In this document: positions 1 to 64,000 of the stretch, piece by piece
Numbering within the stretch: position 1 is the first letter of the stretch
Layout of the letters: every line of letters starts with the position of its first letter
NCBI GenBank assembly: GCA_013265495.1
Contig: MU058065.1
Span: 746,001 to 810,000, forward strand
Length of the DNA stretch: 64,000 nucleotides
Direction of reading: 5' to 3'
DNA from: Vicugna vicugna
Taxonomy: Eukaryota
Translations under genes and position numbers: made by a program
Notes under the pieces: model-generated
What the model was told of the DNA's origin: nothing
The model's database searches: none
The model's input: the letters and a program-made list of their open reading frames with translations, nothing else

Positions 1-757
1 GAGTTAGGGCTTTGCTCTGTATTAGGCTTTGGCTTAAGGGAATGTGGTGGCTGGTTTGATCTCCTCGCCAGACCACTCGGAGTTTCTTTACATCAGCAGT
101 AAGGTTCTTTCACTTTCTTATCATTCGTGTGCTCACTGGAGCAGTACTTTGAATTTCCTTCAAGAACTTTTCCTTTGCATTTACAACATGGCTAACTGTT
201 TGGCACAAGAAGTTTAGCTTTTGTCCTATCCTGATTTTGATATTCTTTCTGATTAAGCTTAATCATTCCTAGCTTCTGACTTAAAATGAGAGATATGGAC
301 TCTTCTCTTCACTCGAACACTTAAGAGGCCATGGTAGAATTATTAATTGGCTTAATTTAAATACTGATTTTTCTCGAAGAATAGAGAAGTCTGAGGACAG
401 GAGAGAGATGGGGAGTCAGTCAGTCAATGGAACAGTCCGAACACACACAACATTTATCAATTAAGTTTGCTGCCTTATTTGAGCACAGTTTATGGTGCCC
501 TAAAACAATTACAAAATATCAAAGGTCCCCAAACATGAAAAACCACTGATCACAGATCATATAACAAATACAATCATAATAATAAAATGTTGCAAGAATT
601 ACCAAAATGCAACCCAAAGACATGAGGTGAGCAAATGCTGGTGGAAAGTGGCACAAATGGATTATTCAAAGCTGAGTTGCCATAAATCTTAAATTAAAAA
701 AAAAAAAGCCCAATCTCTGTGAAGCACAATGAAGTGTGATAAAATGAGGTGTGCCTA
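1..757 (-). mobile_element. Tigger1-like (TcMar-Tigger) DNA transposon fragment, running off the window start
   Basis: Ends in AAAATGAGGTGTGCCTA followed by TA (758-759), resembling the reverse complement of the Tigger1 terminus CAGGCATACCTCGTTTT. Internal sequence (TTAGGCTTTGGCTTAAGGGAATGTGGTGGCTGGTTTGATC, ACCACTGATCACAGATCA) matches Tigger1 as recalled. Confidence 0.85.
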
Positions 758-1809
758 TACATTAAATTTATGCAGCACAAGCATATTCAGATAAACTAAT
801 TTGAGTGTAGATTTATATCACTGGTCCCAAAACATTCATTATTTTATCAATATTTAAAAGGCAAGTGGAGTGATATTTCATAGTGTTCTTTCATAATACA
901 ATGCCTCTTTGAATGGACAATGTTGCTAAACGTCAGTTTTAACCCAACACAAACCGCCATATCAGGAGTAATTTAGGTTACTACTTCTACTCCTAGAGCA
1001 GGAGAGAAGCATCATCTGTTGCTACCTACAAAGTGTTGTGTTTTCTTTGCAGAATTAACCGATTTTGTTCAGTGGGTTTAACTTTTCCTTGCTGTTCATC
1101 CTTTCAAAATATGGATCCGTATGCCATTTGAACAGGTATAATGCAATTACTATTTGAGGAAACAAACCTTTGAAATCTATACATTTTACCTGGGGAACAG
1201 AAGTCATAGACAAACACACTGGAGTTACATAAACTTTTTTCCAGAGGGCATGATGGTAAAATCTTGACGATGCTGTATGTAGATGATGCTGATGTTCTGT
1301 TGGCTTCTAACTCCATCTTTGCTCTAATTCCAGGTCTTATCCATGGTTGCTTATCATCTCAGATCTACCTATGTGGATGAATGTTGGCATCACATGAGTC
1401 AGAGAAGTATAATGAGCTGCCTATTTACTTCCTGATTACAAATTTTAAAATGACAGAGAGTCAAAGCATGTAAGGCTATCTCATTTTCCAATGGCAATTC
1501 TCATCTCATGTTGGCCCCATAGTCCCTCATAATGTTGGGTCTGTGAGCAGTTTGAGCACACTCCACAACGTGTGCAGTGCTTCCTCAGGCACCACAGAGA
1601 CTGCTAGAGGATAAAATACACATCCTGCCCTCAAAGGACTCATAATCTGTTGAAAAGATGAATAAAGCCCATGACCACTTAGGAACTAGGCAATGGTTTA
1701 GAGCTTCTTAAGAAGGGTTGCCTACAAAGAGACAGGGCATAGAGGATGGGTAGGCTCTGACTGCGGGGGAAAAGTGAAAAGAGAAGACAAGATGCACCAC
1801 CCATCAGAA

Positions 1810-2035
1810 GTGCTAATGCTTACTGAGTGCTGACTATGGGTCAGGCCCCATGCTTAATATTATTTAGTCCCAATAAAGCATACGTTATTATTAATAGCTT
1901 CATTTTATATGACAGGAGGCTCAGGTCTTGTGAGATTGAAGAACCTGCATGTTGAAGACATGGGGGAAGCCAGAGTTTAAACTCAACAACCAGATTCCAG
2001 AGATGGTATGCTTAACTACAAACCATGCTGCCATC
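1810..2035 (-). mobile_element. MIR SINE fragment
   Basis: Antisense MIR motifs: TTACTGAGTGCTGACTATG...CATTTTATATGACAGGAGGCTCAG...AGAGTTTAAACTCA...CAGATTCCAGAG...GCTTAACTAC. Confidence 0.7.
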
Positions 2036-2429
2036 ATGAGCCATGTTAGGGACAGGGTCAGCAATGACAGCTTGGATACTGTAACCCTTGAAGTGACTAG
2101 TTCTGAGTCTGGACAGTTTGCAAGTCAGGCTAAGAAGTTTAGTCTTACTGTGGTAATACAGAGGGTATCGCTGAAGATTTGAGATCAGAGGACCCATATG
2201 GCAGAGGCAGTATTTCAAGACTATTGGTTGGGCAAGAATGTAGAACATAGGCAGAGCCCTAATACTAGTTAGCATCCTATTGCAGGGAGAGGAGGAAGCC
2301 CTGAAGTGGCAGTGGGGAGCAGAAAGTGATTTCAAGGTACACATAGGTCTTCTTGCAAGGGAAACACAAAGGAGGACTGTACACTTCCAGATTCAAATCA
2401 GAAGCCAAAGTAGCGGTAGAGAATGGGTA

Positions 2430-2660
2430 CTAATAGCAATACTCAGTGTTTAGTGGACATTTGTCAAATGCCAGGTACCATGGCCAGTGCTTTTCATTCA
2501 TTATTCTGTGTGAAAACCCTGTGCAATATTGGGTCTATTTTTATAATGCTCACAGAGGAGGCTACAGAGTTTAAAGAGAGTAAGTAAATTAGCACCTAGT
2601 AGATAGGAGATCCAGGATTAAATCTAGATTATCCTGCTTCCGAAGTTTGCACTCTTGACC
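2430..2660 (-). mobile_element. MIR SINE fragment
   Basis: Antisense MIR-like text: TGCCAGGTACCATGGCCAGTGCTTT...CACAGAGGAGGCTACAGAG...CCAGGATTAAATCTAGAT. Confidence 0.6.
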
Positions 2661-4049
2661 TGGAAGGTACGGTCTCTGAAGTTCTTTGCCTGAAGTCAAC
2701 ATCTGAGAGAAGATTCTGGCCCCGGTTTTGCCTCACCTGAAATTCTTGGGATATTGGCAAGGCTCTTAAAGTCTCCCAGCCCCACATTTCTCCTTTAGGA
2801 AAGAGAATAAAATTTGCCTGCTTTCTTGTATGTTTGCTTTGTTTTAGGCGGCATGTGAGCCCTGAATTGTATGAATGTTGCTATAGAAAGTGAGAGGCTG
2901 CAGAAACAGGAATGAGACTGAATGCTTAATCAGCTAATTTTTACGATCTTGTCGTTGTTAATCTAGCCTGTTTTTTATTTCAAATTTAACAATGCTAGCG
3001 AATTCAGAGACATGAATGCAATCTTATTTATTTTTCAACTTAGTTTACAGTAGGCTGATGGACTTTACTGCATTATTGTTTAATAAAGTTGTACCTATTC
3101 TGAATGTAAAAATAATAGTGATTCAAATGATAATGTAACTGATTCAGCAGAAAAAACAACAAAAGAGTTTCTACTGGTTTTACTTTACCTGGAGGTGCAT
3201 ATCTGAAAGTTAAAATAAGCCTAGAGACAGGATAGAAGTTCATGTATATTAACCCTGCAGTCCCAAACCTGAGAAATCTGGGGGTAATATTAAATAGTGC
3301 CCATCGAATTATGTTATATTTGATAAATTGGAAGAATCCTGTAGTTCTTCTCCCTTAGTTTATGTATCCATATCTATACCTACGTCTGCATTTCTTAATA
3401 GGGGGTATATCTTATATCTGAAATTATCAAAAAAATGAGAAAATAAAAATATGTCCTCTTCTAGCCTTCAATCATTTTGATAGAGCATAGGTAGACATTG
3501 TAAAATGTGAATTATTAAAAATAATTCTGAGAGTCATTAGAAAAGACCTTCAAAATTAACTGCTCCTTATTGAATCAGCTGTACATTAAGAAATTGCAAA
3601 AATCTATTTTACAAAGATTTTAAGCTCTTCCGCTTTACTGTTTCAATTATGTCAGTGAGTTCAAACAACAGATTGTATAGAAGTCAAAATCAAGTCGTGA
3701 AGACATTTATTCTTACCAAACAATGTAGCTAATATTTGGGAAATATAGGAAGTCTCTAGATCCAGAAAAAGTAAAAGAGACAGAATGGGGAGCTACATTT
3801 ACAATAACAAAGGTGATAAGAGAAGCAGACATAAAGAAGAACCAGCAAAACAGACAGATAATCGTCAAGCCAAGTGGCGTCAATGGAATAAATTCCTGCC
3901 TTAGCAAATTGTACAAATAATATTCTTTAAAATGTTATGCAATGGTTAGAACAAAGAATCATAAAAGAAACAGACATAAAGGAAAAAACAGCAAACATGG
4001 GGGAGAGGAGTTGCGAAGTGTAATCAAATGAGCCATTAATGTATAAATC

Positions 4050-4640
4050 AACACCAAAAACAGCCACGAATCTGAGGACGGGGACTCTCGTGATGGATGA
4101 GGTATTGTTTTCGATGGGGTAACAGGCACTTTCTATCTGATAAGGTGGCATTATGGCAGAGACGGGAATGAAGGGAGGAAGTGAGAAGTGTTGATTTCCG
4201 AGAAAGAACATGTGCTGAGGGAAGAGCAAGTTCAGCATTCCTGAGTCGGGGTTTCCTTCTGCCTGGTGTTTTCAAGCAGCAAGTCGAAGCCCCAGGGTCT
4301 GTTGTGGAGGAAGTGAGGAGAGGTGTAGGGGGTGAGATCAGAGATGGGATTGAGGGTAGATGCTGGGAGGTGACAGTGGGACATTTCATTTTACTCTTAT
4401 GAAGTGGAAAACAGCTGGAGGGCTTTTACGAGAGAAGACACGTTACTGGAAGTAGGTTTTAATAGAATTAACCTAGTTCTAATGCAGAGAATAAAACTTG
4501 GGCCTGAGGGCAAAAGCCGGGAGAGCGATCAGGAAGCTAATGAAGTTGACCAGACAGAGATGATGGTGATGAGGCTGGGATGGTAGTGGCAGAGGTGGTG
4601 AGACGTGGGTAGATTAGGATTTACATTTGAAAGAGGAAGG
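4050..4640 (-). mobile_element. L2 LINE fragment
   Basis: Purine-rich antisense L2 3'-region text, e.g. GAGATGATGGTGATGAGGCTGGGATGGTAGTGGCAGAGGTGGTGAGACGTGGGTAGATT. Confidence 0.7.
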
Positions 4641-4654
4641 GCCAAGTTTGGCCG

Positions 4655-4810
4655 TTGATTATCTGTCTCCTGGACTGGACTGTTCAGCCCATGAGAGCAC
4701 AGATTTTTGTTTTGTTCACTGCTGAATCAAAAGTACCTAGACTAGTGCCTGGTATAAAGTAGATGTTCAATAAATATATATAAGAATTGAATTCATGATG
4801 GATGTAAATG
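4655..4810 (+). mobile_element. L2 (L2a-like) 3' end
   Basis: TTATCTGTCTCC...CCATGAGAGCACAGATTTTTGTTTTGTTCACTGCTG...CCTAGACTAGTGCCTGGTATAAAGTAGATGTTCAATAAAT resembles the typical L2 3' terminus. Confidence 0.75.
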
Positions 4811-5844
4811 AGTCATAAGTTATATCACTGTTATTAATTCATAGTCAGAAAACTAACTCAGCCCTTGTTGCTTGTGTAGTTTATAAGTGGAAGCTACCTT
4901 TTCTTATTGCTAGCCTTACCTTAACATCAGAGTAACTTCACCAATTCTTTTGCTTAAAAGAATAGTTAGCAATCTCGATATTATCAAATAAACTATACAG
5001 TATTCTGAACGGTATATATACATGTTTATATACAAACACATTGTTTTTCTCACTCACAAGGGACACACAGGTATAATTTACCAGCAAACCCATATTAGTG
5101 ACAATAGCTTCTTACTAATAGCGCTCAGCACAGTTTCCTATTCTTATTCATATTGAATTGAGATCTTGCCCTTTGATTTCCCAGCTGCTGATTCTTCTGC
5201 TATTTTTGCATACTTGGATGCAGGTCTTGGACTGATTTGTCTTGTAATGGTGCAAAGACGATCTGTCTGTAGATCAACAGTTACTTAAATGTCAGTCATT
5301 TATAGAGATATTTTTCTGTTCCAACTGCAGTTTCTCATAATTGTTATGTTTTGTTTTAACCATCGCTTGACATTTTGAAGAATATTTATTATTTTTACAA
5401 CATGTCAGGGTAGGGATTTATTCAGTGGAAGTTCATGGTTTACGAATATTTGTCTCTACATCTTGGTTCACCTCTTGATTCATAGATAAGAGGCATTTTA
5501 AAGACATTGGCATAATTTAGGTGAAGAAAAAAACACTAAGAATTATCTGGAAGTCTTGTTTCCTGTTTCCCTGAAGCCTCTGATTTATAATTTGTCTCGG
5601 TTTCTAATATCTACAGCTTCCTCATTATCTGTAGCTCCATTGGCTGCTGTTGGCTTATGGCTATGCTTGACTTTTATTTGGCATTTTGTTTCATACCTGC
5701 CTGTACGAAAGTTGGAGGTATATCCTTGAAAGATTTTTTTTTTGAATTAGAGGCATAATGATTAGGAAAACTTAATGAAAGCATTCTATTTTTCTCTAAT
5801 TTAAGATTAAGTCACACTAGTTTTGGCCAATTTTTTTTCCATCA

Positions 5845-6012
5845 AGAGCTGGATAATATTATCTGGGGTTTGAGGGCCATACGGTTGCCATCAAAACTAG
5901 TAAACTTTGCGATTCTAGCAGGAAAGCAGACAGGGCAGTTTGGAAATGAGTGATGTGACTGTTCCAATAGGAGGACCAGGTTTGGGCCAGAGCCGTGGAT
6001 TGCTGATCCATG
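5845..6012 (+). mobile_element. MER58-like (hAT-Charlie) DNA transposon relic
   Basis: GGGCCATACGGTTGCCATCAAAACT...GAAAGCAGACAG...GTGACTGTTCCAATA...GGGCCAGAGCCGTGGATTGCTGATCC resembles MER58A as recalled. Confidence 0.55.
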
Positions 6013-6939
6013 AGTTACAGTTATGGTAACAGGTTAGAAAAAAAACTTTGATATAGGTATTTGCATTTATTTAAATCATATTCTGTATTGTGAAATATGT
6101 TTTTATAGTCCAGACTTCACAGTTTCAACAAGTCTTTTCAATGAATAACTTGATAAGAAACTTGTGATTATTTCCTTGACTCAATTAATCTCACATGACA
6201 TGTGGAAAACCTTTCAGATTTGAAGGTTATAAGCACGTTATGACTGCACACCAGGTGGCAAACAGTATCCTGATAGAGATAAAACCCTCAAGAGGAAATC
6301 ATCCATCCTTGGGGTACTGACCCTTCCTTGCAAGTCCAAGCGGTAAAAATCACCAGGCATCTTGAAAGATATCAGCAAGCTGAGCTTCTGTTTCACTTAG
6401 GCTTCTTTTGTGTCAGGGCTTTCCTAGCCACTGACTTGGAACATCTCAGGAAGGACATAACTAACGCTGAAAACAGTCCCTACCACTCTTCTGGATTTTT
6501 GTTTGTTCGTTATATTTCTTCCCATTTCCTAGGAGACCAGTTGCCCCGTAGATCTTTCCTTTCAAACTTGGCCTTCCTTCATATTTGGAAATCTTATTAT
6601 TAAGAAAACACTTGTCAGCACTGTTTTTGAGCTAATTTACACATGTTGTAGTTCCTCTAACGCTGAAAACATCCAAACTTGTATTATTGATGTAAAGTAG
6701 AAATCCTCTCTTGACTTTGCCCAAAGCAGAACTAGGCAAGTCAAATAAGAGAAAAAAAAAAGAAGCTTTAGAGGGTGCGGTATAGACAAGAGAAGATACT
6801 TACCCCCGAAGGTTTAAGGGCAAGGATGGTTAGCCATGGAGAGGTTAGAGCTTCATGCAAGTTCTGCACACAGCTCAAGTATCTTTCTACCCCTTCGGAC
6901 TCATCTCTTCTGGTACAATGACTGCTACTCATTTTGTAA

Positions 6940-7460
6940 GAGCTACCGCTAATTGAAGCCACATCGTGGTCAGATCAGAAATAAGCCAGGCAGGCATCCC
7001 TACTGGAAATGTACCAGCAGGACAATCCCTTTGTTCTCCTTAAACGTGAGCTAATTCAAGAAAGGCGCTGCCTCCAGATCATTATTCATTAATGTACGCA
7101 ACATCCCCTCTGCCCCATTCCTTCCTCTTTCTCCCTTCACCCTTCACTATAATTTTCCTGTGGAGGAATAAAAGAAAACCATTTCTCCTGTAAACTGCAT
7201 AATTGGGTTTAATACGCAGACTTGCCATTTCTAGGCATGGACGTTTTCTGCATTAATGGGAGTTATTCGCGCAGCATTTAGAGATCACCTGTGGATAGGC
7301 TTGTTAATTAACAGAGTTAGAGCCCTATTTCATTCCATTTAAACCAGAGTAATTGAAATCAGGGTAATCACCGCCGCAGTATTCGGTACTTTCATCCCTT
7401 CTCGAGGTTATTTTAGCAATTATGCTCTTGGCTGAGCATCTTAGTAAATGCTAAGATTAC
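6940..7460. promoter_or_regulatory. Candidate conserved non-coding element / enhancer
   Basis: Non-repetitive block with retained CpGs and dense homeodomain-type cores (GCTAATTG, GCTAATTC, CATAATTGG, GCATTAATGG, GTTAATTAAC, GTAATTGA). Function is inferred only. Confidence 0.35.
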
Positions 7461-9279
7461 TTCCTGTACAGTCTGACTTTTCTCAATCCTATGTCCTATG
7501 GCATATCTGTTTCATTATTACATTAGTTGAAAAAGCTAAAAAAAATCTAGTCTAGTCTTTGAAAGAAACTATTAAACCTAATCTAATCTACCAGTTTTCC
7601 AGGAAAAAAGAAATTAGATAATTAGGCTAAACTTAATCCCAAAATAGATCGTGTGCTGCCTTGTAAGGACTGAAAGAAAGGAAATGTAGAAGCTATCAAG
7701 TTCAGTATTCGTTAGATGTTAACACATCTTCTGAGATTCCTGAGTATCTCTTATTCTACGATACACACTTATGATACAAGGCATTTTCGATTTACTTTTT
7801 TCATATCTGAAAAGAAACATAAATATCCTCAGTTTTATCCGATGGAAGGAACTGAACTACTTCAACTTACAACCAAAAAAAAAAAAAAGCTACCTGAAAT
7901 TACTTTTTAGAACTGAATTAAATTCTTACAATCTTCTACACTTCCCACTGCTGCTCGGTAACAAACATCCTCCTTACTCTTTTGCATTATTCTAGGAAAT
8001 CCAATCTGTTATTATGATGATTCTGTACCATTGACTTAGCGAAAAATATTTTCTTTCATCCAAAGTGACTTTGCATAGGAGCACAATGACATTTTCCCCA
8101 ACTGAATCCATTTTCCTCATTAAAATTAAGACCAACATAATATTTCCTTGCAATGGTAGATTAATATTAGGAACTTATGATGTTTGCATGGTAATTCACC
8201 TTTACACCTTGAGTCTCTTCCCATTTATGCTTGGCACAATTCCTACAACTAATATTTACTGATGTTTTCTATGTGCTTATCTACGTAGACCTCGTCTCTG
8301 AAGACAGGTGTCACCAGCAATGTATTTATTTAGTGAATGGTTTTGCCACCTGAACATATTCAGTCTCACAGTTTTATCATAAGACAGGTATATGCCTCAT
8401 GTTGCCAAGTGTGTTTAAGGGATAAAAGGATATTGGGATATTGTGTACTTAGCTCTTTAAAATGGCGATGTGCACGTGTGTGTGTTCAGTGTTGTTGTTT
8501 GAATTGTCTTTTCGTGAGGAGCATTGCAAAGCTACTGCGAATATAATCATCTTCAGATGCTCACATATCCTGGCTGATGGTATTTGAAGAAAATGCTGAC
8601 ATTTACATACATATTGGAACATTTTCCAATGGATTAGTACACCTTATCATTTCTACATGCATTTTCTACCTCTATTTAAGCAAATTTTCCCTTGGGAAAT
8701 TATTCAAGTCTCTGCTTTCTAGTTAAAATTGCCTTTGTCAAAAGTTAAGAGCATCCTTTTGAATCAGCTCAAGTCTGTGAATGACTTAAATGAACACATC
8801 AGCGAGAGACAGAAAGAGAAAAAGAGAGAGAGAAACCTTTGGTATTGATGATAATTTAAATTCACTGTGTTTCTCAGTATAAATAAATTAAAATTAACCA
8901 TCAGAAATAAGACATCCTCGGCATCGTCTGTGCTAGTCCACACAGAAATGCTCAGCAATAAGCTACTTCAGCAGTTCTAGCTCATCCTGCCTCGCAAATT
9001 TACCCAAACACATTTCTGTTTCATAGTCTATCCTGATTTGGTAATATGCAATTAGAGAAAATGACCATTTTAATATAGAACAATTTTCTTGTAAATTATA
9101 CAGTAAAAATATTTGAAACATATTAAAATCAAATGGATTTAGAATGATTATAGTTATGAATTACTGTAATTTGGTCTTGCACAGCTAATTCCAAAGACTG
9201 CACAGCCGTTTAGCAATTTCCATTCTCTAAATTTCTCCTAATGGGATTTAAGGAAAAGAGTGAAGTCATCATCTTTTCC

Positions 9280-9937
9280 TCAAGCCTTCTCCTTCCTCTT
9301 GTATATTCTATTTCAATAAATGAGCCGCCACCCTTAGAGCCCCGGTTAGGGAAACCCAGGAATCACCCCAGCCTCTTTCCTCATCACTTCATCACCCATG
9401 GCCATGGAATCCTGTCCTTTATAGATGTCCGAGTGCATCAGTCCAGTGCCACCCATTTCCTCTGCCATCTGATCTTCACTAAGAACCTCCCTACTCACTA
9501 ATCTCTGAGTCTCCTTGAGTCCACTAATCAGTTCATGCTCAGCACAGCTGCCACAATGGTCTTTCTAAAATGAAAATCCAACAATGTCAGATTTATGCTT
9601 AAAACCCTTCTCTGGATAAAATAAAAATGTTATTCAGTGTCATACAAATCCCTGGGATGGGTACACAAAGTCTTTTGTGGCAGAGCAGTCCCCGATCAGC
9701 GTCTCCAGCCTCATCTCACACCACCATGTCAGGTGCGTCTTATCCCCCAACCACACTAAATCCACGCTGCTCCAAGCATGTCGGAGTCTCAAATCAGTCT
9801 GCTCTTGCAAATGCCTTTCCTCTGCCTGAGAAGAAGAGGAAAGAGTGGAGAATATTCTTCACCGCTTTTTTTTCCTCTTGTGTTTTTCCTTGTCCTTCAT
9901 GGTTTAGGTCTATTATAACCCCTTCCACAAAGCCTTC
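9280..9937 (+). mobile_element. L2 LINE fragment, interrupted by an LTR and resuming at ~10286-10490
   Basis: CACAGCTGCCACAATGGTCTTTCTAAAATGAAAATC...GCTTAAAACCCTTC...CTCCAGCCTCATCTC...AAAGCCTTC resembles sense L2 3' region. Confidence 0.7.
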
Positions 9938-10210
9938 TGTTAAAGAAAAGACATTCTAACACGTGCCGCAATGGTAAAGAAGGCTTTATTCAAGACTGTT
10001 GTGATAGCGGTATTGCAATCGGCGAGCCATCAGGCTCAATCCTGACTACCACGAGGACAAGCACGGGTTTATAGCTAATGAGCAGGATGAGGGGGTCAGT
10101 GGATGGACAGTTACGAAGATGGGACGCCAAGGGTAGAGGGACTTTTGCTAAACTGACCTAATAGGACTCTTGCTAAAGACAGGCCAAGGACTTAGGCATC
10201 CAATGTGGGA
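9938..10210 (-). mobile_element. ERV1 solo LTR fragment (MER31-like), 5'-truncated
   Basis: Starts TGTTAAAGAAAA with TTTATT (antisense polyA signal), then GGGTCAGTGGATGGA...TTGCTAAACTGACCTAATAGGACTCTTGCTAAAGACAGGCCA, resembling MER31-family LTRs. Confidence 0.6.
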
Positions 10211-10220
10211 CGCGTCTTCA

Positions 10221-10590
10221 ATTTTCTCCCTCTTCCTCCAGAGACCCCTTTGTTCTTCATAAAGTATTCTAATATGTAGGACAACTCTGACTCTTCTGCA
10301 GCACACTCGGTATCTACGTAAGTCACTAGCCACATTGCGTCGTATTTTGAGTGTTCACCTTTCCCTTCTTCTAGTGCGAGAGTTCTCCGAGCGGAAGCAC
10401 TCTTTCTCTAACCCGGGTAGTCTGGTATCTTGCACATTGCTGTCACCTAGATGTTCAACAATGTTTGTTTCCTAAGAGCTGTGAATTGAAGGGAAAATTT
10501 CAAAGTATCATCTGTCTACATATTTTCTCTTTTATTTTCTCCCTTTTCTTCCAGAGACCCCTTTGTTCTTAGTATTTTGATACGTAGAAT
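10221..10590 (+). repeat. Dispersed imperfect direct repeat (~55 bp) at 10221-~10280 and 10534-~10590
   Basis: ATTTTCTCCCTCTTCCTCCAGAGACCCCTTTGTTCTT versus ATTTTCTCCCTTTTCTTCCAGAGACCCCTTTGTTCTT, followed by similar AGTATTYTRATAYGTAG tails. Confidence 0.85.
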
Positions 10591-13289
10591 GAGTCCTTTG
10601 GACTTGGGTCTCACCAAACTGGGAGAGATGCAAAAAATTCATTCTCTACATTCTCTTTGCATTGCTGTATGTATTGGGAAGAGCTCTATCCAGGTCAAAT
10701 CTCATTACAACAAATATCAGTAAGATAACATCTCGGAATCCCCATATAGATTTAAGCTACTTTTAATGGTTTATTTACTGTAAGTAATAATTTATATAAT
10801 TTCAACAGTAGATTTTCAGTTTCTTGGAGATGTGTGAGAGTGAATAATGAATTATATCTTGAATAATACATCCACAATAATTTCTCTGTTCTTTACCTGT
10901 CTTATCACTTTATACTACTATTAAAAATTAAGAATTAATCTTAAGGAAAAGCCTGTGACAAAACAGTATTTTGCAGAAACCAAGCAATTATTCTATAACA
11001 ATAATCATCTCTTTCTGTGTGTAAAATGAGTTAAGTGCCCTCTCCCCCACTTTCATTCAACATTGAATATTAAAGGCTATGTGTTAAGTCATTTACACCT
11101 TTGCTTGAAAAATGTTTGAGGTAGTGGTGAAATTACTTTCCGTATTCTGAACTCATAGCTAGTTTATCTCTTTAGAAAAATGCAGACAATTATTGTGGTT
11201 GGCAGAGTTATTTTAATTACATAAATAATATGTACTCATAAAAAAGTAATTTAAAATTCAAATTTAACACAGAGGGTCATCCATAATCTCATCAGAAATA
11301 GTCCCTGTGTTTTTTGGCAATAAAATTACAATTAGTTATTTAGTCATTTTACAAGAAAATAATTGTTTTATATTACATTTATAAGCAGTTGGTATCAGAG
11401 ATTTTATTAGGAAAGGAACTGTCTGTATTTAGTAAAATGCTTTAATAGGTCATTTTGAATGAGAAAAGGGAGACCTAGAATTCATGATCTCAAGACAGGA
11501 GACAAGGAAACTAAACAGCTTTGCATAATTAATAGCAGGAAGATACATGAGGTCAAGTCCAGCGAGAGCAGACTTAAAACAAGGAGCCACAGGACCAGTA
11601 GATTCTAGAAATGAGCTGAAACTTCAGGGACCATATCGGTCTTTCCAGAGTGTGGATAAAGCCACTTGAGCCAAATGTATTTAAACATTCCAGGCCAGGG
11701 TAAATTCAGCTGAGGGAGAAATTTAGCTTGAGGCTCAAGAGAATGGATGCTGGATTAAGATGGCCTGGAAGCCAGGATAGGTTTCAAAACTGTTTCTCTG
11801 TGTGTCTGTGTGTGTGAGAGTGTGTATCTGTCAGGCAAGACACAACCAGCAACATAAGATGTCTTCGGAAATAAAACCAGAGGAGTTGAATATCGTTTCC
11901 ACTGGTGATGGAAGAACCCCAAAGTCAAACTGGAAACAAACGTCATGGCAACCAGGTTGAAGTTATCACCAACCTTAGACTAAAGGAATAAAAGGAGGAG
12001 AAAGAGTTTGTGGGTCTCAGGGTAAGAGTCTGTGTCCGAAGCTCGAATTAAGCCAGAGAAAAATAGAATTGTGCTGGGCCTGTCTGATGGAAATTGGAGC
12101 CCCTGAGGAGGCAGAACAGCTGTCAGAAACCCTGCCCCAGGAAAACATCAGAAACTTTGTCCGGAAAAAACTCTTAAGCCATGAAGAAGAAGAAAATGAT
12201 TCTGACCTGCGAGGAAATGTGAGGAAAGGATCTGAACACAAAGAGGCTCAAACCTGTTCGTATGTATGTACGCAGGCATGTTATCAAACACACATATAAC
12301 TGCATCTGTATAAATACACACGCATCACACAACCAAATGGAATCTCCGCGCGCACGTTTTGTAACCTGATTTCATACTTAATATGACGTGAATACGTTCT
12401 CACGGCACTAAGCATAAATACTAATCCATACGCCTAGTTTCATGACTATATAGTGGTCTGTTATTTAGCTACAAAATTTATTTTGATGGTCTCATATCGT
12501 TCTTTTACATTGCTTTAAGTTGTTGGTTTTTTTCTATTGAGAAAAATAGAATAGGTAAAATATTGCTGAAAATTTCAGTGTTCGGGTGTTGGAAACTGTG
12601 TGTCATGGGCTTGCAAATGTGGCTTGTTTATTGAAACCTTATTGCAGTAGCACTTTTTTCATCAAAACCGCTTAAAAACAGATTGTGTAATGTGTGTCAA
12701 TAACTTCAAAATAAATAATTAGCAACAGAGTTGGGATTTCATCACTTAGCATCCATCACAGGCATTGAGAGCCCTGTTTTCTTTGAAGTTTTCTGCTGAA
12801 AATGGTATATGTCATCATGCTAAATCAGGACTAGTTAGTAATCAGAGCATGGCGAAGGTCACTCGAAGGTTTCTCTGATGCAGACATTCCTCAGTTTAGA
12901 GGTAAAATAATCCTGACCTTCCTAAGTGTGCTTTACCTTTCTGACAAGCGGAGGAAGCTGCATAATTGACTTGCTTATGTTTGCAAAATCCTTTGCACAG
13001 ACACTAAATGGTGTGAACTGTAATCTGAATGCAAGTGGAACATATCAAAGTGTGATAAATGTCATTGCACAATAGTTCAAATTGTTTTTTTCTTTTTCTC
13101 CTTGTATTTTTAATTCTCTCAATTTTAAGTGATTTTTCTCCCCCAAAAGTGGAAAGAACAGTTTGAAATAGGCAAGTTTTTATATTCTTTTCATACCCTT
13201 GATTTTAAAATTATAGAGCTCCAAGTGATTCAGAGGAGCTTAGGTTTTGGGCATGATGATCCAGGGTATGCTTTCTTTTTTTAATCTCC

Positions 13290-14790
13290 AAAATTTATTT
13301 TATTAAGACAATTTTTAAGAGCAGTGTTATGTTTGCAGCAAAATTGACAGAAAGGCACAGAGATTTCCTACAGACCCTTTGGCCCCAACACGTGCATGGC
13401 CTCCCCCATTGCAACATCCCTCACCAGAGTGGTACATTAGTTACAACTGATGACCCTCCATTGACACATCATAATCACCCAAAGTCCATAGTTAACATTA
13501 CTATTGACTCTTGGTATTGTACGGTCTATGGGTTTGGATAAATGTATAACGGCATGTACCTATCACTACAATATCATACAGAGTATTTTTACTGCCCTAA
13601 AAATCCTCTGTGCTTTGTCTATTCATCTCTCTTCCTTACCCCACCCCCAGGCAACCACTGACCTTTTCTTTACTGTCTCCATAGTTTTGCTTTTTCTAGA
13701 ATGTCATATAGTTGGAATCATACAATATTGCATTTTCAGATATGCACTTAAGATTCTTCTGTGTCTTTTCATAGCTTGATAGCTCATTTCTTTTTAGATC
13801 TGAATGATATTACATTGTCTGAATGGACCACAGTTTATATACTCATTTACGTACTGGAGGACTTCTTGGTTGCTTCCAATTTTGACAATCTTGAGAAAAG
13901 CTGCTGTACACAGTCAAGTGCAGGTTTTTGTTTGGAAATGATTTTTCAGCTCATTCGGGTAAGTACCAAGGAGCACATTTGTGAATCATGTGGTAAGAGA
14001 AGGTTTAGTCTGTAGGAAACAAACTGTCTTCCACAGTGGCTGTAACATTTTGCATTCCCACCCACAATGAATGAGAGTTTCTCTCTTGCTCCACACCCTC
14101 ACTAGTATTTGGTGCTGTTAGTGTTCCAGATTTTGGCCATTCTAGTAGGTGTGCGGTCGTATCTCATTGTTTTGGTTTGCATTTCCATGTTGACATGTGG
14201 TGTGAAGTATATCTTCATGTGCTTACTTGCCATCTGCATATCTACTTTGGTGAAGTGTCAGTTCAAGTCTTTGGCCCATTTTTTAAATGGATTGTTTGTT
14301 TACTTGTTGTTGAATTTTAAAAGTTCTTTTGGATACTAATTCTTTATCTAATGTGTCTTTTGCAAATATTTTCTCCCAGTCTGTGTTTTTCTTCTCATTT
14401 TCTTGAGATCATCTTTCACAGAGCAGTTTTTAACTTTAATGAGGTCTAGCTTATCAATTATTTCTTTCTTGGATCATGCCTTTAGCCTTGTATCTAAAAA
14501 GTTATTGCTATATCCAAGGTCATCTAAGTTTCATCTTATGTTATCTTTAAAGAGCCTTGTTTTACATTTAGGTTTAGGATCCATTTTGAGTTAATTTTGT
14601 AAAGAGTGTAGGTATGTGTCTAGATTCTTTTTCTTTCTTTCTTTTTTTTGGCAAGAAGTTGTCCAATGTCTAGCAGTATTTGTTGAAAAGACTAACTTTG
14701 TTCCACTGTATTGCCTTTGCTTCTTTGTCAAAGATGAGTTTATATTTATGTAGGTCGATTCTGGGCTCTCGATTCTGTTCCACTGATATA
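13290..14790 (-). mobile_element. L1 (L1MC-like) 3' UTR and ORF2 end
   Basis: TTTTTAAGAGCAGT...CAGCAAAATTGA...CACCAGAGTGGTACATT...CACCCAAAGTCCATAGTT (L1MC1-type 3' end), then antisense ORF2 text (TTGCATTCCCACC, TTTGTTGAAAAGACT). Confidence 0.85.
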
Positions 14791-14872
14791 CTCATCCAGA
14801 ATTTGTATACATATAAATACTGTATATTTAATGTATATTCATATATTATATATATATTAAATCAGTGGCACA

Positions 14873-15241
14873 CTGTTAGTCAGTTTAGGCTCCTATAATA
14901 AAAGCATCATAGACTGGGTGGCTTAAACAACAAATATTTATTTCTCACAGTTTTAGGGACTGGGAAGTCCAAGATCAAGGTGTCAGCAGATCAGTACCTG
15001 GTGATGTAAGCTCTCCTGGTTTGCAGATGGTTACTTCCTTGCTGTGTCTTCACATGGCTGAGAAAGAGATTATCTCTTGTGTATGTTCTTACATGGACAC
15101 TAATTCCATACATGAGGTCTTCACTCTTATGGTCTAATTACCTCCGAAAATCTTCACCTTCAAATACCATCACACTGGGGAATAGGGCTTCAACATATGA
15201 ATTTGGGGTGGGGGGAGACAAAAACCTTCAGTTTATAGCAT
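14873..15241 (-). mobile_element. MaLR (MLT1A-like) solo LTR
   Basis: TGTTAGTCAGTTTAGGCT...AGACTGGGTGGCTTAAACAACA...TTTATTTCTCACAGTT...AAGTCCAAGATCAAGGTGTCAGCAG...GGGCTTCAACATATGAATTT...TTCAGTTTATAGCA. Confidence 0.85.
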
Positions 15242-15349
15242 ACACTTAAAAAGTATTTCTAAGGTATAAATTTCCAAGGACATAACATGGCTGCCTTTTA
15301 AATCTAGTACCTAAGAAAAATGCCTAGAAAATTTTTCCTTCTTTTGTCA

Positions 15350-15502
15350 TTAAATATATATATTATATAATATAAATATTGTAATATAAATATTATATAA
15401 TGTAAGTATTATAATATACTATAAATATATATTATAAATGTCATAATATGATATAAATATTGTATACATAATGTTTAATATATATAAGTATATATATATT
15501 TA
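15350..15502. repeat. AT-rich low-complexity (TATAA-type) tract
   Basis: About 150 bp almost entirely A/T with degenerate TATAATATAAATAT units. Confidence 0.8.
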
Positions 15503-16562
15503 AAGAGAAAAGACTCAGGAGGTAAATTCTGCAGTTCTCTCAGAGCCTATAAATTATCAGCGACCTAGCTTTATAATTACCTATTATTTCATACCCAATT
15601 GTCTCTTCTGAGAATACACAGCTAACTTCCCCTTATTTAGATAAATAGTTTCTGTGATGATCCAGGGCAAAAATGTGGAAATATACACTCCAGAAATTTA
15701 ACATTTATTATCTTAAGAGGTGGGAATAATGGAAGGGAAATAATATAATTAGGATTCTTTTTTATATCTTTATACCATTTCATTTATTTAAAAAGCACCC
15801 ATTGGTTTAGTAAGTTAAAAAATATCAAATATAGAAAGTTTGAAATAACTGAAAGAGCTCAATTAAAAACACTGTAGACACAATTATGAGAAAAACTCAT
15901 GTGAAGATGTATCACGCATCTTGGTAAGTAATGTGTATTTATTGATTTTTTGGTTTAACTGACTTTAGTGAACCCTTGGGAAGACCTTTTAGGAAATGGG
16001 TACCAATAGATAGCACAGACATGCACAAACCTCTCTCAAAATGAGATATTTTTAGAAACAAAAATTATATTTTTGTAGAAATATATATCTTTGTCCTGAA
16101 TAAAGATTTGTTCCCAAGAGAGATATATTTTTTTCAAATACCCAACAGTATTATAAAAATTGGCCAAAGTCCTAGGCTACAAAGAAAATCTCAAGCAATT
16201 CCCTAAATTACACATGGAACAGGGCACATTATACCAAGACCTAAAAATATACCCTTACATAACTTTTGGTTTAAAGCAAAAGTCAAAACCAAAATTAGAG
16301 ATTATTTATAAATAAATGACAATGAAAATCTGATCTATGAAACCAATGAAAATCATACAATGATACAAAGTGGAACATTTACAGCATTAAATATATTTGC
16401 TTAAAAAGAAAAGATAAAGGATAAAATAAAGCAATGAAGCTAAAGAATAAAAAACAAAACAACAAAATAAAATATAAGTTGGTAGAAGAAAAGTGAATTA
16501 GTAAAGATGAAAACAGGAATTAATCAATAAAAATATGAGCATAAGAACTTACTAATGAATCC

Positions 16563-16780
16563 TTATGGAATTAACAGATGTAAACTACTACACATAAAAT
16601 AGATAAGTGGCAAGGACCTACTGTATAGCACAGGGAACAGTGTTCAATATCTTATAATAACCTATAGGTGAACATAATCTGAAAAAATATGTATATATAA
16701 AACTGAATCACTTTTCTGTACATCTGAAACTAATACAATATTATAAATCAACAGAACTTCAATAAAAAGAAATTTTAAAA
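16563..16780 (+). mobile_element. 5'-truncated L1 3' end (cetartiodactyl-type) with 17-bp TSD
   Basis: AACAGATGTAAACTACT...AAGGACCTACTGTATAGCACAGGGAAC...CAATAAAAAGAAA, flanked by AACTTACTAATGAATCC (16546-16562) and AACGTATTAATGAATCC (16781-16797). Confidence 0.85.
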
Positions 16781-17076
16781 AACGTATTAATGAATCCAAA
16801 AGTATTCTTTGAAAATTTCAATGAATTAGACAAATCTTGGAAAGTCTCATCAAACAATAAAGGAAAAGAAAAGATAAAAAAACATTATCAATGAGAAAGG
16901 ACTCTTAGCTAAAGCTATTAAGAAGATACACAAAAGTTACAAGAAATCAATTCTACAGATTTATACAGATCTATTTGGACATCTGAGGTTAAACTGATAC
17001 TTCTAAGAAAATATAAATTATCAAAAGTATCTCAAGAATATATTTAAAATAAAAGAATTAATTAAAAAGCTAATTT

Positions 17077-17150
17077 TGGGGCTGTACACCAGAAACTGAC
17101 ACAACATTGTAAACTGACTATAAGTCAATAAAAAAAAAACAATTAAAAAG
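17077..17150 (+). mobile_element. Very short L1 3' end with polyA tail
   Basis: GCTGTACACCAGAAACTGACACAACATTGTAAACTGACTATAAGTCAATAAAAAAAAAA; probable TSD AAGCTAATTT (17067-17076) / AAGCTAGTTT (17151-17160). Confidence 0.75.
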
Positions 17151-17239
17151 AAGCTAGTTTAAATCAACCCTCATCAAAGAAGCACCGGGCACAACTAAAG
17201 AGAATCAAAGAAAGAACACATCAAATACAGAGAAATTTT

Positions 17240-17326
17240 TAGAAAAGTTTGGAGAAGAGGAGGAGATAGAATGGTAGTTGTGGAGAAAGTAGAGGTTTCC
17301 TGGGGGGATGGGTGCAGTGTGTGAAC

Positions 17327-17357
<31 letters not shown>

Positions 17358-18200
17358 TATTTTATTGAAGAGATGTGAACATGTTTTATGCTATTGAGAA
17401 GGCTATGGCTGAAAGGCAAATGAGCATGTGAAGGGCAGTGATAATTCGTTGTATAAGATATCTGAAGAGGGGAAAATAATAATCCAAAGCATGGCTATTG
17501 GATTGGCCTTAATTGGGAGGCAGTTCCATTCTTTGTTGTAATGAAATAGAAGAAAGAAAAGAATCATTAAAATATAGGTAGACGTGTACAGATTCTGGTG
17601 GGAAGATGAGGACATTCCCTTTGGATGCCTCTATTTTTTTTATAGAGAGAAAGCAAGAGGAGAGGGGGAATCGGAGATGACCTGACAGCAATGGAGAAGA
17701 TTTGAAACTCACTGTGGAGTATTGGAGACTGAGTGCAATAGGAAAATACACTGTTTTCTAGGCAATACTGAGGTCCTACTTGAGGTTAGTAACCATAAAT
17801 TGAGCAATTATTTTGAGACATTCTCCACCAGAACTCATCATTTGGGGTGTCAACGTAGACATGTTAAAATTCATCCAGAGCTGTGATCTCATCCTATGAG
17901 TGACAAGAAGACAAAGAACCAAGGAAGTTTAGAACATTGGCAAGTGGCAAAGCAAAATTTTGGAATGATGTATGAAATCTAAGTTGGATGAGGAGCAAAG
18001 CGAAGGAAAAAATTGAAGGACTGGAAGAACTGGAAGTTCCAGTGAAGTCAAAGCACAGGATTGTAGCGGACTTGTTGGCCCCACCAGCACGTTCCCTCCT
18101 TGCTGGCACATCTGCGTTGTAAGCCAAACTATAATCAGATGACTGCTCTGTAAGCAGAGAGTCAGAATCCCAGGAGATAACCAAATGGCTCAAAAAGGTA
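17240..18200 (-). mobile_element. L2 LINE fragments
   Basis: Purine-rich antisense L2-like text (GGATTGGCCTTAATTGGGAGG...GATGCCTCTATTTTTT); heavily diverged. Confidence 0.5.
17330..17355 (+). repeat. (TG)13 microsatellite
   Basis: Direct reading. Confidence 0.95.
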
Positions 18201-20886
18201 ATCTCCCCAGAAGGGCAGTGTGTGGGGTTTGAGTGTCAGTTCACCCTTTCCTTACGAAGTATTTGGATGGGCTGCACTAATTGCTAGCTTCGGGGGTTTC
18301 TCTCCCTTTGTGCTAGGCTGACTTCTCCCTTAAGTGTGTCGCACTTCAGAATAATTTTTTTAGATGTCTGCAGCAAAGGATTTTCATGAAATAACTGTCC
18401 GGGCAAAGCTCACATTATATCATTCTCTGACAGTACATTTCTGAGTTGTTCTTCAAGCATAATGTAGCAGCGATCGTGTGGTGGGTTAAAGGCAAGAGTT
18501 TGCCCTCTGGGAGCATGCTATTGATTGGCTTTAACAAGATCATAGTAAAACAGCAACGGACAATGGCCAATTTCTTTCTTGGTGAATTACTCATTTGACA
18601 AAATAATTTTTGAATTGATTTTCACCATCTTTGGTCTCTTTGTGATAGAGATGTGAGGTTGGTCCATGACTCTCCAAAGAAATGGCTGGAGGGTAAATAA
18701 ATTTTTCAGATCCAACTCTCCCCAACAGTTTTAGCCAACATTTTAGAAGTAGAAGTCTACTCTACGACATGTTCTCGCATCACGCTTTATAAATGAGACG
18801 TACTTTAGGCCTGCACGGACAACTGTCTAATTTGTTCAGTAAGCTGATCCCAGCTCTCTGGGACTCCTTCCATAACTTGGTACTCTGATATGGAGAACAG
18901 GCGTATGGTTAGTATCATAAATCTCAATAGAACTGTTTTACCTATAATCTTACCCATAACTGATTTTTTCAGTCACAGGTTTGCAAGCAACTCCTTGAAT
19001 TACTTCCACAGATGGCTAATCAAATGCAAAAGATATGTTCATTAATTTGAAGGTCTCTGAGAAAGAGTATGTCACCTCTGAAGTAAAAGGAAAGAAAATA
19101 TAGAATTTCAATAGTAGACTCAGATCTCTATTGTATTGTTTCCAAAATTTTTTTTATTATTTCTATAAAAATACTTCTTCTATTATTACTTTCTTACATT
19201 ATATTCTACTCAAGAGTCTCTCTGGTGACTCATAGATTGTGCCACATTTTCTGAAATTCCTATCCTAAAATTGCATGCAGTACAAATTTTGCAAGCATTT
19301 TAGTATTCTCTTGTCCAACTTTTAGGTAAGGGGAAAGATATTCAAACTGCATCCCTAATTTTGACTAAAATATCTATTTGTCAAGATTAAAAGAAAGAAA
19401 ACAATTCACTTTTATAATAACAATTCACCGTTTATAATAATATTTATACTAAATAAAATTAAAGGACGAATAAACTGTAATGTAACAAATAATGTAGAAG
19501 CCAATATAATATATAGGTGTGTAGGTATATATTGATACACACATACATACATATATACATATATAAATATACATGTATATGTCTGTACACTTTTTAAAAA
19601 ATTTTGTTAAAGCTAGAGTTCTAACCAGAAGAGTTGCATTTAAAACCTAGAAACATGTTTTTATCCAAATAGTAATTTCTATAGGCAACATTTCAGCTCT
19701 GACTCTTCCTAAAATTCACACATTTAGTAATCCATGTGGGAAATGTAGAAATGACCCCACAAAAGCAGTTTGTGGGCAAAGCGTTGATGCAAAACACAAC
19801 AAGCTTCCAAGTTACTCACTCAGCCAAGGAGCCTTTGTTCTTAGAGACTTCATCCATCTGGTTTCTGGAAGTCAAACTGTCTACAGTAACGTTGGACGTG
19901 GGAGAAGAAGCCAACAAATGGAAAACAAAGTAGAGCAGATTTTTAAGACAGCTCATTAGACATCCAGGGAGTCTCTACAAAGCATTAAGTCCCAGAAATT
20001 GTGATGACAGTGCAGCCAAGGACATTGGTGAAGCTTTCTGGAATATTTCATAAGGGGTCCTAGATATCCAAAATATATTTTACTGAAGGAGGAGAAAAAA
20101 GTAATGGAGAAGTTTCTGGTTTTTCGTGCAATGGGAAATTTTATTTTCCTTGTAGGGATCAATGGAGAGAACTCACGTAACTGTATTTATTTTTTTTTGA
20201 ATCAGCAAATCCAAATGTAGCACTGCACAATGATTTCATTCCCAAATATTCTTTCCCTGATTATGAATGAAGAGTACTATAGAAAACTATAAAACCCATA
20301 ATCACTTTTAGCCCATTTTGAATCTCTTCTTCATTGTGTTCAGTATGACTGCCAGGTACGCACACTTTTACGTGGGCTTCTGTCTGTGACAGCTCACCTT
20401 TGCTGGCCCTCCACGGAAACACCAGGTCTGGTAACATGACAAATGAGGAAGACTATCAACCAAAATAAACTGATTAATCCCCAATGATAATTTGATGCAA
20501 TAGCATCTCTGTATAATGTTTGTATTCTTATACAGTGCCTTGACTCAAGGACGACTTTGAGATTTTCAAGCAGCATCTCAGGGACAATAATGAAGACATT
20601 TGCATCCTTCCCTCTTCTCTCTGCACTTTATTCATTCTCTCACGTTCAGCACAGAGCCATGCCCACTGCTCCAGGGCAAGAGCTTGCCTTCCTATGTCAG
20701 TGTTATCACTACAACTTAACTGCAACCTCTTTGACAGCGGGGATCCCCTTTTCTACTTTTTTGGAACTGTTTATGATTCTTTGAACATTTGTCGACAAGG
20801 GATTGTGTGGAATGGGAGCAGTCTGGAGCAAGAGTGGTACACTGACCCAGTGGCATGAGTAGTAACATAGGTTTAAAACTGCCTGC

Positions 20887-21370
20887 TGTCGACTGAAATA
20901 AACGCACAGCCTAAAAGTTGAGAGGTATGTTTTATTTGGCGGACATTTCTGAGGACTCGAACTCCTTCGAGCCTGGGATGACAGCCTCTCAGATCGCCCT
21001 GAGGGACTGCTCCGACGAAGAGGCAGGAGCTAGCATGTATAGGAGCTTTACAACAAGACCAGGTAGTTGGAACATTAAAAGATTCCTTGTTAGCTAAAGA
21101 AAACCAGGCATCTCAAATTAAAGAATTTAGTGCTTTTCTATGTACCAGAGGAAGCAAGCATTTGGGCTCATTGAATTCATTTCTTTGACAAGCACTTAGC
21201 TATCTAGGGCTGGTATCCTGTCCTTTCTTATTCTGAGTCCCCTCACGGTGCACCATTGTGAGCAGCTGCAGAGGCCTGGGTTTGGGGGGGGGGGGATGGC
21301 AGCCACTGGTGACTTGATGGCTTTCGCATTCTTTGTTTAGTGATATGGTTTGCAGTATTTTTCGTTCACA
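20887..21370 (-). mobile_element. ERV1-type solo LTR, copy A
   Basis: TG...CA termini (TGTCGACT...TTCACA), antisense polyA signal TTTATT near 20931, 4-bp flanks CTGC/CTAC. It is the reverse-complement homologue of 22845-23311. Confidence 0.9.
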
Positions 21371-21424
21371 CTACCCATGGGTTTGTTGTTTTGTTGTTGT
21401 TTTCTTTCTTTTCAACAGCTATGC

Positions 21425-21688
21425 AGGAGCAGGGTAGTAAATGATTAAGAGTCTGGATTCCAGAGCCGAGCTGTTTTAATTTGAAGTCCAATTTTTGCCT
21501 CTTATCAGCTATATGATCCTGAGCAAGTTACTAAAACTCTGTTACTTTATCATCTGCAAAATATGGAAAATGATAATACCTTCCTCAAAGTTTTGTTGGA
21601 AGGATTAAACGAATCAAGTGAGTTAACATATGTAAAGTGCTTATAACAGGGCCAGACACAGTAAGTATGATGCAATGTTAGCTCTAAT
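21425..21688 (+). mobile_element. MIR SINE
   Basis: GATTAAGAGTCTGGATTCCAGAGCC...AGCTATATGATCCTGAGCAAGTTACT...CATCTGCAAAAT...GGATTAAA...TATGTAAAGTGCTT...ACACAGTAAGT. Confidence 0.8.
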
Positions 21689-22313
21689 TGAGGCAGGAGG
21701 GAGGCAGGGCACAGCCATTCAAGGACTGCTACAGCAATTAACATCAAAATGGTGGAAGATTCAACCCCCAGCTGGCCTTGAGGCTCAAGATGATAAGAGA
21801 TTTAACTTCTAGTAGACCTTGAGCTTCATTATACACTCATTGTAATCTGTTAACATGGTGAATAACATGCCCACAGGCGCCATGGCAGTCCCAAGGCTAG
21901 CCACAAAAGGTCAAAGAGTGGGAAATGACCAACTTCCTGGGAATCCCAGCCCCTTCCCCAGGCTAGTCAGAATGGTCCTTCCTCTTATTACCAATAGGAA
22001 GCCACTGAGCCCATAAAAACTGTCAACACAGCGCCTTGCGGTCCCTGCCCTTCTCTCTCCCCCTCTTTGGAGAGGGCCCACATTCTGTCTGTGGAATGTG
22101 TACCCACTTTTAATCTGAACACCCAACCACCACACTTCGTGGCCTTTCTCTTGTCTTTCAATGTATCTCTCTGAATAGATCTACCTTTACTCAACTGTGG
22201 CTCACTCTTGAATTCTTTCCTGCGCGAAGCTAAGGACCCACACTTGGCAGGGCACGTCCCAGGGGCTCAGCTGAAGCCTGGGACACGGCCCCATATCCAT
22301 TTTTCCTGCATCA
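21689..22313 (+). mobile_element. ERV1-type solo LTR of a different family, with perfect TAAT TSD
   Basis: TGAGGCAGG...CCTGCATCA termini flanked by TAAT (21685-21688 and 22314-22317). It contains a CCAAT near 21991, a TATA-like CATAAAA near 22012, and a U5-like CTTGAATTCTTTCCTGCGCGAAGCTAAGGACCC. Confidence 0.85.
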
Positions 22314-22844
22314 TAATTACTGTGCCATTCATTTCTGACTGTCTTTGAGATCTCTGGTGCTTTCAGATTATTGCCTTACCTTGATGTTTTAAAAGACATA
22401 TTTTGTTGATGAAACTTAAATATTAGATTTCAAAACTGGATTTGAATTCTGGGTAAATTGGATATTAATCCAATTTACAAGTTGTGTTTTAATTTTTTTT
22501 TTTTTGCCTTTTCTAGCCAAGTTGAAGATACCCAAATTAGAAATTAATTTTATCTAGTATATGGAAAGGCTTTCTGGTCCAAATATTTTTTTCAAGCTCT
22601 GTGCCAAGGTTTAAGGATGATGTTGGTTAATACATGGCGGAGTTAGAATTATTGGTGGGTTTCTTGCTTTCTCATTACTTGGTAGAAGTCTGACCCTAGA
22701 TTCCAGTTGACAGTAAAAGCTGGGCCTACTTCAGTGATAGTGTGACATCTTGGAATCTGTCATGGTTCACACCTAGAAGCTGGAATATGATGTTATATTT
22801 GCACGAAGAATTCTTGCCCAGGCTACAATGACTTGTATATGTGG

Positions 22845-23311
22845 TGTGAACGAAAATACTGCAAGCCATATCAGTAAACAAAGAATGCTGAAACCAAGTC
22901 ATCAGCAGCTGTTGCCACTCCCCAGTGAAGAAAGGCCTGCAGCCGCTCACAATGGTGCACCCTGAGGGGACTCAGAATAAGAAAGGACAGGATACCAGCC
23001 CTAGATAGCTAGGAGCTTGTCAAAGGAGTGAATTCAATGAGCCCAAATGTTTGCTTCCTCCTGTACATAGAAAAGCACTAAATTCTTTAACTTGAGATGC
23101 CTGCTTTTCTTTAGCTAACAACCTAATCTTTTATTGTTCCGACTACCTGGTCTTTGTTGTAAAGCTCCTATATAGTCTAGCTCCTCCCCTACCTCTTCGG
23201 AGCAGTCCCTCAGGGCAATCTGAGAGGCTATCATGCTGGGCTGGAAGGAGTTCGAGTCCTCAGAAATGTCCGCCAAATAAAACTTAACTCTCAACTTTTA
23301 GGCAGTCGACA
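22845..23311 (+). mobile_element. ERV1-type solo LTR, copy B (same family as copy A), with perfect GTGG TSD
   Basis: TGTGAACG...GTCGACA termini, AATAAA at 23276-23281, flanked by GTGG (22841-22844 and 23312-23315). Confidence 0.9.
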
Positions 23312-24289
23312 GTGGTGAGACCAGAAACACACATGATACATTGCTACCATTTTGGAACACATAGAAATGACAGTTTTTAGAGACAGAAGGAACAAAAAAT
23401 ATGATCTAGTCCACTGACCCATCTTCTAGACTAGGAAGTCCCCCAAACCAAGTCATTTGTAAAAGTCTGTGCAGGCAGTTTAGTGAGAGAAGCACTTCCG
23501 GAATGGCACGGGCTGGCTGCCCAGTCAATGTGGATTCTATGATTCCATATTTCACATCAACACCAAAGAGTCTCCATGTTGTAAATATTTGTAAATAATT
23601 TGCCTTCATTATAATGCATTAACAATTCAAGAAATCGATCATATCAGAATCAATCATCAGATAATCCAAATATAAATGGTTGGTAATTATTCGGGCCTTA
23701 ACATTTTAAGATGTTGTGTCTTCAAATTGGCAAAATATCAGTAATATAAAAGCCTTAGCATATTTGAATTCAGTGACAGCATTACCAGTGTCTTTTGCAT
23801 ATCAAGTTCTCAATAGGTAATTATAAAGGAATAATAAAAATGTCAACATTATCTGAGTGCCCTAACGTCAAATAATATAAGGTGAAATTAATATATCTCA
23901 ATAAAATTAAATTTAGATCCTTTATCCTGTTGATATTTTGTAAGTGTTCTAAATTTTAAAATTATTCAAAGTATATTTCAGAGAGCATAAAATGGAATAT
24001 CATAATAGTTTCAAATGCACTAAATATTTTACTTTTCTTTGAAATATTTTCTGAATCTTCATATTTATTCAATGTATCCATATCTTTTAGCTCCACCTAG
24101 ATTGCTGGCCTTTTGACCAAAGCCTTATTTTGCATTTCATTACCTTGCTCAATGCATGGCCAAAAATGATACAGCCTAGCTATTGTGAAATTTGCAAAGA
24201 GCTTTATGTCGCTATGGTTATATTATAACTAACATGCTATGGCTTGAAAAATTTAATCCTCCTCCCACCATTTTAACAGAGTAACTTAA

Positions 24290-24900
24290 TGTATATTTGG
24301 ATGTCTTTGTTTGCTGGCACACAGGTGACAGCTTCTGGCAAAGGGGTCTCTCTGGGGGGTCCAATGATCCATAATGACTCTGTAGCATGAAATCAGAAAT
24401 GTTGTTTACAAGGACATCATTCTCTCCAGAGGTGATATTGCCTGTGAAGGAAAATAATCCTGACCCCTGGCCAGGCTTTGTTTACTTCGTACAAAGAAAC
24501 CACAGCCCAGAGCTTTTACAATTCAGAAGGCTGAGGATGTAAGTACCTAATGGAAGTTATTTGCTTTCACATCGCATCACACCCACTTTTGCTTTAAGCT
24601 ACTCTGAAAATTCTTTAGTTATAACCCGATGCTAAAACAGGAGGGGGCATATTTCACTGGAAGAGAGCTTTAAAAATCAACAAATTAATTTGCTTTCCCC
24701 TTCCAGCTGTGCAATTCAGCTCCTCCCCACCACCGCCCTCCAACCCCCACCTCCAGCCCTGACACATCCAGCACTGAGCTGTAATTAAGTTCATGCTTTT
24801 ATAATAAAAGACATCTTTTCCTGGTGCTTCCCCAGCTGCAAATTCTGACCCAGATTCCCATTATGAATCATGACTGTCACATGTGCTTGAAATAGGTTCC
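24290..24900. promoter_or_regulatory. Candidate conserved non-coding element / enhancer
   Basis: Non-repetitive block with TGTTTAC (forkhead-type) twice, CAAATTAATTTG palindrome, GTAATTAA, TTTTATAATAAAA, CAGCTG E-boxes and CTGTCACATG. Function is inferred only. Confidence 0.3.
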
Positions 24901-25259
24901 ATTTTCCTCTGCCCTCCCCTAGCTGCTGGGGCTTCTCACCCCTGGATTTTGCTCCAACCTTACTGCAGAACTAGAGATTGGATTTAACTTATATCAGCTC
25001 TTCTTTGAAATCCTTCTTTTTTTTTGTTTACACAAGGGGACACCATCCAAGCATCCAGTAATGATAGCTGGGGAAAAAGCCACTCTCAATGTTGTTGAAT
25101 AAAAGTAAGGTTGGCTACTGAGGTTAGTTGGGTGCAGAATTAGTAAAACATTTTGAAAGTGAAGGCACACACCTCTGATAAGAAATAAGAGCTCAGAAGC
25201 AGCAGCTAAGTTTGGAGAAGACCTTCATTTGTGAATTGTGCCTGGTTCCTTTTCCAATC

Positions 25260-26205
25260 TGTATCTCTCTTTTGAAGATACAGAGACTTCGACTCGTCCT
25301 CAGTATGTTCCCGTTTCTCTCCATCTCCACTAGAATTATACTCTAGTTCAAGTCACCATCATCCTTCACTAGAAGAGCCTTCTAACTTGCTGCCACGCTG
25401 CCATTCCTGTCTTTCTCTGATCCGTTATTCACAGTCAAGGAGCTCTTCGAAACATGCAAATCAAATTTCACCATTCTATTCCTAAGATTCTCTACTGGCT
25501 TCTCATAATAGCCTGTGGGGTCTGACGATTTGTAGGAGGACTACTAAATCTTCATCAAAAAGTTGGTTTTCCATTTTCCCTGGCACATGGTTTTGCTATG
25601 TTTCCTAGTCTCTCTTGTCGTTTTGAGGTGAGAGGCTGGGGGAAACATACAGCTGAGTATGAGCCAATGGGATATCAGCAGAAGTGATGCATGTGGAACC
25701 CTGAATAGGAGGTAAAAACCTCCAGTGTAGCACGTCCCAAGTTCTTTTCCTTCTATGAGATCATCCAGTGCAAGCTTGGAAGGCAAGTGTTGAATAAGTA
25801 GTTGTCACCAGCCTATGTCTCTGAATGACTCAATGGGGTCTTTTCTCTGAACTGGAACCCCATTGGATTAGCATGCATATATGAACCACTAAAATCTGTG
25901 CATTTACTTGTCACTTTCCTAAGTAATACAACTCTCTATGTAATATAGTCAGCCAGTCAATCACTTAACCACACCATCATCATCTTCTATTTCTCTGCAT
26001 AGCACTCATCACTCTGATGTATCCTCTTTATTTAAAATATCAAAATAGCTGTTTGTTTATTTTTTTGCCCCCTTTCCTGACTAAAATGTGAGCTCTGTGA
26101 CGACAGGGCCTTGTCTGATTATTCTCAGATATGTCAGAACCCAGAAAGCAAGGACACTGCTTGATACAAAGTAGTCTTTACTGAATTTTTACTGAATGAC
26201 TGAAT
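25260..26205 (+). mobile_element. L2 3' region interrupted by a probable MaLR LTR relic (~25520-25930)
   Basis: CTAGTTCAAGTCACCATCATC...AAACATGCAAATCAAAT...; 3' end GACTAAAATGTGAGCTCTGTGACGACAGGGCC...TGAATGACTGAAT. Confidence 0.6.
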
Positions 26206-26669
26206 CTTACAGAGTTTTTATAGAAAAAATATTTTGATGTAGATAATAGCCCTAAATATTTAGAAAATCAATTCTCTCCTTACTGTTTTTATATTTAAAA
26301 AAAGACATGACTTTTTTTTATAAGTAAAAGCTCTCATTAGGAGATCTTTACACATGAAACCATATTTTAAACTTTACCTTTTTTTGCCATGTAGGAAACA
26401 CTAAAAGGTTTTTTGATGCACACAAAGGATTCAACAGAAGTGAGATGGATCAACAGAAATGATGGATCATTTAAATAAATAATCAAGAGATTTAATTCCA
26501 ATTAAGATCAAGTGTCAGGTCTGGCATGCTCTAGTCTATCCTACAGCTTCTGTTGAGCAGCACAGCCCCAGCTCTTACTCATATTGTTCCAGTTCTACTG
26601 ATTCATCATCAACCTTTTCTGGCCTAGGCATGTAACAGCTTCCCAGCACTGCAGGTGCACCAACTCTGC

Positions 26670-27355
26670 TTAGCATCTATCACCGTGCAAAGAGATTACC
26701 ATTTTTACTGATTACCTTTCCCATGCTGCACATTTCATCCCATGACTCATTTATTTTGTGACTTGAAGTTTGTACCTCTTAATCTCCCTCACTGATTTAA
26801 CTCATCCTCCCATCCCTCTCTGGCCTCTGGCAACCACCTGTTTATTCTCTGTGCCTATGGATCAGTTTCTGTTTAGTTATGTTTTTCATTTATTTTAGAT
26901 TTCACATTCATAAGGTATTTGTCTTTCTCTGTTTTATTTCACTTAATAGAATACCTTCCAGGGCCATCCATTTTGTCGTAAATGGCAAGATTTCATTCTT
27001 TTTACGGATGAGCAATATTCTATTTGTGTATATTATAAATAATTCTTGTGTATGTATATATATATATAGAGAGAGAGAGACAGACAGATATATAGATCTG
27101 TATTCATTTATGGATGGGCACTTACATTGCTTCTATATCTTAGCTATTGTGAGTAATGCTGCAATGAACATAGGGGCGCATATATCTTTTCAAATTAATG
27201 TTTTTGTTTTCTTTGGGAAATACCCCAAAATAGAATTGCTGGATCCTATGGTAGTTCCATTTTTAATTTTTGGATGAACCTCCATACTGTTTTCCACAGT
27301 GTCTGCACCAGTTTACATTCCCACCAATAGTACAAGAAGACTCCCTTTACTCCCT
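26670..27355 (-). mobile_element. L1 3' end (L1MA-like)
   Basis: CTTGAAGTTTGTACCTCTT...CTGGCAACCAC...AATGGCAAGATTTCATTCTT...AATGCTGCAATGAACATAGGG...TTTACATTCCCACCAA. Confidence 0.85.
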
Positions 27356-27459
27356 GAAATGTATTTTTAAAATTGAAATATATTTCAAATGCCATAACAT
27401 TTACTGTTTTAAAATATAAAATTCAGTGAAACTACTCATGAATATGTACATGGTCAACT

Positions 27460-29770
27460 TCTACCAACTTACTGAATAATTTTTGGTGAATTTCTTAGGA
27501 TTTTCTATATGTAAGATCATGTCATCTTCAAACAGAGATAATTTTACTTCTTTTTTATTCAGTCTGGCTGCCTTTTATTTCTTTTTTTACTCTAAGACAA
27601 GTCTCTAACCCTGGCTAAATCTTCCAGCATAATGTTGGATAGAAGTGGTGAGAACGGCCATTTATGTCTTGTTCTATATATTTAAGGAAAAAGCTTTCAA
27701 TAATGAATTACTAGGTAGAGTGTTAGCTGTGGATTATTCAGATGGACTTTATCAGGTTGAGAGCTTTCCCTTCTAGTCCTAGTTTGTCGAGTGTTTTTAT
27801 CACGAAAGGGTATTAAATTTTGCCAATATTTTTTGTGCATCTATGATTATATGGGTCTTTCCTTTATCCTATTAAAATGGTGTATTACATATGTTGATTT
27901 TCAAATGTTGAACCAAACATGCATAACTGGAATAAATACCATTTATGCATGCTATATAATCCTTTTTATATCTTCTTGCTGGTTTAGTTTGCCAATATTT
28001 TGTTGAGGGTTTTGTTGTTGCTGTTTTGAATTTATATTCAAAGGGAATATTTGTCTGCAGCTTTCTTTTCTCCTGATATGTTTGTTTGATTTTGCTATCA
28101 GTGTACTACTGGCCTCACAGAATGAGCTAATAGATTTTTCCGTTCTATTTTTTGGAAGAGTTTGTGAAGAAATCACATGGATTCTCCTTTGGACATCTGA
28201 TACAACACAACAGCAAGGCAGCAATGCCAATCTGGTTGTGGCTGTTTCTTTGAGGGAAGTTTATGATTAATATTTTTTAAGTCAAATTTTACTTCATGTA
28301 TTTTGAGGTTCTGTTGTTATGGACACATGTTTATAATCATTATATCTCCTTGGTCAATTGGCTTTTTATCATTATGAATTGTCCTTCTTTCCCTCTGATG
28401 ACAATTTGTACCATAGAATCTATTTAGTATAACATTAATGTACCAGCTTCAGCTTCCTTTTAGTTACCATTTACATGCTATATCTTTCCATTCTTCTACT
28501 TTCAACCTATTTGTGTATTTTGACCTAAAGTGTTTCTCTTATACACAGCATATGGTTGTATCCTGTTTTTTTTCAATTTATTCTTCCAACCTCTGATGAT
28601 TAAAGAGTTTAATCCATTTACATATAATATAATTACTAAGAAGGTATGATTTACACTTCACATTTTGTTGTTTTCTACATATCTTTGGTATTTTTTGTCC
28701 TTCAGTTCCTCTGTTACTGCCTTATTTTGTGTTAAATACATATTTTCTAGTGTACCATTATAATTCTCCTGTACTTCTTTTACTATATCTTTTTGAATTA
28801 TTAGACATTGCCCTGGAGATTGCCATTAACATCTGAATTAATACCAACCTAATTTCAAGAGTATACAAAAATTTTGGTCTTACATAACTTCATCCCCCTC
28901 CTTTGTGCTATAATCATCACAAATTACACCGTTACACATTTTGTGTCCATTCACTTAGATTTATAGTTATTGTGCTATGCAATTGTGATTTAAATCAGAA
29001 AGGGAAATATAAGGAAATACAGATAAAAACTCTTACACTGCCTTTTATATTTATGTAGTTATATTTACCAGTACTTCTACTTTTTTTTAATGTGGACTTG
29101 TGTGACTGTCCAGTGTCCTTTTATTTGAGCCTCAAGGTCAGTCAGGGACCTCTCATGCCTTTTTTGAGCTCACACACAGCTGCATACCGCCTCTGCATGT
29201 GCATTGCCTTCTAGGTTTTCAGGAATATGTTGAAACTTTCCAAATACCGTATGGGCACATCATTCTGCAGCTTTTTATGTTAAGCTTTTTGGCTAATCTA
29301 TTATTTGCCCCAATTTTCATCCATTGCCTCAGATAGCTATAATTTTAAAGCATTAGACAAATGTGTCCTTCCTCCAGTCATTTAGAGCTGGGTGAGTTCA
29401 AGTGAATTTGAAGAAAAACAAGCTTTTGAGTGAAGTTTTCCAGGCAACCACCAGATAGGTCATACAATGACAACTGTTTGGAAATGAGAGCCATTCTCTC
29501 TTGAATTCGAGTAATATGGACTGTTAGTTTTCAAGATTATTGCTGAACTGGGGAGATGGGGATGAGACTAAAATAAGTTAAAATGCCACAAAGCTTGCTA
29601 TTCTTACTAGATTCAGCAGTTTCTCCACTGGTTGCTGCAAGCTTTTGGTTAATTCTCAAAATTCTGAAAAAAAAATTGGTTCTGGCAATTTTGGGCCAGT
29701 TTTTGTTGTTTTTGTTGCATTTATTGAGGAGGTGAGATTTTGGAGGTCCTTACCTCTCTGTTTCCACTAA
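27460..29770 (-). mobile_element. Old L1 internal and 5' fragments
   Basis: Minus ORF 27952-28230 contains L1 ORF2-like SFCEASSTLIAK...KESCRQIFPLNINSK...QQNIGKLNQQ. Confidence 0.75.
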
Positions 29771-31029
29771 TATCTGATGGTATCCTATGTTTTATGGCCC
29801 ATAATCATATTGAATTGACTATAAGCATTACTTTAATAACTTAAGAAATCATCATTGTGAAAAAGATAGGGACTTACATTATATGTATAAAGCTAGCTGC
29901 CCTGAATTCTTGTATTTGCTCAAAAGTTAGGTACACCCCAGCTTCTGATAGCTCAAGTTCAGTCTATCTGCAACCAATATTTTTGACATAAATATTGAAA
30001 GCTATATAGTATGGCTTCCTAGTTTAGGAATTATAATATAAATTAGGTTCAATACTTGGAAATATATTGGAAGTATCAAAAGGATGCTACTATAGGAAAG
30101 CTTTAACTGCAAGTGAGTTCGGCCTCAAAGCCAGCAATACGGCAATGACTGAAAAGCTCTAGGATTTTCATCACAATTAAGCAGTTTTTTCTGTGTACTT
30201 TAAACCAAACACACACTGCCCACGAAGCCTCACAATAGAATAGAAACTACTGCTAATACCTTATTTAGGGACAAAATAAGTTTAGAAATAACTGTGGAAT
30301 ATGAGGAATATAAGCCTAAAATCACAGACAACTTTTACTTGTCTCCACCTGAGTTCTTAATTTTGTTACTTTATTGGTAGATTGTATCTTTCAACAACTT
30401 CTCATTTCTCTCTGGAGCGGAGTATTCTGAGCAGCTCCCACAAAGCAAATGGCTTGCTCTGAGTGGGTATAACACAAGCTGAGCTCCTAAAGAGGAGTTA
30501 GCTTGGATGAGCTTGAATATGTGAACACAAACTGGAATTAATAGGCCTGAAAGCAAGGGCGATATGACATCAATTTCTCCTTCAACTCCATTGTCCTGGG
30601 ATTCCATAAGACGTCACAGTCTTTGGATAAGGCACTGTGTGCATTTCTTCTCTATCTAAATATCCACTCGAAAAACAATATATTCTTTACCTGATGATAA
30701 AGGAAAACAGTAGCAGGGATCAAAAGGGAAGTAGAGATTTGCAATTTTCCAATGATGTTTCTTTCAAAAATCAGAACATACGCCTCACGGGAATTCAGAG
30801 CCACTTTGCTACTGAACGGTCTAGTACCTTGTGACAGTTTTCCTTCCAACGCCACTAAAGGTGAAATTAATATGTCCCCTCTTTGTCTGTCATAGTCTGT
30901 GATAACACTTCTGCTGCCGATATATTTTAACATTGTATTATAGTGGAAAACACCTCTGTCTCCTCGGGTAAGTGTTAAATTCCTAAAGAGTGGGGATAAA
31001 CTCATTTACCTTATTCCCGAGTGGATTTT

Positions 31030-32050
31030 TATAAATGCTATGGAAAATAGAAGAGTTTGGTGGGGAAAAAAGAGTGCTACAGGTATTAGGTAAGACTATG
31101 CTGTAGAGAAAGATCCTTCTAAGGAGAACGCATTGAGTTTGATCCCTAAAGCATAAGAATAAGGTGGGCAGGTAAAGCAAAGTAACAGAGTAGGGCCTGG
31201 GAGAGGAATCCCAAGTTGAGGAAACAAGACTATAGAGGAGACTTAAGTCGAAAGGAGATCGATAAATGTTGCATGGACCTGCAAAGAAGCCAAGACGAAT
31301 GTTGCTTTGTTTGCTCACACAAGGAGTGAGAAAAGGTGGGCAAGTTCAGCAGTCCAGTCAGGCAGGACTCAGGCGCCATGATAAGAGTTTGATTCTTAAC
31401 ATTTCATCCAAAGTGCAATGAATTGCAAAGGTCTAATTTTCACTTTAAAAAAATCATTCAGGCTGTAATGTGAGAAGATATTTGAAAGGGTCACATCCTT
31501 CACAAACGAAGAAACCTGTTAGGGGACTTGGGCAGAAGCCCCCAGTATTGGGTGGGTGAGTGTTCGGACAGGGGTGGGCAATAGACTTGGAGTGAGGTGG
31601 CCAGATTTGAGATAGGCTTCACGGTTAGGGTGAGCAACACTTGTCAATCAATGAATGGGGTGACAGTTAAGAGAGATGTGTTTAAGTTGCCTCCTAGATC
31701 GTGGGCTTGGACAACTGGGAAGAGAATGGTAAAAAACACTGAGATGAAGATGCACAGGAAAAGAGCAAAAACCAGTGAAAGAGAGCACTTGTTTATTTTA
31801 GAATATGTGAAGTCAGATGTAGAGGAAATGGGAAATATTCAAATTGAGATGTCTGGAGTTTGGAAGCAAGGATTACATTTGGAAGTCATCACAATACGGA
31901 TCAATTAAAAACTATGGGGATGGGGATGTTGAAAGCGAGAACTGAAGGGGGTTCATTTGCAAGACTTGGGGCATGCTAACATTTAGAGAGTAGGTAGGGG
32001 AAAAGGCCAATGAGGTGAAAGAAACCCCAAAGGAGGATAATATAGAAGCT
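31030..32050 (-). mobile_element. L2 LINE fragment
   Basis: Antisense L2 text: GGGCTTGGACAACTGGGAAGAGAATGGT...GGAAATATTCAAATTGAGATGTC...TTTGGAAGTCATCAC...GCTAACATTTAGAGAG. Confidence 0.7.
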
Positions 32051-32067
32051 AAATAAAATTTCAAGAC

Positions 32068-32068
32068 T

Positions 32069-32115
<47 letters not shown>

Positions 32116-32125
32116 TCTATTTATT
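32068..32125 (+). repeat. (TTTA)n microsatellite
   Basis: About 14 near-perfect TTTA units. Confidence 0.95.
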
Positions 32126-33059
32126 CATAAAGTAGAACTAAGCTTTGGGTCTGGTGCCAAACTGCCTGTGTTCCTACCCCAGATTCACTTTTCACCTCTT
32201 TACACCTTAGTACCTTCCCATATTTGTTTTTTGTCGAGATTAACTTAATTAATACACCTACAGCACGTCGGTCAGTGTTGGTAAGTGTTTATTGTCATGT
32301 TTACTGTTTTTCATTCATTGAACAAAACTGATTGCTGTAGAAGTCTGGAAAGTAAGAATTGAGGCCCTAAGGTGATGTGGTATTACTGAACAAATCTGAG
32401 GAGAGAAGATTGTAGAAACAAAATAAATAGCAAAAAAAACCTCTCTTGACATTGCACTTTATATACCCTGCCGGGATGATCACTTTCTCTCAATATTAGA
32501 GAACTTCTTTTTATATTTGCTAATAGTTACCTTTAAGATAGTAAAGTCAACAGTTGATGTAAGCATTGATCTAAATGTCACTAATGCGTGGTGTGCCCCC
32601 TACGTATGTTCAGAACGTTACCTTTTTGTCCCCTCCCTGTTTCTAGGCTGGAAATATATATGTTGCTATCATTAGCTACAGTAGTAGTATTTTAACAATT
32701 TCATCGTTTTTTTTAGCATGAATTCAATTTGACATTTGTGTACGGCATTGTGAACATTTGTTGCTGTCATTTAAAACTCATTCAGAGTGACATTTTTCAG
32801 TTGCTTACCTCCATTCCTTTTATACTGAAATTTACCCATTCTGGACATTCATTTACTATCAATATTAATTTTATACATCCCTTGGCAGACTGGACACATA
32901 TTCAGTTCAATTTTTTCAGGAAGTATACCTGTGTAAAGGCAAGATTTTGTCCCCTTACTTTTTTCAATATCTTTCTATTATTTTCACACCTAGAGAGAAC
33001 CTTGGAAAATTGAAGAATTCATATGGACAGCTCCCCCTTCCAAAACTATCATCACAACC

Positions 33060-33900
33060 TGGTGTTTAATGATCTAAAGGTCCAATCTTTGCTGTTTGTA
33101 AATAATTGCTTCTAATATCTTTTCTTCTAGATAAATATCTATAGCATATTTTCTTTGTTCTAGAAATTTTTTTAAATCTCCAGAATGTTCCACTAATTGA
33201 CATTTTTTTATTAATTTTACTGATACACAGGGAAGTCTTCAAATATTCAGAAAATATTTTTGTCCATTCACAGGAAGCATTTTTCTGTTATATATTTGGT
33301 TAATGCCCCTGCATTTTTACTTTTTCTTTTATATGAAAAACAATGAACTATTTGCTTAAATTTTGTTCTCTATTCTCCATTGCTATCTTTTCCCACGTTT
33401 TTTATTTCTTTGTTATTTTTCTTTAAATTTTGAGACATACTCAAAGTCTCTCCCAAATTTCTTATTTCACTGATCATATTGTTTTATTCTTCTTACTGCC
33501 GCTAATGCACATTTTAAGTGCCCGTGTTTGTTTCCTTTTTCTGTATAGTTTTTCTTTGGAGCATGTCTCACTTTTAAAAATTTTTTAATTTGCCTCTCAT
33601 TATTTTTCATTTTTTTTGTTAAATACTTTTCTTTCATCTCATGCTTTATATGTTTAGTCTATTTTTTAAAATTTTGACAGTACAGTGCAACATTTTCTAA
33701 ATGTTCTTTGGTTTTCTAAAGAAATCATTTTCAAAATAAGTTTTTGATGTTATTGTTTGTGCTGAGTTTTACTTCTCTTAAATTGTAGAATATTTTCATA
33801 AGCTGCAGGTGTTTGTTTTGCTATACTAATTCTCAAAGGAGATTGGGCCTGCCTATGTCAGGTGTTAGTCCAAATTACTGAAAATATTTTTCTTAGTTCT
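33060..33900 (-). mobile_element. Highly diverged L1 fragment
   Basis: T-rich antisense L1-like composition; family assignment is weak. Confidence 0.4.
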
Positions 33901-34139
33901 TCATACACCCATCTAATAATTTTCGAGTCATATTTTTGATCTTTTGTTGGAAATGTGATTGACACACATAGCTCCTGACAAATTTTTGATAGTTTTAAGT
34001 ATTTTATTTACAGTGTATCTATGGACCTGAGCAAATACATTTTTTATGGCCCTGATGGGGTAGAAGTTAGCTGAGGATAATCTGAAATGAGCCATATTCA
34101 TTTTATTGCCAGAAAGAATAAATTTTTAAGATACAAGAA

Positions 34140-34256
34140 GCGTTGTGCTGGTAAGTGTTTAATAATGAGCTCTCCTGAGAGGTAAAAGAGAATCCCTGAT
34201 TTCCACGGTATAAATACTGTGGTCAGTTTCAAACTACTACTTGATATCTCTGACCA
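34140..34256. mobile_element. MER63-like (hAT) DNA transposon fragment
   Basis: GTGCTGGTAAGTGTTTTAATAATGAGCTCTCC...GATTTCCACGGTATAAATACT...TTTCAAACTAC resembles the MER63 end as recalled. Confidence 0.5.
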
Positions 34257-34806
34257 TGGTTCTTTAGACCCAGCCCCAGGCTTAACATTGAAGCATCCAA
34301 GTTAATTTAGTGCTGCTTACCTCAAGTCTCTGATGTACGGTACTCCACCCGCAACCTGCATTGTCTTGAGGAATGTCAGTCCCCAAAGGAATTATTGGCC
34401 AGTCGTGTGAGAGTGAACCAATCTTGTCTGTGACAGAAAAAAAGGTCCTTCTTAGATTACTCTCTTCACTCTAGTTGGAGAAGAACCTTTGAGTCAGAAA
34501 TAGGGGCACAGTGGAGCTAAGACACAAGGAAGCTCCCAACCCCTCTTTCCAACAATGATCTTGTAGATCTCTTTGTTCTAACTTCCTTTGAAAAGAATTA
34601 TTTCTGCTACCTGATCTATTTTTTACCTATATTTTTAGCACCTATAGTTGTTGAAACTTTACATTACGCTTTTCATTTCTAATGTGTATCAGTGTATAAT
34701 TTGGAGAAGCTAAATCAGATTTTACTGATTTTCTGCCAGAACATTTCTTGTCTAGAAACTTCTATACCTTTCTGTTCTTATTATTATATGCTCTCCAAAT
34801 ACATTT

Positions 34807-35012
34807 ATTTATTTATGTATTTATTTATTTATTTATTATTGAAGTGCAGTCAATTACAATGTGCACAATGCCCCAGTCAGGCATATACATACATATATTC
34901 GTTTTCATATTTTTTTAAATTAAAGGTTATCACAAGGTCTTGAACATAGTTCCCTGTGTTATACAAAACAAACTTCTTTTAAAATCCATTTTTATATATA
35001 GTGGCTAACACA
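34807..35012 (-). mobile_element. 5'-truncated lineage-type L1 3' end with TSD
   Basis: (TTTA)n tail then TTGAAGTGCAGTCAATTACAATGTG...ATAGTTCCCTGTGTTATACA; flanks CAAATACATTT (34796-34806) and CAAATACGTTT (35013-35023). Confidence 0.8.
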
Positions 35013-35511
35013 CAAATACGTTTTTAGAAAATGAATAGATTCATGAATAGATAAGAACATTGAGAATGCAGAATGCAGAGTCTATGTCTCTAATCTTTAG
35101 TGTTTTACTGAAGCCTCATGCAAATGTTACAATGTGGATTTAACATAAGGCTAAGGTGGACCATCTATATATACTCATCAGTAATTTCACTAAAGCTGCT
35201 GGTGGCGGAGTACTACTGTATTAAGGACTAAAGACAAACCTTTAGAGAGTATGAAGAAAAGGAAGATGAAATGGATTTATCAAAGTAGAATTCTCCTTAA
35301 AGTGCTACTTTAAAAGTGATTTATCTTCAATTTCCATACTGTGTATGTAGCATTGCTGGGTTCTTCTTTTCTACTTCCCTGGGTGTATATATACATCCCT
35401 ATATACATATATATATATGTATATATAAAAATCCAATCTCCCTATTCAGTCACTCCTTGGCGTTTTCCAACAGACTCTGCAACTGCTAAAACCTGGCCCC
35501 AGATGACTTTT

Positions 35512-35663
35512 GGAGAGGTGTCCTTAATCAGGTTTATTTATCTGTCTATCTATCCATCTATCTATCTATCTTTAATGGAAGCACTGGAAATTGAACCCAG
35601 ACCTCATGCATGCTAAGCAGGCACCAAAAGGGCACTCTACCACTGAACTATAACCTCCCCACC
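35512..35663 (-). mobile_element. tRNA-derived SINE (camelid Vic-1-like)
   Basis: Reverse complement reads GGGGAGGTTATAGTTCAGTGGTAGAG (A box)...CTTAGCATGCATGAGGTCTGGGTTCAATTTCC (B box), then a simple-repeat tail ending AAATAAACCTGATTA. TSD ATGACTTTT at 35503-35511 and 35664-35672. Confidence 0.85.
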
Positions 35664-36289
35664 ATGACTTTTTTAAAAAGCTATTCTTCATTCTCCTAAA
35701 TAATGCCTCCAATTTCTAATCTACCAAAACAATACCTTTCTAAATAAAATGATTTAACAAAATTTTGTTGGTTTTTGATGGTAAGTTGGAGTATTTTCAA
35801 GGCATTTGGTTTGGGAAAGTTGATAATGCATTTTCCATATTCTACTGATTTTTTTTTCCTATTTGTTCATTATGTAATATAACAAACATATATTAAATGA
35901 GTATTATGTACCATGTAATGTGTTAGTGATGTAGCAAAGAAACATCAAATTTGGTCTTTATCATCATGGAGCTTACATTTTTCAGAGTAGTGAAATAAAA
36001 ATCAAATATTCTTATGTTGTCTCACTCTATTTTATTTCATCATTGGTCTTAGAATTACCTGATATTTTCCAACTTCTTATGTATTGTCTCTCCCTCTCCA
36101 GTAAATATACATTCATGTAAGTGGAGACATTGTTTTCTGTATCTCCATTGTTTGGAACACAGTAAGAACTCCACAAATATTAGTTGCAAGAATGAAATTA
36201 GATAATAAATGGAATAATTACAGATTTATCTTAGTGCCTGAAGGAAGTCTCAATAAGCTGTATTGATTCCCATAGCTTTATAAGAGCTC

Positions 36290-38610
36290 TTGAAATCAGA
36301 TAAATCTACTCTTATTTTATTTTGCCTTTTCAAAATTGTTTTTCCTTATATAGGTCCTTTGCCCTACATACAAATTTTAGGATAATATTGTCTATATCTA
36401 TAAAAATCTTGTGAGGGTTTTGATAGAAATTTCTCTAATCCTGTATAACCATTTGGGAAGAATTGACATCTTTACTAAGTTGAGTCTTCTAAAACCGATG
36501 ATATGACTCTCCACTAATTTAAATCTTTTATATTTGAAGAGGGTTTTGTGGTTTTTCAGTATAGACATCCTGTATGTGTTTCATTAGACTTACATTTTAA
36601 GCAATTGTAAGTGGTATGGTATTTTCAATTTCAGTGTCAATTGCTATAGAAATGCAATTGATGTTTGTACATTTCTCTCACATCCTGCAATATTGCTGAA
36701 ATCACTCATCAGCTTCAGGAATGTTTTTTGTTTGTTTTGTAAAACCATTGCATCTTTTTACACAGAGAGTTACGCCATTTAAAAATAGGGAGAGTTTTAT
36801 TTCTTCTTTTATGTCTTGTGTGCTTTTATTTTCTTTTCCTGCCTTCATCTGCTGGATAGAACTAGCAGTATGTCACTTCAAAACAACAGTGCACATCTTT
36901 GCCTTTTTCCCAATCTCAGGTGGAAGGATTCTGTCTTTCACCAATAATTATGTTGATAGCTGTAGGTTTTTAATGGATACTCTATAAAATTTAGGAAGTT
37001 TTCCTCTTTCCCTACATTTTGGAGTGTTTTTAATCACTTACAGCTTTTTGAAATTATTTGTCAAAATCATCAACTGATACGATCATGTGACTTTTTTCTT
37101 CTTAGTCTGTTAATATAGTGTTTTATATTGGTTGCTTTATGAATATTGAACAAGTCTTGGAATGAACCCTCCATCTATTGGGATGGTATCATTAACAAAA
37201 TTGTTCTATTTTTGTCTAAATTATATTCCTATCTTAGAATAAACTCAATATTGTCATAATATATTATCTTTTTTCTCTATTGCTGGATTAATTTTGTTAA
37301 TATTTCATCATGGCATATTACATCTATGTTTTTGAGTGAGATTGCCTTGTAATTTTCCTTTTAAAAATTATTTGGATGCTAGATATTGTTATCAAGGTTA
37401 TGATGACCTTATAAAATGTGTTGGAAACTATTCTGTTTCTATTCTCTGGAAGAATTTGTATGTGTCTGTTGTCATTTCTTCCTGATGTGTTTGGCAGAAT
37501 TCACTGGTGAATTCTTTTCAGTCTTGGTAATTTGTGTTTTTTAGGAATTTGTCATTTTATCTAATTTTCATTGCTTTAAAGTTGATCATGATAACTTTGT
37601 GTATCTTTTTAATATTTGTGGTATTAATTGTGATGTTACTGATTTTAGTCCTGGCTGTTTAAGTTATCTCTCTCTGTTTCTCTCTCTCTCCCTTTTTGTT
37701 TATCAATATTATAAAGGATTTGTTAATTATATTAGTCTTTTTGAAGTATTAGCTTTTGGTTTTGTTGATTCAGTATATTGTGTATTTGTTCTCTATTTTA
37801 TTATTTTTAATTCTTTATTATTTTTCTTCTATTTTAATTGACCTTAATTTAATGTTAATAAATTTTTTGGACAGGATTTTAGATGGTGTTTTCTGCCTTT
37901 TAAAAAATCTAATAAACTTATTTAAGGCTAAAATTTCTCTGTAACTGCAGCTATGCTTTATCTTAACATGCTGAGGTATATTATTGTTTTATTTATACTG
38001 AGTTCAATATATTTTTATTTAGAAATGTGTTCCTTAATTTCCAAACATATGGGAATTCTCAGGGGCTTTTTTATTTGTTTATTTTTTAATTGATTTTTAA
38101 ATTAATTCCACACTGATTAGGGAATTAACTCTGCATTTTTTGAATCCTATGGCTTGTTGAGATGGTTTTATTGCTAGTAAATGATCAGTTTTGCTAAGTA
38201 CTTCATGGTTACACATAAAAATATTTTATTTTGGAATTATTAGTGTAGTATTTTTATATGTTAACCCAAGTCTAGAACTCTGTTGTTCAGATCTTCTATA
38301 TGCTTACTACCTTTTTAATCTTCTTGTTCTATCAATTTCTAAAAGATGTTTATTAAAGTCTCCCAATTTTTAAAAGTTGGATGATTTTTCTTTAAGTTTT
38401 CTTAATTTTTTCTTTATGTATTTTAGTCTAGGTTATTGTGTTCTGTGTTTTTGTTGGCTGACCCTTTTTAATTAATGAAATGTCCCTTTTATTTCTATTA
38501 ATTATTCCTGCCTTAAATTATTTTTTGACATTTATTTAGCAGCTTCTTCTCTTTATTATTTAAAGGGTACTTTTACCATTTTAATCTTTATGTTGTGCCT
38601 TTTAGAAACA
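36290..38610 (-). mobile_element. L1 ORF2 fragments
   Basis: Antisense ORF2 text: TTTGGGAAGAATTGACATCTTTAC...AGAAATGCAATTGAT...CAGAATTCACTGGTGAA...TTAAAGTCTCCCAAT. Confidence 0.75.
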
Positions 38611-38644
38611 ACATCGAGGCTCGTTTAACAAATTTATTTTATTA

Positions 38645-39040
38645 TGGAACAACATAGAAATTACCAATATCAAAAATAAATGCAGAATATTACTATAGAT
38701 CTTACAGACACTTAAAGGGTAAGGGGACAGGACAGACTAATTTTTTTCAATAAATTAGATAGCTTAGATGACATACAGAGCTGACTTCAAAGCCACAAGT
38801 GCCAGAACACACTCAAGAGGAAATAGGTAACCTGAACAGCATCACATTTCTAACAGAATTTATTTACAGCAAATAACACTCCAAGAGTACATAGTTTCAT
38901 TGCTTTCTTCTATCAAGTATCTTAGGAAGAAATAATTCTAGTGTATACAAACTTAGGGAAAGAGTCAGCAGAAATACCTTCAAATCAATTTTTATGAGGC
39001 TAGCATCACACTGATGCCAAACCTAATGAAGCCCTGTAAG
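38645..39040 (+). mobile_element. L1 ORF2 fragment in opposite orientation to its neighbours
   Basis: AAATTACCAATATCAAAAATAAA...TACTATAGATCTTACAGAC...CTCAAGAGGAAATAGGTAACCTGAA...TTTATGAGGCTAGCATCACACTGATGCCAAA. Confidence 0.75.
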
Positions 39041-39139
39041 ATTTCCTTTTTTGATCTCTTTTTTGATGCAGATTATTTAAATATGTGTAGTTAATTTCAA
39101 AAATCTGGAGAGTTCATAGACATCTTATTGTTTCTGTTT

Positions 39140-40155
39140 TATTTTTATTTTATTTTTAATTGATGCATTTAATTTTCAGAGCAGTTTTAAATTCACAGCA
39201 AAACTGGGCAGAAAGTGCAGAGGTTTCTTATACCCCTTGTCTCCAACATGCTCAAACTCTCCCACTTTTAACATCTCACACCAGAGTGTCATATTTGTTA
39301 CAATCAATTAACCTACACTGACATTTCTTTTTCACTCACAGTCCATAGTTAGTTACATTGGGGCTCACGCAAGACATTTGACAAATATATAATGATATGT
39401 ATTTACTATTTCAGTATATGTATTTACAAAATAGCTTTACTCCCTTGAAAATTCTGTGTTCTGCCTATTTATCCCACGTTCTCCTCTAAGCTATGGCAAC
39501 TACTAATCTTTTTAATGTCTGTATCATTTTGACTTTTCCAGAATGTCATATAATTAGAATCACATAGCACGTAGCTGTCTCAGATTGTGTTTTTTGATTT
39601 CGTAGTATGTATTTCAGCTTCCTCCATGTCTTTTCATGGCTTTGATAGCTCATTTCTTTTAGCACTAATATTCCATTTGTCTGGATGTACCACAGTTTAT
39701 TTATGCATCTACCCAAGGACATCTTGATTGCATCAATAATGAATAATGAATTGGTTTTGACAATAATGAATAAAGGTGCTATAAATATTCATGTGCAAGT
39801 TTTTGTGTGAAAATAAAATTTTCAGGCCATTTGAGTAAATACCAAGTAACACTACTGTAGGGTTATATGGTAAAGATATGCTTAGTTTTGTAAGAATCTG
39901 CCAACTGTCTTCCATAGTGGTCATATTATTTTGCATTTCCATCATCAATGAATGGTATTCCTGTTGCTTAATATTTTTACCAGCATTCAATGTTATCAGC
40001 GATCCAGATTTTTGCCATTCTAATGGATGTGTAGAGGTAACTCATTGTTTTAATTTGCAATTCTACAATGATTAATGATGGTTAATATCTTTTCATATGT
40101 CTATTTACCATCTTTATATCTCTTTCGTGAGATGTCTGTTCTTGTCTTTTCCCCT
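39140..40155 (-). mobile_element. L1 (L1MC-like) 3' end
   Basis: GAGCAGTTTTAAATTCACAGCAAAACTG...CACCAGAGTG...AGTCCATAGTT; minus ORF 39733-39990 resembles the ORF2 C-terminus (LPYNPTVVLLGIY). Confidence 0.85.
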
Positions 40156-40630
40156 TTTTTATTTTTTTTTAATTATTGAAGTTTTTTGACATACAGAAAA
40201 CCCCTGTACATATTTAATGTATACACCTTGATGTATTTGGAGATACACATGCATCATGATACCATCACTATAATCTATGCCATAAGTGCATCCATCACTT
40301 CCAAAAGTTTTCTTCTGCCCTCTCTATTTATTATTAATTTTGTGATAAGAACACTTAACATAAGATCTACCCTCTTTAAGTGTACAATACTGTAGTATTA
40401 TTAACCATGGGCTCTATGCTGTACAGGAGATTTCCAGGATTTATTCATCTTGTGTGACTGAACTTTGTACCATTTCATTAGTATCTCTCCATTTTCCCCT
40501 CTCCCTGTCCCTGGCAACCCCCATTCTGTTCTCTGCTTCTATGAATTTGACTCCTTTAGATGCCTCATATTAGTGGCCTCATACAGTATTTGTCCTTCTG
40601 TGTCTGGCCTGTTTCACTTAGCATGATGAC
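40156..40630 (-). mobile_element. L1 (L1MA-like) 3' end
   Basis: GTACATATTTAATGTATACA...ATAAGAACACTTAACATAAGATCTACCCTCT...CCCTGGCAACC...TTTCACTTAGCATGATG. Confidence 0.8.
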
Positions 40631-40634
40631 CGCC

Positions 40635-43230
40635 TATATGCATGAGAGATACTAGTCTGTAGTTTTCCTGTGATGTCTTTGTCTAGATTTGGAATTATGG
40701 TAATGCTGGCCTCAGAGAATGAGTTACGAAGTACTTCCTAAACTTCTATTCTCTGCAAGAGACTGTAAAGGATTGATAACACTTTCTTTCTTAAATGGTT
40801 GGTGGAATTCAACAGTCAGATCATCTGGCCCTGGTACTTTCTATTTTGGAAGGTAACTAATTATTGGTTTAATATCTCCAATAAATATAAGCCTATTAAG
40901 ATTACCAATTTCTTCTTGTGTAAATTTTGATAGGTCTTCTTTTCCAAAGAATTGAACCATTTCACATGAGTTAAATAATTTGAGGACATAGAGCTATTCA
41001 TAATATTCCTTTTTTTATTGAAGTACAGTTACAGCATGTTAATCTCTGGTATACAGCACAATGTCCCAGTCATGCGTATATATACATATATTCATTTTCA
41101 TTACAGTTAACATTCCTTTATTTTCATTTTAATGTTTATGAAATCTACAACGATGTACCCTCTTTCATCTATAATGTTAGCAATTTGTGTCCTCTCTGTG
41201 TTGTCTTAGTTAGCCTAACTAGAAGTTTATTGATTTTATCAATCTTTCCAAGGACTGTTTTGGTTGTGTTAATTTTCTCTACTGATTTTCTGCTTACAAT
41301 TGCACTTATTTCTGCTCTATTTTTTATTTTCTTCTACTTATTTTGGGAATAGTTTCCTTTTCTTTTTATTTCTAAGTTTCCTAAGAAAGAAGCTTAGATT
41401 ATTGATTTCAGATTTTGCTTTTCTAATATGCATTCTATTATAAAGTTTCACCTAAGCAGTGTTTGGGCTGCATCCCACACATTTGATACATTATATTTGC
41501 ATTTTAATTCACTTCAAAATATTTTAAAAAATAGACTGAGATCTATTCTTTGACCCATTTGTCATTTAAAAGTGTCTTGTTTAATCTTCAAGTGTATTGG
41601 AATTTTCCATCTATCTTTCTGTTATTGATTTCTTGTTTAATGTCTTGTGGTCTGACAGCAGATTTTGTATGATTACTAGTCCTTTAAATTTGTTAAGGTA
41701 TGCTTTGTGGTCCAGAATGTGAACTATCAGTGAATGTTTCACATGAGCTTGAAAAGAATACATTCTGCTGCTGTTGGATGAAGTGTTCTATAGATGTCAA
41801 TTATAAGCACTTGATTGACGGTACTATTAAGTTCAATTATGTCATTACTGATTTTCTGCCTGACAGATTTGTCTGTTTCTGATAGAGGGATGTTAAATTC
41901 TTCAACTGAAATTGTGGATTCATCTATGTCTCCTTGCAGTTCTCTTAGTTTTGGCCTCACGTATTTTGATGATCCAGTATTAGGTTAATACATATGAAAG
42001 ATTATGTCTTCTTGGAGGATTAGTTACATGACTATCATTTGTAATGCCCCTCTTTATCTTTAATAATTTCTCTTGGTCTGGTATCTACCCTTTTTGAAAT
42101 TAATACAGCTACTCCTGCTTTCTTTTGATTAGTGTTGCTGTGGTATAGATTCCTCTGTCCCTTTGCTTTTAATCTCTATGAGTCTTTATATTTAAAGTGG
42201 GTTTCCTATGGACAACATACCTCCACTCTTGACAATCTCTTCTTTTCAATTAACATATTTAAACCATTGATATCTAAGGTGATTATTGATTAAATACATC
42301 TCCAGTAATATATAACTTATTTGTTACTTCCTCCATTATCTCTATTCTGTGATTACAAAATTTCAATGATTTAAAATTTTTGTATATATATATATTGTAT
42401 TTTTGTTATAGAATTTCTACTTGATTTTTAATTTTATTCAATTTTTCTGATGCACTTGTCTGTATTTGTCATTCATTGTGAGAAGACTTTTCTTCATGAT
42501 CTTTTGCATAGTTCCGCTTTAAAACTCTTTTCTAATAAGTCCAGCTTTTGCATCATCTCAGCAGTTGCTTTTGATTGTTTTTTCCCTTGTAATTGGTCAC
42601 ATTTTATTGATCCTTCAAATATTTAGTAATACTGAATTTTATCTTGGGACATTGTGAAAGGCATATTAGGTATATTCTGGTTGTAATCATATACATGTAC
42701 CTTTTGCTTGCTTGTTTTCTTTAACATGTAATTATATTGGTTGGATTCAAACTGTAAACTCTGTTTCTTGGCTGGCGATTCAACTTCAGTAATTATTTTA
42801 GATTTTAGAATATGCTCTATACTTACTTGTTTAGAGGTTAGCCTGAGTTGGGAAAAGTTTATGCCCAAAATTCGTAGCTTTCCCTCTGTGACTCATTCCT
42901 TTCTGGAACTCCTCCTGGTGATTTATCAGTAGCGACAGTTCACCAAATTTTTGTCCTATGGTTCAGGTCAGAAATTCTATGGGGGTTTTAGATGACCCAT
43001 GTGTAGATTTTACTCAGGTTAAAAGTTTTAAAAATTGGTAGCTTAATTGTTCGACTTCTTTCTTCCAAATGTCAACTTCCATCCAGAAATCATGTGCTTT
43101 TGTTCACTCTCCAGTGCCTTTAGGTCATTATGGGTTGTTTGCTTATGTTTGTTTGTTTATATTTTTGAAAATGTATAATTATAATAGATGTCAGCTCCTG
43201 TAAGAGCTGTTTGGTCATGCCAGCACTAAA
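40635..43230 (-). mobile_element. L1 ORF2 (endonuclease region) and upstream fragments
   Basis: Minus ORF 41739-41960 (ELQGDIDESTISVEEFNIPLSETDKSVRQKISNDIIELNSTVNQVLIIDIYRTLHPT) is a recognisable degenerate L1 ORF2 endonuclease segment. Confidence 0.85.
41013..41107 (-). mobile_element. Short lineage-type L1 3' end nested in an older L1
   Basis: TTTTATTGAAGTACAGTTACAGCATGTTAATCTCTGGTATACAGCACAATGTCCCAGTCATG; flanks TAATATTCCTTT (41001-41012) and TAACATTCCTTT (41108-41119). Confidence 0.75.
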
Positions 43231-43919
43231 ATCTCTGGTCAGACTATTTTATCCAGTTTTCTCAAGGTAAAGAAAAAAATAGCAATGATTCCAAATGATC
43301 CACTTACTTACAGTATCTAGAATATTTTAAAAATCAACTTATAATACCATTTTGTGTTTGACTCTGTAAGTAAATTATCCTTTAGAAGAAAAATTTAAAT
43401 CAAAATGACAAGTGCTTATAGCTTAATTCTAATATGTTATATCTAATTTTATCATTAACTAACAATATTTGTCTAATCACAATTGATGTTGTGCTCTAGC
43501 TATGAATTATCAACTACTATTTATAAGTAAGAAGTACAAACGGTTTTCCTAGTTACTCATAATCAGTCTTTGAAGCTCTTGCAATTAAATCCAGTGTTAT
43601 TATTAGCTTTTATTTGTTTACTTCATTTTGTTTTGTTGTTTAATGGTCTATATGCTAATGTGTGGACAATCGATTGCTTACCACACAAAAAAAAAGATGC
43701 ACAGTATTTTCAGAAAATCTTTATTAAGAGAATATAAACATATATTTATTGGTTTAATATGGTAGTAAACAGCACGGGCTCTGCAGTTAGATTTCCTTCT
43801 GATGTTTGATTCAAACAGCACTCTTCTCATCTATCTTCTCCAATCATTGTAATTTACATTACAACCAACAACCCTCCACTCCTTATTTACGTTCCTACTT
43901 CATCTTCTTTACACTTACC

Positions 43920-43963
<44 letters not shown>
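43920..43963 (+). repeat. (TA)n microsatellite
   Basis: Direct reading, with one interruption. Confidence 0.95.
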
Positions 43964-43965
<2 letters not shown>

Positions 43966-43979
43966 CACTTAATAGCAAT

Positions 43980-44425
43980 TGGTTCATAACAGCACTGTCT
44001 GTAATAGCTTGAAACTGGAATCCAACTTAAATGTCCATCTAGAGTAGAACAAATAAATACATTTTAGTAAACTAACATATTCATTCATTGTAATACCATT
44101 ACATAAATGAGAATGAATGACTGCAACATCACACAACATGGATGAAAATTAAAAACATTAAAATAAACATTAATTACAGTTTACAAAACAGGCATATGTC
44201 ATTTATGATTTGAGAAATGAATAGAGTGTTTATCCTTCAGAAGGGCAGACGGGCCTTGGGAGGCTATTAAGGGCCTTTATGGGGTACTGGCAATATTGTT
44301 TTTTGATCTGGATTTTGGCTGCACAGTTGGGTTCAATTTATAAGAATTCATGGAGCTCTACACTTATGATTTATGTACTTTTCTGTAAGCATGTTGTATT
44401 TGAATGAGAAACTTACCTGAAAAAA
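43980..44425 (+). mobile_element. L1 (L1ME-like) 3' end
   Basis: GTTCATAACAGCACTG...AAATGTCCATC...CAACATGGATGAA...TTGATCTGG...ACACTTATGATTTATGTACTTTTCTGTA. Confidence 0.7.
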
Positions 44426-45311
44426 CTAAGGTACAAACTGAAATGGCCTGATTGTTCTCTCACCTCAGTGACCTCTCACATGGACATAAATCCCAAATGT
44501 TATTTGATTTAGCTTTTCTCAAGAATATCAATAGACAGTTTACTCTAGTAGAACAAATAATTTCTTTTTTATTGTCACGCTGCTATCAATTATTTTTCCA
44601 TGTGTTTCTTATTATATTTAAGTAATAATTCATTCTTTTTTACAGAATGTCAAAATACCTTCTAGTAATAAAAACAAAACCAAAAGACAGATGGCAAACA
44701 ATAAAATTACAAACAAGAAACAGGTGAGGAAGAAAAGTGGCTGCCATAGAAAAAATTTTTCTCAAATATTTAAATTCTATTTTAATGTGTTAATAACAGG
44801 GTTTCTGCATGTAAATCAATATTCCATTAAATACTGACACAGCTAAATCACTCTCATTATATTGTGTTACACATTAAGATTGCCTCTATAATTTAATGAC
44901 CCTGCATTACTCTTTTATATGACTAATTATGCATTTTTATTTTTTAAACTCAAATTGTAAAGTTCATTAGGGCAGAGACTGGTATATGTGTGTGCCTGTG
45001 TCTGTGTGTGTATTTAATTTAATTTTTTTTTTTTGGTTTACTCAGCACTTAGCACTGTGTTATTCAACAAAAAACGAGTGGACAGATTCTCAGATACAGT
45101 AAGTTTCACTTCTCACATTCTCTCCTTTAGATTTATGAGTCTTAATTTCAAGAACCAAACAGGAAGTCAGTAGGTTAAAAAATAGAAAAATTGAATGTTT
45201 AGAATTCATTTTTATGATTTCTCTTCTCTCTGAAAATACTGCTTTTGGCCTGTGACCCCGTCTACCTCTAATAGCCATCTGTCCTTATAGATCTTCAGCT
45301 GTTCCAGCTAC

Positions 45312-48154
45312 AGATGGACAGCAGTTGCACAGATGCGAGATGGACAGCAGTTGCACATATGCACAGATGGACAGCAGTTGCACAGACGCACAGATGGACA
45401 GTAGTTGCACAGACGCGAGATGGACAGCAGTTGCACAGACACACAGATGGACAGTAGTTGCACAGACGCACAGATGGACAGTAGTTGCACAGACGCGAGA
45501 TGGACAGCAGTTGCACAGACACACAGATGGACAGTAGTTGCACAGACGCACAGATGGACAGTAGTTGCACAGACGCGAGATGGACAGCAGTTGCACAGAC
45601 ACACAGATGGACAGTAGTTGCACAGACGCACAGATGGACAGTAGTTGCACAGACGCGAGATGGACAGCAGTTGCACAGACACACAGATGGACAGTAGTTG
45701 CACAGACGCACAGATGGACAGTAGTTGCACAGACGCGAGATGGACAGCAGTTGCACAGACACACAGATGGACAGTAGTTGCACAGACGCACAGATGGACA
45801 GTAGTTGCACAGACGCGAGATGGACAGCAGTTGCACAGACACACAGATGGACAGTAGTTGCACAGACGCACAGATGGACAGTAGTTGCACAGACGCGAGA
45901 TGGACAGCAGTTGCACAGACACACAGATGGACAGTAGTTGCACAGACGCACAGATGGACAGTAGTTGCACAGACGCGAGATGGACAGCAGTTGCACAGAC
46001 ACACAGATGGACAGTAGTTGCACAGACGCACAGATGGACAGTAGTTGCACAGACGCGAGATGGACAGCAGTTGCACAGACACACAGATGGACAGTAGTTG
46101 CACAGACGCACAGATGGACAGTAGTTGCACAGACGCGAGATGGACAGCAGTTGCACAGACACACAGATGGACAGTAGTTGCACAGACGCACAGATGGACA
46201 GTAGTTGCACAGACGCGAGATGGACAGCAGTTGCACAGACACACAGATGGACAGTAGTTGCACAGACGCACAGATGGACAGTAGTTGCACAGACGCGAGA
46301 TGGACAGCAGTTGCACAGACACACAGATGGACAGTAGTTGCACAGACGCACAGATGGACAGTAGTTGCACAGACGCGAGATGGACAGCAGTTGCACAGAC
46401 ACACAGATGGACAGTAGTTGCACAGACGCACAGATGGACAGTAGTTGCACAGACGCGAGATGGACAGCAGTTGCACAGACACACAGATGGACAGTAGTTG
46501 CACAGACGCACAGATGGACAGTAGTTGCACAGACGCGAGATGGACAGCAGTTGCACAGACACACAGATGGACAGTAGTTGCACAGACGCACAGATGGACA
46601 GTAGTTGCACAGACGCGAGATGGACAGCAGTTGCACAGACACACAGATGGACAGTAGTTGCACAGACGCACAGATGGACAGTAGTTGCACAGACGCGAGA
46701 TGGACAGCAGTTGCACAGACACACAGATGGACAGTAGTTGCACAGACGCACAGATGGACAGTAGTTGCACAGACGCGAGATGGACAGCAGTTGCACAGAC
46801 ACACAGATGGACAGTAGTTGCACAGACGCACAGATGGACAGTAGTTGCACAGACGCGAGATGGACAGCAGTTGCACAGACACACAGATGGACAGTAGTTG
46901 CACAGACGCACAGATGGACAGTAGTTGCACAGACGCGAGATGGACAGCAGTTGCACAGACACACAGATGGACAGTAGTTGCACAGACGCACAGATGGACA
47001 GTAGTTGCACAGACGCGAGATGGACAGCAGTTGCACAGACACACAGATGGACAGTAGTTGCACAGACGCACAGATGGACAGTAGTTGCACAGACGCGAGA
47101 TGGACAGCAGTTGCACAGACACACAGATGGACAGTAGTTGCACAGACGCACAGATGGACAGTAGTTGCACAGACGCGAGATGGACAGCAGTTGCACAGAC
47201 ACACAGATGGACAGTAGTTGCACAGACGCACAGATGGACAGTAGTTGCACAGACGCGAGATGGACAGCAGTTGCACAGACACACAGATGGACAGTAGTTG
47301 CACAGACGCACAGATGGACAGTAGTTGCACAGACGCGAGATGGACAGCAGTTGCACAGACACACAGATGGACAGTAGTTGCACAGACGCACAGATGGACA
47401 GTAGTTGCACAGACGCGAGATGGACAGCAGTTGCACAGACACACAGATGGACAGTAGTTGCACAGACGCACAGATGGACAGTAGTTGCACAGACGCGAGA
47501 TGGACAGCAGTTGCACAGACACACAGATGGACAGTAGTTGCACAGACGCACAGATGGACAGTAGTTGCACAGACGCGAGATGGACAGCAGTTGCACAGAC
47601 ACACAGATGGACAGTAGTTGCACAGACGCACAGATGGACAGTAGTTGCACAGACGCGAGATGGACAGCAGTTGCACAGACACACAGATGGACAGTAGTTG
47701 CACAGACGCACAGATGGACAGTAGTTGCACAGACGCGAGATGGACAGCAGTTGCACAGACACACAGATGGACAGTAGTTGCACAGACGCACAGATGGACA
47801 GTAGTTGCACAGACGCGAGATGGACAGCAGTTGCACAGACACACAGATGGACAGTAGTTGCACAGACGCACAGATGGACAGTAGTTGCACAGACGCGAGA
47901 TGGACAGCAGTTGCACAGACACACAGATGGACAGTAGTTGCACAGACGCACAGATGGACAGTAGTTGCACAGACGCGAGATGGACAGCAGTTGCACAGAC
48001 ACACAGATGGACAGTAGTTGCACAGACGCACAGATGGACAGTAGTTGCACAGACGCGAGATGGACAGCAGTTGCACAGACACACAGATGGACAGTAGTTG
48101 CACAGACGCACAGATGGACAGCAGTTGCACAGACACACAGATGGACAGCAGTTG
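45312..48154. repeat. Minisatellite (VNTR-like), 26-27 bp monomers in an 80-bp higher-order repeat
   Basis: Monomers A=AGATGGACAGCAGTTGCACAGACACAC (27), B=AGATGGACAGTAGTTGCACAGACGCAC (27), C=AGATGGACAGTAGTTGCACAGACGCG (26). (ABC)x33 spans 45418-48057, with four monomers to the left and A,B,A plus a partial unit to the right: 106 full monomers. The ORF track repeats with exact 80-bp periodicity. Confidence 0.99.
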
Positions 48155-48964
48155 AAGGGTAATGAGTAGAGAACTCCTAGTTCAGTTACTTCCTAGTGAG
48201 GAAAGTAGAAGGAACGGTAGATCAATTAATTATATTGACTTCCTTAATGATCTGTCATTCCGGGCACATCCAGGTTTCCTGAGGCTTTCTTGCAAGACGG
48301 TTTCTTGTCTCCAGACATCTTCCACTCCTGGGCATCTTCCACCCCCATGCCTCTTCCTTTAGTCTGTGTTCACATGTCCTCATACATGGATTAGGGCTGG
48401 CCTCCATGATAACAGTTTTTTCTCTCTCTCTCTCTGTATTACATGGTACAGATGTCCACTAAATTAAATTTATGTCAACATTCTATTCATCGTGTCACTT
48501 CTGAGTTTAAAATCTTCCAAAGATTCCTGATGCTTGGAAAGTCACCTTATTTTCATTTGTTTCTCATTCAACGGTTTTTTGATTAAATATTTTCTAAGTC
48601 AAATTGTAGGCACTTTGCAAGGAGAGAATTAAGGCAGAATCTTTTCCTGCTATCAAATATCTAATAAGTCTAGTGGAAAAGCCTGAAGTTTGGTGGCCTT
48701 GATTTTTTTCTCCATCCATCTGATCAATGTTACTCCAAAATTCCCACCTCAATCTTATTTGTGCTTATCTCCATGCTTCTCAAGATATTCTGCATTCTGT
48801 TTTTGGTGCTTTCGCTCACGTTATCCTGTTACCTTACATGATCTCACATCCTTCATTCACCTCTTATATCCGTCTCAATCTTATCTTTCAAAGTCCCTAC
48901 TCTTCAGAAGGCATTCCTGGAATATGGTATTACTCATGAGTATTTCTTTGTCACGGTGGTGATG

Positions 48965-49495
48965 GTGGCTGTTAATCACTATGGCTGCATAACTAATTAC
49001 ATGAAAATCTAATGACTAAATCCAGACAACAAACTTTTATTATGTCACAATTTCTGCAGATCAGAAATGCACACACAATGTGCAGCCAATGTATCAGTCG
49101 AGGCTGCATTCTTGTCTGAAGATTTGACTGGGGAGGATCTTCTAAGCTCATTTACATAATTATTGCAGAATTTACTTTCTCACGGAGCGTCTATTGGTCA
49201 GAGACTTCATCAGGTCCTTGCCACTGGGCCCTCCCCATAGAGCATCTTAAATCCTGGTAACTTGTTTCTTCTGAGCAAGCAAGTAGGAAGGCAAGAGAGT
49301 AATGGTGGGGAGAGAGTGAGCGCTAGCAAGACAGAAGTCATGGTCTTGTTTATTGCATCATATTCCGTCACTTTTCCTGTATTCTATTCATGTGAAGCAA
49401 GTGACTAGGTACAGACAATACTTGAAAGGAGGAGATTATACAAAGGCATGAATACCAGGATGTGAGATCACTGAGAGCCAACTATCTACCACAGT
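48965..49495 (-). mobile_element. MaLR (MLT1-like) LTR
   Basis: TGTTAATCACTATGGCTGCATAACTAATTAC...CACTTTTCCTGTATTCTATTCATGTGAAGCAAGTGACTAGGT...ACAAAGGCATGAATACCAGGA...CTACCACA. Confidence 0.7.
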
Positions 49496-49529
49496 GATGA
49501 TGATGATAATAACATAAGACCATCAGTAA

Positions 49530-49745
49530 CAATTACAATTATAGTTTACATTGATTGAGCACTAATTGTTTTCCAACACTGTGTCATAGGCTTTGTATCT
49601 ATTATTCATTTAGCCTTTGAGTAATTTTATAAGACAGATGCTATCATATTTCCCATTTCACTGATAGAAAATTGAAAAATGGAAGATTATGTGACTTGTC
49701 AAAGGTCTTACTTGTAAGATCATGTAAGAGCCTGTTTCTAATGAT
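49530..49745 (-). mobile_element. MIR SINE
   Basis: ACATTGATTGAGCACT...CCCATTTCACTGATAGAAAATTGA...GTGACTTGTCAAAGGTC. Confidence 0.7.
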
Positions 49746-49924
49746 TATGGCATATAAATGAGCACAAAACACAAATTATAAACCATCAATTCAGTAATTA
49801 ATTTTTACTCCACCATCATTTTTTTCCTTATTTCATGCAAGCTAGTTACGCTTTCTGAATGTAATGCAATCTTTTGGAAAGAAGCATATTATATATATTT
49901 ATTCTATATCTATTTCATACAGGC

Positions 49925-50181
49925 GCTGTCCTGTGTTAAGCAGGCCGCTTTGGTTGCCAGTAACAAAACTCCAATTCAAAAAGGCTTAAGTAAAACGGAA
50001 ATTTCATGACTCGTGTAACATACTCTCCTCCATACCCTGAATCACTCTTCTTTCTTGAGTGCTTGCTTCAATCTCAAACAGGGTATCTCTCCACACTGTG
50101 GCCCTTGGAAGTTCTAAGCTTTGTTTTCCCATTTCAGAAACTTTCGAGGAAACAGAGCTCAGTTCAAATAAGTGCTTGGAA

Positions 50182-50214
<33 letters not shown>

Positions 50215-50440
50215 CTGAATGAATCACTTTCATTTGGAAGGCAGACTACTCTCATTAATTAGGTATCCATAGGTCATGCTTATCTCTGAAGGCCAGTGAT
50301 GGAGATGAGTTGTGTTTTGCACTTACTCAAACTAAATGTTCTTAGAATGGGTATTTCCCCCTAAATATCAATAAGATGTCATTACTAAAATTTAGAGGGA
50401 ATATTTTTCTGGGTATGCAAAAAATAAATGTCTATTAAAG
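49925..50440 (-). mobile_element. Probable old MaLR (MLT1J/K-like) LTR relic containing a T29 run (50184-50212)
   Basis: CTTTGGTTGCCAGTAACAAAACTCCAATTCAAAAAGGCTTAAGTAAAA...CTCATTAATTAGG...AGGTCATGCTTATCTCTGAA. Confidence 0.5.
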
Positions 50441-51214
50441 AGTCCATCCAATCTTTGGCCCCCAAAATAACTCCTCAAATGGAAATAAAATTTGTCTTTC
50501 AAGTATATGTACACATTCTTAAATCCGTACGGAGTTCCTGAGAGCCTATATAGAGTTTCTGAGTGTTTTGAAGACTACTTAATTCTTTCTAAAGCTTACT
50601 ATTCTGTTGTCTAGAGTCAATGTTTCCTTCAATGGTCCATCAAGCATTAGATTGCAGCTGCCACATATCTTACCTGCTTTTTCCTGAATATTATCTCATG
50701 TATCTAATTCCCCAATGAAAACTACTGAGCATCAGGAATAGAATAGCCCATGGGAAATGAAACCAATGAGGACTACAGTAGAATTATCACCTCCCTGAGT
50801 CTAAGTACTTTACTTCTCTTCTTAGAGACTTAGGGCCATCAGATAAACAGATGTGACATGACATGAGTACTGCCACTAAGGCAGTAAGAATGCAGAGCAC
50901 CTGGGAATATTGGTTCCTTATTGGGGAACTGACACAACTGTGGATTTGTCAGAACAAGGATGTGACCACAAAAACTGACTATATTGTCAAATAAGAAGGA
51001 ATCTATATGTCATATTTCTAGCTGATGTTGGAAGTAGAGAAAATAGTGGAGTCATAATAATTTCAATCTTTTAATCTAGGCCATGATGTTTGGTCCTAAA
51101 GGACTTTTAAATTTAGACCAGAATCCTGAACATTGACAGAAGGAAAAAAAAAAAAAGAGTGCAGGAACCAGATTTGTGGACAGAAAGAATAGTTAACAAT
51201 AACTAAATAATCTG

Positions 51215-51945
51215 AAGATTTCCATCACTGACAGATGTTAAGTTCACCATCTTTTATCCGGACTACTACAACACCCTCTCTGATAGGCTTCTTGCTTTCA
51301 ATTTGTCCATTTCTCCTAGAGTCCATTCCCTACAGAACAAGCCAAGTTATCTTTTAAAATGTAAATAAGATCATGTGAATGTCATAAAAATGTTTAAAAT
51401 TCTCTAATGTTTACCTACTGTAGTTAGAAATGCTTACCTTGATCTATGAGACCCTCTAGAATCTGGCCCTCATCTGCTTCTCTAACCTCATCCTCTCTTT
51501 TGTCCATTATGGTCTCTGGCTTCTTTTCGTCCTTTGAACATGGCAAATCCATAACCAAACAAAAAAAAAAGGAAATTTTCCTTTGGCTATACTCTACCCT
51601 GAATGCTCTTCCTTTGTGTTTTTGTATGGCTGGCTTTTATCGTCACTGAAGTATCAACTAAAATGATGCTTCATTAGAGAGGGCTTTCTGGACCACCTCA
51701 TCTAAAGTACATCATCTCACTCACTACCCATTATTTTTTGTTTTATTACATAATTCCATTTAATCCTTCAGGAACTTTTTCAAGACTAGGGAAGAATTAT
51801 ATTTTTTATTGTCTCCCTGCCCTTGGTAGTAAGACTGTGAAGATACAGATGTTAACTGGTTTTTTTTAATGGCTGTATACTGGTTCCAGATCATTACCTG
51901 GACATGACCGAGGCTTAAAATATATTTGGTAATTGAATAAACAAC
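51215..51945 (+). mobile_element. L2 3' region
   Basis: TTCACCATCTTTTATCCGGACTACTACAACACCCTC...TATCTTTTAAAATGTAAATAAGATCATG...TTCATTAGAGAGGGCTTTCTGGACCACC...AAATATATTTGGTAATTGAATAAA. Confidence 0.75.
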
Positions 51946-51989
51946 AATAACACAGTAAATTCTAATCAAAAAGTATTTAGTCAGTGGAC

Positions 51990-52160
51990 AATTCTGCGGA
52001 GTTTAGTGAAGAGTGACCTTGAACTATTTTTCTTCGCTTCAGCTTCCGTATCTGTAAAACAGAGGCAATTTTTGTGTCTGCCTCATAGAGCTGTTATGAG
52101 AATTAAATAAACTTGATATATGTCTAACTCTTAAAACTGTGCATGCAATAAGGTATTATG
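51990..52160 (+). mobile_element. MIR SINE fragment
   Basis: GTGACCTTGAACTA...CTTCAGCTTCCGTATCTGTAAAACAGAGG...CCTCATAGAGCTGTTATGAGAATTAAAT. Confidence 0.7.
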
Positions 52161-52921
52161 TGACCTAAGGAAGATCTTACAACTTATAAAGAGGCTACAA
52201 TCATGCATGAAATTATACAGTACACAGATGTTTTGCTCCCATTTTTTGGGTGTCTTATCTAAATCATTATTTGTAAGTGAATTAACAGATAATAATCTGT
52301 GCTCCAAATTGATACATACTGGATTAGTAATTTACAGCCTCTATGTACTGTTTTGGGTCTGTGATATAATTCTGCAGCTGAAAGATTACACGAATAGACA
52401 TTAATGGCAAAGGTTAGGTCACATTTTTAACACTGAATCAAATTAACCAAGATGAGTAAGTCAAGCCTTATCTCTATTATAATTGGATGCTATTATTGTC
52501 ATTTAGGTCAAAATGTCTTAACAGTAGTTGTATTTCTTGGCATTAATGTTGATCTTTCATACTGAGTGTTTGCCTTCACTTGTATTAGAATGTGTTTATT
52601 GAATTCAGGATCTTGCACTTGTTCCATCATTTGGAATGTGAGACAAGATACATTTAAGAGCTGCACCTGCTATGAAAGCTTTAGTCACCCCTGACTGCTG
52701 ACTTAGTTTCAGTTTCACAGCTACATTTCTATTTGTGAATATGTAAATACTATAATTCAACGAGGCTTTTGACAAGGTTTGCATTTGACTTTTAATTTAC
52801 TACCCGGATTATTACATTTCCCTAATCTCAGTGTCCTAATCTGTAAAATAAAGGGGTATGACTTGATTTCTAGTTTCTCCTCATCTGAGAGTCTCTGGAT
52901 CTGTTAAGGGATGGGGGAAAT

Positions 52922-52987
52922 TATTAGCTACAAGCATAGTCAAGCATATTAGCTATAAGCATAATCAAATTATTAGCTACAAGTATA
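52922..52987 (+). repeat. Short tandem repeat, about 2.7 copies of a 24-25 bp unit
   Basis: TATTAGCTACAAGCATAGTCAAGCA / TATTAGCTATAAGCATAATCAAAT / TATTAGCTACAAGTATA. Confidence 0.85.
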
Positions 52988-53030
52988 AATTGGTGACAGT
53001 AATGTTATATAAAGAGTGCATTCAAATTTT

Positions 53031-56000
53031 TCTTTTTCTTTTTTTGATTTGGTACACATATGCTGAGAAATTTTTACCACTGTAGGGTTAGTTATCACCT
53101 CCATCATATCCCACACTAACCATTTCTTTTGTGGTGAAAATATTTCACTTTCTCTCTTTTAGCAACTTTCAGATATATAATATTGCTAACTACAGTCATC
53201 ATGCTGCACATTAGGTCCCCAGGACTCATTAATCAACTTTGTACCTTTGACCAGTATCTCTCCATTTCCCTCAACCCCCAGTGCCTGGAAATCACCATTC
53301 TAGTCTCTATTTTTATAAATTCTGCTTTTTTATATTCCACATGTAAGTGGTACTATACAATATTTGTTTTTTTCCATCTGACATTTCACTTAGCATGATG
53401 TGGTCAAGTTTCATACATGTTGTCACAAATGGCGAGATTTCCTTCTGTCTTATGGCTGAATAATATTTCATTTATATATATATATATATATGTATGTATA
53501 TATACATACACACACATTTTAACATTCTACATCATATATCATTTTTATGTATGTCATATATTCTTTATCTATTCACCCATAGATGAACACTTAGGTTGTT
53601 TCCGTATCTTGGCTATTGTGAATAATGCTGCAATGAACATGGGAGTGCAGGTCTCTCTCAGAGATCCTGATTTCATTTTCTTTGTATATATACCCAGAAG
53701 TAATATTTCTGGATCACACAATACTCCTATTTTTAATTTTTGGAGAAACCTCCACTGTTTTCTATAGTGGCTACACCAATTTATAGTTTCACTGACAATG
53801 CATAAGAGTTTCTTTTTCTCCATGTCTTCACCAACACTTATCATCTCTTGCCTTTTTGAAGATAGTCATTCTAACAGCTGCAAGGTGATACCGCATCATG
53901 ATTTTGATTTGCATTTCCCTAATGATAAGTGATGTTAAACACCAATTCATGCACTTGTTGGCCATTTGTATGTCTTTGAAATAAGATCTAAACAGATCCT
54001 CTGATTGTTTTTCAATCAAAAAAAATTTTGCTATTGATTTGTATGAGTTCCTTATACATTTTGAATATTAACCCCTTATCAGATGTATGGTCTGCAAATA
54101 TTGTCTCTCATTCTGTAAATTGCTTTTTTTATTTTGTTGTTTCTTTTTCTACACAGAATAGATTTAGTTTGATGTAGTTCTACTTATTGATTTTTCCTTT
54201 TGTTACTTGTGCCTTTGGTGTCATACACAAGACCAAGTTAAAGGAAATTTCTCCTTAAGTATTCTTTTAAGAGTTCTATAGTTGCAGGTCTTGTGTTTAA
54301 TCTTTAAACAATTTGAGTTATTTTTTTCAATGGTTTAAGATAGGGGTCCAATTTCATTTTTCTGCAATGATTATCCAGCATTTTCAACACCACCTGTTGA
54401 AGAGACTATCCTTTATCCACTGAGTATTCTTAACCCTCTTGTCAAATACTATTTAACTGTGTATATGAGGGTTTATTTCTAGGCTCCTAATTTATTCCAT
54501 TGGTCTATATGTCAGTATGTATGCCAGTGCCATACTATTTGATTATTATAACTTTGTAATATAAAGTGTGATCCCTCTAGATTTGTTTTTCTCTGTCAGG
54601 ATTCTTCTGGATATTCAGGGGTTTGTGGGTCCATTCACATTTTAGGCCTTTTCTCTTGTGAAAAAATGGAATTTTGATACAGATTGCACTGAATCTATAG
54701 AAGGCCTTGAGCAGCATGGGCATTTTAATAGGATTAAGTCTTATGATCCATGAACAGGGGATCTGTTTTTAACTGAGTTTTCTTCAATTCCTTTTAATGA
54801 AGTCTTATCACTTTCCGTATATAGGTCTTTTACCTCTTGGGTTAAATTTATTCCAGTGTATTTTGTTGGTTTTAATGCTACTGTAAATGGGATTTTCTTT
54901 ATTTCTTTTCCAGATATTTCATTGTTAGTGCAGAGTAATGCAACTATTTTCTGTATGTTGATTTTGTATTCTGCAGCTTCACTGAATTCATTGATTAGTT
55001 CTGCCAGTTGTTTTTTTCTTGGTGAAATCTTTTGAATTTTCTATAGTTAGCATCATATCATTTGCAGTTACAGACAATTTTGCTTCTTTTTTTTTGGTTT
55101 GCTTCCTTTTTTCTTGCTAAGAATTCTAGTACCATGTTGATCAGGAGTGGTGAGACTGGCTCTTTTGTCTTGTAACTAATCTTACAGGAAAAATTTTCAG
55201 CCTTTCATTGTTGAGTATCATGTTAGCTGTGGGCTTGTCATATTTAACCTTTATTCTGTTAAGTTATATTCCTTCTATACCCAATTTGTTGAGAGGTTTT
55301 TTTTTTAATCATGAATGGATGTTTTATTTTTTTCAAGTGATTTTAATGCATCTATTGAGATTATCACATAATTTTTATCTTTCTTTCTATTAATGTGTGT
55401 ATCATATTTATTGATTTGTATATATTGAAACATCTTTGCATCTTAGGAATAAATCTCACTTGATCTTGCTTCATGGTCTTTTTAATGTACTGCTGAACTC
55501 AGTTTGCTAATAACTGAGAAGTTTTGCATCTATTTTCTTAAGGGATATGAGCCTATAATTTTCTTTACTTGTAGTGTCCTTACCTAGCTTTGCTATCAGG
55601 GTAATACTAGCTTCATAAGATGAGTTTGGAAGTATTCCTGCCTCTTAAAGATTTGTGGAAGAGTTTAAGAAGTATTGGTATCAGATCTTCTTTAAAGATT
55701 TGGTAGAATTCACCGGTGAAACCAATCTGGTCCTGGGATTTTCTATGTCGGGATATCTTTGATTATTGATTCAATTTTCTCATTCATTATTGGCCTGCTC
55801 ATATTTTTATTTCTTTATGATTCAGTCTTGGTAGGTTGTATTTTTTAGCAATGTATCCATTTCTTCTAGATAATTCAATATATTTGAGTATAATCATTCA
55901 TAGTAATCTCCTGTGATCCTTTATATTTCTGTGGTATCTACTGTAATATCTTCTTTTTCATTTCTGATTTGGTTTATTTGAAATTTCTCTCTTTTTCTTC

Positions 56001-58648
56001 ATTTAGCTAGTGGTTTGTCAATTTTGTTTATCTTAAAAAAAAGTAGTTCTTAGATTTATCATTTTTTTCTATGTGTGGGTTTTTTGTTTTGGGGGGTTTT
56101 TTGGTCTCTATTTTATTTACTTCCGCTCTAATCTTTGTTACTTTGTTCTCTTTGCTAACTTAGGGCTTCAATTGTTCTTCCTTTCAAATTCCAGGAGATA
56201 TAAAGTTAGATCGTTTATCTGAGATCTTTCTTTTTTCTTACCAATGGACATTTCTCTCCACAAACTTTCCTCTTAGGACTTCTTTCTGTTGTATTCCATA
56301 AGTTCTGATATGTTGTGTTTCCATTTTCACTCGTTTCATAATTTTTAAAAAAAATTCTCTTTTAATTACTCTTTGACACATTGGATATTCAGAAGTGTGT
56401 TGTCTAACTTCCACATATTTGTGAATTTTCCAGTTTTCCTCTTGTTATTAATTTCTAGGTTTATACTGTTGTGGTCAGAAAAAATACTTGGTTTGACCTC
56501 AGTCTTTTTATATTTCCTAAGATTTGATTTGTGACTTGTCATATAATCTATCCTGGAGAATGTTCCATGTGTACTGGAGAAGAATGTGTATTCTTTTGTT
56601 GTTGGATGGAATGTTCTGTATGTGTCTGTTAGGTCCAGTTGGTCTAAAGTATAGTACAGGTTTAATGTTTCTTTATTGATTTATGGTCTGGATGATCTAT
56701 ATATAGTTGGAAGTAGTGTATTGAAGTCTTCTATTATTACTATATTGCTGTGTTGTCTATTTTTCCTTTCAGATCCATCAATATTTCCTTAATATATTTA
56801 GAAGTTCTGATGTTAGATTTATATTTATTTACTATTATACCTTATCGATAAATTTACCCCTTTATTATTATATAGTGACTTTTGGCTTTTGTTGGATATT
56901 TTGTATTAAAGTTTATTTTGTCTGATGATTGTATGGCTATCCTTGCTCTCTCTTGATTTACACTTGCATGAAATATCTTTTTCTCAGCATACAGTTGGAT
57001 CTTTTTTGTTGCTGTTCATTTGTTTGGTTTTATCCATTTAGCCACTCTGTGTCTTTCATTAGAAAATTAAAGCCATTTACATTTAGAGTAATTATTAATA
57101 AGTAAGTACTTATCATCTTATAAATTCTGGCTGTTTTATAGTTCCCTTGTCCTTTTTTCTTCTCTTGCTGCTTTCCTTTGCGAAATATTGATTTTTCTAT
57201 AAAGATATTCATTGATTCTTTCTCTTATTTTGTGTGTGTATCTACTGTAGATTTTTATTTTATGGTTACATGAGGCTTACATAAAGCTTCTTGTAAATAT
57301 AACAGTAACTGTTTGATTCTTTTGGTTCTTTTTCATTATATCTATCTCTTTTTTTACTTCTCATTTATTTCTGTATTGTTTTCCTGATTTCACTGAACTG
57401 TCATTCCATGTTTTCTTGTAGCTCATTGAGATTTCTTAAAACATCTATTTGGAATTCTTTATCAGGTATATCACAGATATAGCTCCATGTTTTGGGTAAT
57501 GATTGTGATCCCATAGTAGTATGATTTTTTTCTAGATTCTCATGTTCCTTCAAAATTTTTATTGCTGTCCTCACATTTCAAGTAGCCATCACCTCTCCCA
57601 GGCTTTCCTAACTGACTTTGGAATAGAAATAGCTTTCATCAGCCCTACTAGGGATTCTGAGATTTTCTCAGGCCATTGCTATTTATGCCTGCCCCATGTG
57701 CCTTGCTCCCTCTTGTTGTAGAATTCTTAAGCTAGTATACCTCCTCTTGATCCTGGCAACAAGCAGGGTGGGTACTGACAGCCTCCCTTCTGCTTTTCTA
57801 AGGGTGGAGTAGTGCTCAAATGTGGACTCTCCCTGGCTGCAGATTCAGGCTGCTTTTCTGTGCATGTTCACTAGCTGTCTGCGAAAGTTCACTCTCATCA
57901 CCACTGGACATCAGAGGGAGCCAGCCCACAGGGTGGGGGTGTGGGGTGTGGGTCAAGTGCACAGAGCATCAGGAGTGCCTGGGGGCCAGCTGACATAGCT
58001 TCATGCAAGACGTCTCAGGTGGCTCATGGATGGGCTTCTTGATTGAATCTGCACTGCAGTTAGTGGGATCCTTGCCCACTTAATGCCCTCTGAGAGTCCT
58101 ATCTGCCACTCCCTCAGCTTCTTCCTGTTCCTCAGTCATGCAGCACGTTACTCAGTATGCTGAATGGTATAAAAGATAGATGGGCCTCTTTGGAAGTATC
58201 TCACACAGCTGGGGAAGCAGGGCACTAATTCATACATTCTCACTTTCCCTCTCAGGAGAAATCTTGAACAGAGAGGGTCTCTTGGCACTGAACTGTGCTA
58301 CCCAGTGAGGGGGCAATAAGGTTAAAGCGAAGTCTTGCTTCTTACTCTCTCCCGTGTGTTCAAACTCATCTTTTTTTTCCCCCCCTCCAAAACCATGCTA
58401 GAACCTCTTCACTGAAAACCTGGACTTCCACAAAGTTTCTCTCATCTGTGGGTGACTGTTTAAGACAGTATCCTTCTAGCGCTCCCAGGCTATGATTGAG
58501 AAGGGTTGGAGCTGGTTCATAGTCCACTGCAGGGCTTACAGTCAGGACTGAGTTACCCACTGCATGGACAGGAGAGACTCTCTGGGTCCGCAAGCACATA
58601 GTGCTTGATTCCACAACTCCCACAAAGGCACCTTTGTCAATGGACACC
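53031..58648 (-). mobile_element. Long degenerate L1 (3' UTR, most of ORF2, GC-richer 5' region), with probable TSD
   Basis: Minus ORFs 53569-53844 ([21 protein letters not shown]), 53828-54019 (TSLIIREMQIK) and 57030-57212 (LIITLNVNGFN, ORF2 start) are L1 ORF2 motifs. A polyT tract lies at the left end, and TCAAATTTT occurs at 53022-53030 and 58649-58657. Confidence 0.85.
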
Positions 58649-59219
58649 TCAAATTTTCTAAGCATCACTCATAACTCAATTAATCTATCATTAAATGATA
58701 TTAATAAGTAAATCATGAAAAAATGGCTGGATCCATACATACTAAAAATAGCAATGTGATATTCTTTTCCAAATTAGCGAGATATATAAAATTCATACAA
58801 ATGATAGTATCAAAAATTGACATGATTATGAATTACTGATTGTGGTGCAGACACTAAATCTCTTTTGGAAAGAAATATCAAGGACTTCAGAATTCTTTCA
58901 ACTTCAGTTGACATAAGAAAAAAAGGTGGGTATTACTAATTACATCATGCTCCTCATTATCTCTGGGTTGGGATATTGCTCAGGCTGACTTCATGGGTCT
59001 CATCATTTTGATTTATATTGTAGTCTCTGTAGTGTCACACTCAGATCTATTGTGAGTGTATGTATATGTATATTTGTATGTGTGTGTGTGTTTGTGTATA
59101 AAATTTATTTGATGTAGGTCTCATGACCATTCTTGAAGCATCACTTTTGCCAGGGGTAATGATATGATACTTTGAATAGACCTGGGTCATGAGCCTACAT
59201 TTATATATGGGTGATGGAA

Positions 59220-59790
59220 CCATTCATTCGTTCTTTCTCCCTTTAGGAATTTATTTAACAAATATTCATTGTACAATGGCAATGTGTCAGGTACTGTCCT
59301 GGGTGCTGAAATATAGTAAAGGACAAATCAGTATTTCCTATGTAGTAACTTATTTGTCAGTGGGTAAAGAGAAATAAACAGAAATATAACATGCTGGGTG
59401 ATAAAAAGTGCGATGAAAAAAATTAAGGATGCTAATGAGATGTAGAGAGAGCTTTGTATATTTGTTTGTTTTAGAGAGACTACTACAGTATTTCCTGAAA
59501 AGGAGACAATTCAACAGACACATGAATTATGTGAGGAAGTACTCCAGGTGGTTATGGGAGGTGAATGTCCCAAAAAGAGGGAAAAATAAATGCAAAGACC
59601 CTGAGAAGGGAGTGTGCTTCACATGCCTGAGGAACTCTAAGAAGGAGCCAGTGTAGCTTGGAGTGGAGCGAGTGGCTTAGAAAAAGCATGAGGTCAGAGA
59701 GGCACTGGGGCAAGGTTTTGTAAGTCATGGCTATTTTAAGGGCTTTAAATTTCATTCTTGGTGAGACAGGCAGGAGCTGTTAAAGAATAA
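59220..59790 (-). mobile_element. L2 (L2a-like) 3' region
   Basis: CATTCATTC...ATTTAACAAATATT...ATGTGTCAGGTACTGTCCTGGGTGCTG...TGCAAAGACCCTGAG...GGAGCCAGTGTAGCTTGGAG...GAGGTCAGAGAGG. Confidence 0.8.
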
Positions 59791-60429
59791 GGTTTTAGAC
59801 TAAAAATCCAATAAAAGTGGTATTACAAATGAGAGCTTATGTACCAGAAGAGGAGAAATGTATGCCAGGAAGGAAAAAAAAAAAAACCATAAAGCTCACA
59901 ACTTTTGATCCACCAATATAAGTGAACTTCATCTTAACCATATGTGACATGAAAAAATGTGGTGATTGCTGTCTAATTTAAGAGCCACTAAAAATAACTG
60001 GCATGTCCCCAAAGGATTCCCTGCATTAGTTATGCAGGCTACACCTACTTTCACTATTTGTTGATATTTAACAGGTTCTCTGGACTCTTCTGATATTTGT
60101 CATAGTTCAGTTGTTCTGGAGTTTACAAGGCTACTGCCCAGAATTGCATAAGTTTGAAAAAGTCTCAAGATTAGACCGTTCTAAATGCTATTGTTTTCTG
60201 TTCAGAATTGTTCCCGATCTCCTTTTGGAAACATCTCCTCCGTTTCGTATCGCTTCCGTAGGGATTTCAATCAAGTCACCAGACCATAGTCTTCTACCTC
60301 GTTTACCTCTCCCACTACTAGCGGGTTTGCGTTGTTTAGTCTGGGCCACTCAGGGTATTGCAGCTTCTTTTATTTTTTAAAAGATGGGCATAAGCCCAAG
60401 GGAGACTTTCTCTCTTCAAATTTCTGTTG

Positions 60430-60745
60430 GAGCTAGAAAAGAATAACTTTTGGGTTTTAAGTTCATAGAGTATTGCCTTGGAATTATTATAATGCAGAAA
60501 TCTAGTCTATGTGGCAAGGCAGCAGATAATTAGGCCACACGTAAAGGCTGAAATGCTGAGGCATTAAGAGGGGGGAAAAGAAAGAACAGTAATGTAACAT
60601 CATCAATGCTCTAGATTTAACTGACCCTAAAGCTACTCTTCCCTTGAACTACTGTTTATTTGAGGCAATACTTTCCCTTTTATATGGTTTGCCTTCTCTG
60701 AGTTTAAATTTTTCCCTTTCAGTGAAAAAAGTCTTGACTAATACA
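60430..60745 (+). mobile_element. Probable MaLR (MLT1-like) LTR 3' portion
   Basis: CTCTAGATTTAACTGACCCTAAAGCT...CCCTTGAACT...AAAAAGTCTTGACTAATACA resembles an MLT1 end. Confidence 0.5.
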
Positions 60746-63564
60746 GAGCAACAGAAAACAGCTTGAAGAATTTATTGGAGTTCTTTACCAAAGCTGGAAA
60801 GGAATATGTTAGTTGTCACCAACAGAAGAAACCAAAGAGTAAAAGTGTATTTTTCAACCAGCATCCATGTTTATTAAGTGTTAGGAAATAGACAAAATTA
60901 CAGCCAGATAAACTCTAGAGACTTGATAAGCAGGACCCAACAGCTTCTGAGGGGTTGGGACAAGATTCTTTTTGGATGGGAAATGGGACTGGTAGATTAT
61001 TCCCTTATGATCTAAGTTAGCAAGGCCTGGTGATGGCTTGAAAGAAGGATAATTAATAGCAAAAATTTGAAGGTGAAAGGAAGGTAACCAACAATCGAGC
61101 TGCCAAGAATGGGATAGGATGAACCGTAAGTATCTTATCAAGATTCTTTAAGACTTTACTGCAGAGAAGCAAAATGGTCATTCTGTCAGTGGTGGCTTTT
61201 TTGTGGGGTCTTAGGCAAGAAATATAAGTACAACAATAACAGAGAAAAATGGGGGATGGGTGATGAGAGAGAAGAGGAGAGAGAAAAGAGGGCATACGAA
61301 GGAAATAGGATTTAAAAAGGAGAATGTGTGAAAGAAGAGAAATAAAAGATAATATATATTAAAAAGGATTAATGGAAGAGTTAAAAAATGGTGGGGTAAA
61401 GGGGGAGAGAGAGAGAAAATGAGAGAATGAGAATAAAACAAGAGCTTTGATGAAGTCAGATTTACAGATTTTTAAGCAAATGCTTGATGCTTGAACTCTG
61501 AATTTTGTGGAACTCAAACTAATTCTCTCTTCTTAGCTACCATCTAGGTGTAATAATGGCTTGCTCTATATCACAGGATAAAAAGAAAAATCAGATTAAC
61601 ATTTTTTAAAGTGAGTTTTATCTTGGCTTCAAACCTTGTCTCATAAACTAAAAATTCCATGCAAATATCTAAAATTTACTACAAAAAGCAGTGTTATAGT
61701 CCTGTTCATAAAGCATTAACTTAATAAATCAATTTTATGTATTTATTTTTGAACTCTGGCTTTTGATTTACTAAAATCATTTTGATTTTTTTCACATTAA
61801 AGTTGCTTCTTAAAATTCTTTATTGGCGGTATACTTTTAAAATACTTAAAGAATATTTAAAGGAAGTTTTGATTTTTTTTTATTATAGAGACTTTAATTT
61901 TGAAATCCCAGAAAGCCAATTTAGGTAGGTATAGGACATTTAACTGCTCATACTAAACTGCTTTAAAATCACACTGTAATGATTTATAGCAGATAGATAA
62001 ATGCTATTTATACAGAAAGGGATATCAAATGATAAATTCTGCTCATTTACTGTTTATCCATGTCTCCCATTTGCCTGTACAAAAGGCTTCTCTTTTTTTT
62101 CTTTAATGACTAAATATAGTCCAGTATTTCATTTTATACTTATGGAAAGTAGAATAATTAATCCAGTGTAACTTTCCTTAGTGACAAAATAATGACAAAA
62201 TTTCAACTTGGTGACAAGGAAAACAATCTAAATCTAAATGTATCTAAATTCCTATTTTAACATCGAAATATCTACAGTAATTATGAAAAATTCTGAAGCC
62301 ATTTTTATCTTTCATCTATGTGAAACCAAATATCCAGATATTTTCAAATGTTAATTGAATAGATTACATGTTGGAAAAAATCAGGATTAAGTCTTTAATA
62401 ACCTCTTATGATCTATTCCAATTAGTTAATTTAGCCATGAATATAATCTCAAAGGATTAGATAACTAAAAATTTGTAGAGAATCCTATTTATCATTACTT
62501 AACACTTGTCACAGTGTCAGTCATTTCCTTAAACTTTTTCAACCATCTTTATATTCTAATAACGGTTTTAAGACTGAAATGAATATTTTCCCTGGTTTAT
62601 TTCTTTTTTCCCCATCAAGGTTTTAAATAACTTGAAAAAGTCTGTCTTCATCATCCTTCCTGAGCATTTGGGATCACTGCTACAGCCTCTATGCTGAATT
62701 TAAAAGTCCCCATACACACGTAGATGAATATTACTATTCCACAAAATAAATTTTTAAATATGCATGTCTTTTTCATGACTGTCACTCTTGAAACTGTTGA
62801 AGGCCCCATAAGCTTGGTGACTGAGGCTGTTATTCTTAACACGGAGTTAGAATGTTGTAAACATGAAATTTTATACAATAATGAAGTTGAAATTGGAACC
62901 AAGTGATGGCGGAAGCTTGGAGATTGGCTTGAATTAAAGTGCTGAAGCAGGATGCAGAAGTACCAATTCCAAGAATTTCGTAAGTGGGAAGAGAGGAAAA
63001 TACACGTGAGAATAAATATAAACTGCCACGAATCAGAACCTGCAAAACAAGAGGCATAATGTCAAAGTGGAATTTGATTGGACTGGCAAACGTACCATCT
63101 CCTCGGTATTAAGTAACATTCTCAGCTAGTGGCCCAGTCCGACTCAGTGTCAAACTTCAGCTTGACCTTTCAAGAGCCTGGCTTGCTATGATTTATTCTC
63201 AACCGTGGACTTGAGACCACAGAAGGACTTAAGAAAATCTACTTCCTTTCTTAGTTTCCTGGCAAAATTGCATTCGAGTAAGCCCAAGTACAGAGCACAT
63301 ACAGACTCTTCTACTTTCCTTTCATTTTTTCAGGAATTTGTTTTTTATTTTTTCCCCAAATCCTTACATTCTGGAGAATGAGGCTAATTTCCAGTAAAAT
63401 TCCCATGTACTTTTATTCAGATGTGTTTATATTTTTTGGGGGGGGAAGGGCTTATTGGTTGGAATTAAGAACAGTTGATGACTGTGTTTCTTGCAGTGTT
63501 TTCTCAAAGACTTAAGAAACAGTGGTTTTCAGATTTTCTTATTCTGATACAACATTACAGATAT

Positions 63565-64000
63565 ATTGATTTTCTATTGTGGCTATAACAAATTACAGCA
63601 AACATATGGCTTAAAACACAAATTTATTATCTCACAGGTCTATAAGTGAGAAATTTGATGTGTGTCTCACTATACCAAAATCATGGTGTTATCTGTGTGC
63701 ATTCCTTTCTGGAGCCTTTAATTGTGAATCCATTTCTTTGCCTTTTCAGCCTCCTTGGCTCAGGGCTCCCTTTCTGCATCTTCAGAGCCATCAAATGCTG
63801 CCGAGTCTTTCTCATAACAGAGCACTGTGACACTGACTCTTTTCTGCCCTCCTTTTCTACATTTAAGGACTTTGTGAAAACCTTAGGAGCATCCAGAAGA
63901 CCCAGGATTATCTTTCCTATTTTAAGGTCACTGGATTAACAACCTTAATTCCATGAGCAACATTGATTTCCCTTTGCCACGTAACATAATATATTCACAG
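63565..64000 (-). mobile_element. MaLR (MLT1-like) LTR, running to the window end
   Basis: TTCTATTGTGGCTATAACAAATTAC...GGCTTAAAACACAAATTTATTATCTCACAG...TTTCTTTGCCTTTTCAG...TTTAAGGAC...TTTAAGGTCACTGGATTAACAACCTTAATTCCA...GTAACATAATATATTCACAG. Confidence 0.85.

Follow-up and report, generated by a model that had tools for sequence, protein, structure and literature searches.

The array at positions 45312..48154 of the window (the 64,000-nt stretch of Vicugna vicugna DNA analysed here) is best read as the product of block amplification within a small minisatellite rather than a satellite system. With slightly more confidence than doubt, we regard it as a non-coding, probably single-locus minisatellite that has grown by amplifying a block of monomers and has no function of its own. 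Cutting the array at a common 10-mer yielded 106 full head-to-tail monomers, each 26-27 bp long, and a partial one of 16 nt, together spanning 2,843 bp, just as a preliminary description had counted them. The feature is unstranded and has 52% G+C, against 30-39% in its neighbourhood. The units fall well inside the range of about 9-100 bp by which minisatellites are defined (PMC2599865), and they are of six types. Types A (27 bp, n=35), B (26 bp, n=34) and C (27 bp, n=34) make up the bulk, whereas D, E and F occur once each. Read from left to right, the order is D, E, F, then B-A-C thirty-four times, then A and the partial monomer, so that the repeating trimer measures 80 bp (27 for A, 27 for C and 26 for B).

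The left edge (45312..45391, unstranded) consists of the unique monomers D (45312-45337), E (45338-45364) and F (45365-45391). The perfect 80-bp higher-order core (45376..48121, unstranded) spans 2,746 bp and 34.3 periods with zero mismatches and contains 103 CpG. At the right edge (48112..48154, unstranded), C is followed by A with B skipped, then by the 16-nt partial monomer and abruptly by unique sequence. TRF reported the period of 80 with 35.5 copies, 99% matches and a score of 5618, the period of 27 with 106.9 copies and 90% matches, and additionally periods of 8 and 19. We compared each monomer label with the one three places further on and found identity in 99 of 103 monomers, while in 20,000 shuffles of the labels the number of such matches averaged 31.8 and never exceeded 52. 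The order of the monomers is far beyond chance. The order is fixed, and identity at lag 80 is 99.1% across the array versus 2-4 edits between the monomers of a trimer, as in a higher-order repeat. The preliminary description had given 33 identical consecutive trimers with variants and order breaks at the edges only. We count 34 trimers read as BAC and 33 in the other two rotations, so the lower figure reflects a different rotation, and all departures from the B-A-C cycle are indeed confined to 64 nt at the left end and 33 nt at the right end. The pattern is thus confirmed for the sequence as assembled. Separately, we noticed that the eight bases with which the array opens (45310-45317) recur in inverted orientation at 45275-45282, 27 nt upstream of the array start.

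Length and purity are the most striking traits of the array and also the least verified ones, and both may partly stem from assembly. Somewhat doubtful in our estimate, yet a serious contender, is the explanation that a real trimer was extended in part by the assembly into a perfect run of 2.75 kb. In that case a short-read gap filler or consensus step would have followed the majority B-A-C cycle until an estimated gap was filled, losing inner variants and determining the copy number on the way. The set of words in a 34-trimer array is already matched by 2 trimers for words of 28-100 nt, by 3 trimers for words of 127-150 nt and by 11 trimers for words of 800 nt. Reads of up to 150 nt therefore cannot separate 3 from 34 trimers, which means that short reads fix the trimer order and the edges, and leave length and purity free. 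Moreover, at 64 and 33 nt, every departure from the cycle is close enough to unique flank for a single short read to reach it. For llama, guanaco and vicuna, the published assemblies rest on Illumina reads put together with SOAPdenovo (PMC7331169), and VicPac3.1 drew on short, Sanger and 454 reads and used PacBio reads to build scaffolds (PMC6598621). Since short-read words are ambiguous here and short reads underlie the older assemblies of South American camelids, length and purity may be assembly-made. Overfilled gaps are on record for one long-read gap filler (bioRxiv 10.1101/2021.02.26.432990).

Several observations weigh against an assembly origin. The window is free of any N, and variation restricted to the edges is also expected from, and was produced by, the biological toy model described below. 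With words of at least 28 nt, the C-to-B junction must be present in the reads, so the trimer could not be invented. With words of up to 27 nt it could be, but shorter cycles of 27, 53 and 54 bp would compete with it. Our literature search returned no report of short-read fillers making perfect minisatellite runs, and the available part of PMC6009670 holds nothing on repeat over-filling. We also searched sequencing runs with the interval 43000-50100. Among the 24 runs listed, 18 contained 0.82-0.91 of the sampled words, under six closely related organism labels and from nine studies, and no RNA run was among them. The run with the highest share may come from the source sample itself, and two runs with small shares (0.17 and 0.13) were left out of the comparison. 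This result supports the region and not the array specifically, as the array region accounts for 2,873 of the 7,071 word positions but for 230 of the 4,428 distinct words.

Turning to block amplification and the monomers it would have started from, we found that the 27-bp monomer consists of three ACAG-led pieces of 8, 11 and 8 bp. The six types differ at five variable sites and lie 1-5 edits in 27 apart. F is the hub of their network: its edit distances add up to the lowest total, and a single change separates it from A and likewise from C. We infer that D, E and F at the left edge are a relic of the array as it was before amplification; judged from their sequences, the edge monomers trace a local ancestry centred on F, and probable ancestral monomers have been kept at the edges. 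The preliminary description had attributed several monomer differences to CpG decay, which would fit two of the five sites (a change from C to T in D and E, and one from G to A in A, if these directions are right). The other three sites are a non-CpG C/T difference splitting B and C from the rest, a transversion in E, and an indel-plus-substitution, the last of which shortens the end of B and D and makes a CpG. In addition, all four combinations of states occur in 2 of 10 site pairs, which implies that, before the trimer spread, monomers exchanged sequence or sites changed more than once.

With 33 periods taken out, the array shrinks to 203 bp, or roughly seven and a half monomers. Degenerate monomer copies were absent from the flanks, where 103 of 1,000 and 972 of 1,000 shuffles scored equally well. 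The older array was therefore small. An older monomeric array that diverged before one trimer was amplified had been proposed earlier; the sequence supports divergence first and the amplification of one three-monomer block afterwards, but the "array" amounts to only about 203 bp and has no degenerate copies past its edges.

These clean flanks and abrupt ends, together with the abundance of old repeats in the neighbourhood, could also be taken to favour a different origin, in which the array belongs to a dispersed family of minisatellites or satellites, or has grown from a transposon fragment, its trimer having been seeded elsewhere. We consider such an origin quite improbable. The edge monomers, with their local ancestry around F, argue against it, and across the 64-kb window we detected no second copy of the array and no further monomer-like sequence when as many as 6 mismatches in 23 nt were allowed. 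Units are far larger in the 13 alpaca satellites tabulated, 2.3-8.6 kb where known, and four 10-mers of our unit are absent from the alpaca satellite supplement, whose consensus sequences were compared over their first 400 letters (PMC13751797). VpaSat01-13 resemble the array as tandem repeats of camelid genomes, some of them interstitial and variable in copy number, but their large units of about 1.8-8.5 kb form arrays visible in whole-chromosome dot plots and by FISH, and no 27- or 80-bp unit is listed in the available part of that source (PMC13751797). With its unit of 27 or 80 bp the array falls outside VpaSat01-13, a comparison that covers the first 400 consensus letters and leaves room for an internal sub-repeat. 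The preliminary description had not recognised the unit as a described satellite, and this agrees with the lack of a match among the alpaca satellites visible in that source (VpaSat01-13, PMC13751797). A full-text search for four 10-mers of the unit, with Repbase, Dfam and most subscription papers outside its scope, returned only papers unrelated to repeats by title. The locus itself appears undescribed. Viral, metagenomic and prokaryotic collections gave 0 exact matches to a 23-nt pattern, by which an origin in those sources was rejected; the result says little on mammals.

For block amplification itself we propose the following course. The 27-bp monomer was built from the three ACAG-led pieces, which can be seen in the sequence. 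About seven monomers then diverged by five changes and were shuffled, in keeping with the four combinations seen at two site pairs. One B-A-C block of 80 bp would have been duplicated. From that point, according to our computation, misalignment by 80 bp would offer long perfect homology, whereas a shift by one or two monomers would offer at most 28 bp. Unequal sister-chromatid exchange or synthesis-dependent strand annealing would gain or lose whole trimers, the core would grow pure and long, and the ends, unable to misalign, would retain the old variants. Alleles are predicted to differ by multiples of 80 bp, and the array is a candidate for the hypervariable VNTR suggested in the preliminary description. 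In the array as assembled, the longest exact run is 2,666 bp at lag 80 and 28 bp at lags 27 and 53. Off-register exact homology of no more than 28 bp would lock exchange to the 80-bp register, and the contrast between 2,666 and 28 bp implies that, once two trimers exist, homology-dependent exchange should move whole trimers.

We simulated this behaviour with a neutral toy model that tracks monomer labels at arbitrary, unfitted rates, with 400 runs per setting; most arrays were lost or did not grow. Among arrays that grew to 106 units, we counted those in which a single pure block of 2-6 units made up at least 90% of the length. When homology was required, 67 of 94, 59 of 86 and 55 of 80 grown arrays ended in this state (181 of 260 together). 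In sharp contrast, none of 83 did so without the homology requirement. The block was a trimer in 9 of 94, 7 of 86 and 10 of 80 grown arrays, about one in ten. What the model shows is only that selection would not be needed for pure blocks to form. A bolder scenario, which seems to us unlikely, takes the array as real in its assembled form and still segregating in South American camelids as one-trimer alleles of about 200 bp versus alleles of about 34 trimers, with few intermediates. The higher-order repeat would then have been born in a single burst, by rolling-circle copying of an 80-bp circle or by repeated template switching, and not by stepwise exchange, and roughly 70 E-box sites and 100 CpGs dropped beside an exon would make a natural on/off regulatory allele.

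The purity of the core allows a bound on its age. Under a star-like model, zero differences over 2,746 bp limit divergence to 0.11% (95%), a figure that falls to 0.065% when CpG sites receive an assumed tenfold weight. Using a rate of 7e-9 per generation and 5-year generations (PMC7331169), we obtained, under the star-like model, a last homogenisation less than about 0.8 million years ago without CpG weighting and about 0.5 million years ago with it. What is bounded here is the time since the array was last homogenised, as opposed to the time when the trimer arose, and the bound collapses if the purity is a product of continuing turnover or of the assembler. For the very recent amplification proposed in the preliminary description, this provides an upper bound only.

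Growth by amplification of a higher-order block is an ordinary mode for a minisatellite and has been described already. In the human TRCompDB catalogue, block mutations were recorded at 29,964 of 2,221,932 tandem-repeat loci and ascribed to unequal crossover or other non-slippage events (bioRxiv 10.1101/2024.08.07.607105). As in the array, variant motifs there are duplicated as one block and give rise to higher-order repeats in an ordinary euchromatic repeat; the human events, however, were compared between alleles, whereas the array is known from one assembled allele. By analogy, the array may sit at the long, pure extreme of block mutations of the human type. Variant telomeric units of Arabidopsis offer a second parallel, with two to four units forming a block that is repeated many times, and local homogenisation with higher-order repeat formation has been called typical of non-coding minisatellites (PMC11406999). 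Blocks of variant units in many copies are common to both, but the Arabidopsis units are 7 bp long, telomere-derived and found at plant chromosome ends, while the array has a 27-bp unit and is mammalian and apparently interstitial. Human MSY1 also comes close, with variant units of comparable size and long pure blocks, among them one of 42 identical units in a 77-unit allele, and its intra-allelic turnover is ascribed to strand annealing between misaligned sister chromatids (PMC2599865). Unlike the array, which is built from a trimer and folds worse than its shuffles, MSY1 is haploid and has single-type blocks with predicted hairpins (PMC2599865).

The array differs more clearly from two other classes of tandem repeat. 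Minisatellites of the MS32/CEB1 type have a G-rich chi-like core, a PRDM9-type motif or G-quadruplex potential. Searches of the array for chi-like and human PRDM9-type motifs gave 0 hits, and it lacks any GGG run; camelid PRDM9 may differ in its specificity. Alpha-satellite has 171-bp monomers, its centromeric arrays are far longer and bordered by long monomeric stretches, and it has a kinetochore function. The likeness of the array to it lies in the pattern only, namely diverged monomers, near-identical multimers and variant monomers at the edges. The array, by comparison, is 2.8 kb long with a unit of 27 bp, keeps relics of 3 and 1.6 monomers at its two sides, and has no centromeric context that we could see; it lies in unique and interspersed-repeat DNA, with no degenerate monomers past its edges. 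Alpha-satellite higher-order repeats are mentioned in bioRxiv 10.1101/2025.06.15.659631. The preliminary description had called the array a miniature version of satellite higher-order-repeat evolution. That comparison is apt for the pattern and fails for size and flanks, and the process has already been described in euchromatic repeats (bioRxiv 10.1101/2024.08.07.607105, PMC11406999).

Nothing points to a function for the array. We found no Rfam family or tRNA in the window, and within the array no splice-donor consensus, poly(A) signal, GGG run or G-quadruplex motif. Instability driven by hairpins was rejected, as 240 nt of the array fold at -9.3 kcal/mol, weaker than 200 of 200 shuffles. A coding repeat of the mucin type was rejected as well, given that the 80-bp unit shifts the frame with each copy and the plus strand has stops in all frames. 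On the minus strand all three frames across 45285-48192 (-) are open for 957-965 aa, yet lack an upstream Met; they stay open because the short unit has no stop triplet on that strand, and the one array frame scanned from it had no Pfam match.

A regulatory role, in which the array would act on a host gene or on a nearby exon-like segment as a dose-tunable E-box cluster or a methylated CpG block, is in our judgement very unlikely. The hexamer CAGATG, which we take to be a bHLH-type E-box site, occurs 72 times in the 2.8-kb array and 38 times in the other 61 kb, and the 8-mer ACAGATGG 71 times in the array and 3 times outside. CpG density is 36.6 per kb in the array versus 6.9 outside. Intronic VNTRs that alter expression or splicing do exist (PMC12776774, PMC13196383). 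These motif counts, however, are not independent evidence, because amplification copies whatever motifs the unit carries. The array also lacks the splice-donor, poly(A) and G-quadruplex signals named above, and homology searches with the nearby exon-like segment and with frames of the window revealed no host gene.

The segment concerned is an unconfirmed exon-like stretch of 78 nt on the plus strand (44646..44723), proposed by a rough splice-site model. It is bounded by AG and GT, has two open frames and ends about 590 nt short of the array, which would be intronic if the segment is real. A homologue was found neither at E of at most 10 among 8 candidates nor among 1.84 billion representatives, both weak tests with a low-complexity piece of 26 residues. 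Together with two further exon-like segments on the plus strand (34113-34150 and 61889-61924), it shows good AG/GT ends, the first two of the three not joining directly in frame; the three may possibly belong to a fast-evolving gene with long introns. We scanned 83 frames and 10 queries, one of them the array frame, against Pfam. This covered 93 of the 188 frames of at least 62 aa outside the array region, give or take short pieces, with most frames left of position 30,000 excluded, and no curated cut-off was reached. For a 136-aa frame, all scores returned by the ESM Atlas were below 0.8. A weak match to PF03372 (endonuclease/exonuclease/phosphatase) at 56369-56680 (-), with E=0.021 and below the cut-off, lies in a long T-rich stretch and is consistent with an old L1 fragment.

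The wider window is mammalian-type DNA with 29-42% G+C outside the array, no N, and a complement of microsatellites and old interspersed repeats. Among the latter is an inverted pair of about 450 bp (20906-21361 and 22853-23306), 77-94% complementary in pieces and with its arms about 1.5 kb apart; these arms and the segment between them at about 21690-22310 resemble, by eye, solo LTR fragments. Diverged copies of one interspersed repeat end lie about 25.85 kb apart at 13404-13850 and 39261-39712, with 74-83% identity in pieces. At 52918-52988 there is an imperfect 25-bp tandem repeat with 2.9 copies and 79% matches, which can serve for comparison as an unamplified minisatellite seed.

Whether the array is real or assembly-made, current understanding is unchanged either way. 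If it was made by assembly, it would be a caution against dating or interpreting perfectly pure minisatellites in gapped assemblies without reads. If it is real, it would be a small, clean model of how a higher-order repeat starts, one that fits within a single long read. Relatives and breeds could then supply intermediate alleles, and the array would be a candidate size marker for camelids.
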